From: an uncultured Lachnospiraceae bacterium | GTDB lineage: Bacteria > Bacillota > Clostridia > Lachnospirales > Lachnospiraceae | Length of the DNA: 64,000 bases | Assembly: GCA_947564645.1 (NCBI GenBank) | Contig: CANOCU010000003.1 | Span: 3,934 to 67,933, forward strand | Reading direction: 5' to 3' | Shown: positions 1-64,000 of the stretch, piece after piece | Numbering within the stretch: the first letter of the stretch is position 1 | Layout of the letters: every line of letters begins with the position of its first letter | Made by a program: the position numbers and the translations under genes | The notes under the pieces: model-generated | Told to the model about the DNA's origin: nothing | What the model saw: the letters and a program-made list of their open reading frames with translations, nothing else | Databases searched by the model: none

Positions 1-235
1 GGTATCCCTTATCTCCTACGAGAAGATTGCTTCCGTTTCCCAGAATAAAATATTCTTCCTCTATCTGATGCAGGTAGCGGACCATCTTCGCCAGTTCCTC
101 TTCCCGATGGATCATGATCAGGCACTCCGCCTCTCCACCCACCCGGAAAGTGGTGTATCTGCTCATCGGTTCATGAAATAAGATCCGCTCTTTTGGAATC
201 ACCGTTTTCATATAGTCATACATCGACGCGCTCAC
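1..235 (-). CDS. murB: UDP-N-acetylmuramate dehydrogenase, N-terminal part (runs off window edge)
   Basis: Manual translation, not in the ORF track: (V)SASMYDYMKTVIPKERILFHEPMSRYTTFRVGGEAEC...FILGNGSNLLVGDKGY. The TTFRVGG and GNGSNLL motifs are typical of MurB. Start is GTG at 235 or ATG at 223. Confidence 0.85.
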   Translation of the reverse strand, partial: MSASMYDYMKTVIPKERILFHEPMSRYTTFRVGGEAECLIMIHREEELAKMVRYLHQIEEEYFILGNGSNLLVGDKGY

Positions 236-430
236 TATCTATCCATCCCGTCCATTTCTCAAATCTACCGCCATGACTGACAACTTTGGAAGTCCCATCT
301 GCTATGTCGTTCCCTATCATTATTCATATTCCGGCACAGCCCTGAGTATTCAAACGAACTGTGCCTGTTTCTCTGCCTTCCTAAATAGAATCCCTGCTTT
401 ATCTTAAAATATGTATTTATCCTCTATTCT

Positions 431-1369
431 TTATTCCAGTACAAGCTTCGCCGCGCCGTAGATGCCCGCGTCGTTGCCCAGTGTGGCAAGTACGAATTTC
501 GTGTCCCTGCAGCCATGGAATACTGTGCGCTCGAAAGGCGGACGAATATAGTCAAACAACACCTCCCCGGCCTTGGAAACGCCGCCGCCGATCACAAATA
601 CTTCCGGATTGACAACGCCCGCGATCACGCCCAGGCCCTTGCCCAGGTATTCTCCGAACTGTTTCGCCACCTCGATAGCCAGCTCGTCTCCGGCCTTGAC
701 CGCATCGAATACCGTCTTGGCGGACACTTCGCCCTGCCGCAGTACGCTGTCCTTATCACAGGCTTTCAGCTTCCTGTTGGCCAGTCTGGTAATACCGGTA
801 GCGGAAGCATATTCTTCCAGGCAGCCGAAATTGCCGCAGCCGCATTCTTCCGTCTCATTGTCCTCCACATGGATATGACCGATCTCACCGCCCGAACCAT
901 TGCACCCATTCACGACTCTGCCGTTGATGATAATACCGCCGCCGACACCGGTTCCCAACGTAACCGCCACCAGAGACTTATATCCCTGGCCGCCGCCCTT
1001 CCACATCTCTCCCAGCGCAGCCACGTTGGCATCGTTGCCGCCTTCCACATGCATACCGCCGAGAAGATCCGACAGCTCTTTCTTCAGATCCATCTCAGGC
1101 CAGCCCAGATTCACTGCCTCATGGATGATACCGTTATCGTCCACCGGACCGGGCGCCCCGATGCCCACGCCTGCCACGTCGTCTTTCGCGATGGCCTTCT
1201 CTTCCATCTTAGCCTGTACGCTGGCCGCCACATCGGGCAGGATCTGAACGCCGCCGTTCTCCGTCCTGGTGGGGATCTCCCACTTATCCAACAGATTGCC
1301 GCTGATGTCAAACAGCCCCAGCTTCACGGTCGTTCCGCCTACATCCACTCCGAATACATAATTTGCCAT
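431..1369 (-). CDS. glcK: ROK-family glucokinase
   Basis: GVDVGGT ATP-binding motif, NDANVAALGE, TLGTGVGGG, and the Zn motif GEIGH...CGCGNFGCLE. Confidence 0.9.
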   Translation of the reverse strand: MANYVFGVDVGGTTVKLGLFDISGNLLDKWEIPTRTENGGVQILPDVAASVQAKMEEKAIAKDDVAGVGIGAPGPVDDNGIIHEAVNLGWPEMDLKKELSDLLGGMHVEGGNDANVAALGEMWKGGGQGYKSLVAVTLGTGVGGGIIINGRVVNGCNGSGGEIGHIHVEDNETEECGCGNFGCLEEYASATGITRLANRKLKACDKDSVLRQGEVSAKTVFDAVKAGDELAIEVAKQFGEYLGKGLGVIAGVVNPEVFVIGGGVSKAGEVLFDYIRPPFERTVFHGCRDTKFVLATLGNDAGIYGAAKLVLE

Positions 1370-1438
1370 GTTTCTTGTCCCCCTTGTTTGTAGTTTGTAT
1401 TTTGATGGTTTCTATTGTTAGCGATATTAGAAATCCCG

Positions 1439-2380
1439 CTAATTCTGTTCTTCTTCCCGTCTGGCAGCCAGAGACTTCTGTACGCGTTTATACAGCTCCT
1501 GTGCCGCGTTATAACCCATTTTCTTCTGACGATGGTTTACCGCCGCCGACTCGCAGATGATGGCCAGATTCCGGCCTGGCCTGATGGGGATGTTGTGACA
1601 CACCACCTTGTTGCCCAGATACTCGGTATACTCCTCCTCCAGACCGAGACGGTCATATTCTTTGTCCTTATCCCAGTCCTCCAAGCGGATGACCAGATCA
1701 ATATTCTGCGTATCCCTGACACTGGACGCACCGAACAGCGATTTCACATCCACAATACCGATCCCCCGCAGTTCGATAAAGTGCTTCGTGATATCCGGCG
1801 CGCTGCCCACCAGCGTATCCTCGCTGACTCTTCGGATCTCCACCACATCGTCCGTGACAAGACGATGTCCTCTCTTGATCAGCTCCAGAGCCGCCTCCGA
1901 TTTACCGATGCCGCTCTCGCCCGTGATCAGCACGCCCTCGCCGTACACATCCACCAGAACGCCGTGTACGGAAATGCAGGGCGCCAGCTTCACATTCAGC
2001 CAGCGGATCACTTCCGCCATGCAGGCCGAAGTGGCTTTCTTACTCATCAGGATCGGCACGCCGTATTTCACCGCAATCTCCCGAAACAACGGATTGGGCT
2101 GTAACTCCCTGCAGAACAGGACGCCTGGAATGGGGTTGTTGAGCAGCTTCTCGAAGATCTCCCGCTGCCGCTCCTCTTCCATGCAGTTCATATAAGAATA
2201 TTCCACAAATCCCACGATCTGCAGCCTTGTCGTCTCAAAATGTTCGAAATACCCCGCGATCTGCAAAGCCGGCCTGTTGATATCCGGCTGGATCACGCTG
2301 ATCTTGGAAATATCAATCTCCGGCGTCAGATTCTCCCATTTGAATTTCTCGATAACCTTCGTCAAACTGATGCTCGCCAT
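1439..2380 (-). CDS. hprK: HPr(Ser) kinase/phosphorylase
   Basis: INRPALQIAG, HGVLVDVYGEGVLITGESGIGKSE, LVTDD, HFIELRGIGI. Start refined to MASISL (ATG 2380) after an AAGGAGAGG RBS; the ORF track starts at 2422. Confidence 0.95.
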   Translation of the reverse strand: MASISLTKVIEKFKWENLTPEIDISKISVIQPDINRPALQIAGYFEHFETTRLQIVGFVEYSYMNCMEEERQREIFEKLLNNPIPGVLFCRELQPNPLFREIAVKYGVPILMSKKATSACMAEVIRWLNVKLAPCISVHGVLVDVYGEGVLITGESGIGKSEAALELIKRGHRLVTDDVVEIRRVSEDTLVGSAPDITKHFIELRGIGIVDVKSLFGASSVRDTQNIDLVIRLEDWDKDKEYDRLGLEEEYTEYLGNKVVCHNIPIRPGRNLAIICESAAVNHRQKKMGYNAAQELYKRVQKSLAARREEEQN

Positions 2381-2486
2381 AACCCTCTCCTTACCTCCCG
2401 TATCCTGTCTTGCCGTTCTCATACCGATTCCGTACCGCTCACATGCGCCGAACGGGAATGCCTCGATACAGATGCGGCTTCCTGTC

Positions 2487-3824
2487 CTATTTTACCATAC
2501 AAACAGAAGGTTCGCAATGAACAGAATCTGCAAGGCAGAATGCCGCATACAAGGGCAGCGCTTCCACAGAGTCCGTGCAGTAGAAATTTTCCTCCGAAAA
2601 CCGGATCGCCCGGTCCGGCTTATATTGCCGTATAAAAATGCCAAGGCTCCTTGATCTGTTATGCGTACCACGCTTGCTCTCGATCGCCGTCACATTTCCG
2701 TTGATCTGGATTACAAAATCCAGTTCTGCCTGACTGCTCTCAGGCGCCCAATAATATATGCCGTACCCCATCGATACCAATTGCACGGCCAGATAGTTCT
2801 CTGTCACGGCTCCCATAAAGGTATTCCCCTCCCCCAAAAGGATCGTCTGCTGCGACAAGCCCGATTGCGCCACCAAAAGCCCCACATCACCCATATATAA
2901 TTTAAAGGAAGAGAGATCTTCATAGACAGAGATCGGCTCCTCCCCATGCAGGATCCTCCTGCATTTGAGGACAATACCAGACTGCTCCAGCCACTCGATG
3001 GATGCGCCGAACATGGAACTGCTGGCTCCTCTCTGCACCACCTTATACTGAAATTTCCTGTTGTCCTTGGCCAACTGGGCAGGAATGGAGTGAAAAGCCG
3101 CCCGGATCCTGACCGTTTCCTCCGCGGACGCATACTTCGCCATATCCGCCACATAATTGCCCAGAATTTCATGCTGCACGTTTGGCACAAGCACCAGCTT
3201 GCCCCGGTTCACATACTCATTGACTACGGCCGGCATACCACCCACGATCAGATAATAATGATATAACTCCAATGCCTTCTCATGCAAAGCGGCCACCAAC
3301 GGACTGTGTTCCTTATAACAGGTCCTTATCTCCCCGGCCAGTGCCTGCTCTCCCACCGCCCACAGAAATTCTTCAAAGTCCAATGGATACAAAGACAGGC
3401 TCTTCACCTTTCCTACCGGAAAAGAATACTGCTGCCTGTTGATCGCCACGCCCAACAGGCTTCCGGCCGATACGATGTGATATTCCGGCGCCTGTTCACA
3501 AAAGTATTTCAAACTTGTCAGTGCTCTCTCACAAGACTGGATCTCATCCAGAAATAAGAGCGTTCTCCCGGGATGGATCTCTTCTCCGACGATCGCCTCC
3601 AACAGTGTAAGAATCCGTCCCGGCACAATATCACTCTCAAAGACAGACGCCACGGAACGATTCGTCTCCAGATTGACATAGACCACGTTCTCATAATTCT
3701 TTTCTCCGAAATCCATGAGAATAAACGTCTTGCCTACCTGCCTCGCGCCATAGAGCAGCAGAGGCATACGCCCCGCACTTTCCTTTTTCCATTGCAGCAA
3801 CTGATCTTCTATTTTTCTCCGCAT
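2487..3824 (-). CDS. AAA+ ATPase with C-terminal DUF4143-type domain
   Basis: Walker A GARQVGKT, Walker B LFLDEIQ, SAGSLLG, GGMPAVV, KLYMGDVGLL, and a C-terminal ELDFVI...AIESK nuclease-like motif. Confidence 0.85.
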   Translation of the reverse strand: MRRKIEDQLLQWKKESAGRMPLLLYGARQVGKTFILMDFGEKNYENVVYVNLETNRSVASVFESDIVPGRILTLLEAIVGEEIHPGRTLLFLDEIQSCERALTSLKYFCEQAPEYHIVSAGSLLGVAINRQQYSFPVGKVKSLSLYPLDFEEFLWAVGEQALAGEIRTCYKEHSPLVAALHEKALELYHYYLIVGGMPAVVNEYVNRGKLVLVPNVQHEILGNYVADMAKYASAEETVRIRAAFHSIPAQLAKDNRKFQYKVVQRGASSSMFGASIEWLEQSGIVLKCRRILHGEEPISVYEDLSSFKLYMGDVGLLVAQSGLSQQTILLGEGNTFMGAVTENYLAVQLVSMGYGIYYWAPESSQAELDFVIQINGNVTAIESKRGTHNRSRSLGIFIRQYKPDRAIRFSEENFYCTDSVEALPLYAAFCLADSVHCEPSVCMVK

Positions 3825-3971
3825 GATATCACCTCACAGCACAGGTTGCTTGATTCTTCATCCCCTTTTATCTTGATGATATCATCGTATGAACTTTAAG
3901 TCAACTTTATTCATCCCATACATTATTTTTTTCGACTTAATTATCATTGCACAATCTCTTTTACAAAGCTC

Positions 3972-5864
3972 TCACGACATTGGCTGTGTCTCCTCCTGCT
4001 CTCCGTCCGCCCGGAAGAACGCATGGATCTGTCGTCCGATATGCTCCGGTATCTCCGGCACCTCGCACAGCTGTTCCACCGACGCTTCCCGAACCTCATT
4101 GATGGAACCGAAATGCCGCATCAACGCCTTGCGTCTGGCCGGCCCCACGCCGGGAATCTCGTCCAGCACGGACTTCACCTGCGCCTTGGAGCGCAGCGAC
4201 CGGTGGTATTCGATGGCAAAGCGATGTGCTTCATCCTGAATCCGGGTGATCAGCTTAAACCCTTCCGAGTGGGTATCGATGGGAATCTCCACATTCCGGT
4301 AATAGAGTCCCCTGGTACGATGATTGTCGTCCTTGACCATACCGCAGACAGGAATATCCAGATGCAGCTCTTCCAACACCTGCAGCGCGATATTGACCTG
4401 TCCCCGTCCGCCGTCCATCATCAGGAGATCCGGAAACTTCGTGAAGCTTCCAAGCTCATGCCCGATCTCCTTCCTGTCCAGTTCTTCCTTCTCCTCCATC
4501 CCGTGCAGGAACCGTCTGGTCAGCACCTCCTTCATGCAGGCATAATCATCCGGCCCGGTCACTGACTGAATGCGGAATTTGCGATAATCGCTGCGCTTGG
4601 CCTTCCCCTTCTCGAAGACCACCATAGAACCGACATTGGCAAAACCGCTGATATTGGAGATGTCAAAGGCCTCCATGCGGCTCACGTGTTCCAGCTTAAG
4701 CAGGGCCGCGATCTCCTTCACTGCGCCGATGGTCCGCCCCTCCTCCCGCTTGATCCGCTCCTTATCCTGGCTGAGTACCAGATGTGCGTTCTGGGCCGCA
4801 AGTTCCACAAGCTTCTCCTTGGCCCCCTTCTTCGGCACCCGCAGATAGACCCGGCTGCCCTTGCGGCTGCTGAGCCACTTTTCCAGGATCTCCAGATCCG
4901 CGATCTCCTCCTGCAGCATCAGTTCCCGCGGGATAAACGGCGTGCCCGCGTAAAACTGTTTCACGAAATCAAGCAGGATCTGCGCCGTGTCATACCCTTC
5001 CACATGGGTCATATAGAAGTGTTCCCTGCCGATCAGCTTGCCGTCCCGCACGAAAAAGACCTGCACCACGGCATCCGTCTCGTCCTTGGCCAGTGCCAGG
5101 ATATCCTTGTCCTCCCCGTTGCTGTCCGTGATCTTCTGCTTCTGTGCCACACTTTTTACACTGTTATAGAGGTCTCTGTAGCGGATGGCCTCCTCGAACT
5201 CCAGGTTCCCGGAAGCCTGCGCCATTTTATCTTCCAGATCTTTTAACAGCGGATTATAATTACCGTTCAGGAAATCCAGCGCCTGCTCCACACGCTCCCG
5301 ATACGCCTCCTTGCCGATATATCCCTGGCAGGGCGCCAGGCACTGCTTGATATGATAATTCAGGCAGGGACGTTCCAGACCGATATCCCGTGGAAGCTTT
5401 CGATTGCATGTCTTCAACTGATACAGCTTGTTCATCAGGTCGATCGTATCCTTCACCGCCGCCGCGCTGGTATACGGGCCGAAATACTTCGAGCGGTCTT
5501 TTTTCATCTCTCTGGAAAAAAGGATCCGCGGGTATTCTTCCCCCATGGTGACCTTGATATAAGGGTACGTCTTGTCGTCCTTGAGCATCGTGTTGTATTT
5601 CGGGCTGTACTCCTTAATCAGGTTATTCTCCAGGACCAGCGCTTCCAGTTCGGAATCGGTCACGATATATTCAAAACGGGCGATCTGCTCCACCATCTTA
5701 TCGATCTGCGGCCCCCTCCCCACGATCTTGCGGAAATAGGAGCGCACCCGGCTGTGCAGGTTGACCGCCTTTCCCACATAGATAATGGTATCCCCCGCAT
5801 CATGCATCAGATAAACGCCGGGAGAATTCGGTAATTTCTTCAGTTCTTCTTCAAAATTAAACAT
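3972..5864 (-). CDS. uvrC: Excinuclease ABC subunit C
   Basis: GIY-YIG N-terminus (PGVYLM...YVGKA), UVR domain, EAFDISN RNaseH-like domain, [10 protein letters not shown], and C-terminal HhH ([10 protein letters not shown]). Confidence 0.97.
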
Positions 5865-6037
5865 GGCATGATTTCCTGACTTGATCTGTTTTTGAAAAGT
5901 TCTGCCCGAGCACAGAAACCTCTCTGAAAAGATAAGGCAAAGTCAGCTGCTGATATGACTTTGCCTCTTCCTGATTCCACCTGCTTTTGCTATGCCGTAC
6001 ACCGTAGTAATGCAAGCCGGTCCGGCTGCTTCCTGTC

Positions 6038-8473
6038 TCAGCGCTTGTGGTCGTCCCGCGGCTCGGGCGCCTGGGAAAATACGCCCCGGTTCTCCGGACG
6101 CGGCTGATGAGGCGGCGTCCACGGCTGCTCCGGTTCCTTCTGCGGCTGCGCAGCCGGTTCCTGCGATCCCGGTCCTGCCGGCTGCTGCGGTCCATGTTCC
6201 GTTCCCATCGGCTGCCCCTGCCGCACAGTGTTCGGAGCTGCTGCCGGCTGATCTGCCGACTCTTCTTGCAGACCCTGCGGAGGATTCTGCATGGGCGGCA
6301 GCGGGTTCCGGTTCTGCACCGGATTCTGCGCAGGCGATGCCGGATTCCAATCCTGCACCGGATTCTGCGCGGTCGGCGCCGGATTCCAGTTCTGCGCCTG
6401 CTGACCGGATACCGGCCGCTCGCTCATGGCCGGAGCATCTGCCACCTTGTTCTGCCTGGCCGACGCCGTATCCTTGCCATCCTTCCCGTCCTTGCCGTTC
6501 TCTCCTTCTTCCTCTTCCGGTTCCGGAATCCCCTTTTCCTTACGATAGATCTTCATAAATTCCTTACCGGTGATGGTCTCTTTCTCGATCAGATGCGCCG
6601 CCAGCTTATCCATGATCTCACGGTTTTCCTTGAGCAGCTTCTTCGCCTGCTTGTAACTGTCACGCAGCATCTTCATCACTTCCGTATCGATATCCGCCGC
6701 CGTCACGTCGGAACAGGTCAGGGAAGCCCTGCCGTCCAGATACTGGCTCTCCACCGTAGCCAGCCCCATCAGGCCGAATTTCTTGCTCATACCGAAACGG
6801 GTGATCATGTTGCGGGCAATGCTCGTCGCCTGCTCAATATCGTTGGCCGCACCCGTGGTGACCGTGTCAAAGACGATCTCCTCCGCCGCCCGGCCGCCCA
6901 GAAGCCCTACCAGGCGCTCCCGCAGTTCCGCTTCCGTGTTCAGATATTTCTCTTCCTCCGGCACATGCATGACATAGCCAAGCGCCCCCATGGTCCTGGG
7001 CACGATGGTAATCTTCTGCACCGGCTCCGAATTCTTCTGCAATGCGCTTACCAGCGCATGACCCACTTCATGATAGGATACGATCTTGCGCTCCTCCTTG
7101 CTCATAATGCGGTCTTTCTTCTCTTTCCCGACAAGCACCTGCTCCACCGCGTCGAACAGATCCTTCTGGTTCACATACTCTCTGCCCGTCTTAACGGCAT
7201 TGATGGCCGCTTCATTAATCATATTCGCCAGATCGGAGCCCACCGCGCCGGAAGTCGCCAGCGCAATCTCATTCAGATCCACCGTCTCATCCATCCGCAC
7301 ATCCTTGGCATGCACTTTCAGGATCTCCACTCGGCCCTTTAAGTCCGGCTTATCCACAATGATCCGGCGGTCAAAACGGCCCGGACGCAGAAGCGCCTTA
7401 TCCAGGATCTCCGGCCTGTTGGTAGCCGCCAGGATGATGATCCCTTTCTTGCCGTCAAAACCGTCCATCTCGGACAGCAGCTGGTTCAGTGTCTGTTCCC
7501 GCTCCTCGTTACCGCCGCCGTATTTGGAATCCCTGCTGCGGCCGATGGCATCGATCTCGTCGATAAACACGATACAGGGAGCATTCTTCTCCGCCTCTTT
7601 AAACAGGTCGCGCACGCGGGATGCACCCACGCCTACGTATAATTCGATAAAGTCCGAACCTGACAGGGAGAAAAAGGGCACATGCGCCTCTCCCGCCACC
7701 GCCTTGGCAAGCAGCGTCTTACCGGTACCGGGCGGCCCCACCAAAAGCGCACCCTTCGGCAGTCTGGCGCCGATCTTGGAATATTTGCCAGGATTATGAA
7801 GGAAATCCACGACTTCCACCAGAGACTCTTTGGCCTCGTCCTCGCCGGCCACATCCTTGAATGTGATGCCGGTCTCCTTCTGCACATAAGCCTTGGCAGT
7901 GCTCTTGCCCACGCCCATGGGGCCGCCCTTGCCGCCCATGCGCCGAAACAACAGGCTCATCAATCCCCACATCAGGAGGATGGGCAGAACATAATAGAGC
8001 AGCACCGTCATGATGATGCTTGAACTGTCGGAAGTCGGTTTCTTGATCTCGATATTTTTCTCCAGAAGACGCTTCGTCAGCGTATCATCGTCTTCCATCT
8101 TGCCCGTATAATAGGTCATCGTCCCCAAACCGTAACCATAGGCAAAAGGCGATTTGTTCTCCGCCTCTTTCGGATAGATCACTACCCGGTCGGATTCCAC
8201 CGTAACGCTCTCGATCTGTTCCTTAGCAATCATATCGATAAAAGCGTTATAGGAGATCTCCTGATTCGTAGCGCCGGTCATCATCTTCATAAACATACTG
8301 ATGCATAACAGGGTGACGATCGCCGCCACCGCCAGCATGATCAGACTCTGCTTGCGCGGATCGTTGCCGCTGCCGCCCGGACCTCCGGGTCCTGGGCCGC
8401 CCGGTCCCCCGGAGCCGCCGTTACCTCCCGGGCCTCCCGGCCCGCCTTCGTATTGATTTAAATTATCATCCAT
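6038..8473 (-). CDS. ftsH: ATP-dependent Zn metalloprotease FtsH with Gly/Pro N-tail and Pro/Gln-rich C-tail
   Basis: Two TM segments, [18 protein letters not shown] ([19 protein letters not shown]), HEVGH Zn motif. Confidence 0.97.
6301..6400 (-). repeat. 39-bp (13-aa) tandem repeat, about 3 copies, in the FtsH C-tail
   Basis: [13 protein letters not shown] / [13 protein letters not shown] / [13 protein letters not shown]; CTGCACCGGATTCTGCGC occurs at 6314 and 6353. Confidence 0.85.
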
Positions 8474-8523
8474 GAGGAATCCTCACTTTCTCTTTTCACT
8501 CTTAAAATTTTCTCCCTCTATAA

Positions 8524-8552
8524 AATATAAGATACACGCAATCATAAATCAA
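8524..8552 (-). promoter_or_regulatory. Putative sigma-A promoter of ftsH
   Basis: TTGATT-17 bp-TATATT on the minus strand, about 50 bp upstream of the ftsH start. Confidence 0.55.
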
Positions 8553-8675
8553 TAAGAGAATTATGAATTCGCGGACACAACTATTAAAGAATTATAAAAT
8601 TTATTTACAAATTTAGCAAGATTTGCCGGCGATTTTCTCATCAAAGCACTTAGCCTTATAAACCAACCGCCCTTA

Positions 8676-8704
8676 TTGCTATTATTCCGGGAATCAAGTA
8701 TAAT
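8676..8704 (+). promoter_or_regulatory. Putative sigma-A promoter upstream of the pyrG leader
   Basis: TTGCTA-17 bp-TATAAT. Confidence 0.65.
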
Positions 8705-8710
8705 GATGGC

Positions 8711-8870
8711 ATATTGAAGAACTTGTGGCTATTAATACGGCGACGCAATCGTGGAACTCGCCCTTGAAAAGAAGAACATCTTCGGAAATAGCGCCAATTT
8801 ATATAATCCGGATTTAATGAAGGAAATCATTATCAATATCAGAAGCGGTTTCACAAATTTCAAGTTCTCA
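8711..8870 (+). ncRNA. Candidate structured leader or sRNA upstream of pyrG (no family recognised)
   Basis: Nested complementary segments: 8718-25/8861-68, 8728-33/8787-92, 8739-43/8758-62, 8771-75/8779-83, 8816-20/8827-31. No ORF of 60 aa or more. Confidence 0.3.
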
Positions 8871-8954
8871 GTAGATTTTTCCGTTCCTTCCATTGTATAA
8901 TGTTTTTATATTTTTACAAAAAGCAGGACACCATATTCAGATTCACAGAAAGGC

Positions 8955-10580
8955 ATGGACAAAAGAATGGCAGTAAAATATGTATTCGTAACAGGCGGTG
9001 TTGTCTCCGGTCTCGGTAAGGGCATCACGGCTGCTTCTTTAGGAAGACTACTAAAGGCACGGGGCTATAAAGTCACGATGCAGAAATTCGATCCCTATAT
9101 CAACATCGACCCGGGTACCATGAATCCCATCCAGCACGGTGAAGTGTTTGTCACGGAGGACGGCACGGAGACGGATCTGGATCTTGGGCATTATGAGCGT
9201 TTCATCGATGAGAATCTGGGCAAGAACTCCAACGTAACCACCGGCAAGGTCTACTGGTCCGTCCTGCAGAAGGAGCGCCGCGGTGATTACGGCGGCGGCA
9301 CGGTACAGGTGATTCCGCATATCACGAACGAGATCAAAAGCCGTTTCTACCGCAATTTTACCGATGAGGATACCCGGATCGCCATTATCGAGGTGGGCGG
9401 CACGGTAGGTGACATCGAGAGCCAGCCTTTCCTGGAATCCATCCGTCAGTTCCAGCACGAAGTGGGCCGGGACAATGCGATCCTAATCCATGTGACGCTG
9501 ATCCCTTACCTGAGCGCTTCCCAGGAGATGAAAACCAAGCCTACCCAGGCTAGCGTCAAGGAACTGCAGGGTATGGGAATCCAGCCGGATATCATCGTCT
9601 GCCGCAGCGAACATCCGTTAGACCAGGGGTTGCGTGACAAGATCGCCCTGTTCTGTAACGTGCCCAGCAACCGGGTCCTGCAGAATCTGGATGTGGAACA
9701 TCTGTATGAGGCGCCTCTTGCCATGGAAAAAGAACATCTGGCCCAAGTGGCGTGCGAATGCCTGAAGCTGGACTGTCCGGAACCGGATCTGACAGACTGG
9801 ACGGCCATGGTGGAATCTCTCAGGGCGCCCACCGGCGAAGTGACCGTTGCCCTGGTCGGTAAGTATACGCAGCTACACGACGCCTATATCAGTGTGGTGG
9901 AAGCCCTGAAACACGGCGGTATCTCCAATCACTGTGTGGTAAATATCCGCTGGGTAGATTCCGAGACGGTGACAGCGGACAATGTAGAAGAACTGTTATC
10001 AGGTGTAAACGGCGTACTGGTGCCGGGCGGTTTCGGTGACAGAGGTATCGATGGCAAGATCTACGCCATCACCTACGCGAGAACGAACAAGATTCCTTTC
10101 CTCGGTCTCTGTCTCGGTATGCAGCTGGCAATCGTGGAATTTGCAAGAAATGTGCTTGCATACAATGATGCCCACAGTATAGAGTTGAATCCATCCACCA
10201 CCCATCCGGTCATCGCCCTGATGCCGGACCAGAACGGTATTGAGGATATCGGCGGTACTCTGCGTCTTGGTTCCTATCCCTGTGTGCTGGACAAGACTTC
10301 ACGCGCCTATGCACTGTACGGCGAAGAGACGATCCATGAGCGGCATAGACACCGTTATGAGGTCAACAACGATTACCGTGCGGTACTCACAGAGAAGGGC
10401 ATGAAGCTGTCGGGACTTTCTCCCGATGGCCGCATCGTAGAGATGTGCGAACTGCCGGAGCATCCGTTCTTTATCGCGACCCAGGCACATCCGGAACTGA
10501 AGTCAAGGCCCAACAGGCCACATCCGTTATTTAAGGGCTTTGTGGAAGCTGCCCTGCAGAACAAAAACGGACAGGATTGA
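8955..10580 (+). CDS. pyrG: CTP synthase
   Basis: [32 protein letters not shown], and a glutaminase domain with GLCLGMQ and HPE. Confidence 0.98.
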
Positions 10581-10607
10581 CCTGTCCATTAAACCCACGT
10601 ATCAAAA

Positions 10608-10633
10608 GAGCTGTGGCAATCCTGCCACAGCTC
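10608..10633. terminator. Hairpin terminator between the convergent pyrG and histidine kinase genes
   Basis: GAGCTGTGGCA-ATCC-TGCCACAGCTC perfect 11-bp stem; T-run follows on the minus strand. Confidence 0.75.
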
Positions 10634-10634
10634 A

Positions 10635-11879
10635 CTACCGCTTCCGAAACCGCATCTCACAGAAACTCCCTCCTTCCTCCCCGTTACCGAAGAAGATCTT
10701 CCCTCCGTGCGCCTGTACGATCTTGCAGACGATTCCCAGGCCCCGTATGTTCTGCGCCGGTCGTTTCCGCCGTCTTCCGTTCAGCCGGCGGAGCATTTCC
10801 CGGGAATAACCGATCCCGTTATCGGAAAAGGTAATGCAGCACCTATACTTCTCATCCCGCAGACTGAGTCTGATTGCCGCCGCGCCCGCCTGTTCGCTGT
10901 GACGCAGGCTGTTGTGAAAGAGATTGCGCAGCGCCCTCACAAGAAGTTTCCGGTCTGCCATCAGAACAATCTCTTCCGCCTGCCTGTCAATATCCATCTC
11001 AATCTCCAGTGTTCCCTCCTCCGCGTCGTCCAGAAAGCCTGCCGCCACTTCCCGCAGCACCGCCGCCGGGTGAACCTCCTCTTTTCCAAGCGCCTGCATG
11101 GAATATTCCAGCCTGGAAGTCAGATTCAGATCTTCCACCAGTTCTTTCATCACCAGACACTGATGCCTGATCACTGCCGCCTGCTGCCGTTCATCCTCCA
11201 TCAGCCTGTCACTGCTCTCCAGCGTGTCCGCATACCCAAGCGCAACGGAAAGCGGTGTGCGGATATCGTGGGAAATGCCGGCGATCCATTCTATCCGCGC
11301 GGCTTCCCTGCTTCTTAAAAAGCGTCTGGTAAAGACCACCGCCAGTGCCAGGATCCACAGGAAGTCAAACAACAGCAGCCAGTACCAGATCCGCTTACAG
11401 TATTCTATCCAGGATATCGGAAATTCTATGTTATATTTCCACATGGAATATCTGGGAGTACCGACCACCATGATCCTGTCGTCCCACACTCTCATATACA
11501 CCGGATAGTCTTCCAGATACCACTTGCTCATACGGGCAATCTCAGATCTGGTAAAAGAATCCCTGATCTCTGCCGGTTTCTCATAAGACCAGATCACCTC
11601 GCCCTCTTCGTTAAGGAGCATGGCCCACTGCCCCAGCTCATCCAGTCTTTCCTGCATCGCCTCATGCAGCACATAATCCTGGCCGGTCTGCGTCAATGCC
11701 CCCATCACTTCCTCGCCTGTAATGTATTCCGGCATATACTGATGATACCGCAGTGCAAGCAGAAAGAAAAGAACAAGATTGACCGCCAGCGTCAGCCAGG
11801 CAATCATTACAAACGTAAATACACTGTAGGAAAGCATACGAAGATTGACCGGTCTCAACCGCAAAGCTGATTTTTTCAT
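10635..11879 (-). CDS. Sensor histidine kinase
   Basis: Two TM helices, H-box WIAGISHDIRTPL, N-box NLFHNSLRH, DNGIG, GLGIV. Start refined to MKKSAL (11879). Confidence 0.9.
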   Translation of the reverse strand: MKKSALRLRPVNLRMLSYSVFTFVMIAWLTLAVNLVLFFLLALRYHQYMPEYITGEEVMGALTQTGQDYVLHEAMQERLDELGQWAMLLNEEGEVIWSYEKPAEIRDSFTRSEIARMSKWYLEDYPVYMRVWDDRIMVVGTPRYSMWKYNIEFPISWIEYCKRIWYWLLLFDFLWILALAVVFTRRFLRSREAARIEWIAGISHDIRTPLSVALGYADTLESSDRLMEDERQQAAVIRHQCLVMKELVEDLNLTSRLEYSMQALGKEEVHPAAVLREVAAGFLDDAEEGTLEIEMDIDRQAEEIVLMADRKLLVRALRNLFHNSLRHSEQAGAAAIRLSLRDEKYRCCITFSDNGIGYSREMLRRLNGRRRKRPAQNIRGLGIVCKIVQAHGGKIFFGNGEEGGSFCEMRFRKR

Positions 11880-11980
11880 CCTTTCTCCCCCATTCCGAAG
11901 CATCACAGATTTCTGGTCGTCTCTTTACAGATCATTCGTCACTATTCACAGCTTCCGGCTGCTCATCGTAACAATCATTT

Positions 11981-12787
11981 TCATACCAGCTTATATCCCA
12001 GCCCGCGCACGGTCAGTAAGTGCCTCGGGTGGGAAGCGTCCTGTTCCAGCTTCTCCCGCAGCCGTCTGATATGCACGATCAGGGTATTCTCATACCCGTA
12101 GTTGCCATCTTTCCATACTGCCTCGCACAGCGCATCGATAGTCACGATCTGGCCCCTGTTGGCTGCCAGCTTCTCCACGATGGCGTACTCCTTGGCAGTC
12201 AGTGTTACTTCCGCTTCCTGTAAAGAATCCGGCTCATCCCTGTCCGTTCCGGCCTGCATACCGGTTATCTGTACCTGCTCTTCTTCGGTTGCGGTCTGCC
12301 GCTGCGAAGCCCCTGGCCCGCCAGCCTGCCTGCGGATCACGCCGCTTCGCAGGTCGATCTGGCAGTCGCCAAGTGCGATCACTTTTTTATCTCCCTGATC
12401 CTCCTTAACCCGGTAAACCCGTTTCATCACTGCTGCAATCCGCAGCGCCAGTTCCCGCGGCAGAAAGGGTTTCGTCACATAGTCGTCCGCACCCAGTCCC
12501 AATCCCCGCAGCCTGTTCTCGTCCTCATCCCTGGCAGACAGGAAGATCACCGGCACTTCCGACTCCGCATGCAGTTCCTGCAGCAGCAGAAATCCGTCCC
12601 CGTCCGGCAACATCACATCCATCAGGATCAGATGCGGATGCTCCCGTCCAAATACCATTCTTGCTTCCCGGCAGCTGCCCGCCGTCACTACCTGTGCGAA
12701 TCCTTCTTTCTTCAGGAAACCGACCACCATTCTCCGCAGCGCCGGTTCGTCGTCCACGATCATGATCTTATGTTCATACAGATTCAT
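11981..12787 (-). CDS. OmpR-family response regulator with an approximately 35-aa insertion
   Basis: VDDE, LMDVMLPDGDG, GADDYVTKPF, and a wHTH ending VHIRRLREKL...TVRGLGYK. Confidence 0.92.
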   Translation of the reverse strand: MNLYEHKIMIVDDEPALRRMVVGFLKKEGFAQVVTAGSCREARMVFGREHPHLILMDVMLPDGDGFLLLQELHAESEVPVIFLSARDEDENRLRGLGLGADDYVTKPFLPRELALRIAAVMKRVYRVKEDQGDKKVIALGDCQIDLRSGVIRRQAGGPGASQRQTATEEEQVQITGMQAGTDRDEPDSLQEAEVTLTAKEYAIVEKLAANRGQIVTIDALCEAVWKDGNYGYENTLIVHIRRLREKLEQDASHPRHLLTVRGLGYKLV

Positions 12788-12893
12788 ATTTTACACCCCA
12801 ATAAAGAGTTCGGAAATTTATTTCCACACTTACCTCTACGTGCATCATAATTATACACTCTTTTTTCTCTCTTCGAAACAGCGCCCGCACAAT

Positions 12894-12948
12894 CTTAATG
12901 TAAATGTAAGGTAGTCTTCATCGACGTGTAAGGCGCCTTGTCTATGCT
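12894..12948 (+). promoter_or_regulatory. Putative response-regulator binding site and -10 box of the lanFEG-like operon
   Basis: TGTAAGG direct repeat at 12905 and 12927 (22-bp period), imperfect CTTAAT..TGTAAG inverted repeat, TATGCT at 12943-48, no good -35. Confidence 0.5.
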
Positions 12949-13006
12949 CACTTTATGGTATCGGAAATTTCAGTGCCGATCTAAATCCGCAAAAAGGAGA
13001 CGTTCT

Positions 13007-13927
13007 ATGAAAACACAGAATCTGATCGAAACAAAAAATCTTACCAAACAATATGGCGGTGTCCGCTGTGTCGATTCCCTGCACATGCAGGTGCCGCAGG
13101 GCGCCATCTACGGCTTCCTGGGGCCAAACGGCGCCGGTAAGTCCACCACCTTGAAGATGATCCTCGGACTGGCGAGGCCGACCGACGGCTCCATTACGCT
13201 CTTCGGCACGTCTGTGAATACGCGAAACCGCATCCGCCTTTTGTCCATGACCGGCTCTCTGATCGAATCGCCCAGCTATTACGGCCATCTGACCGGCGAG
13301 GAGAACCTGCACATCCTGCAGACGCTGAAGGGCTGCCCGGAAGCGGACATCGATAAAGTGCTGAAGATCGTCCGACTGGAAGAGGCCCGAAGGAAGAAGG
13401 TCAATCATTATTCCCTCGGCATGAAGCAGCGTCTCGGTCTGGCCTCGGCGCTTCTCGGCTTTCCCAAACTGCTGATCCTGGACGAACCCACCAACGGCCT
13501 GGATCCGTCCGGCATTCAGGAGATGCGGGAACTGATCTGCTCACTGCCCTCCGAATACGGCATCACCGTGGTGGTCTCCTCCCATCTGCTTGGCGAGATC
13601 GACCAGATGGCCGACCATGTGGGTATTATCCGCAAGGGGCAGATGGTTTTCCAGGATACACTGGAGGCACTGCACGCTCACGCCAGACAGCAGATTGCCC
13701 TGCGCACCGGACGCCCGACCGATACGCTGTCGCTGCTTCGCCGCAACGGACTGGAAGCGGCAAAGGAAGACGATTATCTGTTGATGCCCATGATCGATGA
13801 TGAGCGCACCGCTGCCCTCTGCCGACAGATCTGCGAACAGAACATTCCGCTTTATCGCATTGAAAAGAGAGAGAAGAGTCTGGAAGATATCTTCCTGTCA
13901 CTGACCGGAAAGGAGACGAGTCTATGA
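13007..13927 (+). CDS. Lantibiotic-immunity-type ABC ATPase (LanF/CprA-like)
   Basis: GPNGAGKST, YSLGMKQRLG signature, ILDEPTNGLDPSGIQEMR. Start refined after an AAGGAGA RBS. Confidence 0.85.
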   Translation: MKTQNLIETKNLTKQYGGVRCVDSLHMQVPQGAIYGFLGPNGAGKSTTLKMILGLARPTDGSITLFGTSVNTRNRIRLLSMTGSLIESPSYYGHLTGEENLHILQTLKGCPEADIDKVLKIVRLEEARRKKVNHYSLGMKQRLGLASALLGFPKLLILDEPTNGLDPSGIQEMRELICSLPSEYGITVVVSSHLLGEIDQMADHVGIIRKGQMVFQDTLEALHAHARQQIALRTGRPTDTLSLLRRNGLEAAKEDDYLLMPMIDDERTAALCRQICEQNIPLYRIEKREKSLEDIFLSLTGKETSL

Positions 13928-14676
13928 GAACACTGCAGTTGGAATTCTATAAGATCAGAAGAAGGAAGGTCGGCCTGACAATGGCGGCTTTTCTGGCCGC
14001 GCAATTTCTATGGGGACTGTGGGCATTTCATGATCCCACGCCGTCGGAGCAGGCCCAGGGGTTCCTGTCTCTGCTCTACTCTATTCCCATACTGGATGCG
14101 GTCATGGTTCCGCCCGTTATGGCCATGCTGGCTTCCCGGCTTGCCGACATCGAGCACAAAGGCTGTATGTACAAACAACTGGAAACCCTGCGAAAACCCG
14201 GCAGTCTCTATCACGCCAAAGCAGTCTGTGGTCTGCTCATCATCGCCGTCACGTTTGCCGCGCAGTACGCCCTTTTTATCCTGCTTGGGTACGCGATCGG
14301 CTATCAGGGCAGTCCGGATATCACATATTATCTGCTGTCCTACGGCCTGAAACTGGCCAGCAACAGCGCCCTCTTCCTGATGCAGCTGGCGCTCTCCATG
14401 CTGTTTGCCAACCAGATGATCCCTCTGGTGACAGGCCTGTGCGGTTCCCTGCTGGGGCTCCTGCTGATGTTTGTCAAGATGTACTCTTTTCTCCCCTGGG
14501 GCGGTAATCTCAACTCTGCATTGGTCATGATGGATTGGGATGCCAGGACCAGACAGGCGACTTATTATTACCGCGAATATTCCCCGGTAGAACTGGCCGC
14601 TGTCGGCATGATCTTCGTATGGTTTGTGCTTTTCTATGCGGCGGGACGGGTACTGTTCACCCGCCGGGAGAATTGA
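13924..14676 (+). CDS. Lantibiotic-immunity-type ABC permease (LanE-like)
   Basis: LEFYKIRR start, about 6 TM, ASRLADIEHKG, FLPWG; overlaps the stop of the ATPase gene. Confidence 0.75.
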   Translation: MRTLQLEFYKIRRRKVGLTMAAFLAAQFLWGLWAFHDPTPSEQAQGFLSLLYSIPILDAVMVPPVMAMLASRLADIEHKGCMYKQLETLRKPGSLYHAKAVCGLLIIAVTFAAQYALFILLGYAIGYQGSPDITYYLLSYGLKLASNSALFLMQLALSMLFANQMIPLVTGLCGSLLGLLLMFVKMYSFLPWGGNLNSALVMMDWDARTRQATYYYREYSPVELAAVGMIFVWFVLFYAAGRVLFTRREN

Positions 14677-14795
14677 GCCGTGCCAGGTCATTTTCCATAA
14701 CATGATAAAATATAAAAATGTGCATAACCGCAGTCAAATACCCCAAATCGATCTGCAAAACAACAATCAGATTCAAACGAAAGGAAGTCGAAACT

Positions 14796-15524
14796 ATGCA
14801 TTCATCCTTAATTCGAACCATCAAAGCCGAAGGCCTGAAACTAAAGCGAAGCCCCGTGTGGCTGACCTTCCTTATCCTGCCCCTTATATCTGCCTTCTTC
14901 GGCACCGGCAATTACCTGGGGAATCAGGGAATCCTGCAAAACGAGTGGTTCAGCCTCTGGTCACAGCATTCCCTGTTTCTGTGCTTTTTCTTTATGCCTG
15001 CGCTGATCGGCACCGTCTGTTCCTACCTCTGGCGTCTGGAACACCTGCGGACCAACTGGAACGCCTTTCTGACCGCACCGGTGCCGCTGCTCTGCCTTTA
15101 TCTCGGCAAGCTCTTCCAGGCGGTAAAAGTCGTTATTCTGGGAAATATCTGGATCTTTATCCTGTATTTTCTGTGTGGAAAGCTGTGCCGTCTGGAGACG
15201 GACTTTCCGCCCCAGGCTCCAGAATGGTTTCTCTGCGGCATCCTGGGCGGCATCGTGATCTGCTGTCTGCAGCTTGCCCTCTCCATGGTGATCCGCTCCT
15301 TCGCGGTTCCCATCGGCATCGGCCTGGTAGGCGGCATCGGCGGTATGCTGATCGTCAACAAAGGAGCCGGGCTATTCTATCCTTACTCCTTATACAGCGT
15401 GGGAATGCGCGCCAATAATCCGCAGATGACGATTGACCTTAAGCTCTTTGCGGTTTCCTGCGTCTGCTATGCGGTGCTGTTCTGCGGCCTGTCTGTAATA
15501 GGGTTGCGGCGGCATGAGCAGTGA
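14796..15524 (+). CDS. Lantibiotic-immunity-type ABC permease (LanG-like)
   Basis: IKAEGLKLKRS, WRLEHLRTNW, about 6 TM, FYPYS. Start refined to MHSSL. Confidence 0.75.
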   Translation: MHSSLIRTIKAEGLKLKRSPVWLTFLILPLISAFFGTGNYLGNQGILQNEWFSLWSQHSLFLCFFFMPALIGTVCSYLWRLEHLRTNWNAFLTAPVPLLCLYLGKLFQAVKVVILGNIWIFILYFLCGKLCRLETDFPPQAPEWFLCGILGGIVICCLQLALSMVIRSFAVPIGIGLVGGIGGMLIVNKGAGLFYPYSLYSVGMRANNPQMTIDLKLFAVSCVCYAVLFCGLSVIGLRRHEQ

Positions 15525-15553
15525 CGAATCCTCTAAGCATATTTTACGGTAAC

Positions 15554-15600
15554 CTAAAAGAAAGCAGTCAATATGAAAGTTACTGGCCGCTTTCTTTTAG
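15554..15600. terminator. Bidirectional terminator-like inverted repeat
   Basis: CTAAAAGAAAGC...GCTTTCTTTTAG 12-bp arms between convergent genes. Confidence 0.65.
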
Positions 15601-15609
15601 GTACTAATC

Positions 15610-16287
15610 TTATGTACTGATATACGCATATAGTTCCGGATAAGTCTCTTTGTGATCCCTGATCAACCACCTCTTAAACGCTGCAAATGGCGAACTGTCT
15701 TGTAGACACTGCTTTATGAGACACCTGAAGTCCTCTTTTTCTTCCTTCTCAGCTTCCTGATACTCCCGAACATACTCTTTAAATTCAGCAAGTTCTTTTC
15801 TCAAAAGCCTCCGTAATATTGTGGCCTCCATTTTTTTCTGCGGCGTTGATCCATAATAAACTTCCTGCAGAAGTTTAACCGTATTTTGTGTTGCTGCCTC
15901 AAAATCCAGCATATCAAACGCTAATTCTTCATCCGATCCAAAATATCCTTTTTTTTGAAAAGCAATCTTCTCCTCGACATTCTCCTGCGTACAGTCAATA
16001 ATCGGCTCGTATTTATCAAGTTTCGTATTGTTGCAATGTCCACAGGCAAGAAAAAGATTGTTCCAGTCATACTTTAGTTCTGCATTCCCTCGATGTGGAA
16101 TTAAGTGCTCGATCTGATATAAAGTGATCTGTTTATTTTCACAAAGATAACATTTTCCATAGAACATCTCTCTTAATGCAGCATTTACTTCCGGTGTATT
16201 ATAGGATTGATGCCTTTCTCTTGCCTTTTGCAGTGAATCGATTGCTTTTTGTGATTTTTCCGTAGTTCTCCGAGTGATTTTTATCAT
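15610..16287 (-). CDS. HNH endonuclease, PtuB/Septu-like
   Basis: KCYLCE...QIEHLIP...DWNNLFLACGHCNNTK; overlaps the stop of the upstream ATPase by 4 bp. Confidence 0.8.
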   Translation of the reverse strand: MIKITRRTTEKSQKAIDSLQKARERHQSYNTPEVNAALREMFYGKCYLCENKQITLYQIEHLIPHRGNAELKYDWNNLFLACGHCNNTKLDKYEPIIDCTQENVEEKIAFQKKGYFGSDEELAFDMLDFEAATQNTVKLLQEVYYGSTPQKKMEATILRRLLRKELAEFKEYVREYQEAEKEEKEDFRCLIKQCLQDSSPFAAFKRWLIRDHKETYPELYAYIST

Positions 16288-17524
16288 AAAGGCTTTCCTT
16301 CTATGTCATGAAACTTATCGGCTGCCTCCTGCGCCAACCCCTGCGGGATACTCCGCAATTCGCTCCGGAGCTTCGCTCTCTCTGCACGCTCCCGTTCCGT
16401 CAGATCTTTTCTCTCCTTTAATACCTGATACCGGTCAATCTTGTCCTTCAATTCATCCGAATAATCATCTGCTCCAAAATACTCTTCCGCAAGCCCCTCT
16501 GATGAATACAGTGATAAATTCTCCAGTTCAATACACCGCTCTAAATCAAACACCTTCGCATTGGAAATAGAATTCAGGATATACGGTGAATGGGTCGTAA
16601 CAATAAACTGAATCCGCGGGAAAAATTTAGTCAAAAAAGGCATGATCTTCTTCTGCAGTTCAATATGCAGATGTGTTTCCACTTCATCGATCAGCGCAAT
16701 ACCTTCTATATCATATTGGCTGAGCCTGTCTCCCAAAAGCCAGTTCCTGTCCATCCTCAAGATCAGATCCGACACAATATGAATCACAGACGAATATCCG
16801 TCTGAAAGTTCATCAAAGCCAAACGGCAGCCTGCCGGATTCATGGATCTTAAAATCATATTCTTTATAATCATATTCAAGGGTTACTGTGTCGTCATCCA
16901 ATAAGATACGCAGCGCATCCACAAATCGGTCAAACCATGCCTGAATCCTGTCTACGATCACTGTATCGCCTTCGTTGCGCGCATACGCCTGTTGTGTTTT
17001 GAGATGTACCATATATCTATGCAGGGATTCCCCGGGATCGGAATCAACTTCATAAACATCGTTCAGTTTGACATCCTCCGCTCCCTTTGAACGGGTAATC
17101 TGTGTTTTTCTGTTCGCTGCAAAATAAGCTGTTATAAAGTCACCATGCTTATACATATATTCCAGTTCCGCATAGTTACTGAAGGAAACCTGTATACCAT
17201 TTGCGTAGGCTCTCACATACAGCATCAAATTCTCATACTGCTGCTCAAGTTGTGCTCTTTTTTCTATTGTACATTCACAACTTAATCTCTTTTCTACTTT
17301 CCGCAATGTGGGAATTTTCTCTTCCACCAAAGTCTTGAAATGTCCATCATTTATAGCCCGCAGCCAATTACGTAACCCAAAAAGCAAAGACGTCTTCCCA
17401 GACCCATTCTTACCCGTAATGATCAAATGCTGCCTCGTATCGGGATTCAGTGAAATCGTGAAATCGTGATATCAGATAAATGTCTTAATTGTTGAATAGC
17501 AATCTCCGTAATATAATGTTCCAT
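16284..17524 (-). pseudogene. PtuA/Septu-like ABC-type AAA ATPase frameshifted by an 8-bp duplication near the 5' end
   Basis: Walker A GKNGSGKT, LSDGY signature, IDEVETHLH, FIVTTHSP. Likely true start is ATG 17524 (GAGG RBS). Removing one GTGAAATC copy joins MEHYITEIAIQQLRHLSDITISLNPDTRQH in frame to the 380-aa ORF, giving 410 aa. Confidence 0.85.
17450..17473. repeat. 8-bp tandem repeat GTGAAATC x2 + GTGATATC
   Basis: Read directly; it causes the ptuA-like frameshift. Confidence 0.95.
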
Positions 17525-17554
17525 TCTTACCTCTTCCCGAAATCCTTTGCACTT

Positions 17555-17583
17555 ATTGTATGCTACATTACATTGAGATACAA
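17555..17583 (-). promoter_or_regulatory. Putative sigma-A promoter of the Septu-like operon
   Basis: TTGTAT-17 bp-TACAAT, 30 bp upstream of ATG 17524. Confidence 0.6.
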
Positions 17584-17587
17584 GCCT

Positions 17588-17818
17588 TTATTTCTGCCGG
17601 TCCAACAGTTCCCGAAGCGCCTCGTCTCCGATACTCACCCAGGCGTCCTCCTCCTCGGCGTTCAGACCCAGATACTCCCGGAGCGTCACCGGCTCGTCGC
17701 TAAAACCCCACTCCTGGCTGTAATCGTCAATCTCCTCGAATGCGACCTCTCCTGCCAAATACTTCTCCTTAAACTTCTTCTCCATAAATCGCTTCCATCC
17801 CTTCCCGCAGATCTGCAT
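17588..17818 (-). CDS. Small acidic hypothetical protein
   Basis: 76-aa ORF coupled to the panE stop (TAATG overlap); protein-like composition. Confidence 0.65.
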   Translation of the reverse strand: MQICGKGWKRFMEKKFKEKYLAGEVAFEEIDDYSQEWGFSDEPVTLREYLGLNAEEEDAWVSIGDEALRELLDRQK

Positions 17819-18747
17819 TAACGCAATCCATCCGCCTGCGCCTTCTTCGCTATCATCTCATAGGTCGGGACCGGCACACCGTACCGCTGTCCCATCCGCA
17901 CCACCTCATAGATCAGGCCGTCAATCTCCGATCGCTTACCCGCATAGACATCCCGCTGCATGGAAGTACTCGCTTCGGGGTTGAGTGTATCAAGGATCCG
18001 CAGGTTCGTTGCCACAATATCCACCAGAAACGGTACATCCATGGCCACTGCCAACGCGTCGATCTCCCTCATCAGCTTCACAAACGTATCCCGGGGATCC
18101 CCGGTCTTCTGCACCGCTCCGGCCGACACATGATAGTACAGGCCGCAGGCCGCCATCGGCGACACATATGCGAATTTCTGCAGTGCATCCCGCCTGATGT
18201 TGTCCGAGAGCACACCGTCAATACCGCTTTCCTTCAGATCCTGCGCCACCGTAAACAACTCCGGCCGAAGTTCCTCCGGCTTCCTCACCCCGTATACGAT
18301 ACGGAAGATATCGCCCCGCAGCAGGATCGTTCCCGGCTCTTTGATCTCCCCCGCTATATAGATACAGCCATCCGTCACCAGCAGCCCGGGCAGCTGTTCC
18401 TGCATCCGGCCGCCCGTCCCATAAATATTCAGGATCGGGATCACGATCGTATCCGGCCCTGCGATCCGTCTGATAAAGGGAATCGTATCCTCCAGTGAAT
18501 AGCCCTTCACACAGACAAAAATAATGTCCGGCGTCTCCGCATAATGCTCCATATCCGCCGCCTTAACCGGCTGCACCGTATCCTTTCCTTTAGTCGGCGT
18601 CTCCATCCGCAGCCCATGCGCCTGCATCTGCTTAAGATGCTCGCCGCGCGCGATCAGCGTCACATCCTTGCCCGCCTTTGTCATATAAGCGCCGATACTG
18701 CCGCCCGTACCTCCTGCCCCGATTACCAGATATTTTAATTGCTTCAT
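17818..18747 (-). CDS. panE: 2-dehydropantoate 2-reductase
   Basis: IGAGGTGG Rossmann motif, FVCVKGY, ILN, STSMQRD, EIDGLIY. Confidence 0.88.
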   Translation of the reverse strand: MKQLKYLVIGAGGTGGSIGAYMTKAGKDVTLIARGEHLKQMQAHGLRMETPTKGKDTVQPVKAADMEHYAETPDIIFVCVKGYSLEDTIPFIRRIAGPDTIVIPILNIYGTGGRMQEQLPGLLVTDGCIYIAGEIKEPGTILLRGDIFRIVYGVRKPEELRPELFTVAQDLKESGIDGVLSDNIRRDALQKFAYVSPMAACGLYYHVSAGAVQKTGDPRDTFVKLMREIDALAVAMDVPFLVDIVATNLRILDTLNPEASTSMQRDVYAGKRSEIDGLIYEVVRMGQRYGVPVPTYEMIAKKAQADGLR

Positions 18748-18903
18748 ATGTTTTCTTCTCCTGTCATTCCTCTCGCTTCACACACTTACGCAGGTTATTT
18801 CACTATTTTATCCTAACATACGATCCGTCACATTTCAAGAAACCGATCCGGATTCCCTCCTGGCCCAATTTACACCTTCTCACGGACATTGCCAAAGCAA
18901 AGT

Positions 18904-18950
18904 CTATTTGCAGCAAGTGTAAATCCCCGGCCTGAACTGCTGCAAAATAG
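18904..18950. terminator. Inverted repeat downstream of the ABC operon
   Basis: CTATTTGCAGCA...TGCTGCAAAATAG. Confidence 0.5.
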
Positions 18951-18959
18951 CACCGGCTG

Positions 18960-18993
18960 ATAGTAAACGACATTAGAAATTTCTTTTACTATA
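18960..18993 (+). repeat. 34-bp imperfect palindrome, copy 1
   Basis: ATAGTAAACGACATTAGAAATTTCTTTTACTATA; 31/34 identical to the reverse complement of 41374-41407. Confidence 0.85.
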
Positions 18994-18995
18994 AT

Positions 18996-20828
18996 TCACG
19001 CCGACTGATAATACCCCGCCTGGGCCTCCCACAGCTTCTGATACTCGCCGCCTAGCTGAAGCAGCTGTTCATGGCTGCCCTCCTCCAACAAGACGCCGTC
19101 TTTCAGCACCAGGATCCTGTCACAAAAGCAGCAGCTTGAAAGACGATGGGATATGAAGATCATCGTCTTTTCCCCCAAAAGCGTGTTGGTCTTCTCATAC
19201 AGCTGCGCCTCCGACACCGGATCAAGAGCGGCCGAAGGTTCATCCATGACAAAGACAGGCGCATCCTTATACAGCGCCTTCGCGATCGCCAGCTTCTGCG
19301 CCTCGCCGCCGGAGAGCAGGATTCCCTGCTCGTCGTACTCCCGGTACAGATAAGAATCCATACCGGCATACATTTCCCTGACCCGCTGCGCCATCCCCAG
19401 ATCCTCCAGCGCTTTCCAAACCGCCTCTTCCCTCTTTGCGCCGCTGCCTGCGATGTTCTGCCAGAGCCGGAAGGAAAACAGCTTGAAATCCTGGAAGACC
19501 ACGGACAGCAGCCGCCAGTACTCTTTTATGTCATACTCCTGAATGTCAACCCCGTTTAAACGGATCACGCCTTTCTCCGGCCGGTACAGCCGCAGCAGAA
19601 GCCGTATGCAGGTGGTCTTGCCGGAACCGTTCTGCCCCACCATGGCAATATGGTCGCCCTGCGAGACCCGGAAGCTCACATCCTGAAGCGTCCACGCTTC
19701 CGTCCCCGGATACCGGAAATACACATGCTCGAAGGAAAGCTCCACCGACGCTGACGCCGGCAGCACTCTTTTCCTGCCGCCCCGGGCCTCTTCCGGTTCC
19801 AAGTCCAGGAATTCGTAATGCTGCCGCAGAAACGGCGCATTTCCCCGCAGATCCGCGATACCCGCCGCCACCCGGGTAAGCCCGGTAAAAAACTGCGCCA
19901 CCGCGCCGGAATACTTCACGATATTCCCTACGCTGATCAGCTTATGGTAAGCGTTCACACCCACATACAGGCAGGCAATCCCGCTCAAAAATGTATTGAC
20001 CACGGAGTTTGCCGCCTTGAAACTCCCCTCGTCTTTCCCGATGCCTTTTATAAAACCACGGTTGGCCCTCTGCACCTTCCCAAACTCTTCCACGATCAGT
20101 TCACGCTCGTCGAAAATCCGCACTTCCTTCCCATATTTATAATTCTGAAAAACATTCTGCCTGTAAAATCCGTAAAGGCGGTTCTGGGCCGTCAGCTTTC
20201 CGAACCGGGCAAAACGCTGACCGTTGTGCCGTTCCCCGTTTTTGACCGTAAGCAGTACGCCCCCGGCCGCCAACACCAAAAAGCCGCCAAACATAAAGAA
20301 TGTTTCCGGCGCACCGCTCCCTGCGGCCAGCTTCTGTGCCGCAAACCGCGCAAGATACACAAGCGCCGCCGTCACGCCAAACAGGCCGGCCAGCACGTCT
20401 CTCGTATACCGGATCAGTTTGTCAAAAGGATCGCCGTGCTGAAACCGGCCCCGTTTCAGACTGGCAGACAGCTCCTGTCCCCTGCCGCTCTCCAGAAGCT
20501 GATAGTCCATCGTCGTCATCTTTTCCAGCTGCTTTTTCATCTGCTCCACGTAAAGCCGCTGCCCGGCCTTTTCCACATAACAGCCGAGAATATGTCCTGC
20601 CGCTTCCGCCGCCAGAACCCCAAGCGACAGCCACAATGCCTGCAGCAGAACCTGCGCTTCCCCGTCGCCCCTGTACAGTCCGTCCACCACGGCCGCCGAG
20701 AAATGGAGCACGATAAATGGCCGCACTGCCAGCAGGAAATTCTCCCCCGCCAGTGCCGGGAACAGCCATGGAGATACCTCATGGAAACTATGGAACGTCT
20801 TTTTGAAAAGATCTCTGTCAAATCTCAT
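18996..20828 (-). CDS. ABC exporter, fused permease and ATPase
   Basis: N-terminal TM domain, GQNGSGKT, LSGGEAQK, VMDEPSAALDP, ISHRL. Confidence 0.9.
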   Translation of the reverse strand: MRFDRDLFKKTFHSFHEVSPWLFPALAGENFLLAVRPFIVLHFSAAVVDGLYRGDGEAQVLLQALWLSLGVLAAEAAGHILGCYVEKAGQRLYVEQMKKQLEKMTTMDYQLLESGRGQELSASLKRGRFQHGDPFDKLIRYTRDVLAGLFGVTAALVYLARFAAQKLAAGSGAPETFFMFGGFLVLAAGGVLLTVKNGERHNGQRFARFGKLTAQNRLYGFYRQNVFQNYKYGKEVRIFDERELIVEEFGKVQRANRGFIKGIGKDEGSFKAANSVVNTFLSGIACLYVGVNAYHKLISVGNIVKYSGAVAQFFTGLTRVAAGIADLRGNAPFLRQHYEFLDLEPEEARGGRKRVLPASASVELSFEHVYFRYPGTEAWTLQDVSFRVSQGDHIAMVGQNGSGKTTCIRLLLRLYRPEKGVIRLNGVDIQEYDIKEYWRLLSVVFQDFKLFSFRLWQNIAGSGAKREEAVWKALEDLGMAQRVREMYAGMDSYLYREYDEQGILLSGGEAQKLAIAKALYKDAPVFVMDEPSAALDPVSEAQLYEKTNTLLGEKTMIFISHRLSSCCFCDRILVLKDGVLLEEGSHEQLLQLGGEYQKLWEAQAGYYQSA

Positions 20829-22610
20829 CTCGTCCGCCCTCCGTATAATACCGGCTCTGTACGTTGAACATCTCCCAATAGCTCCCCTGCTTCGCCATCA
20901 ATTCCTCATGGGTGCCCTGCTCCGCGATCCGGCCGTCGTCCAGCAGGATGATCCGGTCGCAGAAGCTGGTGCTGGCAAGGCGGTGGGAAATGAAGAAAGA
21001 GGTCACGCCCTGCGTCATCTCACTGTATTTCCGGTAAATATCATTCTCCGCGATCGGATCAAGGGCTGCCGTCGGTTCGTCCAGGATCAGCAGGCTGCCG
21101 CCTTTATAGAGTGCCTTGGCAAGCATCGTCTTCTGCTGCTCGCCTCCCGACAGCTCCACAGCGTCTTCCCTGGCCGACCGTTGCAGGCAGGTGTCCGTCC
21201 CTGCAGGCAGTTTCCGCACCCTCTCACCAATCCCCGCCTGTTCCAGACTTAACATTACCCTCTGCATATCCGTTTTAGCCCGGATATGGGAAGACACATT
21301 CTCCACCATGCTCACCGGCAAAAGCTGGATATCCTGAAACACCACCGCCAGCCCGGCGAAATAAGCCTCGTCACTGTAATCTGTGATGTCCTTTCCGTCC
21401 AAAAGGATCCTGCCGCGACACGGCCGGTACAGCCCGGAAAGCAGCTTCACCAGCGTCGTCTTGCCGGCGCCGTTTTGGCCCACGATGGCCAGCTTCTCCC
21501 CCGCCCTGACCGTAAGCGTGATGTCGCGCAGGGTGTCCTCCTGTGCGCCTTCATAGCAAAAACTTACATGCTCGAAAGTCAGAGACGGCGCGTCTTCATG
21601 GTTTATCTCTTCCTCTCTCTTTTTCGACGTCTGCCCGTCGTCCCCCAGATCCAGCCACGCAAAATAGTCGTCCAGATAAAGCCCCAGACGTTTTAATTCC
21701 CCGGCATCCCCGATCAGCCCCCGCATCCAGACGGACAGCCCGGCCACCATGCCTGTCATTAGTACCAGATCCCCAATCGCGATCCGCCCGGCGACCGCCA
21801 GATGGATCAGGTAAAAATAAGTGACAAAGCTTCTGATAAACGCCAGCAGGCTCTCCCCGCTGCACACCAGCGCCTTTACGTGGGCGATCCTGTCCGTGCT
21901 CCTTGTCCGGCGTTCCATACTGCTCCGGTACAGTCCGGAAAACAGACCCGCCATGTCGTAAATCCGAAGCTCTCTTGCCGCCTGCAGGGACTGCCCCTCA
22001 TTTTCCAGATAATTCATCTTCCTGTCGCAGTCCACAAGGGTTTCCTTCTGCCGCTGCTCGCATCGCCGAAGCAGCACGGTAGCCAGATAGCCGCCGCAGG
22101 TCGTCATCGTCACCACTGCCAGGATCGCCGGGTCACACCTGCCGATGGTCAGCCCGTAGAACAGAAGCCCGCACAGGTTTACCAGGAAAGAAACGCCCCG
22201 CGTCACCACAGACTGTCCGAAGGCATATACCGCATGCAGCGCCCGCTGCCTGACCTGCTGCCCTGCTGCCCTGCCGCCCCTTCCACATTCGCATATGCCG
22301 TGGTCAGAGTTTTCTCATCCATGGGCGCCAACAGGCTGTGTACCAACAGCTTATTCTCCCACTCGGCAGTGGCCGCCGCCCACTCCTTCATGGAATTGAC
22401 TCCCATCTACAGTAAAAAAATGCTGCCAACCTCCGCCGCATACCGGTAGAGGGGATCCTGTCTCTCGATCCCTGTCACTAGCGTCCGCGTCAAAAAGATC
22501 TGCAGCCATGGTAAGAATACCTGTAACGGAAGCTGCACGGCCGAGAGCACAAGCAGCTTCCTGTTGTCGTTCCATATGGTTTGAAGAATGAATTTTATTT
22601 TTCTGCTCAT
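20818..22610 (-). pseudogene. ABC exporter (permease and ATPase) disrupted by an in-frame TAG and an 8-bp duplication frameshift
   Basis: Three consecutive ORF pieces. TAG at 22407-22409 is in frame with the next piece. CTGCTGCC is duplicated at 22255-22270; removing one copy and reading through the stop gives about 594 aa with GQNGAGKT and LSGGEQQK. Confidence 0.85.
22255..22278. repeat. 8-bp tandem repeat CTGCTGCC x2 + CTGCCGCC
   Basis: Read directly; it causes the frameshift in the ABC gene. Confidence 0.95.
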
Positions 22611-22662
22611 TTTGATACTGGATCCTATTCATAAATTGATATCGTGCACTCAAAGCTCTTTC

Positions 22663-23199
22663 TCAGACAACTTCCTCATCCAGATATACCCTCGACCCCG
22701 TCGCGCCTCGCTGACCCTGATATTTACCGCGGTAAGGATGCAGGGCGGCCTGATCCATCCGCGCAAATACCAGCTGTCCTATCCTGCGGCCGGCCTGTAA
22801 TTCGATGGCGCAGCGGTTCGCATTAAATAGCTCCAGCGTAATCTCCCCGGAAAACCCCGGATCGACCCAGCCGGCATTTTGAATAAACAATCCCATACGC
22901 CCAAGGGAACTGCGCCCCTCCACAAACGCCGTCAGATGATCGGGAAGACTGATATATTCCATGGTCGTCGCCAGAACAAACTGCCCCGGTAAAAGAAGGT
23001 ATCTGTCTGCATGTATTTCCTTGTAGACCATTTCCTGTGAGAGTGTAAGGATCGCCGCGGAAGAATCCTCCACAACGCTGAAAGTGTCTCCAAGCCTTAT
23101 GTCTACGCTGGCCGGCTGAATCTGGTTCTCCTGAAGCGGCGATATGGACAGTGTCCCTTCTTGCAGTAATGACAGAATCGTTTTATCAGATAAGATCAT
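22663..23199 (-). CDS. dcd: dCTP deaminase
   Basis: MILSDK start, [39 protein letters not shown]. Confidence 0.92.
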
Positions 23200-23384
23200 G
23201 CGGATGCTCCTTTCTTTTCTCAATCATACATTCATCTTCTTTGTTATAATGCTTTGTATTGTTATGATAAGCATATCATACCTGATGCACAAATTCCATG
23301 TCAGCGCTCCCGTTTCCACATCAAAATCATGTAAAGCAAAATTGTTCCCAACAAACTTTTACATTTTCTTATCCCCTCCCCCTC

Positions 23385-23413
23385 TTGACATTTTCCACGG
23401 ATGGATCCATAAT
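23385..23413 (+). promoter_or_regulatory. Putative sigma-A promoter of the mrp operon
   Basis: TTGACA-17 bp-CATAAT. Confidence 0.7.
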
Positions 23414-23527
23414 TGCAAAGGCTGATCTGTTTCACCCTTTTAATAAGAAGAAACAGGACAAGCTACGGAATGTTTATGCAAATCCACGGGGATCTGTGCA
23501 AGAAATCTATGTGAAGGAGCTGTACTG

Positions 23528-23992
23528 ATGTACCTTATATTTTTTCTGATATGGATCATTTTCAACGGGCAGTTCACCCTGGAGATCGCCGCCTTCGGCG
23601 TCGTGGTGTCCGGGCTGATCTACTGGTTTTTCTGCCGGTTCCTGGGCTATAAGCCAGGCGATGATATCCGGCTGTGCAAGCGTATCTTCCTGCTGGTCCA
23701 CTATATCTTCGTTCTGGTAACAGAGATCCTGAAAGCAAATATGGCAGTCTTTAAGATGATCTATTCTTCCAGGTATGAGATCGAGCCGGTAGTGATCCAT
23801 TTTAAGACGAATCTCACATCGACCTTCGCCAGAGTGCTCCTGGCCAATTCCATTACCCTGACCCCCGGCACCATCACCGTCAGTCTCAAAGACGACGAGT
23901 ATACCGTTCACTGTCTGGACAAAGATCTGGCGGCAGGCATAGATTCATCCATATTCGTGAAACTATTGGAGAGAATTGAAAGTATAACATGA
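23528..23992 (+). CDS. mrpE: Na+/H+ antiporter subunit E
   Basis: LANSITLTPGTITV motif. Confidence 0.88.
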   Translation: MYLIFFLIWIIFNGQFTLEIAAFGVVVSGLIYWFFCRFLGYKPGDDIRLCKRIFLLVHYIFVLVTEILKANMAVFKMIYSSRYEIEPVVIHFKTNLTSTFARVLLANSITLTPGTITVSLKDDEYTVHCLDKDLAAGIDSSIFVKLLERIESIT

Positions 23993-24069
23993 GTAAATTC
24001 ACAATGTGAATTAACTCGAGTAAATTCACAATGCAAATCTCGTATGGCGAACTAAAACGGAGGGACAAA

Positions 24070-24402
24070 ATGCTGTACCACAATCTCTATATTACAATAC
24101 TGGTCATTCTGGCCGTCATGCTTTTTCCCTGTCTGATCCGTGCCGTCAGGGGGCCGCGCATTGCGGACCGTCTCGTCTCGGTCAATATGATGGGCACCAT
24201 GGTGATGGTGATGATCGCCATTCTGGCGCTGATGCTGGATGAAGGGTATCTGGTGGATATCTGTCTGATCTACGCCATGATCAGTTTCCTGTCCGTGGTC
24301 GTTCTTTCCAAAGTATACATCGGTATCTATGAGGAGAAACGGCACAAGGCAGAGCATCCGGAGGATGAAACGGAAGGAGGTAAGTCTGATGGGAGTTTTT
24401 GA
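24070..24402 (+). CDS. mrpF: Na+/H+ antiporter subunit F
   Basis: GPRIADRLVSVN, 3 TM. Start refined to MLYHN. Confidence 0.85.
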   Translation: MLYHNLYITILVILAVMLFPCLIRAVRGPRIADRLVSVNMMGTMVMVMIAILALMLDEGYLVDICLIYAMISFLSVVVLSKVYIGIYEEKRHKAEHPEDETEGGKSDGSF

Positions 24403-24823
24403 ATGGCTGCGTCTGATCGCGGGATGTCTGTTCCTGCTGATCGGACTGGTAATCTTTTTTACGGAAATATTCGGCGTTTTTCATTTCCGGTATGTGTTGA
24501 ACAGGATGCATGCCACGGCCATGGGCGATACACTGGGCATCAGTTCCTGTATGATCGGGCTGATGATCTTCTCCGGGTGGAATTATACCACTCTGAAGCT
24601 GCTTTTGATCGTCGTATTCCTGTGGCTTGCTTCCCCGGTATCCTCCCACGTGCTGGCGAGGCTGGAGGTGGCGACCAATGAGAATCTGGGCGCGCACTGC
24701 ACGGTCTACCCGGAGTTAAAAACACTGGAACAGGAGCTGGCCTGTGCAAAGCCGGAAGAAGCAGACTTACAGCAAAACGGCCAGGCTGATCATGCATTTT
24801 CAACAGGAGGCGAAACCAAATGA
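24389..24823 (+). CDS. mrpG: Na+/H+ antiporter subunit G
   Basis: NRMHATAMGDTLG, SPVSSHVLA. Start refined after an AAGGAGG RBS. Confidence 0.85.
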   Translation: MGVFEWLRLIAGCLFLLIGLVIFFTEIFGVFHFRYVLNRMHATAMGDTLGISSCMIGLMIFSGWNYTTLKLLLIVVFLWLASPVSSHVLARLEVATNENLGAHCTVYPELKTLEQELACAKPEEADLQQNGQADHAFSTGGETK

Positions 24824-25119
24824 CCATTTTCCAATCGATACTGCTGGGCTTTCTGGTGGTGTGCGCGATCTCCGTCAGCTTTTCGCGCAACCTGCTAAAC
24901 TCCATCCTGATCTATATGTCCTACAGCCTGATCATGTCCATTCTCTGGGTCTGTCTGGAATCTCCGGATCTGGCCATCACGGAAGCGGCCGTGGGCGCGG
25001 GCGTGACCAGTATCCTCTTCTTCGCCACGCTTAAGAAGATCCAGGCGATCCGTATCGAGAACGAGAAGACAGCAGAGACGGCACAAAGAAACGGAAAGGC
25101 GGAAACGGCGCATGAGTAG
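24820..25119 (+). CDS. DUF4040 / MrpB-related small subunit
   Basis: SPDLAITEAAVGAGV motif. Confidence 0.82.
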   Translation: MTIFQSILLGFLVVCAISVSFSRNLLNSILIYMSYSLIMSILWVCLESPDLAITEAAVGAGVTSILFFATLKKIQAIRIENEKTAETAQRNGKAETAHE

Positions 25120-26074
25120 GCGAAAACCAAACGAAGAATACGACAAGACAATGGCCGGACGCTTTTTCGGATGGCTGTCCGGCAGCAAGGATCCTTATCT
25201 GGGCAGGGTGGAGATGCAGGCCCAGGAGGAAAAGGTCCTTCCCAGTGAGACGATCATCGAGCGTATGCGGGAAGCGCAGATGCGCCGTGATAAGGTGTAC
25301 GATCCTGAGGCCAATACACTGGCACGGCTTTTTCATAAGATCTACACCGCCAGCGCGGTTCTCTTCTGTATCGCCCTGGTAGGCGTCCTGTTGGTGACGG
25401 TGTCCTACCTGCCGCCCAGCGGCAATGCGGATAACCCGGTCAACAACGTGGTTTCCGAGCGTTACATCGAGGACGGGCTGCAGGAGACGGGCGCGCTCAA
25501 CATCGTGTCCGGCATGATCCTCACTTACAGGGCCTTCGATACCTTCGGTGAGACCAACGTACTCTTTATCGCTACCTGCTGTGTGATGATCCTGCTGATG
25601 GTGGACGATGCGATCTTAAAGAAGCAGGAGGCCATGAGCGACCGCCGTTTTGAGCCGAAAAACGATGCCATTCTGCAGGGTACCGCCTTTGTGCTCACAC
25701 CGATCATCTTTATTTTCGGTATCTATATTATCTTAAACGGCCATCTGTCGCCGGGCGGCGGTTTCTCCGGCGGCGCCATCATCGGTGCGGGACTGATCCT
25801 CTATACCAGCGCCTTCGGCTTCCATAAGACGCAGCGATTCTTCGACGAGCATATCTATAAGATCGCGAAGATCACCGCTCTTTGCATGTACGGCCTGATC
25901 GGCACTTATTTCTATGTGACCGGGGCAAACGGCATCGAGAATCATATTCCGCTCGGCATTCCGGGGCATATTCTAAGCAGCGGCATCATCCTGCCCATCA
26001 ACTTCTGCGTGGGCTTAGAGGTTGCCTGCACCATGTATGCTTTCTATGCATTATTCAGAAGAGGAGGGCTATAG
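25112..26074 (+). CDS. mrpB: MrpB/MnhB-domain subunit
   Basis: YRAFDTFGE, GHLSPGGGFSGG. Confidence 0.85.
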   Translation: MSRRKPNEEYDKTMAGRFFGWLSGSKDPYLGRVEMQAQEEKVLPSETIIERMREAQMRRDKVYDPEANTLARLFHKIYTASAVLFCIALVGVLLVTVSYLPPSGNADNPVNNVVSERYIEDGLQETGALNIVSGMILTYRAFDTFGETNVLFIATCCVMILLMVDDAILKKQEAMSDRRFEPKNDAILQGTAFVLTPIIFIFGIYIILNGHLSPGGGFSGGAIIGAGLILYTSAFGFHKTQRFFDEHIYKIAKITALCMYGLIGTYFYVTGANGIENHIPLGIPGHILSSGIILPINFCVGLEVACTMYAFYALFRRGGL

Positions 26075-26080
26075 GAGAAA

Positions 26081-26455
26081 ATGGGTCCCAATTTACTTAT
26101 CAATTACGGCGAGGCGGTTGCCATGCTCCTGTTCGGCATCGGATTCGGCAATCTGCTCCTGCAGCCGAATCTGATCAAGAAGATCATCGGCCTCAATATC
26201 ATGGATACGGCAGTCTATCTTTTTCTGGCGGAAAAAGGGTATATCGCCGGGCGGGTAGCCCCCATTATCACGGGCGGCGTGCAGGACGTGGAAGCTTACA
26301 TCAATCCCATTCCCAGCGGCCTTGTGCTGACGGGTATCGTGGTATCGGTGTCCGTGTCCGCCCTGATGCTTGCCCTGACGATCCGGCTTTACCGTCGTTA
26401 TCATACCCTGGACTTGGACGAGATCTCAAGACAGCTGAAAAAGGAGGGTCTGTAA
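26081..26455 (+). CDS. mrpC: Na+/H+ antiporter subunit C
   Basis: NLIKKIIGL, NPIPSGLVLTGIVV. Confidence 0.88.
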   Translation: MGPNLLINYGEAVAMLLFGIGFGNLLLQPNLIKKIIGLNIMDTAVYLFLAEKGYIAGRVAPIITGGVQDVEAYINPIPSGLVLTGIVVSVSVSALMLALTIRLYRRYHTLDLDEISRQLKKEGL

Positions 26456-26456
26456 G

Positions 26457-27950
26457 ATGGATTTTGTACAGAACTTTCCCTGTTTTTCCATTATCCTGTG
26501 TCTTTTCGCGGGGATCATCAGCTCCGGCTTCAAGGACAAAGCCGCCCTGCGGATCAATACCGGGCTGCTAGTGATCGTCACTTTCTTAAACGGAGCCACA
26601 CTGCTCTACACGCTGGAGACCGGGGAATCCTTCGTCTACGTGATGGGCAAATTTCCTGCCCCCTGGGGCAACGAGATCCGCGCCGGTGTACTGGAAGCCC
26701 TGACGGCGCTTTTCTTCTGCGTGATCATGCTTCTGTCCCTGTTAGGCGGCAGACACAAGTTGCTGGAAGAGGTGGAAGCGGGGAAGACGTATCTCTACTA
26801 CGTGCTGACGGACCTGCTGCTCAGCTCCCTGCTGGCGCTCGTCTACACCAACGATATGTTTACGGCCTATGTCTTCGTGGAGATCAACACCATCTCCGCC
26901 TGCGGCCTGATCATGATCAGGCAGAACGGGCGCACCATCGAGGCCGCCGTCCGCTATATGATCATGAGTCTCTTAGGTTCCGGCCTGCTGCTTCTGGGGC
27001 TGTGTATGCTCTACGACCTGACCGGCCATCTGCTCATGAGCAATATCCGGCAGTCCGTGGCGCAGATCGCCGCAAACGATGCGTATGTGATCCCTCTGAT
27101 CGTGTCGATCGTGCTGATGTCGGTGGGTATCTGCATCAAGAGCGCACTGTTCCCGTTCCACGCCTGGCTGCCGGACGCCTACGGCTATTCCACCGTATCC
27201 TCCGCCGCCATTCTCTCCAGTCTGGTGTCCAAAGGGTATATTTTTCTGCTGATCAAGATCATCTACCGGGTGATCGGTTTTGATATTTACCACGATACGA
27301 GAATCATCGACGTGCTCTTCGTCTTCGGCCTGATGGGCATGGTCTTCGGCTCCTTAAGCGCCATCAAGGAAAACGATGTCCGCCGGATGATCGCCTACTC
27401 CTCGGTGGCCCAGATCGGCTATATTTACATGGGCTTCGGCATGGGCACGGAAGCCGGCATGACTGCCAGTGTCTTCCATATCCTGTCCCACGCCGCCACC
27501 AAGTCGCTTCTGTTTATCGCCGCCATCGGCCTGACGGACGTCTCCGGCGGCAGCCGCAAGTTTATCGAGCTGACCGGAGCGGCCTACCGCAACAAATGGG
27601 CCGGCGCAGCGTTCACGGTAGGGTCCCTTTCCATGGTGGGCGTGCCGCTCTTTTCCGGCTTTATCAGCAAGCTGCTGTTCGCCCAGGCCGCCGTGCAGAA
27701 CCATACGAAAATGCTGCCTGCCCTGATCGTTCTGGGGATCAGCACGATCCTGAACGCGATCTACTTTATGAAGACCGTGATCCGCATCTACACGCCGGTA
27801 GGCTACAGCGCCTACCCGAGCATTACATTTGCCAAAATGCGGGTGTACGCCGTGACCTTAATTGCCTTTATCCTGTTGAACGTGATCCTGGGCATCAGCT
27901 CCCAGCCGGTGGTTGATATGATCCGGCAGGGGTTATCCATGTTTTCCTAA
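26457..27950 (+). CDS. MrpD-like proton-conducting subunit 1
   Basis: YVFVEI, KSALFPFHAWLPDAY, RRMIAYSS, P.FSGFISK. Confidence 0.88.
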   Translation: MDFVQNFPCFSIILCLFAGIISSGFKDKAALRINTGLLVIVTFLNGATLLYTLETGESFVYVMGKFPAPWGNEIRAGVLEALTALFFCVIMLLSLLGGRHKLLEEVEAGKTYLYYVLTDLLLSSLLALVYTNDMFTAYVFVEINTISACGLIMIRQNGRTIEAAVRYMIMSLLGSGLLLLGLCMLYDLTGHLLMSNIRQSVAQIAANDAYVIPLIVSIVLMSVGICIKSALFPFHAWLPDAYGYSTVSSAAILSSLVSKGYIFLLIKIIYRVIGFDIYHDTRIIDVLFVFGLMGMVFGSLSAIKENDVRRMIAYSSVAQIGYIYMGFGMGTEAGMTASVFHILSHAATKSLLFIAAIGLTDVSGGSRKFIELTGAAYRNKWAGAAFTVGSLSMVGVPLFSGFISKLLFAQAAVQNHTKMLPALIVLGISTILNAIYFMKTVIRIYTPVGYSAYPSITFAKMRVYAVTLIAFILLNVILGISSQPVVDMIRQGLSMFS

Positions 27951-27977
27951 GGAAAATTACCAGAGAGGGGTAACGAT

Positions 27978-29516
27978 ATGTATCTCATTCTTTTATCTGT
28001 ATTTGTACCGATACTGGCAGGCGTCCTCCTGCTGATCCTGCCCGAAAAGAACATCGCCAGGACACGGCTGCTCCCGACGGTGGGCGCGGCTTACCTTCTG
28101 ACGGCCGTGCTGGTCGTCGGCGCGCTGACCCGGGCCTATGATATGACCTTCACGCTTTTTCATCTCACCGCATCGCTGCCTGTCTGTTTTCATATCGACG
28201 AGGCCGGTGTGTTGTTCGCGGTGTTGACGCTGATTGTATTTGTGTGTGCCGGATTCTTTTCTTTTGCCTATATGCAGCATGAGTCGAAGGAAAAACGTTA
28301 TTACGGATTCTATCTGATTGTATTCGGCGTGCTGAACGCCCTCTGCTTTGCCGGGAATCTGATCACCTTCTATCTGTTCTTCGAGATGCTGACCCTCACT
28401 TCCATGCCGCTTGTGCTGCACGGCGGCAGCAGGGAAGCCATTATGGCCGGGTTAAAATATTTGTTCTACTCCCTGTGCGGGGCTTATATGGCATTGTTCG
28501 GCATTTATTTTATCTGGAAAAACAGCGCTACGCTGGCCTTCACGGCGGGCGGCGTGCTGAATATGGCACTTGGCGAAGGCGGGGATCGTCTGCTTTCCCC
28601 GGCAGTCGGCAGCGCAGGCGGCACAATAAACGCGGCAGCGGGCGCCCATGCCGGTGTCCTGTTAATCGCAGCCTTTGTCATGTTATTGGGCTTCGGCGTC
28701 AAGGCCGGCATGTTTCCGATGCACGCCTGGCTGCCTGCCGCTCATCCGGTGGCGCCCGCTCCAGCCTCCGCGGTACTCTCCGCGGTCATCGTCAAGGCTG
28801 GTGTACTGGCGGTGGTGCGCGTGGTCTATTATATCTTCGGCCCCGATTTTCTGCGGGATACCTGGGTGCAGACGGCGTGGCTTACGCTGACGCTGATCAC
28901 CGTATTTATGGGATCCATGCTGGCCTACAGAGAACCTGTGCTGAAGAAAAGACTGGCCTACTCCACGGTGAGTCAGCTCTCCTATATCCTGTTCGGCCTG
29001 GCGGTCATGAACGTCACTTCCGTCACAGGCGGGCTGCTGCATGTACTGGCCCACGGTCTGATCAAGGCCGTCCTGTTCCTTGTGGCCGGCGCGATTATCT
29101 GCACTACCGGACGGACACGGGTCGAAGAGCTGCGGGGGATCGGAAAGGAAATGCCGCTCACCATGTGGTGTTACACCATCGCTTCCCTGGGCCTGATCGG
29201 TATTCCGCCCACCGGCGGTTTTATCAGCAAATGGTATCTGGCCGTGGGCAGCCTGCAGAGCAATACGGTCTTCCGGTGGCTGGGACCGGTGGTGCTGCTT
29301 GTCAGCGCCCTTTTAACGGCGGGTTATCTGCTGCCGCTCACGATCCGGGGGTTCCTGCCGGGCGCGGATTACGATTACGCTCATCTGCAGAAGCGGGAGC
29401 CTTCGCCATGGATGACGGTTCCGATCGTAATACTGACATCGCTGTCGGTTCTGATCGGTTTATTTCCCAATGGGATCGCGGAACGGATCATGGGGTTTGT
29501 GAGTACACTCATGTGA
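27978..29516 (+). CDS. MrpD-like proton-conducting subunit 2
   Basis: YLFFEM, KAGMFPMHAWLPAAHP, KKRLAYST, GFISKWYL. Confidence 0.88.
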   Translation: MYLILLSVFVPILAGVLLLILPEKNIARTRLLPTVGAAYLLTAVLVVGALTRAYDMTFTLFHLTASLPVCFHIDEAGVLFAVLTLIVFVCAGFFSFAYMQHESKEKRYYGFYLIVFGVLNALCFAGNLITFYLFFEMLTLTSMPLVLHGGSREAIMAGLKYLFYSLCGAYMALFGIYFIWKNSATLAFTAGGVLNMALGEGGDRLLSPAVGSAGGTINAAAGAHAGVLLIAAFVMLLGFGVKAGMFPMHAWLPAAHPVAPAPASAVLSAVIVKAGVLAVVRVVYYIFGPDFLRDTWVQTAWLTLTLITVFMGSMLAYREPVLKKRLAYSTVSQLSYILFGLAVMNVTSVTGGLLHVLAHGLIKAVLFLVAGAIICTTGRTRVEELRGIGKEMPLTMWCYTIASLGLIGIPPTGGFISKWYLAVGSLQSNTVFRWLGPVVLLVSALLTAGYLLPLTIRGFLPGADYDYAHLQKREPSPWMTVPIVILTSLSVLIGLFPNGIAERIMGFVSTLM

Positions 29517-29573
29517 GAGGGACGGATCCGATTGAACGCGGCAAAGATAAGTTAACAGAAATGGAGCGCTACT

Positions 29574-31046
29574 ATGATCATACTGGTAATTCTAATTCCC
29601 ATACTTGCAGGCGCGCTGGTGCCGATACTCTCTTTTAAAAAGCGGTGGCATATGGAAGCCTTTCTGGAATGCGCAGTCATCCTGAACAGCATCCTGGTCT
29701 GGTATCTGTTGCTTCACCACTCGGACAGTACCTTCCTGCTGGCGCATTTTACAGGCGATCTGTCCGTCTGCTTCAAGGTGGACGGCATGGGTATGGTCTT
29801 CGCCGGACTCGTCTCCGCGCTGTGGCCTTTCGCCACCCTGTATGCCTTTGAATATATGACGAAAGAGGAGCATGAGAAGATCTTCTTCCTCTTCTACACC
29901 ATGACGTACGGCATTACCCTCGGTATCGCGCTGTCCGCCAATCTGCTGACCATGTATTTCTTCTACGAACTGCTGACGCTGGTGACGGTGCCGCTTGTCA
30001 TGCATACGCTGACCAGAGAGGCGATCCTGGCGAGCCGGAAATACCTGTACTATTCGCTGGGCGGCGCTGCTTTTGCCTTCATCGGACTGATCATGATCAT
30101 CATCTACGGCACCACCACCGATTTTATCCTCGGCGGCGTGCTCGACCTTTCCAGGATCGGGGAACGCACCAACATCCTGCTGTTCGTCTATGTGATGGCT
30201 TTTATGGGCTTCGGCGTCAAGGCTGCCGTGTGCCCTTTTAACGCCTGGCTGCCGCAGGCGGGTGTGGCGCCCACTCCGGTGACGGCGCTTCTGCACGCCG
30301 TGGCCGTGGTCAAATCCGGCGCCTTCGCGATCATCCGCCTGACCTATTACAGCTTCGGTGTGGACTTCTTAAAAGGCACCTGGGCGCAGACCACCGTCAT
30401 GCTGGTGGTCATGTTCACCATCGTGTACGGCTGCAGCCGCGCCGTCAAGGAGACGCATCTGAAACGGCGTCTGGCCTACTCCACCATCAGCAACCTGTCC
30501 TACATCCTGTTCGGCGTCACGATCATGACTCCTGCCGGACTGGTGGGGGCGCTGACCCACCTGATCTTCCACGCGGTGATCAAGATCTGCTCCTTCTTCT
30601 GCGCGGGCGCCGTGATCCACCAGACGGGGAAGCAGTATGTCCACGAACTGGACGGCATGGGGTACAGGATGCCCCGCGTCTTCGGCATCTTCACCGTATC
30701 TGCGCTGGCGCTGATGGGCGTGCCTGGCCTGGCCGGCTTTATCAGCAAGTGGAATCTGGCTTCTGCAGCCGTGGAAAGCGGCAATCCGGTTGCTTATTTC
30801 GGGATCGCCTGCCTGCTTGTCTCCGCCCTGTTGACCGCCATCTATATGCTGACCATCGTCGTGAGGGCCTTTTTCCCGGGAAAAGACTTTGACGCTTCCC
30901 GGATCAGGGAGGTACAGGATCCTAATTGGAAAATGCTTCTGCCGTTATTTGTGTTTGTATTCTTTATTGTCGCATTCGGACTGTATTCCCAGCCGCTCAC
31001 GGATTTCTTCCGCGATGTGGCGGCAGGGTTGTATACTTTTCAATAG
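29574..31046 (+). CDS. MrpD-like proton-conducting subunit 3
   Basis: YFFYEL, KAAVCPFNAWLP, KRRLAYST, GFISKWNL. Confidence 0.88.
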   Translation: MIILVILIPILAGALVPILSFKKRWHMEAFLECAVILNSILVWYLLLHHSDSTFLLAHFTGDLSVCFKVDGMGMVFAGLVSALWPFATLYAFEYMTKEEHEKIFFLFYTMTYGITLGIALSANLLTMYFFYELLTLVTVPLVMHTLTREAILASRKYLYYSLGGAAFAFIGLIMIIIYGTTTDFILGGVLDLSRIGERTNILLFVYVMAFMGFGVKAAVCPFNAWLPQAGVAPTPVTALLHAVAVVKSGAFAIIRLTYYSFGVDFLKGTWAQTTVMLVVMFTIVYGCSRAVKETHLKRRLAYSTISNLSYILFGVTIMTPAGLVGALTHLIFHAVIKICSFFCAGAVIHQTGKQYVHELDGMGYRMPRVFGIFTVSALALMGVPGLAGFISKWNLASAAVESGNPVAYFGIACLLVSALLTAIYMLTIVVRAFFPGKDFDASRIREVQDPNWKMLLPLFVFVFFIVAFGLYSQPLTDFFRDVAAGLYTFQ

Positions 31047-31066
31047 CGCATATGGGGAGGGTAATT

Positions 31067-33397
31067 ATGAATCCATCGATCAATCTGCTTCTATATACCG
31101 CCGTCTTCGGTCCCATGGCCGCCGGCATCCTAAGCTACGTGCTGGGCCGGTTCCAAAAGGACCTGCGCAGCCGGTTCGCCGGTCTGGCAACAGGCTTAAC
31201 CTTCGCCCTTTTCCTGTATCTGCTCCGGCAGATGCTGCCAGGGCAGAGTGTTATTGCGGGAACTTCGCTGCAGGCGGCTGTTCCCGGAATCTGCGGGATG
31301 GAACTTCATTTTACACTGGACGGGTTCCGGGCTTTGTACGGCACGATCGCCGCCTTTATGTGGTTTATGAGCACCCTTTTTTCAAAGGAATATTTAGAGC
31401 ATTATCGTAACCGCAACCGCTACTATCTGTTCCTGCTGATCACCCTCGGCGCAACGGAAGGGGTGTTCCTCTCCGCCGATTTCTATACGACTTTCATCTT
31501 CTTCGAGATCATGTCCTTCACCTCCTATGTGTGGGTGGCGCACGATGAGAAAAAGGAGTCCCTGCGCGCTGCCGCCACCTACCTCGCCGTGGCAGTGATC
31601 GGCGGGCTGGTGATGCTGATGGGTATCTTCCTGCTCTATGATGTGACGGGAACGCTGTTCTTCGACGAATTGACGGATGCTTTTCGGTGTTACAGTGCCC
31701 AGGCAGATCACACGCAAGAATCCGCCGCCCAATTCTTCACCGGCACGGTGGATTCCTCCTCTGCCGCCTTACAGCTGTGGATCGCGGGGCTCTGTCTGCT
31801 GTTCGGCTTTGGCGCCAAGGCCGGGGCTTTTCCCCTTCATATCTGGCTGCCCAAGGCTCATCCGGTGGCACCCGCTCCGGCTTCCGCCCTGCTCTCCGGC
31901 ATCCTGACCAAGGCAGGCATGTACGGCATCCTAATCCTGACCGCGTATCTTTTCCTCGGCAATACGGCCTGGGGCGGCCTGATCCTGCTGCTTGGCGTCT
32001 GCACGATGGTCGTGGGCGCGATACTGGCGCTTTTCTCGATCGATTTGAAAAGAACGCTGGCATGTTCCTCCGTCTCCCAGATCGGCTTCATCCTGGTAGG
32101 CGTCGGCATGTCCGGCCTGATGGGCGCAGCGAATCTGATCGCCGTGCGCGGCAGCCTGCTTCACATGGTCAATCACTCCCTGATCAAGCTGACGCTTTTC
32201 ATGGCCGCGGGCGTGATCTTTATGAACGTGCATACCCTGGATCTAAACGCCCTGCGCGGCTTCGGCCGTAAGAAGCCTCTGCTTCACTTCATTTTCCTGA
32301 TGGGTGCATTGGGGATCGGAGGCGTGCCGTTTTGGAACGGTTATATCAGTAAGACGCTGCTCCATGAGAGTATCGTGGAATATACGAAGATGGTCACAGA
32401 CGGATCCGTCGCTGCCGTGATCGGTGGAGCCGGCGTGGATGGCGTTTCTGCGCTGTCCGTTGCATCCGGCACGAATGGCGTTTCTGCGCTGTCCGGCGCT
32501 GGCGCAGTGTTTGGTGTCGGTGCCCTGAAAGGGATCGAATGGGCCTTCCTCATCAGCGGCGGACTGACCGTCGCTTATATGACAAAACTGTATGTGGCGC
32601 TCTTTATCGAGAAAAATGCGGACGCGGCCGTGCAGGCAAAATACGATGCCTTAAAGGGAACCTATATGAATAAAGTGAGCGCCGCCGCGTTGACGCTCAG
32701 CGCTGCCCTGCTGCCGCTGATGGGATTCTTCCCTTACGCCGTCATGGACAGACTGGCCGGCATGGGGCAGGGATTCATGAACGTGGAGGAAACGGAAGCT
32801 GCCGTCTCCTATTTCTCGATGACGAACTTACAGGGCGCCGCGATCTCACTCGCGATCGGCGCCGCAGTCTATGGGATCGTAGTCCGGCTGTGGATGATGC
32901 GTCCTGACAGGAATGCCGAAAGCACGAAAGCGCTTACGGCAGGCAGTCGCGGCCAAAAGCCGTGCCGAGAATATGTGAACCGCTGGAACAGCTATCTGGA
33001 CCTGGAAGACCGTCTCTACCGGCCGCTTCTGCTGCAGGTACTGCCCTTCGTGTTCGGCGTGATCTGCCGCGTATTGGACAGTCTTGTGGATACCGTAGTC
33101 GTCCTGCTGCGCAGGACCGTCTACCGGGACAGCAAGCTGCCGCAGGAACTGCCGGAAGGGACCGCCCTTACCCATATGTGCGCCTGCGCTGCCTCCTTCT
33201 TCCAGAATATCGCGAACCTGACTTACCGCCGGAAACGGCCTGCCCATGTGGATTATGACCATAAGTTCGCCATGATCTACGAAGAATGGTCGGAAAACAG
33301 CACGATGATCGCGCGGAGTATGTCCTTCGGACTGCTGCTGTTCTGTGTCGGGCTGATCTTTATGATCGCGTATCTGTTTGTGATGGATATCTTCTAA
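31067..33397 (+). CDS. MrpD/complex I subunit 5-like subunit 4 with extended C-terminus
   Basis: FIFFEI, KAGAFPLHIWLPKAHP, KRTLACSS, GYISK. Start refined to MNPSIN after GGGAGG. Confidence 0.85.
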   Translation: MNPSINLLLYTAVFGPMAAGILSYVLGRFQKDLRSRFAGLATGLTFALFLYLLRQMLPGQSVIAGTSLQAAVPGICGMELHFTLDGFRALYGTIAAFMWFMSTLFSKEYLEHYRNRNRYYLFLLITLGATEGVFLSADFYTTFIFFEIMSFTSYVWVAHDEKKESLRAAATYLAVAVIGGLVMLMGIFLLYDVTGTLFFDELTDAFRCYSAQADHTQESAAQFFTGTVDSSSAALQLWIAGLCLLFGFGAKAGAFPLHIWLPKAHPVAPAPASALLSGILTKAGMYGILILTAYLFLGNTAWGGLILLLGVCTMVVGAILALFSIDLKRTLACSSVSQIGFILVGVGMSGLMGAANLIAVRGSLLHMVNHSLIKLTLFMAAGVIFMNVHTLDLNALRGFGRKKPLLHFIFLMGALGIGGVPFWNGYISKTLLHESIVEYTKMVTDGSVAAVIGGAGVDGVSALSVASGTNGVSALSGAGAVFGVGALKGIEWAFLISGGLTVAYMTKLYVALFIEKNADAAVQAKYDALKGTYMNKVSAAALTLSAALLPLMGFFPYAVMDRLAGMGQGFMNVEETEAAVSYFSMTNLQGAAISLAIGAAVYGIVVRLWMMRPDRNAESTKALTAGSRGQKPCREYVNRWNSYLDLEDRLYRPLLLQVLPFVFGVICRVLDSLVDTVVVLLRRTVYRDSKLPQELPEGTALTHMCACAASFFQNIANLTYRRKRPAHVDYDHKFAMIYEEWSENSTMIARSMSFGLLLFCVGLIFMIAYLFVMDIF
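32439..32495 (+). repeat. 21-bp direct repeat with 36-bp period in a loop of the fourth MrpD-like gene
   Basis: ATGGCGTTTCTGCGCTGTCCG at 32439 and 32475 (GVSALS twice). Confidence 0.85.
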
Positions 33398-33456
33398 AAA
33401 CACTGCAGGAAACAAAGAAACTGCAAGACTTGGGCAATGCCAGACCGGGCGGCTGT

Positions 33457-34557
33457 TCACGTAAAGAACAGCCGCCCGGTATTTTCGGAAAGACATACGT
33501 TCTCCGGGATATGGCCTCTGCTGACATGCCGGATCATCCGTTCCACTTCCGGGATCATATTGACCGGCCGAACGGTAACCTGGGGATGTTCTCGTGTAAA
33601 CACCCGGAATATCTCATCCGCAAATCCCTGTCCCATCAATTCAACTCTGCTGAAATCCAAAACTACCTCCTTAAATTCATCCAGCCGGTTGCAGATCCGC
33701 CTGGCCTGTGACCGCGCTACCGGTTCTCCTGACAGACATGCCTCCTTCACCGGTATCCTCGTGCGTATAAATCCCTCATCTATATCCGTATACATGTCAA
33801 ACACCTCCGAAAGCTTCCTGGATGTTTCATTTTCCAGTGTCATCATGACCAGCGTGCCGATATCCTGCAGTCGGGAAACATATGCCAACAGCCGGTGCTC
33901 TATGACTTTCATATCCTGCCCGTATCCGAATTTATAAATTCTCGCGTCTGACCAGATCCCAAATTCTGACATTACCTTCGATGAAAAAAAGATACCTTCA
34001 CCGGAATGTCTGCTCCTGTCACTTGTAATCTTTCCTTTATACAACTCAATCAATGCATCTCCGTAATCAGGGGTATCCCATCCGTTCTCCTCCATATATT
34101 CTAATAAAGTCTGAAAGATTCCTACCCCGTTATCTGCGATCACAACGCTGCTGTTCAGCGCATTCGTCCTTACAATAATACGTATTCTGTCACCCCTTGC
34201 ATGTTCGATCGCGTTATTTAATATTTCGGCGCAGGCATATTGCCAGATTCTCCTCGCGTTCTCATTGCAGCCGCTCAGTTCCTTCTCTATATGCAGCGCA
34301 TATAAGCGATCCTCTTCCAGCCTGTTCCTTTTTAAATCTATCTGCTCTTCCTTTACATGCTCTATCAGTCGATATTGACAGTCTGCCTTCACGTCTTTCA
34401 TGATCGCTTTACATTCGATTGCTTTATCTATAAATTCCCCTACAGACTCCGGCGATATATCGAAATTATCCATCGTTTTGTCAATAAAGTCTCTATCGTT
34501 TACTGCAATCTTGCTGAGAATGTATTTCCTGATCTCTTCTCTCTTCCTATGATCCAA
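33457..34557 (-). CDS. HATPase_c + DUF4325 (STAS-like) protein
   Basis: EILNNAIEHA, DNGVGIF, GEGIFFS; C-terminal SRSQARRI...VVLDFSRVELMGQGFADEIFR. Confidence 0.75.
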   Translation of the reverse strand: MDHRKREEIRKYILSKIAVNDRDFIDKTMDNFDISPESVGEFIDKAIECKAIMKDVKADCQYRLIEHVKEEQIDLKRNRLEEDRLYALHIEKELSGCNENARRIWQYACAEILNNAIEHARGDRIRIIVRTNALNSSVVIADNGVGIFQTLLEYMEENGWDTPDYGDALIELYKGKITSDRSRHSGEGIFFSSKVMSEFGIWSDARIYKFGYGQDMKVIEHRLLAYVSRLQDIGTLVMMTLENETSRKLSEVFDMYTDIDEGFIRTRIPVKEACLSGEPVARSQARRICNRLDEFKEVVLDFSRVELMGQGFADEIFRVFTREHPQVTVRPVNMIPEVERMIRHVSRGHIPENVCLSENTGRLFFT

Positions 34558-34673
34558 AGACAGGATACCTCCTTTCTGCGCCTGCTACGTATCCTGCAGT
34601 TCTGCCTGATTTACTTTATTGAGAGAAGTATATCATATGCCAACTCTATACACAATACATTTTGCAGATATAT

Positions 34674-37600
34674 TTAAACGTTTTTTCGTGTTTTGTCGTT
34701 TTGCTCTTTTCTGTCTTTTTTCCGTTTGTTAGATTTTCTGACACACAATACAAGGACAACTACCACGACAAGAGCTGCCGGTATTCCGTAAAGCAGATAC
34801 TCCTTCAGCCGGCTGTCCTGTATACAGACTGCAATTTCCGCCTCCGTATCCTCCACCGTAAAAAGATGATAGATACCCATAAGCTTCGTATCCGCCTGCT
34901 GCCACGTCCCGTTGCGCTTCACGTAAAGCGCAACGCCTTCCGTCTGCCCCAAAGGCGCCTGGTAGCGCAGCTGATGCTGCTCACTCTCGTCTTCCGGGAT
35001 CGTGATCTGCCAGTGCTCTGTCACATTCTTAAGCGGAATAGCCGTATCATCAATGCCTGTCTCTACATTCGCATCGCCATCCTGCGCAATATCCCCGCCA
35101 TCCACGAGAAACTCTGCTTCCTGCTTAAACATACCGTCCACAAGCAGTACCGACTGCCCGTTCTCGCGAGTCTGTGCAGATGCCAGCGTCGTCAGGTAGC
35201 GCACATACTCCGCCGTCACGTCTTCATCATATAAGATCCCCGGAATCTCCCTGATATCCCAGTCCGCATAGAACCCTTCCCTGGCCGGAATGTCCGGATA
35301 CAGTTTCGACGATACATCGCTCTTATAAGGGCACTGCAGCCGTTTGACCTCTTCCTCATCGGCATAGAAGACTACCGACATCATCCGGAACCGTCCCGGC
35401 AAACCCTCTGTCTCCAACAACTCTTCATAACTGACCGGCTCCGCCTTGCCGCTGTAGCTGATGCGGTCGATCCCCGCGATCTCATCCGACACGAAATAAT
35501 TGCCCGTTAAAGTGCCGCTGCTGTCCACGTCTCCCGCAATCGCCCCGTAAAAGGCCGACGCATCCTGCACACGCACCATGGCACAGCAATGCTCCATACC
35601 GGAGCCGGAGCCAGCAATCCCCGCTACGTATTCTTCCCCGGAGACGGTACACTTGGCATATCCGTTCGTGATATTAGACAGCGACTGTCCCGCAATGCCG
35701 CCCACATAATTACCGGCTATGCTGTCGATCCTGCCGTAATTCTCGCAACGCAGGATCGTACCCATCTCCTGTAAGCCTGCGATACCGCCGGCATAACTTT
35801 TCTGTGCCGTTACATTGCCGTCATTGATATTGTGTCTGAGCACACATTTGGTCAGAAACGTGGAATTCAGCCGGGCATTCTCAATCCCCGTCACGTCGCC
35901 TTCCAGGTCAAAATCATATTCGATCGCCATCGTGCCCGCGATGCCGGACACATTCAGATCGCCCCGCACCGTTCCTGCATTGGTGCAGTCCGCGATCGTC
36001 GCATCGGTACTGCTCTCGGCATCCTCCTGAGAATTGTCCTCATAGACCGTAGAGTAATCCATATCCAGTACGCCGTCGATGGCATCCGTATACAGCCGCA
36101 TGATCATACTGAACTGATCATTGATCTTAGACAGATCCGCCAGCATCACGTCGTTTGTAGAGGACATTTCTTCATTCAGATGACCCATATTTTCGGAAAG
36201 TCCCTGTAAGTTTGCATTCAGGCTGCCTACCCGGGAGCGGTAATCACTCCCCAGCTGAGGCATCTGCAGATCCGGCATTCCGTTTACGGTGTCAAAAAGA
36301 CTCTTCACCTCACCGCCCGCCGATTCCAGATTTCCCATGGCTTCTTCCACAGACCCGACCGCACTCTGCAGTCTGGCCCGGGCCTCCTCCGACATCTTCT
36401 CCCCGGCTGTCAGCACAATAGAAGACATCGTCTGCAGGTAATCCCGCATATCCTGCTCATAACCGGGCGATGCAGGGTGCGCCGCCATATATTTTTCATC
36501 GGCATAGCTTCTTACGTCCGTCTCGATCCTGGCCGCATTGACCGGATCCGACATTTCTTTCGCCACGTCGCTTAACAGCTGTCTGTCCAGTTCCCCCTGT
36601 TCTCCGTCGTTCTGTGGAAAAGGCGTGGTCGTCTCCAGTCCGTTTGCGTCTTTACTGTAGTGCACCCAGCCGTTCATGCCTATGTAGTTCCTATAATCGC
36701 CCTTATTGGCATCCCAGGTCCAGTCTGCCCGGACAACATCGTTGAAAAGAGGCCGCAGATCTTTCTCACTTACACTTCTGCTATCCGCCGGGTTGGAACT
36801 GCCGAAAGTATCCGAGCTGTCTGATGAGCCTGTGCTGTCTGCATTCTTATCGCCGTTGTCACCGTCTATGCCCTCTTCGTCAGTGACGTTATCCGTGCTA
36901 TCACTCTCTGTACCGCTTCCTGTGCTGTCATTCCCGTCACTTCCTGCTCCGTCTCCGGTCATTCCTCCCTTGTCACCATTCCCACTACTTCCCGCGCCCG
37001 CATTATTATTCGCAATCCCGTAATCGGCGCCGTCCGGATCAGCGGCCGTCTCGTCCCTGCCATGCTCTGCACCTTCGATGCCTGTATTCACATACAGAGA
37101 AAATGCCGTACTGCGCGTATAATTCCCGTTCTCAGACCGCACCTTATCAATATAGTAATTCCGGTATGCTTCCAGAGCCTCGGCATAATCCTCCGCATAC
37201 TGCCGCGACGCGTTCTCCATCCACGCTCTGGCTTCCTCGTAACGCGCTTTTTCCTCCTCGGTCATATACTGGTAGATGTCTAGCGCTTCCACCGTATTCC
37301 CCAGCTGCGCAGCCGCGTCTCTCACATTGCCTGCCGCGTTTCTCGTCTGGTCGATAAAGCCGCCGTTCCTGCCGGTCTCATCCATGATATAGTCCACCCG
37401 GCCCATCAGATCGTTGGCAGAACTGACCATACCGTCAGTCCACTCCACCGTCCTGTCCGCCAGAAACCCGGTGTCATTTAAAGCTTTATCCACAAAGTCC
37501 CGGATCACCGTCAGCCTGGCAGAAACCGTATCGGACTCCGTGCCCGCATCGTTAAGCATCTCCCCCGTCAGATCATGCAGCTTATCAATATTTTCTGACA

Positions 37601-38738
37601 GCTGGTATGCGATATCCTCCGAGAGATCCACCGCGATATACGGTTCCGTCTGCCCGGCGATGCCGCCCACATCCTTCCGGCCATATACCGTGCCGTTATT
37701 TTCACAGGCATATACATAGCCGGACTGCCGTCCCACGATACCACCCGTGTTGTAGCCCACATGTTCATAGCCGACGGTGCCGCTGTTGCTGCAGTACTGT
37801 ATGATCCCGGTTGAAAGCCCGGCAATGCCGCCGGAATCAATGGTATTGTTGATCGCCGAAGCTTTATCCGGTTTCCCGTCGCTGCTCTCCGTCTCCAGAA
37901 GGCCCGACGCATACTGCTCCAGATTGATATCTTCCAGAGACCTGGCCTTGTCTTCATTGGAAACGTTCACATCCGCTTTATTGACACAGCCGGCGATATT
38001 TCCCGTATTTTCACCGACAATGCCGCCTGTATAGTGAGCGCCCCTGACCGTGCCGTCAGCCGTACAGTCGATCAGGATCCCGCTCTGTTCGTTAAAGCCC
38101 GTGATGCCGCCCACATAATCGCTGCCCTCCACCACGCCTTTATAGTCGCAGCTTATGATGATACCGCTGTTATCTCCCACAATACCGCCCACTACCATGG
38201 ACTTGCCAGAAGGGCTCACATTGCCCTGCACCTTAAGATTGGCGATCACGGCAGACTGCTGGGTATAGCAGAACAGCCCTGTATAAGACAGGGAATCCCT
38301 GACCACCAGGCCGCTGACCGTATGCCCCTGACCGTCAAAATACCCGCCGAACGTCGGAATCGACACGAAATCACTGCCCGAAAGATCGATGTCCTTTGTC
38401 AGATAGACCTTCTTGTTGATCGACCAGGTATCCAGCCAGCAGTCGCGGGAGAACTGCTTCATGTCCTCTGCGGAGTCCAGATAGATCTCCTCCCACTCCG
38501 TGTCCTCGTCATCATAGTCGGCTATGGTATGGTTGGCCTCCTCCACCGTCGTGATCTCCTCAGCCTGCTCCCCTGCAGGTTCCTGTGCCGGATCCTCCTG
38601 CTCCCCTTTTCCTGCTGCCTTATCCGGAGTCACTTCCCCGGCTGTCACACTCATCGCCGGCATCACTGCCAGTATCCCTGCCAAAACAAGGGAAATCACT
38701 CTCTTACCACATATCTTTATCCGTATCTGCTTACGCAT
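34674..38738 (-). CDS. Large surface or membrane protein with GLUG-type repeats
   Basis: Signal peptide, repeated YVGGI(A/V)G.N motifs at both ends, central helical and acidic low-complexity region, C-terminal TM plus basic tail. Confidence 0.75.
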   Translation of the reverse strand: MRKQIRIKICGKRVISLVLAGILAVMPAMSVTAGEVTPDKAAGKGEQEDPAQEPAGEQAEEITTVEEANHTIADYDDEDTEWEEIYLDSAEDMKQFSRDCWLDTWSINKKVYLTKDIDLSGSDFVSIPTFGGYFDGQGHTVSGLVVRDSLSYTGLFCYTQQSAVIANLKVQGNVSPSGKSMVVGGIVGDNSGIIISCDYKGVVEGSDYVGGITGFNEQSGILIDCTADGTVRGAHYTGGIVGENTGNIAGCVNKADVNVSNEDKARSLEDINLEQYASGLLETESSDGKPDKASAINNTIDSGGIAGLSTGIIQYCSNSGTVGYEHVGYNTGGIVGRQSGYVYACENNGTVYGRKDVGGIAGQTEPYIAVDLSEDIAYQLSENIDKLHDLTGEMLNDAGTESDTVSARLTVIRDFVDKALNDTGFLADRTVEWTDGMVSSANDLMGRVDYIMDETGRNGGFIDQTRNAAGNVRDAAAQLGNTVEALDIYQYMTEEEKARYEEARAWMENASRQYAEDYAEALEAYRNYYIDKVRSENGNYTRSTAFSLYVNTGIEGAEHGRDETAADPDGADYGIANNNAGAGSSGNGDKGGMTGDGAGSDGNDSTGSGTESDSTDNVTDEEGIDGDNGDKNADSTGSSDSSDTFGSSNPADSRSVSEKDLRPLFNDVVRADWTWDANKGDYRNYIGMNGWVHYSKDANGLETTTPFPQNDGEQGELDRQLLSDVAKEMSDPVNAARIETDVRSYADEKYMAAHPASPGYEQDMRDYLQTMSSIVLTAGEKMSEEARARLQSAVGSVEEAMGNLESAGGEVKSLFDTVNGMPDLQMPQLGSDYRSRVGSLNANLQGLSENMGHLNEEMSSTNDVMLADLSKINDQFSMIMRLYTDAIDGVLDMDYSTVYEDNSQEDAESSTDATIADCTNAGTVRGDLNVSGIAGTMAIEYDFDLEGDVTGIENARLNSTFLTKCVLRHNINDGNVTAQKSYAGGIAGLQEMGTILRCENYGRIDSIAGNYVGGIAGQSLSNITNGYAKCTVSGEEYVAGIAGSGSGMEHCCAMVRVQDASAFYGAIAGDVDSSGTLTGNYFVSDEIAGIDRISYSGKAEPVSYEELLETEGLPGRFRMMSVVFYADEEEVKRLQCPYKSDVSSKLYPDIPAREGFYADWDIREIPGILYDEDVTAEYVRYLTTLASAQTRENGQSVLLVDGMFKQEAEFLVDGGDIAQDGDANVETGIDDTAIPLKNVTEHWQITIPEDESEQHQLRYQAPLGQTEGVALYVKRNGTWQQADTKLMGIYHLFTVEDTEAEIAVCIQDSRLKEYLLYGIPAALVVVVVLVLCVRKSNKRKKDRKEQNDKTRKNV

Positions 38739-41241
38739 CGGCTTCCACCTCCCTGCCCTCCAATTCCGGCGACACAGCCGCCGTCATATTCCGGTATTCC
38801 TCCTCCGTCAGCTGCGTCACATCACCCGCTTCCACATAAGCGCTCACATTACCCCGTACAATGGCATTCATGGTTCCGGTCACCGTTCCCTCGATGCGGC
38901 CGCGCACGAGACCGTCCACCTTGACCAGACCCGTGGCATTCTTCGTGCGGATCGGCATATTCATGACAAAAGCCGTCTTCTCTATGATCGTATCGCCCAC
39001 CAGCAGGATCTGTGGCAGCACGAACATTGTGATAAAGATAGAGATCAGCGTTCCCCGGCCCAGGCACTTACCGATCCCGAAGATCGCCACATCCGAAGTC
39101 AGCTTCCCGATCAGCACGCCGGACACCGCCAGCATCGTCCCCGAAGTGACGATGGTCGGAAAGGACAGATTCATAGTGTCCATAATGGACTGCCGCCGCC
39201 CCATGCTCTTACGCAGCTCCGTATACCGGCTGGCAATGACGATCGCGTAATCGATATTGGCGCCCATCTGAATCGAGCTGACGATCAGATACCCCATGAA
39301 GAAAAGATTGTCGTGGGCAATGGCCGGCACGGAGAAGTTGATCCAGATACTGCCCTGGATGACTGCGATCAAAAGCACCGGCATTCCAGCCGATTTAAAG
39401 GTAAACAGTAATACCACTAGCACCACAAGGATGGACACCACATTTACCACGATGTTATCTCTGGCAAAAGTCTTCTGTAAATCGTACTGACTCACCGACT
39501 CACCGCACACGAGCACACCGCCGTCGTAATAGTGCCCGGCGATCTCATGCATTTTATCCAAAAAGGCAAAAGTCTCTTCACTCTCCTCCGGCAGCGTCAG
39601 GTACACCAGCATACGGCTGTAATTCTCACCCTGCAGCTGATTCTTCGCAAAGGTCATCTGCTTATATGCGTCATCCAGCGTCTCCTGCAGTTCCTCCTCC
39701 AGTGTCACATAGCCTTCCTCCACCTCGTCATAGACGAACAGGAACATCTCGATCAAAGGCACCTGATAATCCGCCAGTCCATTGACCACTTTCGCATAGT
39801 CCTCATCATTGACCGCGTAAGCCGCATAAACAAGTTCCGCCACCTCATAGTCCAGATCGATCAGCTCCGAAAACTGCCGGGGCGTCAGCTTATCCGTCAG
39901 ATGATAGCCATCCAGCGCCTCAATATTCGCAAGCCCCATGCTGTAATCCACCTCCGGACAGGCATCCAGATCCTGCAAAAGCGCCTTTTCCTTCTCATAA
40001 TCCCCTGCCGGCACGATCAGCGCTACCATGTTGGAATCCCCGAAATTATCTTCCTGCATTTCCTCCGCTTTCTGTACGCTGTTCTGCAGCGGCGGTGTGA
40101 CCGTACTGTAGCCAAATACATAAGGGCAGTTCTTGGATACCATATACGCCGCAATGATTGCCACCAGAAAGAGCGGCGCCACGACATAGCGGGACACATA
40201 GGCAAATTTGCCGACGATCGGGATATCCGGAATGAAATTCTTATGCTTCGTCTTTTCCATCAGATTGGAAAAAAGCATGATAACGCCCGGCATCAGCAGG
40301 AATACCGCACACAGGCTTAAGATGATCGCCTTGATCAGCACGATCCCCATATCCGGCCCCATCTTATACTGCATAAAAGTCATGGCAATCAGACCGCCGA
40401 TCGTGGTAAGCGAACTGCCCGCGATCTCCGGGATTGCCTTGCTGAGCGCGATGATCACCGCTTCCCTGGCCGGCAGCGATGCATGTTCCTCTTTATAACG
40501 ATTTAAAAGAATGACCGCATAGTCCACCGACAATGCCAGCTGCAGCACGATGGTGACCGAGTTCGACACGAAAGAGATCGTTCCAAACAGGAAATTCGTG
40601 CCCATATTGATGATCGCCGCCGACAGGAACGTGATCAGAAGGACCGGAATCTCCGCATAAGCCTGCGTTGTCAAGAGCAGTACCGATACCACCACAATGG
40701 CGACCAGTACCGTGATCGTGTTCATCTCCTGTCCGATCAGTTCCGACTGCGTATCCCCCAGGCTGGTGGTCAGATAATAATCGCAGCCCTCCAGACGCTC
40801 CTTCACGGCATTAAGCGCCTCCAGACAGGCGTCCTCCTTTTCATCATAGTCAAAAGTCACATTATAATAAGCCGAACCGTTGGTATAATGCTCCGGCGTA
40901 TCGTCAAAATCTACCGAAAAGACCCCCGGCGACTGCTCTAACCGCTCACAGATCTCCTCCGCCTGCCCGTAAGAAACGTTCGCCACCATCACATTGCAGG
41001 TGCCGTATGTAATAAACTCCTCCTCCATCAGATCCAGTCCCTGCCTGGTCTCCGTGGTTCCCGGCAGATAATGGGCCATGGAATTCTCCACCCCGACCCA
41101 GTTCCTGGAGATGGCCGAAAAAATAATCAGGAGTCCGAAGAGCAGGAAAAAGAGATTTCTCTTATCTACAATAAACCCGCATATCTTCAGCATCGCCTGA
41201 TTATCGTTCTTGTTCGTATTCAATTCTTTCTCCATCTGCAA
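38731..41241 (-). CDS. MMPL/RND-family transporter
   Basis: Two MMPL repeats with LALSVDYAVILL and GANIDYAIVI; stop overlaps the start of the GLUG gene. Confidence 0.87.
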   Translation of the reverse strand: MQMEKELNTNKNDNQAMLKICGFIVDKRNLFFLLFGLLIIFSAISRNWVGVENSMAHYLPGTTETRQGLDLMEEEFITYGTCNVMVANVSYGQAEEICERLEQSPGVFSVDFDDTPEHYTNGSAYYNVTFDYDEKEDACLEALNAVKERLEGCDYYLTTSLGDTQSELIGQEMNTITVLVAIVVVSVLLLTTQAYAEIPVLLITFLSAAIINMGTNFLFGTISFVSNSVTIVLQLALSVDYAVILLNRYKEEHASLPAREAVIIALSKAIPEIAGSSLTTIGGLIAMTFMQYKMGPDMGIVLIKAIILSLCAVFLLMPGVIMLFSNLMEKTKHKNFIPDIPIVGKFAYVSRYVVAPLFLVAIIAAYMVSKNCPYVFGYSTVTPPLQNSVQKAEEMQEDNFGDSNMVALIVPAGDYEKEKALLQDLDACPEVDYSMGLANIEALDGYHLTDKLTPRQFSELIDLDYEVAELVYAAYAVNDEDYAKVVNGLADYQVPLIEMFLFVYDEVEEGYVTLEEELQETLDDAYKQMTFAKNQLQGENYSRMLVYLTLPEESEETFAFLDKMHEIAGHYYDGGVLVCGESVSQYDLQKTFARDNIVVNVVSILVVLVVLLFTFKSAGMPVLLIAVIQGSIWINFSVPAIAHDNLFFMGYLIVSSIQMGANIDYAIVIASRYTELRKSMGRRQSIMDTMNLSFPTIVTSGTMLAVSGVLIGKLTSDVAIFGIGKCLGRGTLISIFITMFVLPQILLVGDTIIEKTAFVMNMPIRTKNATGLVKVDGLVRGRIEGTVTGTMNAIVRGNVSAYVEAGDVTQLTEEEYRNMTAAVSPELEGREVEADA

Positions 41242-41350
41242 GCGCCTCCTTCACTTGTAGTAAACAGCATTATACGTCTCTGCTTCCGGTTCCTGCTAAA
41301 GTCCTAAGCTGGGGCAATAAGCCAAAGCTTCCTGCAGGATCGAATTCGGG

Positions 41351-41407
41351 ATTTCTATAATGTTGTTTACTGTTATAGTAAACGAAATTTCTAACGTCGT
41401 TAACTAT
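41351..41407 (-). repeat. 34-bp imperfect palindrome, copy 2 (41374-41407), plus an adjacent partial copy (41351-41371)
   Basis: Reverse complement is ATAGTTAACGACGTTAGAAATTTCGTTTACTATA; the partial copy reads AGTAAACAACATTATAGAAAT. Confidence 0.8.
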
Positions 41408-41539
41408 AAGAAGGAATTATAGCACTGTAGAGGGAAGCTATCAATATCAAATGGGAATTGGGAGATATACAATTTGGAGGGATTGTATATTGCAAAGCTA
41501 CACTATAAAATCCTCCAGTTTATCATGTAGTATACAGTT

Positions 41540-42457
41540 TCAATGACTTAAGCCCTTCATTTTTATTTCAAATTCCGAAATGCTGGTTGCTGACGCTGCG
41601 CATCTGAGCCATCTGCCCAAAATATTTAAGTCCTTTTCCTGACTAATCTGCCGCATAAGTTTTGCAGGGATTTTTCCCAATTCTGCCAACAACTCCAAAA
41701 TATCTTCTATTTTCCCCTCAATTTTTCCCTCTATTTTCCCCTCAATTTTTCCTTCTGCTTTTCCCTCCTTTTTGCCTTCTTGCCTAATTCTGTCTACTAT
41801 CTCGCACATGATGTTTATCCCCTCCTTCTGCGCCTTATAAAAATTGACACGCTCGACGATTCGCGGAAACTCTTCCGTACAATAGAACGGTTCCGATTTT
41901 TTAATATACCGCAGCAGTTCATTCATTTTCTGAGAGCCTGTCGTATACTTCAGATTAAAGTATTTTTCACACACCCCATTCTCCAGGTTAGCTGCCGCAT
42001 CCGTCTTTCCTTCTACCGTTCTTCTAATTTGGTAAAATCCCTTCTTACCGCCGATGAAATCCGATTTGGTAATATACAGAATTGTCACGGAAGGCAGTTC
42101 ATCATACTCTTTCCCTTTATCCAATATGCTCATATCAATGCAGGATGTGTAATATCTGGTCCTTCGAAACGGTTCCGCTTCTTTGTACATCTGCAGCTCT
42201 ACATTGATCAGACCTCCGGTTACCGTCTCCGCCAGAATATCAAGCTGCACCGAATGGCTTATCAGGTTCCTGATCACATACTGCGTCTTCACATCCTTAA
42301 GCTGCAGGCCGGGATCCTGCATCAGAATCCGACATAGTTCCTGGCAAGCCGTCAGATCCTCAAACACTTTGCCGGCAAAAAGATCGCTTGTCAGGTTAAA
42401 CTCCTGTATCCGCTCCCGCTTCTGCTCCAATGTTTCTGTCATTGCTATTCCATCCAT
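41540..42457 (-). CDS. Rpn-family (PD-(D/E)XK) recombination-promoting nuclease, copy 1
   Basis: SDLFAGKVF, VQLDILA...INVELQ, RTRYY; C-terminal (EGKI)n repeats. Confidence 0.88.
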   Translation of the reverse strand: MDGIAMTETLEQKRERIQEFNLTSDLFAGKVFEDLTACQELCRILMQDPGLQLKDVKTQYVIRNLISHSVQLDILAETVTGGLINVELQMYKEAEPFRRTRYYTSCIDMSILDKGKEYDELPSVTILYITKSDFIGGKKGFYQIRRTVEGKTDAAANLENGVCEKYFNLKYTTGSQKMNELLRYIKKSEPFYCTEEFPRIVERVNFYKAQKEGINIMCEIVDRIRQEGKKEGKAEGKIEGKIEGKIEGKIEDILELLAELGKIPAKLMRQISQEKDLNILGRWLRCAASATSISEFEIKMKGLSH

Positions 42458-42610
42458 TGTAAACCTCCCTTATTAATTTACTGCAGGAGTCTGTTACAAT
42501 GTATGAAAAAGAGAAATTGATCCCTGATCCTTCTCTGGAATCAAACCCAATATTTTATGATAACAGTCCTGCCAAACAAATGTGAATCTTCGGCAGAACT
42601 GCCTGACTGC
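42033..42610. repeat. 578-bp direct repeat, copy 1 (5' half of rpn plus upstream region)
   Basis: Matches 45135-45712 at a constant 3102-bp offset; only 2 mismatches seen by eye. Confidence 0.92.
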
Positions 42611-42784
42611 ACTCATGATGCCGCCTATAAAACCTCATAAAACAGATGTATTTAGATTTTATGCTTCAAAACGTGCACATTAAAGAATCAAGATTTGTTT
42701 AATGAAAGAAGTATGTGAAACTGCACTGATTTACCGCAGTTTCACATACCGATTATATCAAATTACTTATGCGACAACTAGCTA

Positions 42785-43843
42785 TTATCTTTCTCTGTCA
42801 CATAATACAATTTCGGGTCTGATCGGACACCCACCCATACAATGTTTCCGGTTATCGCAGTTCGGACACGCCGTTCTGAATCTATCCCTAAAATCCTCGA
42901 ATTTCTTACTGTTCCAAGCCTCTTCGATTGTATGCGTTTTTAAATCCACCGCCCATCTCTGCTCCTGGTTGTCAAAGCTGCATGGCAGCATTTTCATATC
43001 TGCTGTGACATAGGCAGACCATCTTGCTCCTTCACATGTGTCCAAACTGTCTGTGTCAATAATACCCGGATGATTCAGTAGTGCTGGCACCGTACATGAA
43101 TCAAAACCTATCTTATAGCCGGAAGCTCCCGAACTGATATACTGTATCAGGTGGATAAACTCCTGATTATCCTGCCCAATCACATTGTCAGGAGAACCCA
43201 GTCCTACCGGCTTATGCAGTAAAAAGATAATGGCATTGATCCCCTCAGGAAAACTGTGTTCCTCCAACCTTTCCAAAGCCTCTGCAACAGTATTCTTACT
43301 TAGAACATAGTGAATGTTCGTTTTAACCCCGAATGCTGTCAGCAACTCTATTGCATGCAGTGTGTATTCACTTCTATACCAACTGACTGCAACCGCTCCG
43401 CAATAGTTACGGCATAATTTCGCAATACTTTCTGTCATACCCAGACCGGAAGTGGTAAAGTTGGCTACAATCCCCGACTCTTTACATACTGCAAGGATCT
43501 CCTCGAAATCTTCATGCTGATCCGGATCCCCACATCCTCCCAGTGCAAACTGATAGGTCCTGCCTTTACACTGCCCGGCGATCGTTTTAAAATCCTGCAG
43601 ACACATATTAGGCCGATCAGAATGCAGGCCATCCTGATAACACTCAACACCTGCCTTCATACACAACCCGCTCTTCCCATGCCTGCAATGTCCCATAATA
43701 CCCACATCCAGCAGTTCAGGAAAGGAACTCATAAAAGGGTCTTCCCCGGTATCTTTTCCTGAGATAATTATACCCGTGCGCAGATACTTCCCGGTTTTTT
43801 CATCAAAAAAGGTCATAAACTCTTTTTCTCTTCGTATTTTCAT
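42785..43843 (-). CDS. Radical SAM/SPASM-domain protein with non-canonical cluster motif
   Basis: GIMGHC-x7-C-x6-CYQ, ALGGCGDP, NFTTSG, and a SPASM-like CEGA...LPC...CPNC...CMGGC...C. Confidence 0.82.
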   Translation of the reverse strand: MKIRREKEFMTFFDEKTGKYLRTGIIISGKDTGEDPFMSSFPELLDVGIMGHCRHGKSGLCMKAGVECYQDGLHSDRPNMCLQDFKTIAGQCKGRTYQFALGGCGDPDQHEDFEEILAVCKESGIVANFTTSGLGMTESIAKLCRNYCGAVAVSWYRSEYTLHAIELLTAFGVKTNIHYVLSKNTVAEALERLEEHSFPEGINAIIFLLHKPVGLGSPDNVIGQDNQEFIHLIQYISSGASGYKIGFDSCTVPALLNHPGIIDTDSLDTCEGARWSAYVTADMKMLPCSFDNQEQRWAVDLKTHTIEEAWNSKKFEDFRDRFRTACPNCDNRKHCMGGCPIRPEIVLCDRER

Positions 43844-43851
43844 AGCCGTCT

Positions 43852-44226
43852 TTAATAGTCTAAGGATCCATCGATCGCTTCAAAGTTGTCACAGTCTGCT
43901 TCTTCCAGCTTTTTCCATAGATCAATAAACATTTCTGCCAGATCATACTCACATTCTTCAAAAATCACCTCACCATGATAAATGGCTTTCTCTTCCTTCA
44001 ATGCCTCCCTTATTTTATCCTGATCATCCTCATCAATATAATGATCTTCGAATGCCTTCTGAATTGTATCTTCATCGCTATCAGGCGTCAGCATCTTTCT
44101 GCCAAGCATATTTTCTTCAACATACTCAATAATTGCCTGCTTTTGTTTCTCTGTCAGTTCTCCTTTTCTTGCTAAAATGAAACTGCTGCTGCTCGAATTT
44201 GTCACAAAATCCGTCCTTACCTTCAT
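43852..44226 (-). CDS. Acidic protein with N-terminal MKVRTDFVTNSSSSSF poly-Ser motif
   Basis: Strong RBS AAGGAGG; 124 aa; ends 8 bp before the radical SAM gene. Confidence 0.85.
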   Translation of the reverse strand: MKVRTDFVTNSSSSSFILARKGELTEKQKQAIIEYVEENMLGRKMLTPDSDEDTIQKAFEDHYIDEDDQDKIREALKEEKAIYHGEVIFEECEYDLAEMFIDLWKKLEEADCDNFEAIDGSLDY

Positions 44227-44296
44227 GGTATATCTCCTCCTTCATGGGCCGTTATTTGGTTCTGATAAGAAGATACCACATTTTCAACTAGCTTTC

Positions 44297-44315
44297 ATTG
44301 GACTGTTAGTCCAAT
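44297..44315. promoter_or_regulatory. Perfect palindrome, candidate operator
   Basis: ATTGGACT-GTT-AGTCCAAT overlapping the HTH stop codon, next to an ATGAAA-17-TATCTT promoter with extended -10 TG (minus strand, 44270-44298). Confidence 0.6.
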
Positions 44316-44665
44316 CTGCTGCCATTATTTTGTATCATTGTCCAATAAAGGAAGAGCCTTTTTCCCGTAACGGAAATTTCCTCCTCTTCATAGGATGATT
44401 CGGGTACAATCAGCTCGTCCATGTGAACTTTCAATAGTCTGCTCAACACATACAAATGATCCAACGAAGGTAAAATGCGCCCCTTAAACCATCTGTATAT
44501 TGGCTGCGGACAAGATAACCGCAGTTTCTCCTGTATCTCTTTCACAGAATAACCCGCTGCAAAAATTTGATCCTTCAACCTCATTCCGGTTTTTACCATA
44601 TCGATATGCTGATAATCCTCTCTGTTCACAACTGCCGTCTTCCCCATTCTATCATCCCGTATCAT
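44306..44665 (-). CDS. Xre/Cro-type HTH transcriptional regulator
   Basis: SVKEIQEKLRLSCPQPIYRWFKGRILPSLDHLYVLSRLL; true start may be ATG 44647. Confidence 0.82.
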   Translation of the reverse strand: MIRDDRMGKTAVVNREDYQHIDMVKTGMRLKDQIFAAGYSVKEIQEKLRLSCPQPIYRWFKGRILPSLDHLYVLSRLLKVHMDELIVPESSYEEEEISVTGKRLFLYWTMIQNNGSRLD

Positions 44666-44704
44666 TCTGCCATGACCACTTCCATGCCAAAGCTGCTCTT
44701 TGCT

Positions 44705-45559
44705 TCACATCCTTCTCTCAAACTCCAAGATACTGGATGCAGACGCTGCACATCTGAGCCATCTGCCCAAGACCTTCAGATCCGTTTCCTGCCTAATCCG
44801 CTGTGCGATCCTTGTCGGAATTTTACCCAGTTCTTCCAGCAGATCCAAAATGTCTTCTATTTTTCCTTCTATTTTTCCTTCCTTCTTAATCCTGTCCGCT
44901 ATTTCACACATAATATCTACACCTTCCCTTTGAATCTTATAGTAGTTGACTCTCTCCACAATTCGCGGAAATAATTTCGTCTGATAGTATGGGGTTGAAT
45001 TTTCCAAATATTGCAGCAACTCATTGATTTCCTTATACCTTGTCGGATACTTCAAATTGAAGTACTTCTCGTACAATCCATTATCCAAACCCGTTCCTTC
45101 CGGATTCTTTCTGTCTGTTTTTCTTCTGATTTGATAAAATCCCTTCTTACCGCCGATGAAATCCGATTTGGTAATATACAGGATTGTCACGGAAGGCAGT
45201 TCATAATACTCTTTCCCTTTATCCAATATGCTCATATCAATGCAGGATGTGTAATATCTGGTCCTTCGAAACGGTTCCGCTTCTTTGTACATCTGCAGCT
45301 CTACATTGATCAGACCTCCGGTTACCGTCTCCGCCAGAATATCAAGCTGCACCGAATGGCTTATCAGGTTCCTGATCACATACTGCGTCTTCACATCCTT
45401 AAGCTGCAGGCCGGGATCCTGCATCAGAATCCGACATAGTTCCTGGCAAGCCGTCAGATCCTCAAACACTTTGCCGGCAAAAAGATCGCTTGTCAGGTTA
45501 AACTCCTGTATCCGCTCCCGCTTCTGCTCCAATGTTTCTGTCATTGCTATTCCATCCAT
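44705..45559 (-). CDS. Rpn-family nuclease, copy 2
   Basis: N-terminal ~140 aa identical to copy 1 except D/Y; C-terminal half diverged. Confidence 0.88.
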   Translation of the reverse strand: MDGIAMTETLEQKRERIQEFNLTSDLFAGKVFEDLTACQELCRILMQDPGLQLKDVKTQYVIRNLISHSVQLDILAETVTGGLINVELQMYKEAEPFRRTRYYTSCIDMSILDKGKEYYELPSVTILYITKSDFIGGKKGFYQIRRKTDRKNPEGTGLDNGLYEKYFNLKYPTRYKEINELLQYLENSTPYYQTKLFPRIVERVNYYKIQREGVDIMCEIADRIKKEGKIEGKIEDILDLLEELGKIPTRIAQRIRQETDLKVLGRWLRCAASASSILEFERRM

Positions 45560-45712
45560 TGTAAACCTCCCTTATTAATTTACTGCAGGAGTCTGTTACA
45601 ATGTATGAAAAAGAGAAATTGATCCCTGATCCTTCTCTGGAATCAAACCCAATATTTTATGATAACAGTCCTGCCAAACAAATGTGAATCTTCGGCAGAA
45701 CTGCCTGACTGC
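45135..45712. repeat. 578-bp direct repeat, copy 2
   Basis: See 42033-42610. Confidence 0.92.
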
Positions 45713-45878
45713 GCCGGTAATGTCCCTCGAAAAGGTAGCATGAAAAAGTGCCTTCAAATATTTATGCACCGCACGCATTTAAGAATCAAGATTTGTTTTC
45801 ATAAAAGAAGTATATCATATAACTACTTTTACCGCAATAGATTTCGCAAATAAATTTAAACGTTTTTTCGTTCTCAAA

Positions 45879-46925
45879 TCAGATGCCTTTCTCAATCATT
45901 ACTTTATTTGTGAAAATCTCTTTATCCTGCATGGCCGCCAGCCCCTCCCCCAGCTTCTCAAAGGAGTACCTCTGCGTGATCTGTCCTGAGGGTCGTATCC
46001 TGCCTGTTCGTATCGCTTCGATCACAATATGCCAGTCATCATCCGCTTCTTTGGTAAAAGATGAATTCCACATGCCACGAAGTGTAAGCTGCCGACGCAG
46101 TACCTTCCAGTATATCTGTTTATCCAACTCAATATCCCCCGCCGGATTCCCCACCAGCACTACCTGTCCACCGGCCTTGGCCGAGCTGACAGCATTGCTT
46201 ATACTTTCCACCAGTCCAACACATTCAAAGATAAGATCTACCCCTTCTGCTCCTGTCTGTTCCATGATATAACCGACCGGATCCTTGTCCCTGCAGTTGC
46301 AAAATACACACTTGGCCAATCCGGTGACCAAATCCCTCTGCTCTTTTCTGGTTCCCACCGCAAAGATCTGCGAAATCCCCATGGAAGCCAGCCATTGTAT
46401 GATCAGCGTACCAATCGTCCCACAACCATAGACTGCCACACTCTTAATATCCGTCAGATCCACCTGTCTGATCGCATGTCTGGCGACACAGGCAGGTTCC
46501 AGCATTGCGGCATCCTCGAAGCTGACTTCGGGTGGCAGCTCGATCAGATTCCAGACCGGAACCGCCACATATTCGGCAAAGCCGCCGTCTGTCCTGGATC
46601 CCAGATAATTATAAGACCGGCACATCTCATACGCCTTTGCCTTACATGACTCACACTTCATACAGGGAATCAGCGGAAATACACCAACTCTTTTTCCAAG
46701 CAGCGCTCCATGCGCTTCCGACCCGACTTCCCGTACGATCCCGGCAAATTCATGTCCGGGCACCGTCGGAAAATGATAGGTTCCGGTCTCAAAAATACGC
46801 GGAATGTCAGAACCGCAGATTCCGACATTGACCACCTCTATAAGCGCCTCGTCCTCATGAATCTGCGGTACCTGAATATCCTTATATGCCAGTTGTCCCA
46901 CTGCTTCCAATACATAAGCTTTCAT
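45879..46925 (-). CDS. Zn-dependent sugar-alcohol-phosphate dehydrogenase (galactitol-1-P DH-like)
   Basis: GICGSD, GHEFAG, structural Zn motif CMKCESC...C, LEPAC, YGCGTIG. Confidence 0.85.
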   Translation of the reverse strand: MKAYVLEAVGQLAYKDIQVPQIHEDEALIEVVNVGICGSDIPRIFETGTYHFPTVPGHEFAGIVREVGSEAHGALLGKRVGVFPLIPCMKCESCKAKAYEMCRSYNYLGSRTDGGFAEYVAVPVWNLIELPPEVSFEDAAMLEPACVARHAIRQVDLTDIKSVAVYGCGTIGTLIIQWLASMGISQIFAVGTRKEQRDLVTGLAKCVFCNCRDKDPVGYIMEQTGAEGVDLIFECVGLVESISNAVSSAKAGGQVVLVGNPAGDIELDKQIYWKVLRRQLTLRGMWNSSFTKEADDDWHIVIEAIRTGRIRPSGQITQRYSFEKLGEGLAAMQDKEIFTNKVMIEKGI

Positions 46926-46949
46926 AGCTGTCCTCTTATATTCATTGTA

Positions 46950-47636
46950 TTAGCCTCTGATCCACAATTTGCAGCGCTCCAGATCAAGCGGTGTGGTAAC
47001 CTTGAAATTCTGCTCATCTCCCGGAATCATGGCAATGTCCATTCCTGCCATGACTGCCGGTTCCGTAGAGCCATTGATCTTCTCAATAATATCCGGATTA
47101 AGCCTTTTATTCGCCCGATAATACTTAATCAGGTGAAATGCCTCCGGCGCCTGCCCCAGATAAACCTTATCCCGTTGCAAAAGGGACGTAACCCGTCTAT
47201 TCTCACCCAAATACACCGTATCCTTCATCTGCAGCACCGGCATCGCTCCCTCATGCTTCGCGCAGGCCGCCACACACGCAGAGATCAGGGATTTCGTGAC
47301 AAACGGCCTTACCGCATCATGAATAATAATAATATCCGACCCGCGCGCAGACGGCATGATAACATCCAACGCATTTATGATCGAATGCTGTCTGCTCGGT
47401 CCGGGCTTCGCAAATCCACTAAATTTCAGTAAAGCTGCCTCCGGCAGCTGCTTGTAGATCTTTTCACGCCACTGCTCGTCGGCAACAATCTGAATCGCAT
47501 CAATCTTCGGATGAGTACTGACTGCCTCCAGACAATGAGTAATGATCATCTTACCTTCTATCGATATGTATTGCTTCGGTATGTCACGCCCCAGGCGTTT
47601 TCCAATTCCCCCTGCCAGTATCAATGCAATGTTCAT
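46950..47636 (-). CDS. IspD/TarI-family cytidylyltransferase
   Basis: LAGGIGKRLG..IPKQY, IHDAVRPF, GQAPEAF, NFKVTTPLDL. Confidence 0.87.
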   Translation of the reverse strand: MNIALILAGGIGKRLGRDIPKQYISIEGKMIITHCLEAVSTHPKIDAIQIVADEQWREKIYKQLPEAALLKFSGFAKPGPSRQHSIINALDVIMPSARGSDIIIIHDAVRPFVTKSLISACVAACAKHEGAMPVLQMKDTVYLGENRRVTSLLQRDKVYLGQAPEAFHLIKYYRANKRLNPDIIEKINGSTEPAVMAGMDIAMIPGDEQNFKVTTPLDLERCKLWIRG

Positions 47637-47661
47637 AGCAGCCTCCCCCTTCGTTCTTCTT

Positions 47662-48345
47662 CTAAAACTTTAGTTTCCTGATATCCGCCAGAATCTCTCC
47701 GTAGGGCTTCTTCTTCCCAAATAGAAGCGTTGTTCCCAACACGAACCCGTCGATTCCCTTGGGAGCATAGGTGGCGATTCGGTCCGCACTGCAGGCGCCA
47801 TCCCAGTAGATCTGAAAGTTCATCTCCTCCTTCAGCGCCAACAGTCTGGTGATCTTCTCCCCGACATACGGCATAAACATCTGCCCCGCATTTCCGGGGT
47901 TTACCGTCATTACCAGAACCTTCTTCACGATCCGCAGCATCTCCATGACCGTCTCCACACTGGTGCCCGGATTGATCGCAATCCCCGGCGTCAGCCCGGC
48001 ATTGATAATCTTCTGCAGGGTTGTGGACGGATGATACTCCGCCTCCGGATGAATATAGATTGTATCCCCCTTACGAAGACGGTCTGTAAAAAGTTCTACC
48101 GTATGATTCGGATGTTCCACCATCAAATGTACATCAAGCGGCTTCTTCGTCGCAGAAGCAATATACGCCATATCATTTAATGACATGGCAAAATTTGGGA
48201 CATATCGTCCGTCCATAATGTCAATATGAAAGGAGTCGATCCCTCCCTTCTCCAAGTCCCGTACTTCCTTTTCCAGATTGCCATAATTAGCACACATCAT
48301 GGATGCCATCAGTTCAAAGCTCATACATCTCCCCTTCGCCTTCAT
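47662..48345 (-). CDS. Ribulose-phosphate 3-epimerase family protein (Rpe/AlsE-like)
   Basis: FHIDIMDGRYVPN, DVHLMV, VLVMTVNPG..GQ, WDG. Confidence 0.85.
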   Translation of the reverse strand: MKAKGRCMSFELMASMMCANYGNLEKEVRDLEKGGIDSFHIDIMDGRYVPNFAMSLNDMAYIASATKKPLDVHLMVEHPNHTVELFTDRLRKGDTIYIHPEAEYHPSTTLQKIINAGLTPGIAINPGTSVETVMEMLRIVKKVLVMTVNPGNAGQMFMPYVGEKITRLLALKEEMNFQIYWDGACSADRIATYAPKGIDGFVLGTTLLFGKKKPYGEILADIRKLKF

Positions 48346-48403
48346 AATTCAAAAAAGCCCGCTACCTAAAATGACCTACCATTAGTATAGCGGACTTTTT
48401 CGC

Positions 48404-48788
48404 TTAAGACAATCTATAACTGTGATAGACGTTACACTTTGTTCGTTTTATTTTCGTAAGCTCTTCTTCCGCCAAAAACAGATTGTACAGGCGTGTTTCA
48501 AAAATGCGGTTCGCCACCTGTATGCTCCCCTCCGTATTTACGATATATCCAAACATGAACGCCAGGCTCACTGCCGGTAAATCCGGATTATATGACACTC
48601 TTTTCCCCTGAAGTCAAATGCCTCGCGGCATTCGCCAAATACTCGTGCAAGCACGGTACTTGGCTCATTGCTCGCGGAAATAAAACTGCCTTAAGCATCT
48701 GTTTCATCTCCGAATATTCTTCTGGCTGGCGAACCATATAATGTTTCTGCGGATAGCATGCCCCTGTGATATTAAACCTACGCTTCAT
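48404..48788 (-). pseudogene. Internally deleted remnant of an AAA-like ATPase gene
   Basis: N-terminal MKRRFNITGACYPQKHYMV joined out of frame to YNPD...MFGYIVN...ANRIFETRLYNLFL; Walker motifs missing. Confidence 0.6.
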
Positions 48789-48905
48789 TTTCGTCCGTCC
48801 TTTTTGAATATTCCGTAAATCTATCGCCTGACTGTCGTTATTTATCTATTGTAGTCGATGAACAGCCGAAATACAATACAGAAATTTATAAGCGGACCTA
48901 CATCA

Positions 48906-50462
48906 TTATTGTTCCACTTTCGCAATGCCAAGCGACTCCAATATTCGCTGACAACTCTGATCATCTTGATACTTATGCATTTTCTCCCTTAACCTTCTTC
49001 TTTTATCCGCCATAATATCACACTGTCCTGCCGTCTCCTCTACAAAAGCACACACATCCTCAAATGTAAATATCTCCCTGCCCGGAAGCCAGTCCCTGAT
49101 ATTGTCAAAAACAAATCCCCGACTCTGCTCATATTCCTCTACATCTTCCAGCATAAAAGCGATTGGCCTGTCCAGAAGCATATAATCCACTGCCGCTGAG
49201 GAATAATCACTAATCAAGGCATCTGCCCAGCCAAGCAGGCGGTTGACCGGAATATCGTATTGAAAAAGGTCTTCATTTTCAAGCAAAAGGATATTACTGC
49301 AATCTTCACAATGCACCGTCTCCCTGTTCTGAAAGGGATGGAGCTTTATTAGCAACAGGATATCCTGCTCCCGTAAAATTGTATTCAACCACCTCATTTT
49401 CTCACGCGTGCTGACAACCGGCAGTCCAGTTTCCGATTCCAGCTCGTATTCATTCAGCTGTGCCAGTTTCTGCTCCGTAGAACGGAACGTCGGCAGCCAG
49501 AATAGGTACTTCTTTGCCGGCGGTATGCGAAGCTTCTGCCTGTCAGCCTCGTCCGGATGAAAAAGCCAGTCCTCCTTCGCATAACCGGTGACCAGGACCT
49601 GATCTGGCCTGAGCCCATAAATATCTGCATGAATATCCGCATATAAGTCACTGATCACCGTCGTGTACTCATAACGCTGCTCACAGCGCACAAAATTCAC
49701 CCGCGTCTTAAATCCGCAGCCATGCCAGAGCTGAACCCTGATCTGATCCTTTCTGCAGTTTCTGGCAAAGCCATAGGCATCCGTAAAAAATAGATACCTT
49801 GCAAGGCACAATGCCCGATAATAGGCATCTCTTTCTCCCTGCTTCTCAGAGACCGACCAGTCAAATGACAAGAATCTCACGTTCTCCACGGCACTGTATC
49901 TGTCAAATTCTGCCGGATCCTTGACAAACCACACCAGTTCATAGCTGTGATTAAGGCCCTCTGCAAGCGCATATTCAAACAGCGCCCTCGCATTATCCGC
50001 AAAGTCCATTCCCTTCACATAAGAGCCTGCATGCGGACCGCTGCGAAAGATGATCAGATTCTCCAACGGCCTCTTTTCGTAAATTCTCCGGTAATGCTCT
50101 TCGTATTCAGTCTCCCGATTGACGAAATAATAAATGTCCGCATCTAAGGTCCAGGCACTCTCATCCATAATTGCCGTAATCTTCTGAAATGCCTCCCGGT
50201 AGTAATCGCTGGTGATCACGATCACAGCCCGATCCTGGAAAGCCTGCCGTATGTCTATGATATCCCGTACTTCCAATACTCTGCCCCGAAACGTAAAGCA
50301 GCCCTTATTTCTCTCATTGGTGTCCACGATAAAAGAAATAGCATGCAACACATCATACCGGTCACACAACTCGGTCAGATAGGAAACAGACTTTTCGTAG
50401 AGGCAAATCTGTCTGCCTGCTATTGCCGCAATATTTTCCTCCATAAGCTTCCGTAACGTCAT
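48906..50462 (-). CDS. CDP-glycerol/ribitol glycerophosphotransferase family (TagF/TarF-like)
   Basis: VQLWHGCGFK, TGYAKEDWL, WLPTFRS, KLHP, LISDYSSAAVDYMLLDRP. Confidence 0.87.
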   Translation of the reverse strand: MTLRKLMEENIAAIAGRQICLYEKSVSYLTELCDRYDVLHAISFIVDTNERNKGCFTFRGRVLEVRDIIDIRQAFQDRAVIVITSDYYREAFQKITAIMDESAWTLDADIYYFVNRETEYEEHYRRIYEKRPLENLIIFRSGPHAGSYVKGMDFADNARALFEYALAEGLNHSYELVWFVKDPAEFDRYSAVENVRFLSFDWSVSEKQGERDAYYRALCLARYLFFTDAYGFARNCRKDQIRVQLWHGCGFKTRVNFVRCEQRYEYTTVISDLYADIHADIYGLRPDQVLVTGYAKEDWLFHPDEADRQKLRIPPAKKYLFWLPTFRSTEQKLAQLNEYELESETGLPVVSTREKMRWLNTILREQDILLLIKLHPFQNRETVHCEDCSNILLLENEDLFQYDIPVNRLLGWADALISDYSSAAVDYMLLDRPIAFMLEDVEEYEQSRGFVFDNIRDWLPGREIFTFEDVCAFVEETAGQCDIMADKRRRLREKMHKYQDDQSCQRILESLGIAKVEQ

Positions 50463-50463
50463 A

Positions 50464-51402
50464 TCAAAAACTCCCTGCTATATCATTTACGTAGATCTCA
50501 TTCTCTTTTGTTTTCGTCAGAAGCTTATACCCTCTTTGCGTAAGCAATTTCTCAATTCTGCTGCCTGCAGAAGTCTCCACGCAGATCAAATCGATCGGAT
50601 ATTTTACATGATCAAGACGACACAACAGGTTATAGTCCATTCCCTCCGTATCCAAATCCAATACATTGGGATAAGTCTCAAAATTCTCGGCAATGATCGC
50701 ATTAATGTCTTTCGTCGCTATCATTCTGACATTATGGTTCATCCCCCGCTTCTGCGCCACCTCTTCCGAGAAGGTATTCAGTCCCGGATGAAGCGGGTCA
50801 TAATAATAAGCCAACTCACCCGCACCTTCCCGGGGTAAGGCCCCCAAATTTACGACCTTGTTAAGCGGTCTGTATTCCTGTGCCAGCTCACACATCTGCA
50901 TATTTGGCTCCACCAGGATCCCGTTATGAAAACCATCCTCATAGAAAAGATAAGTATTGTTCCTAACCACCGGATGGCAGACACCGATATCCATATAGGA
51001 AAACTCCTTATATCTTTCCTTCATATAAGCAAGCATGATCAGGTCTTCTCGATCTGCGGCATAAGAAGATGCCCTGCCTTCAGCGTCAAGAAGCCGTGCC
51101 ACGATCGTGTCTGCCCCCGGCAGAAGCGCTTCCACCTGCCGCAGAATCTCCGTCTCGATATTAGGATAAATAACGATCAGCACAGAGTCTTGATTATGAT
51201 ACTGTCTGATCGCGTCAACTCCCTGCACGACTATCCCGTTTATGATCTTACCGACATTCCTGCCCTCTCCGTCTATCATATGGTCAAACTGATAAGTGGT
51301 GTGCTCATAAAATTTGCTAAATTCTACACCTGCTCCCCATCCGATCACAGTCTTGTATTGTTTTCGTAATCGTTTATAATCCTGTTTCTCTTTCAATCTC
51401 AT
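50464..51402 (-). CDS. FkbM-family methyltransferase with N-terminal Rossmann-like module
   Basis: YMDIGVCHP..NNTY, VEPN, LDLDTEGMD, ICVE. Confidence 0.78.
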   Translation of the reverse strand: MRLKEKQDYKRLRKQYKTVIGWGAGVEFSKFYEHTTYQFDHMIDGEGRNVGKIINGIVVQGVDAIRQYHNQDSVLIVIYPNIETEILRQVEALLPGADTIVARLLDAEGRASSYAADREDLIMLAYMKERYKEFSYMDIGVCHPVVRNNTYLFYEDGFHNGILVEPNMQMCELAQEYRPLNKVVNLGALPREGAGELAYYYDPLHPGLNTFSEEVAQKRGMNHNVRMIATKDINAIIAENFETYPNVLDLDTEGMDYNLLCRLDHVKYPIDLICVETSAGSRIEKLLTQRGYKLLTKTKENEIYVNDIAGSF

Positions 51403-51595
51403 AAACTGCTCCCTGGCTGACCCCTGCGACTCTCTCGTCCAAAAGTGTTTCCCAATACCGCAGATGATCCCTCATCTGACATTTTGGACAGATATCATCA
51501 TGCGCCTGCCTGCCCATACACTCCAACCGGTCTCTGTACCGATCTAAGAGCACTATCTTCCCTGCCATATCCGAAATAAAAATGTCTAAGTTCAC
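51374..51595 (-). CDS. Hypothetical 73-aa protein or gene fragment
   Basis: GTG start with AGGA RBS just outside the IS end; CPKC motif; overlaps the next gene. Confidence 0.35.
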   Translation of the reverse strand: MNLDIFISDMAGKIVLLDRYRDRLECMGRQAHDDICPKCQMRDHLRYWETLLDERVAGVSQGAVYEIERETGL

Positions 51596-51626
51596 AAATT
51601 CCTACTTAACATTTTACAAACTATTT

Positions 51627-52613
51627 GGTGTTAGTCAGAAAATAGGGTGATAAACAATTTCTGGCTAAATTAATAGTAATCCTGCTGTCTTTACATCCCG
51701 GCAGGAAAGTGTTCGTCTGATCCCACTCACTGTTAAGAGCGATGATATGATCCGATCCGCCGAAGTCTTTCTGCTGTGCATTCATATACAGCACTGAACA
51801 ATGCATTATACCTGTTCAAATAATTTATGGAAATCCCACGGTAAAATTCAAACTTCTTTCGTGACATCTTTTACAATACAGCTCTCTGTTGCTTCCGGAG
51901 TTTTATAGCTTTTGAGTCCATCACACAGAACAAGCATGTTTTCAGATATGCAGCCGCTAAAGACTTTCTGCAATTCCTGCGATATAGGTTTGTCACGGTT
52001 TACTGTTCCCGCTATCTACGCCGCCTTTACGCTATACACCAGAACAAATGCAGACGTATACGTTAAAAATCCCTCTTTTTCTGCTTTTGCACCATGTTTG
52101 CGGAGTTTATATCAAACAGAATCAGGAAGCTTCTTTCCTTTATAGGACTCCGAAACATAAGTCTCATCCATCTCAGAAACATCCTGCAAGCATGACCACT
52201 GCTCTTCCAACAGATCTGCAAAGGTGATCAGAAATTTTTGCCGTATATGAAATACAAGGTCATGAGGCAGACCAAGTCTTTTTGCAGTAAAGTCAACGGT
52301 ATCCCCGGAAAAGGAACCATCTATGACCGCTTCCCAGATCTCGCGCGACTAGCGGGAATTGGCCATCAGGGTATTTGTCGTGAAAACAAAAGTTTTCTCA
52401 CAATCTTTACAGCGGTATACCTGTTTGTCGCATTTATGGCCATTGCGGACGATTGCTTCTTCCGAAAGCTTTGCTATAATGTTGGTTGGTTTTGTTCAAG
52501 TTTCAACTGCCATATATGAACTATCTCCCTGTACGTAATACCCCATGATAGCACTTTATTTTTCTTTTAAAATGGACTTATAGAGCTTATCACCACATTT
52601 TCTGACTAACACC
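51627..52613 (-). mobile_element. IS1595-family insertion sequence with decayed transposase
   Basis: 27-bp TIRs GGTGTTAGTCAGAAAAT(AG/GT)GGTGATAA (2 mismatches); perfect 8-bp TSD AACTATTT at 51619-26 and 52614-21; transposase remnant from ATG 52513 with Zn ribbon RNGH...YRCKDCEKTF, EMDETY, LCDGLKSY, YRGISINYLNRY and several stops or frameshifts. Confidence 0.9.
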
Positions 52614-52647
52614 AACTATTTTGATCCGTCCTCTATTTTGTCTTTAA

Positions 52648-53835
52648 TCATTCTACTTTCTTCATAACAAATGTACATGAAAAATCATCTTGCCCGCTCA
52701 ACTTATCCTGATAAACTTCCATCGGAATACATTCATTTGCGTATGCTATTTCAAAAATTCTTTTCTGGGGCAATATGTGCATTTCCATTTTACCATCATG
52801 CAAACTGTCCATATATGCATTGATTTTAAACTCATACGCCTCTCTATAAGTCGGCACTTGAAATATTGCGACTCCTCCGATTTTAAGCGATCTCAGCATC
52901 TCTTGCAAAATATACTCAATAACAGGTGGAACATTATGCTGTAACACTATTATGCTATAAACCACATCCACTTTCGGCATCCTGCAATAGTCTTCCATAC
53001 ATTTATATAATTCGAATGAAACATTTGCTTCCTGAACCATCATTGAAGCAATTTCCATATTTCCTGCAGAAACATCTATTGCTATTACTTTATTAAATGC
53101 CTGTGACAAGTGTTTCGTCACCCTGCCTACTCCACATCCCACTTCTGTAATATCCATACTCTTTGCATCACGCTTATCCTTAATGATATCATTTCTGATT
53201 AATGTCTGTATAATTGCTGAAAGCTGTTCTTTTCCAGAAGCATAGAAATCGGCTAGTTCCTTTTCACCTATGTTCTCAAGCAAATATCTCTTATTTGTCA
53301 AAACAGACCAATATGGCTGACTACTGCCTAACTGTGACCATGTCTGACGCGTCATCTCGAAAATTGTTTCTCGCTGCAGGCTATCACACTCTTCAATATA
53401 AAGTTTCTCGCTACACATAGGGAAAAAGATATTATCATATTCCAAAGAAGCGATATCGCAAATTGATTTGCCTTTAAAAAATTTAAGCTGTGCCCAAAGT
53501 TCATCATAAACCTCCGCATTGCTTACCGCAAACAACACAACATAATCCTCAGCACTTATCGTTTTAATGTCATGTATGCTTAGAATGTCTTCTCGCAATT
53601 TGGACAATCCATTATCAACTATTGCAAGCTCCTGAATGCCATATTTTTTATTTAGCAAATATTTAACTCTCTTACCCCAATTACCAAACGGAAAAATAAC
53701 GAATTTATCGTTTACCAGATTCCTCTCTATTGCACAAAGAATCTTTCTATCATTTATAGTCATACTAAATTGTATTCCTCCCACTTTTTCTATCATATGT
53801 CGGCTTTTGAAACATTTTCGGCTAATATCCTCCAC
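52648..53835 (-). CDS. Class I SAM-dependent methyltransferase with N-terminal Rossmann-like module
   Basis: TEVGCGVGRV, IDVS, DVVYSIIVLQH. Confidence 0.82.
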   Translation of the reverse strand: MEDISRKCFKSRHMIEKVGGIQFSMTINDRKILCAIERNLVNDKFVIFPFGNWGKRVKYLLNKKYGIQELAIVDNGLSKLREDILSIHDIKTISAEDYVVLFAVSNAEVYDELWAQLKFFKGKSICDIASLEYDNIFFPMCSEKLYIEECDSLQRETIFEMTRQTWSQLGSSQPYWSVLTNKRYLLENIGEKELADFYASGKEQLSAIIQTLIRNDIIKDKRDAKSMDITEVGCGVGRVTKHLSQAFNKVIAIDVSAGNMEIASMMVQEANVSFELYKCMEDYCRMPKVDVVYSIIVLQHNVPPVIEYILQEMLRSLKIGGVAIFQVPTYREAYEFKINAYMDSLHDGKMEMHILPQKRIFEIAYANECIPMEVYQDKLSGQDDFSCTFVMKKVE

Positions 53836-54938
53836 CTTGTCGCTTCTTTGCGTTGATTCAAATATTCGTTAGGCTGCCACTCAGAATTAAAATGATGTAT
53901 GCCCCTTGTTTCATCACATTGCAGATAATTATATAAAAAGAAATCATCTTTAGGCGTATAAAATCTTCGTGGAAGCAAAAGCATATTATTAACTAGCTGC
54001 ATGTCACCATTTAATTTAAAACCGGCTTTGTCAAAACTATCATTAATCCACACTGGTTGGACATATTTTGTCATCTGAGGAATTCCATTCCGATCCAAGA
54101 ACTCCTCGTTTTCATATAATTTTAACAGCAAACCAATAAACATATTATATCTGACACTGCCGAATCCCGAACCTAATTCAATCATATGTCTCATCCCAAA
54201 ATTAAAAAAAGCATCAAATTGCAATAACGGAGTGAAATCCTGAAGCAATTCGACATCCATATCCAAATAAATTCCCCCATAATGATAGATTATATCAAGT
54301 CGAGCGTAATCCGATACAAATGCCCACTTCTTTTTTTCATATGCCTGCTTTATAAATAAATTTTTACCACAGTCATAGGAATCCGCATCCCATTCAACAA
54401 TCTCATAATCGGGACACACCCGCTTCCAACTGTCAATACAACTCTGATATTTGAAAGGTTTCTTTTCACCACTGAACCAGAAACAATGAATTTTCTTTTC
54501 TATTTTATTTCCTACAATTGATCTTGAACTATGTCCCTGGTTCAGCATACTTAATATCTCGGGATCATCTTTGCCATCTGAAACAAGCCAGATTAACGGC
54601 ATAATGAAACATTCTATTTCATCAGGAAGGTTTCGCGAAATAAGCTGTTCATACATTTCATCAAGATATGTCGTCCCGCACAGCAAGACGATCCCTCTTT
54701 TGATCGACTTTAAAAAATCGACTCCATAAATATCATACTCCCGTCCTAAAACATTAATTATTTCTCCCTTTCTTCCATTATCAATGTACCCCACAACTCT
54801 TTTGTGGATATTTTGATAAATAACCTTTTGGGACAATCGCCGATAGAAATCACCCACACCATATATATATATATCTTTATGCTCGATATACTTTATGAAT
54901 TCGTCAATTGGTATATTTTTTGTTATCACCAAGATCAC
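53793..54938 (-). CDS. GT32 (OCH1/CapJ-like) glycosyltransferase with N-terminal module
   Basis: IEKKIHCFWF, CIDSWKRVCPDYEI, AFVSDYARL, GGIYLDMDVE. Confidence 0.85.
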   Translation of the reverse strand: MILVITKNIPIDEFIKYIEHKDIYIYGVGDFYRRLSQKVIYQNIHKRVVGYIDNGRKGEIINVLGREYDIYGVDFLKSIKRGIVLLCGTTYLDEMYEQLISRNLPDEIECFIMPLIWLVSDGKDDPEILSMLNQGHSSRSIVGNKIEKKIHCFWFSGEKKPFKYQSCIDSWKRVCPDYEIVEWDADSYDCGKNLFIKQAYEKKKWAFVSDYARLDIIYHYGGIYLDMDVELLQDFTPLLQFDAFFNFGMRHMIELGSGFGSVRYNMFIGLLLKLYENEEFLDRNGIPQMTKYVQPVWINDSFDKAGFKLNGDMQLVNNMLLLPRRFYTPKDDFFLYNYLQCDETRGIHHFNSEWQPNEYLNQRKEATRWRILAENVSKADI

Positions 54939-55040
54939 CTGTCACTTTGCTCAGATCAATTATTTCTGCATTCATCACATCAATCAAATATCACAACCAA
55001 CTCGCCTTTCAATCATTACGCAAGAAACCTGATATATTAT

Positions 55041-55517
55041 TTATACTCCATACAGAATATCCTCCATTGATATAATTGGGCAGCCTATTTTCTTGGACAA
55101 AGCATCCTCAATCTCGTCAAAAAATGTTATCGCAGTAACAATAACTGCATCAACTTCAGGCAGTTCATCCTCCGGTCTCAATATATCAATATCCGCATAA
55201 ATTGTATCAGCATTTTTATCTATTCCGTACTTAACCTCAATGTTCGAATTTAACAATTCATCCATCAACGTTTCTCCAACATAGTTCATTCCATAGATAG
55301 CGATGGATTTGTACCCTTCTGTTTCTAAATAGAGAGCTATTGATTTATTCTCCTGTTTAACCTTTACCCACTGGTTCATCATAAGATACAGAGCAAGATG
55401 CTTCTCAGACATTTTTGATTTATAATCAACCTTGTCTTTCAAAGTTTTTCCTACCCCTGCAGCTCCTAAAGCCGCGCCCCCTACAGCAAATAATGCAGCG
55501 ATTATTCCTTTTTTCAT
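55041..55517 (-). CDS. Hypothetical membrane-anchored protein with Rossmann-like module
   Basis: N-terminal hydrophobic Gly/Ala stretch; IAIYGMNYVG...GIDK...DAVIVT. Confidence 0.7.
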   Translation of the reverse strand: MKKGIIAALFAVGGAALGAAGVGKTLKDKVDYKSKMSEKHLALYLMMNQWVKVKQENKSIALYLETEGYKSIAIYGMNYVGETLMDELLNSNIEVKYGIDKNADTIYADIDILRPEDELPEVDAVIVTAITFFDEIEDALSKKIGCPIISMEDILYGV

Positions 55518-55621
55518 ATCATTTTTCTCCTTTTTTAATTTTTTAAAAAGCGCTTAGTAAACTCACTAACCACTTAATTTTATATGGTTTTCTTACTTTC
55601 AGATAAACGATCACCAATTAC

Positions 55622-56791
55622 TTATACTTCTTCAATTAATGAACTAACATTTTCCACAACATACTGCCAGTCATAATTATTTCTCACAAATTCTAATCCG
55701 CATTCTGCCATCTGAGAATAAGCTTCTTTATTTGTGAGCATATAGTCCAATGCCCTCTCAAACTCTGTATAATTTGAATAATAAAGTCCGGCATTACTTC
55801 TTATACACTGTCCCTTTAAAACCTCACATTCCTCATTGACTAGAACCGGCCTTCCTAACGCCATACTTTCAAGAATAACTAGAGACAGGCTTTCATACAT
55901 GGAAGGCATAATCAACAATTGTGCATTTTTCATAAAAGCTATCTTATCCTCTTCCGAAACATACCCTAAATAGATAATATCATCATGATAAGCAAGTTTC
56001 TCCTCACTATCCACTCTCCCTAAGACCAATAATTTCAATTCTGTATTATGTTCCCTTTTATATTGGATAAAATATCTGTTTAACTGTCTAAAATTCTTCC
56101 CTCTTGCAACTCTTCCAACATAAATAACATAATCATGATACTGTTCATATCCTCTCGGCATCCTTGCATAGCATATATTTGGCAAATCAATTCCCACACA
56201 AGTCAACCGCCCTGGTTTGTCTCCCGTACCAAATTTATCAATTAAAAACCGTCTTTCCTCTACACTGTTATACAAAAAAGCCTTTGCAGCAAAAAATGTC
56301 CTCCGGCATATATCTTTATAAATATTTGATTCATCGTGCGCCGTAGGAATAAGGATAGTATGTTCCAGCCCTAACTGTAACCCTACAATAGTAGGATAAA
56401 AATTATACCCGAAAAAAATGACCGTTCTATACAAAGATGCCTTATTTTTTAAAGCAGTAATTAATTGAGGACAGTATGGCCCCACCTCTTCGATCCATTC
56501 CGTCTCTGCGCCTTGATCCCCTCTATTTACTCTTGCCGACAGTTCACGCACATATGCCTCATCTTTTATTTTTTCAACAGGAAATCTGTATACAGTAACG
56601 CCATTTAGCACAGACGCGCCAATAGAATAATAATTATCCCACGGCATATAATCTCTGGCACAGCTAGTAAGAACGTCCACATCATATCTCTCTAATAAAT
56701 GTTCCGCCAAAACCCGACAATGGTATTCAGCTCCGCCATTTACTTCCCTTCCATATCTTTGTACAACAAACACAATTCTATCTTTTTCCAT
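55622..56791 (-). CDS. GT4 glycosyltransferase
   Basis: FVVQRYG..VNGGAE, YVGRV, PSMYESLSLVILESMALGRPV. Confidence 0.88.
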   Translation of the reverse strand: MEKDRIVFVVQRYGREVNGGAEYHCRVLAEHLLERYDVDVLTSCARDYMPWDNYYSIGASVLNGVTVYRFPVEKIKDEAYVRELSARVNRGDQGAETEWIEEVGPYCPQLITALKNKASLYRTVIFFGYNFYPTIVGLQLGLEHTILIPTAHDESNIYKDICRRTFFAAKAFLYNSVEERRFLIDKFGTGDKPGRLTCVGIDLPNICYARMPRGYEQYHDYVIYVGRVARGKNFRQLNRYFIQYKREHNTELKLLVLGRVDSEEKLAYHDDIIYLGYVSEEDKIAFMKNAQLLIMPSMYESLSLVILESMALGRPVLVNEECEVLKGQCIRSNAGLYYSNYTEFERALDYMLTNKEAYSQMAECGLEFVRNNYDWQYVVENVSSLIEEV

Positions 56792-56839
56792 ATATTTTTA
56801 TCCACCATTCCTATAATCAAACATAAAAAATAGAATCCA

Positions 56840-57280
56840 TCATAATTTTTCTGTTAACTCCGCCAATTCCAAAACAAAAACGGAAATACTCATCGCGTCA
56901 ACCCCCATTTCCACTAGCTGTCTTAATATTTCATCTCCATATCCTTTGGGTGTTATGATATAAAATGCGTTAGGATATCTCTCAACAGCTTCCTGCGGTG
57001 ACAAAATACTGAGGTCCCCCATCTTTTCCCCTTGTCTTGCAAAACTATTGTCGCAAAAACATTTTACAGAACAAATATTTTCAATTTTTAGCATCCTATA
57101 TAAGTCCCTGCCATAATTTCCCGTACCAAATATTACAATCTCTTTCTGCTTTCGATACTCTTCTATTCTTCTTTCATAATACTCACTGGCTAAATACTGT
57201 TTCCTAACCGAAATCTTCTGATCTGTTATTTGTTGTTTAATAGATGCCATGACTTCTTCGGTACAAAACTTCTTTGACAT
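56840..57280 (-). CDS. Hypothetical protein, stand-alone Rossmann-like module
   Basis: IVIFGTGNYG...FCDN...YIIT. Confidence 0.7.
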   Translation of the reverse strand: MSKKFCTEEVMASIKQQITDQKISVRKQYLASEYYERRIEEYRKQKEIVIFGTGNYGRDLYRMLKIENICSVKCFCDNSFARQGEKMGDLSILSPQEAVERYPNAFYIITPKGYGDEILRQLVEMGVDAMSISVFVLELAELTEKL

Positions 57281-57328
57281 TTTACATTTCCTCGCTATCT
57301 GTGTTCCTAATCTACACCACCCACTCAG

Positions 57329-58456
57329 TTATTGATTCATTTCTGTTTGTTTTTTCTTAAACATTTTATATACCACTTTACTCCAGGTAAAATCAGACAT
57401 TACTCTCTCAAAGGCCTTCTCTCCCATCTTCGCTCTCACGTCGGGATTATTCAACAAGTAAGCAATATCTTCTTTCCACTTCTCAACATTATAATCATTC
57501 CTCAATATCCCATTTATCTGATGTTCAATAACAGTCTTGGGACCAGCAACATCCTTTGCAATACACGGTGTTTTGAAATACATGGCCTCTAGAAGCACCA
57601 TTCCGAATATTTCTTCATCAGATGCCAAAACAAGACAATCTGAACTCTGATAGATATCCGCCATCTGCTGGTTTTCTACTTTCCCCATAAATGAAATACG
57701 ATCCCTATAAGAAATATTGATTAATCTTAAAAGATGATTTATCTCTCTTTTATCCTTTATGCCTACGACAACAAATTTTACATCATCTCTGTCATTGCAT
57801 AAAGCCTCGAATACTTTTATAATAAATTCAACACGTTTTCGTTTCTCCGCAGTACCTACATAAAGAATATTGTGTTCTCCTATATGCTCATTAATCGTTA
57901 CCTGTCTGCGAGTTTTTGCATTTTTATCAATTTGGGAAATATCCAACCCAACTCCTACAGTTTTTACTTTTTTCAAACCTTTGCTCTTCAAAAAAGCAGT
58001 GGCATCATCTGTCTTTGAAAAAATACATTTTACAAATGTATTGCATATATGTACGGATATAAGATCATAAGCTCTCATCCTTTTATCATTTTCAAATGTA
58101 TTAAAATACGGTCCATTATATATATACACATTTCTATGAAGTAACGCCAGAAAGATACTCATAATCTGATCATACTCAGTAGAAATAACAATATCATACT
58201 TCCATAACTTAAAAGGATTTAAAAAGTCAGGATAAATTGCCCTAGTTCCAAATACTACACCCGTTCTCCATACAATTTTAATTCTGGTTTTTTCGCCTCG
58301 GAACACTATCTCTTCATAGTTCGTCTTTGAAAAATAAACAATATCACAGTCAAAGCCAAATTGGCAAAAAGCTTTGCACAAACCTATTTCCTGTGAATTG
58401 TATGTGTTTATATTCATAACATTGGCAAATGGTCTAACCAACAGTAGTTTTTTCAT
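57329..58456 (-). CDS. GT4 glycosyltransferase
   Basis: LYVG...KRV, LASDEEIFGMVLLEAM...PCI. Confidence 0.87.
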   Translation of the reverse strand: MKKLLLVRPFANVMNINTYNSQEIGLCKAFCQFGFDCDIVYFSKTNYEEIVFRGEKTRIKIVWRTGVVFGTRAIYPDFLNPFKLWKYDIVISTEYDQIMSIFLALLHRNVYIYNGPYFNTFENDKRMRAYDLISVHICNTFVKCIFSKTDDATAFLKSKGLKKVKTVGVGLDISQIDKNAKTRRQVTINEHIGEHNILYVGTAEKRKRVEFIIKVFEALCNDRDDVKFVVVGIKDKREINHLLRLINISYRDRISFMGKVENQQMADIYQSSDCLVLASDEEIFGMVLLEAMYFKTPCIAKDVAGPKTVIEHQINGILRNDYNVEKWKEDIAYLLNNPDVRAKMGEKAFERVMSDFTWSKVVYKMFKKKQTEMNQ

Positions 58457-59682
58457 TTGACACTACTCCCATATTTCTTCAAAGCCTTTTTATACACTCT
58501 TTTATATTTATCATTCATGTTGTCAGCTGAAAATGAATTTATACATCTTCTATAAGCCTTTTCCGAAATATCACTTAATCTCTCATGGTCTAATAATGCC
58601 ATTCTAATCTTTATTGCTAACTCGTTCGATAAGATTTTGTCTACCAAAAAACCCGACTCTTCATCTACCTGTTCTGCAATCCCCCCAATTCTGAATGCTA
58701 TAACCGGTGTCCCTGACGCCATAGCCTCTAAAGTCGTACAAGGAAAATTATCCTCTATACTTGGAAGAATAAATAAGTCGGCTGCTGCATATATTTCATT
58801 TAGAACCTTCTGATCTGAGATATACCCCAATCTATGCACAGGTATCCCATTTCCCGAAATTTTATGATTGGTATTCCCTATAATCAGGATCTCTAAATCT
58901 TCTATATCTTTAAGCCTCTTAACCGCATCCAGTAAATACCCCATACCTTTCTTTTTATTATCTACTGATGCCGCAATAAATAATAAATACTTTTTATTTT
59001 CGCTTAAATGCTGCTTCCTTCGCGCTGTCTTTTTATCAATTCTCGAAAAAGCTTCTATATCAACACCATTTGGGATCCAAAGCAAATTCTTTTCCCCTAT
59101 CCCGCTTTCCTTTATCATATTATAAAGCCATTTTGACGGACACACTCGATATAAATGATCTTCCTTAAATAACGCTTTCTTCTGTAAATATAACTTTTCT
59201 GGAAAATCTTCACTCGAATCCAAATGTGTTAATAAGTTCTCACAATTTCTGCATCCGTCCTTCCATTTGACGCATTTCGCTGAATACGTACAGTTCCCAG
59301 TCATAGACCACATATCATGAAGAGTCCACACGACAGGAACAAATTTCAAAAGCAATTTTATCCCTTTACAGCTTAGTAAATAATCATGTGTATTATGTAA
59401 ATGTACAACATCTATTCGTTTAACTAATATTATACGTACAATAGTTACAAATGCCAATATCCTCACCATTTTTTTTAACAAATCATACCTGATTAAATAG
59501 TCTTGTATTTCTTTAAAAACAGGTTGTGAAAATAAGCGATATGAATTCTTATCGCGATCCTTGTCTCCTGCTAATACAAAACGATAATGGTTATCTCCTT
59601 GTGAAAACTGATTATATAATAAATTACATATTTTCTCTGCTCCGCCAAACGCATCATAGAGATTTAAATATAATATATTCAC
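58453..59682 (-). CDS. GT4 glycosyltransferase (WcaC-like)
   Basis: GGAEK, VHLHN, WTLHDMW..TGNC, KKGM.YL, PSIEDNFPCTTLEAMASGTPV. Confidence 0.87.
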   Translation of the reverse strand: MNILYLNLYDAFGGAEKICNLLYNQFSQGDNHYRFVLAGDKDRDKNSYRLFSQPVFKEIQDYLIRYDLLKKMVRILAFVTIVRIILVKRIDVVHLHNTHDYLLSCKGIKLLLKFVPVVWTLHDMWSMTGNCTYSAKCVKWKDGCRNCENLLTHLDSSEDFPEKLYLQKKALFKEDHLYRVCPSKWLYNMIKESGIGEKNLLWIPNGVDIEAFSRIDKKTARRKQHLSENKKYLLFIAASVDNKKKGMGYLLDAVKRLKDIEDLEILIIGNTNHKISGNGIPVHRLGYISDQKVLNEIYAAADLFILPSIEDNFPCTTLEAMASGTPVIAFRIGGIAEQVDEESGFLVDKILSNELAIKIRMALLDHERLSDISEKAYRRCINSFSADNMNDKYKRVYKKALKKYGSSVK

Positions 59683-59685
59683 TAC

Positions 59686-60399
59686 TTAGTCCCTCTTTAA
59701 CAATGTTATTTCTTCATAAGACGCCGACACTGCAACTATATAGTAATTTGCCCTATTTAATAATCTGATCAATTTGAACAAATATAAATACTTATGCTTT
59801 CCCCAAAATCTGTAATGTATTTCAACACACAGCTGCTTAAATTTCAGCTCGCTCTTTAGAATATCCGGTATAACCTCCAATTCAGAACCTTCAATATCTA
59901 ATTTAAGAATATCTATTTCATCTATGCCAAATTCTTTCATAATCGTCGCCATGGTCTTGAATGGAATCTGAATCTTCCTGCCCGTATTCGCATTTTTCAT
60001 AAGAGACCCTGAAATATCTCTCGGATTTCTGGGTAAATAAAAGTCTTTTATTCCATCCTCGTCCGAAATTCCATATTCATAAAATTTAAAATTATTTATT
60101 TTAGCACAACATTGCTTTACCCAATTACAGGATTTTGGTGTTGGATCAAATCCATAAACTTTCATGCCCCATTTATCCATCAAATATCTATCAAATGTAA
60201 TATCTGATCCTATACCAAATGAAAATGCCTTCCCGTTATTCATTGATTTAAGCGGTACAACATAAAAGCCTCCATAAGAAGACCCTGCCCAAATAACACG
60301 CGGTACTCTAAGTTGAACTCTCAATATAAGTTTTACAATAATACATCTGGATTTTTCTTTTACATAATCAAAAAAGTGCTCCTCAATATTTACTTTCAT
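59686..60399 (-). CDS. FkbM-family methyltransferase
   Basis: SFGIGSDITFD, GFDPTP, ILKLDIEGSE, QLCVEIH. Confidence 0.83.
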   Translation of the reverse strand: MKVNIEEHFFDYVKEKSRCIIVKLILRVQLRVPRVIWAGSSYGGFYVVPLKSMNNGKAFSFGIGSDITFDRYLMDKWGMKVYGFDPTPKSCNWVKQCCAKINNFKFYEYGISDEDGIKDFYLPRNPRDISGSLMKNANTGRKIQIPFKTMATIMKEFGIDEIDILKLDIEGSELEVIPDILKSELKFKQLCVEIHYRFWGKHKYLYLFKLIRLLNRANYYIVAVSASYEEITLLKRD

Positions 60400-60418
60400 A
60401 TTAATTCATTCCTCCAAA

Positions 60419-61570
60419 TTATGAAACTATTTGAGACATTACATCTCTTACTCCTTCTATAACCCTGGCCATCTGTTTCTTTGTCAACGCCAGTCCACTT
60501 GGAATATAGAATCCCTTCCTTGCTAAATACTCAGCATTAGAATAAACATCATTTAAAAATAATCCTGCCTTTCGATACACCGGCTGCTCGTGTATACACC
60601 AGAAAAATGTTCTGGTACCTATTCCTTTTTCTGCTAAAAGTTTCTGTATTATTCTGTTATCGACTTGAATATCTTTATCCAATACCAATCCGTAAACCCA
60701 ATATATATTATCCGCATAGTCCTTTCTCTCAATCGGAAGCACTAATCCTTCTACATCCCGTAATTTTTCAGTATAATATTTCCCCATCTCTCTTTTACGT
60801 TCAACAAATTCATCCAATCTCTCTAATTGTGCAAGTCCTACCGCTGCCTGCAGATTTGTAAACCTATAGTTATCACTAATTTCATCATGTACATATCTAA
60901 TATCATGTCTAAAACACAAATTTCTAAGCAAACGACATCTCTCCGCTAACTTCTCGTCATCTGTGACAATCATGCCTCCTTCTCCAGTTGTCACATGTTT
61001 ATTTGGATAAAAACTGAATGTACTGATATTCCCAAAACTTCCACACGGTTTCGCTTTGTATGTTTGTCCATGCATTTCGGCTGCATCTTCAATGACCTTT
61101 AAATTATATTGTTCTGCCAGTTCTAATACCTTGTCCATTTCCACTGGCAAACCATACAAATGAACAATCATAATTGCCTTTGTCTTGCTCGTTATTTTGG
61201 CTTCTATTTCCCCTACATTCATATTCCATGTCGATATGTCACTGTCCACCAATACTGGCACCGCCCCAAGCTTTGTAACTGCCATCGCACAGGAAATGAT
61301 CGTGAAAGTCGGCATAATCACCTCATCACCAGTCTGAATCCCGAGTGCTTGAACAGCTACTTCTAATGCTGCAGTTCCATTTGATACTGCAATGCCGTAT
61401 TTCCTTCCAACAGTGCTGCTCATCTTCCGTTCAAACTCCTTTACAAACGGACCTTCCGAAGAAATCCAACCAGTATCAATACACTCACATAAATATTTCT
61501 TCTCGTTTCCATTTAATAATGGTTCATTTACCGGTATAAAATCCATAACAACTCCTACACAATGTCCCAA
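60419..61570 (-). CDS. DegT/DnrJ/EryC1/StrS aminotransferase, perosamine-synthase-like
   Basis: WISSEGPFV, VSNGTAAL, IEDAAE.HG, FSFYPNKHVTTGEGGM (PLP Lys), NYRFTNLQAAVG. Start may be MDFIPV at 61546. Confidence 0.88.
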   Translation of the reverse strand: MGHCVGVVMDFIPVNEPLLNGNEKKYLCECIDTGWISSEGPFVKEFERKMSSTVGRKYGIAVSNGTAALEVAVQALGIQTGDEVIMPTFTIISCAMAVTKLGAVPVLVDSDISTWNMNVGEIEAKITSKTKAIMIVHLYGLPVEMDKVLELAEQYNLKVIEDAAEMHGQTYKAKPCGSFGNISTFSFYPNKHVTTGEGGMIVTDDEKLAERCRLLRNLCFRHDIRYVHDEISDNYRFTNLQAAVGLAQLERLDEFVERKREMGKYYTEKLRDVEGLVLPIERKDYADNIYWVYGLVLDKDIQVDNRIIQKLLAEKGIGTRTFFWCIHEQPVYRKAGLFLNDVYSNAEYLARKGFYIPSGLALTKKQMARVIEGVRDVMSQIVS

Positions 61571-61582
61571 AATGCTATGTTA

Positions 61583-62026
61583 CTATTCCTTAATATTAAC
61601 TTCCTCATCCAATATTCCTGCAAAGCGCTTCTTGTCTGCCTCTCCTGAATATGGTCCCTGCTTTACCTCTATCATCTCAACTTCCTCTAACACCTGAAAA
61701 CCATGTCCGCCGGACACCAATAAAATGACATCTCCTGCATTCAAAATACGGCTTTCTATATAGTCTTCATAATCGTCATAAAAATCTACCCGCAGAATTC
61801 CCTTCTTAATGAATAGAACCTCCTGTGTAAGCACAACATTCCGATGAACCAAATTATGTATATGCGCATCAATCATCTTTCCCGCCGGATGGTGCATATA
61901 AGCTACCTGCTGTGAATATTCATTGGATGTAATAAAATCAACGCCTTCACAAGTGTAATCATTTCTAAGTATAATAGCCAACAATACTTCCTTTTTCTTT
62001 ATAAATTGTATTGCTCCCATATTCAT
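61583..62026 (-). CDS. Cupin-fold protein
   Basis: HIHN...TQEVLFI.KG...GHGF..E pattern. Confidence 0.6.
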   Translation of the reverse strand: MNMGAIQFIKKKEVLLAIILRNDYTCEGVDFITSNEYSQQVAYMHHPAGKMIDAHIHNLVHRNVVLTQEVLFIKKGILRVDFYDDYEDYIESRILNAGDVILLVSGGHGFQVLEEVEMIEVKQGPYSGEADKKRFAGILDEEVNIKE

Positions 62027-62147
62027 CCTCTTTTCTTAACATCAATATTCTCTGAATATCATATTTAGTTTCCATGTTTTCCACATAGTCTGGGAACTTA
62101 TTATGGTTCTCTAAATTATTTCTGCAAATAAATGGTTTCGTTTTCCC

Positions 62148-63287
62148 TTATTTCGTAAATTCATCTATGCATTCTAAAAATGGAAAAATAACTTTCTTAA
62201 AATCAAATATATTTCTATAAGCTATAAGCACATTCTCTCTATAGTATGAATAATTTTTCATGACGGTTTCATATGCGCCCTCCAATTCCGAAATGTTGTC
62301 AATAACAATCCCTAATCTATATCTGTTTACCACTTCTGTAATACCCGGACACCTTACAGCAATAATTGGTTGCCCTAAGCTAAGATGTTTAAACATCTTT
62401 CCAGAAGACAATCCCATACAATAATGTGCTTTATCTTCTTTTAATGGGCTATACCATACAAGACCAACAGCAAATTGACGTATATATGTTGTATATTCAG
62501 CAACCGACAATACCTGCTCTTCAAATTTTATATTCGGGTTCGTATATTTTAACTCTTTAATTTTCTGTCTGCACCAACGATCGGTGATTCCAGAAAAAGT
62601 TATAGGAACATTTTTAACAACTTTCAGATCATCAAACTGATTCAATAGAAAGTCCCTCTTAATTCCCCCTGTATAAACAATTCCGCTCAAGCCCTCAGGA
62701 ATAATCAAAGATTCATCATATACATACGAATTAGGAATCAATATTGTATTCGGATGCCAGATGTGATATTTTCTTGACAGCCTTCTTCTAAGCGAATCCT
62801 GAATCGTAAAAGTCTTAACAAATCTTGTGTACACCATTTCCCTCAGTTTATTCACAGGATATTCTATTTTATACTTCATATAATATCTAAAATTTTCTCT
62901 CTTAATATCTCTATTTAAATATGGAGTATAAATCTCCAGATTGTAATAAAAAAACGGCGTGTTCTTCATAATAATTGGCAATTTGTAAATAGCCAAAGCA
63001 TCCTCATATGTCGTTGCTATAACCGCTTGAGGATGAATGTCTGCTATTTTTCTTTGTACATCTTTATGCGACATAAACTGTGTATTGATAACATAATCTA
63101 TTGAAGGAAAATTCTTTTTGTGTTTTAATCTTAATGGCAAAAAAAGATACGTCTCATATCCACGTATACTTAATTCATCCAAAATCTGATATCGTGCAGG
63201 TGAGATTTCTATCCGCGCGTCCATCAACGACATTAATACTATTTTTTTCATAAGCGCTTTCCTCCTGTATTTCCCTAGACAAATCAC
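62148..63287 (-). CDS. Putative GT-B glycosyltransferase
   Basis: C-terminal SSGKMFKHLSLGQPII...GIVI resembles a GT4 donor-binding motif. Confidence 0.6.
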   Translation of the reverse strand: MICLGKYRRKALMKKIVLMSLMDARIEISPARYQILDELSIRGYETYLFLPLRLKHKKNFPSIDYVINTQFMSHKDVQRKIADIHPQAVIATTYEDALAIYKLPIIMKNTPFFYYNLEIYTPYLNRDIKRENFRYYMKYKIEYPVNKLREMVYTRFVKTFTIQDSLRRRLSRKYHIWHPNTILIPNSYVYDESLIIPEGLSGIVYTGGIKRDFLLNQFDDLKVVKNVPITFSGITDRWCRQKIKELKYTNPNIKFEEQVLSVAEYTTYIRQFAVGLVWYSPLKEDKAHYCMGLSSGKMFKHLSLGQPIIAVRCPGITEVVNRYRLGIVIDNISELEGAYETVMKNYSYYRENVLIAYRNIFDFKKVIFPFLECIDEFTK

Positions 63288-63300
63288 CTGATCTGCTTTA

Positions 63301-64000
63301 TTAAAAGTATGACTTCTTATGAACCCATTTCCGTATTCTTTGATAAAATATATAATATGCCAGAAGATACATTTCTCCGATAATTACATAACCCGTACTC
63401 TTTCTCAGTAATTCCCTCAAATTATTCCTAAATAGTATTATTTTAAGACATTTAAATCCATCACGATATCCACCATTTCTTAAAGCTGCATACATATAAG
63501 AGATACCATTTCTAAAATACATATATCTGATATATGTAGGGCTTACCCTCGTAACATCTATCATATGATACACCGATGCCTGTGCACAATACATAATTTT
63601 CATTCTATGTTCACGCATAAACTTCCTTACATATGTTTCACCATCTCCCCGATACATCAGTAAGTTCCGTGGCATCCCATCAGGATGGAAACCGTGGCAG
63701 GCATGTAATACCTCTTTCCTAAATACAACATTTGCTCCAACTAACAAATTCTCTTTCATTATATGTACCCGTGTATCATTTTCTGATATTCCCCTTTCCC
63801 AAAAGCAGCTTATTGCTCCCACGAACCAGTAAGAACCTATTTTTACAGCATGCTTATCCATAAACTCTTTAGTCATCAATGACATATTATACGGGATTAC
63901 ACTACCACCTACACACTTTACCTCCATATCCTCAAAAACTTTCAGCACAGCATTAATCCAATCAGGAAAAAGAATTACATCATCATCCAGATACCCTATA
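63301..64000 (-). CDS. GT2 glycosyltransferase, 5' end outside the window
   Basis: Open frame to the edge: YLDDDVILFPDWINAV, VGGSV, GANVVFRK, YRGDGE. Confidence 0.8.
   Translation of the reverse strand, partial: IGYLDDDVILFPDWINAVLKVFEDMEVKCVGGSVIPYNMSLMTKEFMDKHAVKIGSYWFVGAISCFWERGISENDTRVHIMKENLLVGANVVFRKEVLHACHGFHPDGMPRNLLMYRGDGETYVRKFMREHRMKIMYCAQASVYHMIDVTRVSPTYIRYMYFRNGISYMYAALRNGGYRDGFKCLKIILFRNNLRELLRKSTGYVIIGEMYLLAYYIFYQRIRKWVHKKSYF

What the first reader, a model, noticed from the sequence alone, without database searches (positions are those of the whole stretch)
42785..43843. Non-canonical CX7CX6C cluster motif in the radical SAM enzyme
Where CX3CX2C is expected, the protein reads GIMGH-C-RHGKSGL-C-MKAGVE-C-YQ. 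The flanking context (terminal CY, downstream GG motif ALGGCGDP, TTSG, SPASM cysteines) fits the rSAM barrel. Alternative spacings are known in a few rSAM enzymes (e.g. HmdB CX5CX2C, some QueE CX14CX2C), but I do not recognise this one. Motif-based annotation could miss it.
Basis: partly seen in the sequence, partly recalled or inferred. Interest (0 to 1): 0.6.

Follow-up and report, generated by a model that had tools for sequence, protein, structure and literature searches.

The report
Radical SAM enzyme with stretched cluster loop
This gut-bacterial iron-sulfur "radical SAM" enzyme carries its three cluster-binding cysteines in a stretched CX7CX6C loop instead of the textbook CX3CX2C; relatives show every intermediate spacing, so it is a real, conserved variant that standard annotation misses, not an error.

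Summary
ORF 42785-43843 (-) encodes a 352-aa protein with C53-x7-C61-x6-C68 (nt 43640-43687).

- **Fold:** AlphaFold2 (pLDDT 95.6) gives a radical-SAM barrel plus SPASM domain. The best match is SuiB (Z 26.5).
- **Graded spacings:** relatives carry CX3CX2C, CX4/5CX2C, CX5CX3C, CX5CX6C, CX7CX6C and CX7CX8C at the same aligned place, behind the same beta-1 strand (GIMGHC). The other barrel motifs are shared.
- **Ancestry:** expanded loops sit in one supported clade nested among canonical forms.
- **Selection on the insert:** it is conserved in 206 distinct loops (H55, G56, G59, G65).
- **Co-loss:** the four relatives without a full triad have also lost barrel residues invariant elsewhere (G102, G105, P107, T130 or S154; three lost G102) but keep SPASM cysteines.
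- **Annotation:** Pfam Radical_SAM detects the five canonical relatives tested but none of the five expanded-loop members tested. Sources name them only "SPASM domain-containing".

The most likely reading is a working SAM-binding [4Fe-4S] site on a remodelled loop. No biochemistry exists.

Canonical and expanded forms alike sit beside proteins with an invariant N-terminal MKxRxDFVTNSSSSSF tail, the probable client. Some canonical relatives lie next to Avs2-like STAND genes, as in the published KpAvs2-Avap1-Avap2 operon.

This scan had already noted the motif and the enzyme-tail pairing on other DNA.

Verdict: a new variant of a known kind, of moderate interest.

The parts
42785..43843 (-). Gene for the 352-aa radical SAM/SPASM enzyme
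   Evidence: ORF. AF2 model has pLDDT 95.6 and pTM 0.93. VIA-align gives SuiB Z 26.5, SkfB 23.9, anSME 21.6 and PqqE 20.7. Pfam SPASM scores 29.5 bits against a cut-off of 21.5.
43640..43687 (-). Expanded cluster loop C53-x7-C61-x6-C68, directly after beta-1 (residues 44-50)
   Evidence: Translation. The Cys are invariant in A1. They align with the CX3CX2C of relatives. The inserted residues are conserved in 206 distinct loops.
43523..43546 (-). ALGGCGDP, the 'GGE'-type SAM-binding motif on beta-2, with one inserted residue (C104) compared with the ALGG-GEP/GNP of canonical relatives
   Evidence: Class consensus. Per-sequence table.
42800..43096 (-). SPASM region with eight Cys (C250, C270, C288, C326, C329, C335, C339, C348), enough for two auxiliary [4Fe-4S] clusters
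   Evidence: PF13186 and TIGR04085 both score above their cut-offs. The Cys columns are kept in nearly all 53 diverse relatives.
43852..44226 (-). 124-aa partner protein; probable client of the enzyme
   Evidence: A gene encoding the tag lies beside the rSAM gene in 77 of 80 genome loci. AF2 predicts a folded alpha/beta body at 17-124 and a disordered tail at 1-11. No Pfam or NCBIfam family and no PDB fold match.
44179..44226 (-). N-terminal 16-residue tag MKVRTDFVTNSSSSSF of the partner
   Evidence: M1, K2, D6, N10, S11-13 and S15 are invariant in 37 partners. The same tag heads proteins with unrelated bodies of 99-477 aa.
44306..44665 (-). Xre-type HTH regulator gene upstream of the pair
   Evidence: Pfam HTH_3. 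Homologues sit beside the pair in 32 of 80 loci.

Best explanation
C53, C61 and C68 are the three ligands of the SAM-binding [4Fe-4S] cluster of a genuine radical SAM/SPASM enzyme. They sit on the usual loop between beta-1 and alpha-1, but that loop gained four residues in each spacer. Its ancestors were canonical CX3CX2C enzymes of the same family.

The inserted residues (consensus C-x-H-G-x-x-G-L-C-x-x-[AS]-G-[VI]-[EQ]-C-Y-Q) form two short helical turns over the cluster. A one-residue insertion in the neighbouring GG motif (GG-C-GDP) goes with them, so the SAM and cluster pocket is remodelled but not lost.

The enzyme most likely still cleaves SAM to a 5'-deoxyadenosyl radical. It would use that radical, with two auxiliary SPASM clusters, to modify the invariant N-terminal MKxRxDFVTNSSSSSF tail of the protein encoded next to it.

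Shown here: the sequence, its conservation, the homology to canonical forms, the predicted fold and the gene linkage. Inferred: cluster binding, SAM cleavage, and the tail being the substrate.
For: 1. **Position and fold.** The triad lies directly after beta-1 (44-50) and before alpha-1 (82-92) of a high-confidence model (pLDDT 95.6). The model matches SuiB (Z 26.5, rmsd 3.1, 312 aligned), SkfB, anSME, CteB, ChlB and PqqE.
2. **Graded series at one aligned site.**
   - In 53 diverse relatives the spacings run CX3CX2C, CX4CX2C, CX5CX2C, CX5CX3C, CX7CX6C and CX7CX8C.
   - Viral contigs show the identical GIMGHC context with CX3CX2C (31-44% identity), CX5CX3C (45-51%), CX5CX6C (40%) and CX7CX6C (57-64%).
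3. **Tree.** All expanded loops fall in one clade (SH-aLRT 97) nested among canonical members.
4. **Shared barrel motifs.** Canonical and expanded classes share ALGG(x)G.P..H, PNYTT.G, yCGAvAvS, tN.H and fL..KP.G.
5. **Co-loss.** The four relatives without a full triad (P0124, P0127, P0138, P0164) have also lost barrel residues that are nearly invariant elsewhere. Three lost G102 and G105, three lost T130 and S154, and P0138 lost P107, T130 and S154. All keep C250, C270 and C288, and three keep all eight SPASM Cys.
6. **Selection on the insert.** In 206 distinct loops, H55 is kept in 201, G56 in 205, G59 in 200 and G65 in 200.
7. **Same partner.** Canonical and expanded enzymes have the same kind of tagged neighbour, which argues for one conserved function.
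8. **Predicted contact.** Complex prediction of enzyme plus partner, with three 4Fe-4S clusters and SAM, returned 'weak support': score 0.51, best of three controls 0.00.
   - That mark was reached by 58 of 80 solved complexes and 2 of 110 mismatched pairs.
   - At 0.60 or under it was reached by only 7 of those 80 and by both mismatches that passed.
   - The runs agree in at least 69% of contacts, and the partner's pLDDT is at least 53.
Against: - No biochemistry exists for any member.
- The aromatic residue that precedes Cys3 in canonical relatives (C-x-F/Y-C) is Glu or Gln here. From general radical SAM knowledge, that aromatic residue usually packs on the adenine of SAM.
- The GG motif carries an insertion, and Asp stands where canonical enzymes usually have Glu.
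- Pfam Radical_SAM finds nothing at E <= 1.
- Conserved H55 and C104 could supply a fourth ligand, which would block SAM binding. C104 is not kept in all CX7CX6C members, though.
- The tree is a quick search rooted on a very long outgroup branch, and the order inside the expanded clade is unresolved.
Confidence: 0.75

Rival explanations
1. The loop still binds an iron-sulfur cluster, but the enzyme no longer performs classical reductive SAM cleavage. A fourth ligand such as H55 or C104 completes the coordination, or the cluster serves only electron transfer or structure. The protein then works mainly through its SPASM clusters or as a binding protein for the tagged partner.
For: - The aromatic residue before Cys3 is lost, and the GG motif carries an inserted Cys.
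- H55 is kept in 201 of 206 loops.
- Lineages exist that lost the triad and nearly invariant barrel residues (the GG motif in three of four) yet keep SPASM Cys. A SAM-independent role is therefore viable in this family.
Against: - Every other barrel motif is held as tightly as in canonical relatives.
- C104 is replaced by Arg or Ala in several CX7CX6C members.
- The same tagged partner accompanies canonical and expanded enzymes.
- The triad-less forms are rare: 4 of 53 representatives.
Confidence: 0.17
2. The three cysteines do not bind an iron-sulfur cluster. They would be a zinc or disulfide structural element, or a coincidental Cys-rich insertion in a decayed pseudo-enzyme.
For: The spacing matches no established radical SAM motif. 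The RadicalSAM.org survey lists only CXnCX2C variants (PMC9477430). No paper in the held library uses CX7CX6C for a radical SAM enzyme.
Against: - Cys1 and Cys3 are positionally homologous to those of CX3CX2C relatives, with intermediates in between.
- The family is very large, with 4284 hits at E <= 0.001, and is under strong purifying selection.
- Loss of the triad goes together with loss of nearly invariant barrel residues, the GG motif in three of the four cases.
Confidence: 0.05

Closest known systems
SPASM-type radical SAM peptide- and protein-modifying enzymes with solved structures: SuiB (5V1S), SkfB (6EFN), anSME (4K36-39), CteB (5WHY), ChlB (9GM3), PqqE (6C8V)
   Same: Predicted partial TIM barrel plus a C-terminal SPASM domain with eight Cys. 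The gene sits next to a probable peptide-like substrate. A short N-terminal beta region aligns with the start of SuiB.
   Different: Those enzymes use CX3CX2C (from general knowledge of these families; spacing not checked here), whereas this one has CX7CX6C. Sequence identity is only 11-19%. No NCBIfam equivalog comes near its cut-off; the best is 34 bits against 380. The substrate candidate is a tail on whole folded proteins, not a small RiPP precursor. The anSME target motif (C/S)-x-(P/A)-x-R is absent from the tag.
Known non-canonical radical SAM cluster motifs: the CXnCX2C families listed by RadicalSAM.org (n = 4-11; PMC9477430); HmdB CX5CX2C, QueE CX14CX2C and ThiC CX2CX4C
   Same: Three Cys on one loop, with altered spacing tolerated by the fold.
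   Different: Every variant listed in PMC9477430 keeps the final CX2C. Here the second spacer also changes (x3, x6, x8) within a classical barrel. ThiC changes it too, but its active-site architecture is non-canonical (PMC4389238, abstract seen). This family also shows the intermediates side by side.
Avap1 (radical SAM) and Avap2, accessory proteins of the Klebsiella pneumoniae Avs2 anti-phage operon (Bechon et al. 2024, PMC11564622)
   Same: A radical SAM gene and a small protein of unknown function travel together. Canonical relatives of the window enzyme lie, with a tagged protein, directly downstream of a STAND NTPase. That NTPase carries SMEK_N and an Avs2-like NTPase domain (PADLOC Avs2 74 bits).
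   Different: The window cassette has no STAND gene, only an Xre regulator. I could not obtain Avap1 or Avap2 sequences, so homology is untested. HMMER finds no DUF6375 (PF19902) similarity in the partner. The paper leaves the role of Avap1 open.

Membership tests
Radical SAM superfamily | Three-Cys motif CX3CX2C on the loop after beta-1 | tested here: not met
   The spacing is CX7CX6C. The three Cys are nonetheless on the homologous loop and align with CX3CX2C in relatives.
Radical SAM superfamily | Partial (beta/alpha)6 TIM-barrel fold | tested here: met
   AF2 pLDDT 95.6. Foldseek E 5e-13 to SuiB. VIA-align Z 26.5-20.7 to six SPASM radical SAM enzymes. This rests on a predicted structure, not a solved one.
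Radical SAM superfamily | Match to Pfam PF04055 above the gathering score | tested here: not met
   No PF04055 hit at E <= 1. Canonical relatives score 53-69 bits against a cut-off of 29.5.
Radical SAM superfamily | GGE-type SAM-binding motif on beta-2 and the other barrel motifs | tested here: inconclusive
   ALGGCGDP is present but has one inserted residue, and Asp stands in place of Glu. The remaining motifs are shared with canonical relatives.
Radical SAM superfamily | [4Fe-4S]-dependent reductive cleavage of SAM | not testable with these tools
   Needs reconstitution, EPR and a 5'-dA assay.
SPASM subfamily | C-terminal seven- or eight-Cys domain including CX2CX5CX3C | tested here: met
   PF13186 scores 29.5 bits (cut-off 21.5) and TIGR04085 scores 29 bits (cut-off 27). 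C326-x2-C329-x5-C335-x3-C339, together with C250, C270, C288 and C348, read from the ORF translation.
Anaerobic sulfatase-maturating enzymes (anSME/AtsB) | Equivalog-level sequence match and a client with the (C/S)-x-(P/A)-x-R motif | tested here: not met
   TIGR03942 scores 13 bits against a cut-off of 349. The tag MKxRxDFVTNSSSSSF has no such motif.
Avap1/Avap2 accessory pair of Avs2 | Encoded in an operon with an Avs2 STAND NTPase | tested here: not met
   The window has Rpn-family, Xre and transporter genes around the pair, and no STAND gene. Canonical relatives on Agrobacterium pAt, and probably in genome G259, do have an Avs2-like STAND upstream.
Avap1/Avap2 accessory pair of Avs2 | Sequence homology to Avap1 and to Avap2 (DUF6375-like) | tested here: inconclusive
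   No Avap sequences were obtainable, as no supplements are held. HMMER with PF19902 finds nothing in four genomes or records, nor in 37 partners. The paper's link was by HHpred, which is more sensitive.

The most novel reading that the evidence does not exclude
The stretched loop is not a neutral variant but a functional redesign of the radical SAM site. The conserved His and Gly residues of the insert, plus the inserted residue in the GG motif, would change how the cluster binds SAM or its reductant, or would form part of the docking surface for the Ser-rich tail. Under this reading the enzymes perform chemistry, or are controlled, in a way not seen in CX3CX2C enzymes. They would do so within a still undescribed protein-tagging system shared by gut phages and Avs2-type immune operons.
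Probability: 0.15. Interest if true: 0.8.

Novelty: new variant of a known kind. Interest (0 to 1): 0.5.

Why it matters
Every variant motif listed in the RadicalSAM.org survey keeps the final CX2C. Here a large natural family, with thousands of sequences in gut Clostridia and their phages, changes both spacers and keeps the intermediates alive. That gives enzymologists a ready-made series for asking how much the cluster loop can be remodelled while SAM chemistry survives.

There is also a practical point. Pfam Radical_SAM failed to recognise all five expanded-loop members tested here, and public sources name the close homologues only 'SPASM domain-containing protein'. Surveys that rely on PF04055 are therefore likely to undercount this branch. 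Béchon et al. (PMC11564622) used PF04055 to define Avap1 homologues, though through the more sensitive HHsearch.

The enzyme also belongs to an uncharacterised enzyme-plus-tagged-protein module linked to phages and to Avs2-type immunity. Knowing that it is probably still a radical enzyme shapes the experiments needed to find out what the tag is for.

Tried and rejected
- Genomic context came from the search for related loci, the genome search and search_dna_similar instead.
- **Cys geometry.** Model coordinates are not exposed to scripts, so Cys-Cys distances could not be measured.
- **PADLOC.** No hit for the window enzyme or the partner above noise.
- **Literature.** No paper holds NSSSSSF or TNSSSSSF. 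CX7CX6C occurs only in a defensin paper. 'SMEK domain' has no occurrence in the held library.
- **Partner fold.** Foldseek found nothing at E <= 0.001. The best VIA wide-search Z was 4.4.
- **DUF6375 link.**
  - PF19902 gave no match in the window genome, two relatives' genomes or the Agrobacterium plasmid.
  - It gave no match in 37 partners at E <= 10.
  - No supplements of the Avs2 paper are held.
  - A plasmid search with the canonical enzyme found no Klebsiella record.
- **Viral scan.** The diverse alignment A2 was too variable for a viral scan, so A1 was used.
- **Rejected: misalignment or wrong frame.** The ORF start, length and whole sequence match thousands of homologues.
- **Rejected: anSME membership.** See the membership test.
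- **Phage relatives.** The T4-like Klebsiella phage relatives (27% identity, CX7CX2C) have no tagged neighbour within 3 kb. I treat them as a more distant branch.

Full report
**Observation.** The window has a 352-aa ORF at 42785-43843 on the minus strand. Translating 43634-43708(-) gives DVGIMGHCRHGKSGLCMKAGVECYQ.

**What databases see.**
- Pfam reports only the SPASM domain (29.5 bits, cut-off 21.5) and no Radical_SAM hit at E <= 1.
- NCBIfam gives the generic SPASM domain model just above its cut-off. Radical-SAM maturase equivalogs match only weakly and partially, at best 34 bits against a cut-off of 380.
- The protein has 4284 homologues at E <= 0.001. The 120 best are at least 67% identical. 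Where they carry a name, it is almost always just "SPASM domain-containing protein".

**Fold.** AlphaFold2 with a 53-sequence alignment gives pLDDT 95.6 and pTM 0.93. Beta-1 spans 44-50, two short helical turns span 54-58 and 60-63, and alpha-1 spans 82-92. Foldseek and VIA-align place the model among SPASM radical SAM enzymes:

| Structure | Z |
|---|---|
| SuiB | 26.5 (rmsd 3.1, 312 residues aligned) |
| SkfB | 23.9 |
| anSME | 21.6 |
| CteB | 21.5 |
| ChlB | 21.2 |
| PqqE | 20.7 |

The triad therefore sits where the SAM cluster loop sits in this fold. I could not measure sulfur-sulfur distances, because model coordinates are not exposed.

**Homology of the triad to CX3CX2C.** An exhaustive HMMER search of 50%-identity representatives found 1595 relatives.
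- In an alignment of 53 diverse full-length members, the site behind the conserved P-E-L-x-D-[IV]-x-I strand carries CX3CX2C in the distant members (about 30-40% identity, DISITNxCxxxCxFCY). Closer members carry CX4CX2C, CX5CX2C, CX5CX3C, CX7CX6C and one CX7CX8C.
- Among the 272 proteins retrieved, 150 are CX7CX6C, 24 are CX3CX2C and 8 are CX5CX3C, with a scatter of others.
- IMG/VR viral contigs make the point most cleanly. Behind the identical GIMGHC context they show four spacings:

| Spacing | Identity to the window protein |
|---|---|
| CX3CX2C | 31-44% |
| CX5CX3C | 45-51% |
| CX5CX6C | 40% |
| CX7CX6C | 57-64% |

- In a quick maximum-likelihood tree, all expanded-loop members fall in one clade (SH-aLRT 97) nested within a grade of canonical members. 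The root rests on a long outgroup branch and the order inside the clade is unresolved. I therefore claim only that the expansions are derived, not how many times each arose.

**Is the site still functional?** Three observations bear on this.
1. The rest of the barrel is the same in canonical and expanded classes: ALGG(x)G.P..H, PNYTT.G, yCGAvAvS, tN.H, fL..KP.G and GfDsC, plus the SPASM cysteines.
2. The inserted residues are themselves constrained. In 206 distinct CX7CX6C loops the consensus is D[VI]GIMGHCxHGxxGLCxx[AS]G[VI][EQ]CYQxG. H55 is kept in 201, G56 in 205, G59 in 200 and G65 in 200.
3. Four representatives lack a complete triad: P0124, P0127, P0138 and P0164. All four have also lost barrel residues that are nearly invariant elsewhere. 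Three lost G102 and G105, three lost T130 and S154, and P0138 lost P107, T130 and S154. All keep C250, C270 and C288, and three keep all eight SPASM Cys. Losing the triad together with these barrel residues fits the triad and the SAM pocket forming one functional unit.

Some points argue for caution. The aromatic residue before Cys3 in canonical relatives is Glu or Gln here. The GG motif carries an extra residue (Cys104 in the close family, Arg or Ala in others). Nothing has been tested at the bench.

**Annotation.** All five canonical relatives tested pass Pfam Radical_SAM at 53-69 bits. Four CX7CX6C members (P0121, P0126, P0136, P0050) are not reported by it, nor is the window protein. A CX5CX3C member scores 19.3 bits, below the 29.5 cut-off.

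**Context.**
- In 77 of 80 genome loci, one to four genes beside the enzyme encode proteins that start with MK[IV]RxDF[VI]TNSSSSS[FY]. The taxa are mainly Lachnospiraceae and Oscillospiraceae, with a few Selenomonadaceae, Synergistaceae and Erysipelotrichaceae.
- Most of these proteins are 124-aa homologues of the window's upstream gene. Others have unrelated bodies of 99-477 aa.
- In 37 partners, M1, K2, D6, N10, S11-13 and S15 are invariant.
- AlphaFold2 predicts a folded body at 17-124 and a disordered tail at 1-11. The body has no PDB match and no Pfam or NCBIfam family.
- Besides the pair, only an Xre regulator recurs, in 32 of 80 loci. Everything else around the pair varies and often looks mobile.
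- Canonical CX3CX2C relatives have the same kind of neighbour, with the tag ending NSSSTSF. This holds in two other genomes of the phylum and on Agrobacterium plasmid pAt. The loop variation therefore lies inside one enzyme-client system.
- Complex prediction of enzyme and partner, with clusters and SAM, returned "weak support": score 0.51 against a best control of 0.00.
  - That mark was reached by 58 of 80 solved complexes and 2 of 110 mismatched pairs.
  - At 0.60 or under it was reached by only 7 of those 80 and by both mismatches that passed.
  - The runs agree in at least 69% of contacts, and the partner's pLDDT is at least 53.

**Link to known biology.**
- On pAt, the gene two places upstream of the tagged protein, with a 121-aa ORF between them, encodes an 888-aa protein with a SMEK_N domain and an Avs2-like STAND NTPase domain (Pfam 144 bits; PADLOC Avs2 74 bits).
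KpAvs2 of Klebsiella is encoded with Avap1, a radical SAM protein, and Avap2, a small protein with an HHpred hit to DUF6375.
- In that paper, Avap1 is needed against phage T2 but not SECphi18. Avap2 binds KpAvs2. The function of both is open.
- I could not obtain those sequences, and HMMER shows no DUF6375 signal in the partner. The link therefore rests on gene context only.
- The window cassette has no STAND gene. It lies in a low-GC stretch between two Rpn-family genes that share a 300-nt repeat at 97% identity.

**Comparison with known motifs.** The RadicalSAM.org survey lists CX4- to CX11-CX2C variants, and all of them keep the last CX2C (PMC9477430). No paper in the held library uses CX7CX6C for a radical SAM enzyme. 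ThiC changes the second spacer, but its active-site architecture is non-canonical (PMC4389238, abstract). A classical barrel with both spacers expanded, and with living intermediates, is not described in what I could search.

**Verdict.**
- The best reading (about 0.75) is a working SAM-binding cluster on a remodelled loop, in an enzyme that acts on the Ser-rich tail of its neighbour.
- The main rival (about 0.17) is a cluster that no longer cleaves SAM.
- This scan had already noted both the motif and the enzyme-tail pairing on other DNA.
- It is a new variant of a known kind, of moderate interest.

Noticed in passing
window 41540-45800: The HTH-partner-rSAM cassette lies between two Rpn-family (PDDEXK_2) genes in direct orientation. 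They share a 300-nt repeat at 97% identity (42004-42303 and 45106-45405), and a 23-nt repeat sits upstream of each. The stretch has 42-43% GC, against about 50-54% in the flanks. It may be a duplication or a recombination-mobilised island.
   Followed up: partly
P0124, P0127, P0138, P0164 (relatives): These look like pseudo-enzyme derivatives. They have lost the Cys triad, wholly or in part, together with barrel residues that are invariant elsewhere (G102, G105, P107, T130 or S154). All keep C250, C270 and C288, and three keep all eight SPASM cysteines.
   Followed up: partly
P0035, P0050, P0062, P0104 (relatives): These are about 540-aa forms of the CX7CX6C enzyme with a C-terminal extension of roughly 190 aa. 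The extension is conserved among P0035, P0050 and P0104, the three that were aligned. P0050, the only one scanned, has no Pfam or PADLOC match for it.
   Followed up: partly
L088 (Agrobacterium tumefaciens pAt, NZ_CP011248.1) 580-5032; also L084 and L085: Four-gene arrangement around a canonical relative: a STAND NTPase with SMEK_N and an Avs2-like NTPase domain, then a 121-aa protein, then a tagged 131-aa protein (MKLKMDFVSNSSSTSF), then a CX3CX2C radical SAM/SPASM enzyme. L084 and L085 show the same order, and their ~133-140-aa second protein looks similar by eye in one short motif (not tested by alignment).
   Followed up: partly
L087 (Klebsiella phage Miro, NC_041981.1) 2929-4083: T4-like Slopekvirus phages of Klebsiella, Enterobacter and Cronobacter (170 records) encode a distant relative. 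It is 27% identical over the full length and has a CX7CX2C motif (CNGPAGKLCGFC). No tagged gene lies within 3 kb.
   Followed up: partly
L096, L108, L126, L149 (IMG/VR contigs): The tag has 'dialects' in phages: MKIRKGFVTNSSSSSF (Asp replaced by Gly), MKIKLDFITNSSSEAF and MKIITDFITNSSSSVF. Up to six tagged genes occur per locus.
   Followed up: partly
window 43400-43402 (residue C148 of the enzyme): A further cysteine, in the beta-4 motif yCGAvAvS, is kept in nearly all canonical and expanded relatives. It lies outside both the triad and the SPASM domain, and its role is unknown.
   Followed up: no
window 43855-43875 (C-terminus of the partner): The 124-aa partners end in a conserved I-D-x-x-L-x-Y, with L122 invariant. 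This second conserved element lies far from the N-terminal tag.
   Followed up: no

Follow-up and report, generated by a model that had tools for sequence, protein, structure and literature searches.

A putative CDP-alditol supply cassette with an AlsE-type epimerase in a surface-glycan locus of an uncultured Lachnospiraceae bacterium

In an uncultured Lachnospiraceae bacterium, a large locus for surface glycans ends in four genes, which raise the question of which alditol phosphate they might provide. In the window, that is, the whole stretch of 64,000 nucleotides that was analyzed, the initial annotation had placed an epimerase (EPI), a zinc-dependent dehydrogenase (DH), a cytidylyltransferase (CT) and a TagF-like transferase. 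All four genes were confirmed where it had put them, on the minus strand (Table 1). Very probably, they make up a supply line in which a CDP-alditol is passed to a phosphotransferase.

Table 1. Coordinates of the genes and of the gene remnant in the window.
Feature	Position	Strand	Remarks
DH, zinc MDR reductase	45879..46925	(-)	348 aa; ADH_N + ADH_zinc_N
CT, IspD/TarI-family cytidylyltransferase	46950..47636	(-)	228 aa; PF01128, 125 bits
EPI, AlsE-type Rpe-family ketose-phosphate 3-epimerase	47662..48324	(-)	PF00834, 165 bits
Decayed remnant of inserted 532-aa gene	48345..48905	(-)	blastx against the intact gene in L050
TagF-like CDP-alditol phosphotransferase	48906..50462	(-)	518 aa; PF04464, 171 bits
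FkbM-like protein	50464..51402	(-)	weak FkbM domain match

The glycan locus to which the block belongs exceeds 35 kb and ends, on its 3' side, with these genes; it also holds GT4, GT2, FkbM, DegT and deoxy-sugar genes. EPI, CT and DH are tightly packed, with intergenic gaps of 24-25 bp. The EPI open reading frame spans 47662-48345 in the window, and its true start is probably at 48324, giving a protein of 220 residues, as the same start is found in more than 100 homologues. The PF04464 match of the TagF-like protein is nearly full length (profile positions 21-364 of 367); its scores with the TarF, TarL and TarB models (66, 66 and 37 bits, respectively) are far below the equivalog cut-offs. Orthologues of this protein, 55-77% identical, are encoded upstream of EPI in nine related loci, mostly directly before it. 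Only 1 bp separates the TagF-like gene from the FkbM-like gene upstream of it; the two are co-conserved, and orthologues of the FkbM-like gene (62-66% identical) precede TagF in loci L050, L052 and L053.

The TagF-like gene and EPI are 560 bp apart. The sequence between them is what remains of a 532-aa gene, still intact at the corresponding position of L050, the closest relative. In a blastx comparison with the intact product, the remnant aligned over residues 2-32 and 328-382 alone, with 85% identity over the second segment. Judging by its N-terminal sequence, the 532-aa protein would belong to the AAA-ATPase-like family seen in a neighbouring gene cluster. The related loci L051, L052, L071 and L099 carry a different gene cluster (PF09820 and PF08011). 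Just before EPI, at about 48395-48351, a hairpin (GTCCGCTA...TAGCGGGC) is followed by T6; it was not called a terminator in the scan because its loop is 23 nt long.

EPI scored below both equivalog cut-offs of its family, for Rpe (TIGR01163, 171.7 versus 212.6) as well as for AlsE (NF007266, 148 versus 271). Its motifs were read by aligning it to Rpe and AlsE of E. coli, to six Rpe proteins of Lachnospiraceae and to five paralogues from Listeria. EPI resembles E. coli AlsE and differs from Rpe in its motifs SMMC, PGNAGQ and DGAC and in GTTLLF, a loop of six residues. All four AlsE-type features are thus present (SxMC, PGxAGQ, DG[ASN] and a beta8 loop that exceeds that of Rpe by one residue), the beta6 and beta7 phosphate loops being altered beside the longer beta8 loop, whereas every canonical Rpe examined carries SILSAD, PGFGGQ, DGG and GSA(I/V)F or close variants. 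In these alignments, the three phosphate-binding loops of EPI, located at sites known from Rpe-family structures, are of the AlsE type and not of the Rpe type. The metal and acid/base residues are conserved (H33, D35, H66 and D175). The structure model (pLDDT 92.6) is an Rpe-fold barrel, and a fold search with this model did not separate AlsE (Z 29.0) from the RPEs (Z 29.4-30.3).

In the phylogeny of the epimerase against Rpe and AlsE, proposed as a check in the initial annotation, EPI fell outside the canonical Rpe clade (clade support 100/99) and did not group specifically with E. coli AlsE, which formed a separate long branch. With the latter enzyme (PDB 3CT7), EPI shares SxMC, PGxAGQ, DG[SA]C and the longer beta8 loop; the two proteins are only about 30% identical. 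The sister sequences of EPI, its nearest relatives outside the cassette, have surroundings which resemble als operons: in L045 the neighbours are a ROK kinase, a sugar ABC binding protein and a LacI regulator, and in L046 the neighbour is RpiB. The context of EPI itself differs from the als operon in being biosynthetic, and its reaction would presumably be the conversion of fructose-6-phosphate to allulose-6-phosphate. The earlier label of an Rpe/AlsE-like protein is correct, and the loops and these als-like neighbourhoods strengthen the idea of an AlsE-like enzyme. At two loci out of 100 (among them L042), a PMI-like cupin gene lies next to EPI.

According to Chan et al., in a study of 2008, the longer beta8 loop of AlsE reportedly makes room for the phosphate of a hexulose-6-phosphate; the same authors are said to have found AlsE and Rpe mutually promiscuous. 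The reading that we favour, as an evenly balanced judgement drawn from these loops and the gene context, is that the alditol may be a hexitol derived from fructose-6-phosphate via allulose-6-phosphate. Counting against it are this promiscuity, the absence of a specific grouping with E. coli AlsE in the tree and the equal fold match of EPI to AlsE and the RPEs. Its main rival, rather unlikely in our estimate, is plain CDP-ribitol: EPI would act as a dedicated ribulose-5-phosphate (Ru5P)/xylulose-5-phosphate (Xu5P) epimerase and DH as a TarJ analogue on Ru5P, CT would form CDP-ribitol, and the TagF-like enzyme would add ribitol-phosphate. In favour of this rival, ribitol phosphate is second in frequency only to glycerol phosphate and far more common than any other alditol phosphate. 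A canonical housekeeping Rpe, separate from EPI, is nevertheless encoded in this genome and in all five relatives checked, so that interconversion of Ru5P and Xu5P is already provided for. Moreover, we know of no TarIJ locus that needs an epimerase.

The Listeria polyol operons bear on the same point. Two Listeria clusters in which AlsE-type paralogues adjoin RpiB match, in gene order, operons annotated as pentitol operons, so that an AlsE-type epimerase need not mean a hexulose. A Listeria operon read as a pentitol operon holds Rpe-type and AlsE-type epimerases, RpiB and a transketolase. It exemplifies the extra pentose-phosphate-pathway paralogues that are frequent in Firmicute polyol operons, in line with the ribitol reading. 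The gene lmo0735 encodes the epimerase of a Listeria D-allose cassette (PMC5893763). The Listeria record examined apparently contains no D-allose cassette of this type, as only five PF00834 genes were found in it and none was so arranged.

For the dehydrogenase, GatD was the best relative both among the NCBIfam models (215 bits versus a cut-off of 550) and in the PDB (4a2c, 185 bits), which upholds the earlier description of DH as galactitol-1-phosphate-dehydrogenase-like. ESM Atlas returned only generic GatD or iditol-dehydrogenase names for this protein. DH is 30.9% identical to E. coli GatD and 33.7% identical to the lmo2664-like DH of Listeria, with scores of 183-200 bits; its alignment with the Listeria TarJ candidate yielded 24.7% identity and 39 bits. 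The Listeria TarJ and TarI were assigned by position, the TarJ candidate adjoining a TarI-like gene (PF01128, 152 bits) on a Listeria chromosome filed as a plasmid record. In the tree, this candidate lay on a very long separate branch. When the PDB was searched by sequence with DH and with GatD, no chain named ribulose-5-phosphate reductase appeared among the best 60. On this evidence, DH is assigned to the polyol-phosphate dehydrogenase (GatD-like) group, and it is not a TarJ orthologue, which weighs against CDP-ribitol. The analogy with TarJ/TarI drawn in the initial annotation does not hold by descent.

The catalytic and structural zinc motifs are present in DH, and so is the GSRxDGG loop; both are shared with GatD. 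The loop is absent from the three Listeria dehydrogenases of operons read as pentitol operons, a point for the hexitol reading. The overall resemblance to GatD was also considered as an argument for a hexitol and rejected: the lmo2664-like DH, whose operon is read as a pentitol operon from gene order, is as close to DH as GatD is, so that GatD-likeness is no pointer to a hexitol. The identity of 33.7% with this Listeria enzyme counts in favour of ribitol. In 200 Lachnospiraceae genomes, GatZ-like genes adjoin DH-like genes, and the 1.5 kb to each side of them contained no CT; these pairs are therefore taken as ordinary tagatose catabolism. The identity between DH and its relatives next to GatZ is only 30-35%.

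At the cofactor position, where NAD-type relatives carry Asp, DH reads Gly-Thr-Arg-Lys. The replacement of Asp by G-[TN]-[RK] was observed in all the cassette dehydrogenases (54/54), whereas Asp is kept in the NAD-using relatives, namely GatD, the lmo2664-like and lmo0506-like DHs, and the proteins of L144 and L146. The Listeria TarJ candidate likewise has G-K at this position. A glycine followed by a basic residue is an NADP(H)-type signature in sequence terms, and it fits a biosynthetic, NADPH-dependent reductase.

CT also remained under the cut-offs of both models to which it might belong, IspD (TIGR00453, 160 bits versus 181) and ribitol-5-phosphate cytidylyltransferase (NF001183, 135.1 bits versus 166). 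Its best PDB matches are of the TarI type (3f1c, 4jis, 2vsh and 6xhp), the Thermotoga IspD (1vpa) ranking second; its identity with Listeria TarI is 28%, that with the IspD of its own genome 27%. That TarI enzymes are its best solved relatives and stand slightly closer to it than IspD is in keeping with CDP-ribitol. A separate housekeeping IspD (196 bits) is encoded on another contig, C25, and CT is thus not the sole IspD-family copy in the genome.

Relatives of EPI were found in at least 562 species-level genomes. The full EPI-CT-DH trio is present in 15 of 20 related loci and in 47 of the closest 80, from many genera of Lachnospiraceae, and it lies in glycan operons of dozens of genera beside TagF, LicD, DUF4422 and GT genes. 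Upstream of EPI, mostly immediately before it, nine loci carry TagF-like genes and two carry four tandem LicD genes. CT-DH also occurs beside epimerases of a second lineage; these are separate from EPI in the tree, share only 29-37% identity with it and are again of the AlsE type. Both lineages paired with CT-DH are thus AlsE-type and none is Rpe-type, an argument against ribitol. On the other hand, the NAD-type relatives of DH and the catabolic relatives of the second lineage adjoin FGGY kinases, whose size we take to be typical of pentulose kinases, and this agrees better with ribitol.

That the genes are catabolic or belong to the MEP pathway, and merely adjoin a glycan locus, is very improbable indeed. 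The Rpe/AlsE, GatD-like MDR and IspD families do include catabolic or isoprenoid members. However, no transporter, kinase or regulator adjoins EPI-CT-DH at this locus, the genome has its own IspD and Rpe elsewhere, the cassette dehydrogenases carry the NADP signature where their catabolic relatives keep Asp, and the trio recurs within glycan operons of many genera. The earlier proposal of a biosynthetic CDP-alditol module with a dedicated 3-epimerase and a GatD-like reductase, neither catabolic nor MEP-related, is supported by the same observations.

Among the closest known systems is CDP-ribitol synthesis by TarI/TarJ, together with TarK/TarL (S. aureus, S. pneumoniae, B. subtilis W23 and Listeria), in which an MDR zinc reductase and an IspD-family cytidylyltransferase likewise serve a PF04464 phosphotransferase. 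The NADPH-type signature of the reductase is shared, and reduction before activation is likely here too. The cassette differs in that DH belongs to the GatD group, CT falls under the TarI cut-off, and an AlsE-type epimerase is integral to the cassette. The chemistry of E. coli GatD (galactitol-1-phosphate 5-dehydrogenase), a ketohexose-6-phosphate/hexitol-phosphate redox reaction at C2, is that proposed for DH; GatD differs from the cassette enzymes in its NAD-binding Asp and in its catabolic role.

CDP-hexitols derived from fructose-6-phosphate for a surface glycan are already known: CDP-6-D-glucitol, made by HS5.18/HS5.17 of C. jejuni, and CDP-D-mannitol, made by pneumococcal Mnp1/Mnp2 (PMC10918830). 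In both, fructose-6-phosphate is activated first and the CDP-ketose is then reduced by an SDR of PF01370 (PMC10918830). The present cassette shares with them a PF01128 cytidylyltransferase, but has an MDR reductase (PF08240/PF00107) and an epimerase, and those routes have neither.

Another CDP-pentitol is an improbable product. In that case, EPI would convert Ru5P to Xu5P, DH would form D-arabinitol-phosphate or xylitol-5-phosphate, and CDP-arabinitol or CDP-xylitol would result. Listeria relatives of DH are said, from the work of Kentache et al. of 2016, to interconvert pentitol phosphates and xylulose-5-phosphate, and CDP-arabinitol has a precedent in pneumococcus 17F (AbpA/AbpB). In the known CDP-arabinitol route, however, the cytidylyltransferase acts first and is followed by a different, SDR-type reductase. 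Activation first and a different reductase are also features of the CDP-hexitol routes (PMC10918830). Furthermore, Xu5P is a standing intermediate of the pentose phosphate pathway, so that a dedicated epimerase adds little; the argument from the AlsE-type loops applies to this product as well.

In the hexitol reading, the block would be the alditol-phosphate branch of the glycan locus. EPI would make a ketose phosphate otherwise missing from the cell, most likely D-allulose-6-phosphate from fructose-6-phosphate. DH, recruited from catabolic polyol-phosphate dehydrogenases and switched to NADPH, would reduce its C2 keto group to a hexitol-6-phosphate of the allitol or altritol type. CT would then use CTP to form the CDP-hexitol, from which the TagF-like enzyme may move hexitol-phosphate onto the glycan made by the upstream glycosyltransferases. 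In its wider form, which we put forward tentatively and hold slightly less firmly, the activated product would be CDP-allitol or CDP-altritol derived from allulose-6-phosphate, hundreds of gut and rumen Lachnospiraceae species would carry the phosphate of this hexitol on wall glycans or flagellin, and AlsE-type epimerases would have entered such pathways on two or more occasions.

The CDP-alditol pathways of Gram-positive bacteria define their serotypes, as well as receptors for phages and epitopes seen by the immune system. To our knowledge, the characterised routes concern glycerol, ribitol, arabinitol, mannitol and glucitol only. In the literature searched, neither allitol or altritol phosphate nor CDP-allitol is mentioned, which counts against the hexitol reading, and no report of such a nucleotide-activated alditol was found. 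In one review, solved glycans within the Lachnospiraceae are listed only for R. gnavus. The cassette is common in this dominant gut family. Even if its product is ribitol, it would be a second CDP-ribitol route of independent assembly, whose reductase came from among the catabolic polyol-phosphate dehydrogenases. A new hexitol phosphate, if made, would enlarge the set of building blocks known in bacterial glycobiology; AlsE-type epimerases would then have a role in biosynthesis, and a simple genetic marker of a new surface epitope would be at hand.

The three genes that end the minus-strand block encode an Rpe-family epimerase (EPI), an IspD/TarI-like cytidylyltransferase (CT) and a zinc MDR dehydrogenase (DH), separated by gaps of 24-25 bp. 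This cassette would supply a CDP-alditol to the TagF-like phosphotransferase encoded just upstream. Such a supply line, proposed in the initial annotation, is very probable and well supported as a predicted route, the trio being conserved and the DH of the NADP type.

Features of the minus-strand block 45879-51402, in transcription order
Feature	Coordinates	Strand	Remarks
FkbM-like gene	50464-51402	minus	first in transcription order
TagF-like gene	48906-50462	minus	PF04464, 171 bits, nearly full length
Non-coding stretch, 560 bp	48345-48905	minus-strand block	between TagF-like gene and EPI; collapsed gene copy
EPI	47662-48324	minus	PF00834
CT	46950-47636	minus	PF01128
DH	45879-46925	minus	zinc MDR; last in transcription order

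The non-coding stretch derives from a 532-aa gene, an intact copy of which lies at the identical position in the closest relative (L050:7344-8942). Its end, just before EPI, carries a hairpin and a T-run (motif read from the sequence); no terminator was called there by the terminator scan. An AAA-ATPase-like/PDDEXK_9 gene, related-looking to the 532-aa gene, was observed in or beside the cassette in the EPI-related loci L051, L052, L071 and L099, in the last of these between EPI and CT, and genes of these types seem to have been inserted repeatedly into cassette loci.

Upstream of the TagF-EPI-CT-DH block, the glycan locus extends over more than 35 kb, with three GT4 genes, a sugar-binding GT, three GT2 genes, a nucleotidyltransferase, FkbM and SAM methyltransferases, a DegT aminotransferase, a radical SAM enzyme, an NDP-hexose 2,3-dehydratase, a GFO-type oxidoreductase and an IS remnant. 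The G+C content is 35% over 52.6-64 kb, 47-50% in the TagF-EPI-CT-DH block and 53% in the backbone; the locus is therefore mosaic. The region from the FkbM-like gene to the next methyltransferase (51403-52647) has no long ORF, and its short frames, e.g. EMDETYVSESYKGKK, resemble an IS1595/ISXO2-like transposase when read by eye only; it is probably a decayed IS splitting the locus. Past the right end of the window (G000:C3:67000-86999, same assembly), the glycan locus goes on with an NDP-hexose 2,3-dehydratase, a GFO-type oxidoreductase, a radical SAM enzyme, methyltransferases and three GT2 genes. Added to the window's own DegT aminotransferase, this set is consistent with a methylated deoxy-amino sugar branch.

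EPI and CT are paralogues, distinct from the housekeeping enzymes. In the assembly, a Lachnospiraceae genome that is 91% complete, canonical Rpe scored 251 bits with PF00834 versus 165 for EPI, and canonical IspD 196 bits with PF01128 versus 125 for CT; this separate IspD rules against MEP-related genes. All five related genomes checked likewise contained one canonical Rpe and one EPI-type gene each. The housekeeping Rpe was present twice with equal scores (C85:10916-11506 and C94:9676-10266), reflecting either a true duplication or redundant contigs (assembly contamination, 2.95%).

The TarI and TarJ references were taken by position from the Listeria monocytogenes chromosome NZ_CP030101.1 (2.9 Mb, filed in PLSDB as an unnamed plasmid), and the pentitol operon reference was a gene string matching in order the operon annotated as such. 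DH shared 24.7% identity with TarJ (39 bits) versus 33.7% (200 bits) with the lmo2664-like dehydrogenase of the operon read as a pentitol operon, 31.9% (191 bits) with the lmo0506-like one and 30.9% (183 bits) with E. coli GatD, its best solved relative being GatD (185 bits). In the tree, TarJ was a very long outlier and the Lachnospiraceae DHs formed one group, NAD-type catabolic members included. Because identities, scores and tree favour the polyol-phosphate dehydrogenase group over TarJ, DH appears to have been recruited from that group, independently of TarJ. CT was about equidistant from TarI (28% identity) and IspD (24-27%), and scored under the curated cut-offs of both models. TarIJ was thus rejected as the identity of CT-DH: the TarJ/TarI analogy initially drawn fails by descent, and the description of the reductase as GatD-like holds. 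As the group handles pentitol and hexitol phosphates, GatD-likeness alone gives no chain length and was rejected as evidence for a hexitol.

Asp, the NAD signature, closes Rossmann strand beta2 in GatD, in the Listeria DHs (lmo2664-like and lmo0506-like) and in those Lachnospiraceae relatives that lack a CT neighbour (L144a, L144b and L146). In all 54 cassette DHs the position is taken by Gly, followed by Asn/Thr and then Lys/Arg; their zinc ligands and structural zinc site are present. Gly with a basic residue there is a trait of NADP-dependent MDRs, and Listeria TarJ resembles the cassette DHs in having Gly-Lys. By this signature, the cassette DHs would work in the biosynthetic direction, which rules against catabolic genes.

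EPI retains the metal and acid/base residues of its family, and its three phosphate-binding loops and first strand are unlike those of all canonical Rpe proteins examined. Its loops are of the AlsE type, in keeping with its earlier label of Rpe/AlsE-like.

Motifs distinguishing EPI and AlsE from canonical Rpe
Element	EPI	E. coli AlsE	Canonical Rpe
First strand	SMMC	SLMC	SILSAD
beta6 loop	PGNAGQ	PGFAGQ	PGFGGQ
beta7 loop	DGAC	DGSC	DGG
beta8 loop	GTTLLF (six residues)	GTSGLF (six)	GSA(I/V)F (five)

The extra beta8 residue reportedly lengthens the AlsE site for hexulose-6-phosphate, and its deletion is said to shift AlsE towards ribulose-5-phosphate. The alditol would be a hexitol made via allulose-6-phosphate, a reading to which we give about an even chance. 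Against it, E. coli AlsE formed a long separate branch in the trees, and the EPI model (pLDDT 92.6) matched RPEs and AlsE equally well. Canonical Rpe proteins formed a single clade (support 100/99); EPI grouped with two Lachnospiraceae paralogues, one adjoining a LacI regulator, a ROK kinase and a sugar ABC binding protein, the other RpiB. In Listeria, each of two clusters taken for pentitol-type operons (lmo2659-2664-like and lmo0498-0506-like) pairs a single Rpe-type epimerase with a single AlsE-type one, and in both RpiB adjoins the AlsE-type gene. Their coexistence argues that the two types differ in function; the presence of AlsE-type enzymes where the operon annotation is for pentitols speaks against equating this type with hexuloses. 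Ribitol is a possible but clearly less probable product than the hexitol, another pentitol is unlikely, and the remainder falls to other outcomes.

In three genomes without EPI (DH orthologue, 41-45% identity) and one further genome (DH relative, 38%), another Rpe-family gene adjoins CT-DH; it is of the AlsE type and 29-35% identical to EPI. Since this second lineage, which includes two catabolic members (37% identity to EPI), is distinct in the tree, AlsE-type epimerases appear to have joined CT-DH in two separate lineages. No canonical Rpe type was seen beside a CT-DH pair among the loci examined. The catabolic relatives adjoin FGGY kinases, whose size we take to be typical of pentulose kinases, a point on the pentitol side.

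In the known CDP-hexitol routes (to CDP-6-D-glucitol and to CDP-D-mannitol), a PF01128 cytidylyltransferase acts on fructose-6-phosphate, followed by an SDR (PMC10918830); the present cassette is designed differently, with a zinc MDR and an epimerase. Allitol phosphate, altritol phosphate and CDP-allitol found no mention in the literature searched. The Listeria allose cassette, in which growth on D-allose requires lmo0734 to lmo0736 (PMC5893763), is apparently absent from the Listeria chromosome used here (NZ_CP030101.1). Among Lachnospiraceae, glycan structures are solved for R. gnavus only, according to a 2025 review (PMC12413058).

By sequence comparison, the cassette is a distinct, widespread three-enzyme variant, not TarIJ. 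Close homologues of EPI are very numerous (82-97% identity among the matches listed), and among 200 sampled genera of the family, 20 genomes had an orthologue at 69-83% identity. Relatives numbered at least 562 in a scan of species-level genomes; nearly all of the best 80 (identity of 80% or higher) are from Lachnospiraceae of mouse, rabbit, ruminant and human gut. The order EPI-CT-DH was kept in 15 of the 20 loci and in 47 of the best 80; a further 10 had EPI-CT without DH and 17 had EPI without either partner nearby, where EPI usually closes a glycan operon. Median identity was 82% for EPI versus 53% for CT and 49% for DH (L027-L046 and L050-L129, the EPI-related loci), and in the closest relatives 92% versus 63% and 70%; strong constraint on EPI, or recombination swapping the CT-DH part, are possible explanations.

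Directly before EPI in the 80 loci, a DUF4422 protein was commonest (32 cluster members), followed by a protein of about 690 aa without family assignment (17) and, with 9 members, the TagF-like gene. Where TagF-like and LicD proteins are absent, the DUF4422 or 690-aa protein could be the user of the cassette product. Four tandem LicD-family genes immediately precede EPI in two loci (L096 and L116), pointing to multiple transfers of an alditol phosphate or a similar phosphodiester group within one glycan. GT2 and GT4 genes are also among the neighbours of the trio, as are, at several loci, genes for flagellin and chemotaxis; several genomes among L027-L044 have flagellin (4 members), CheB, CheR and MCP genes no more than 5.5 kb from it. 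Flagellin, instead of a wall polymer, may thus carry the alditol phosphate in some species.
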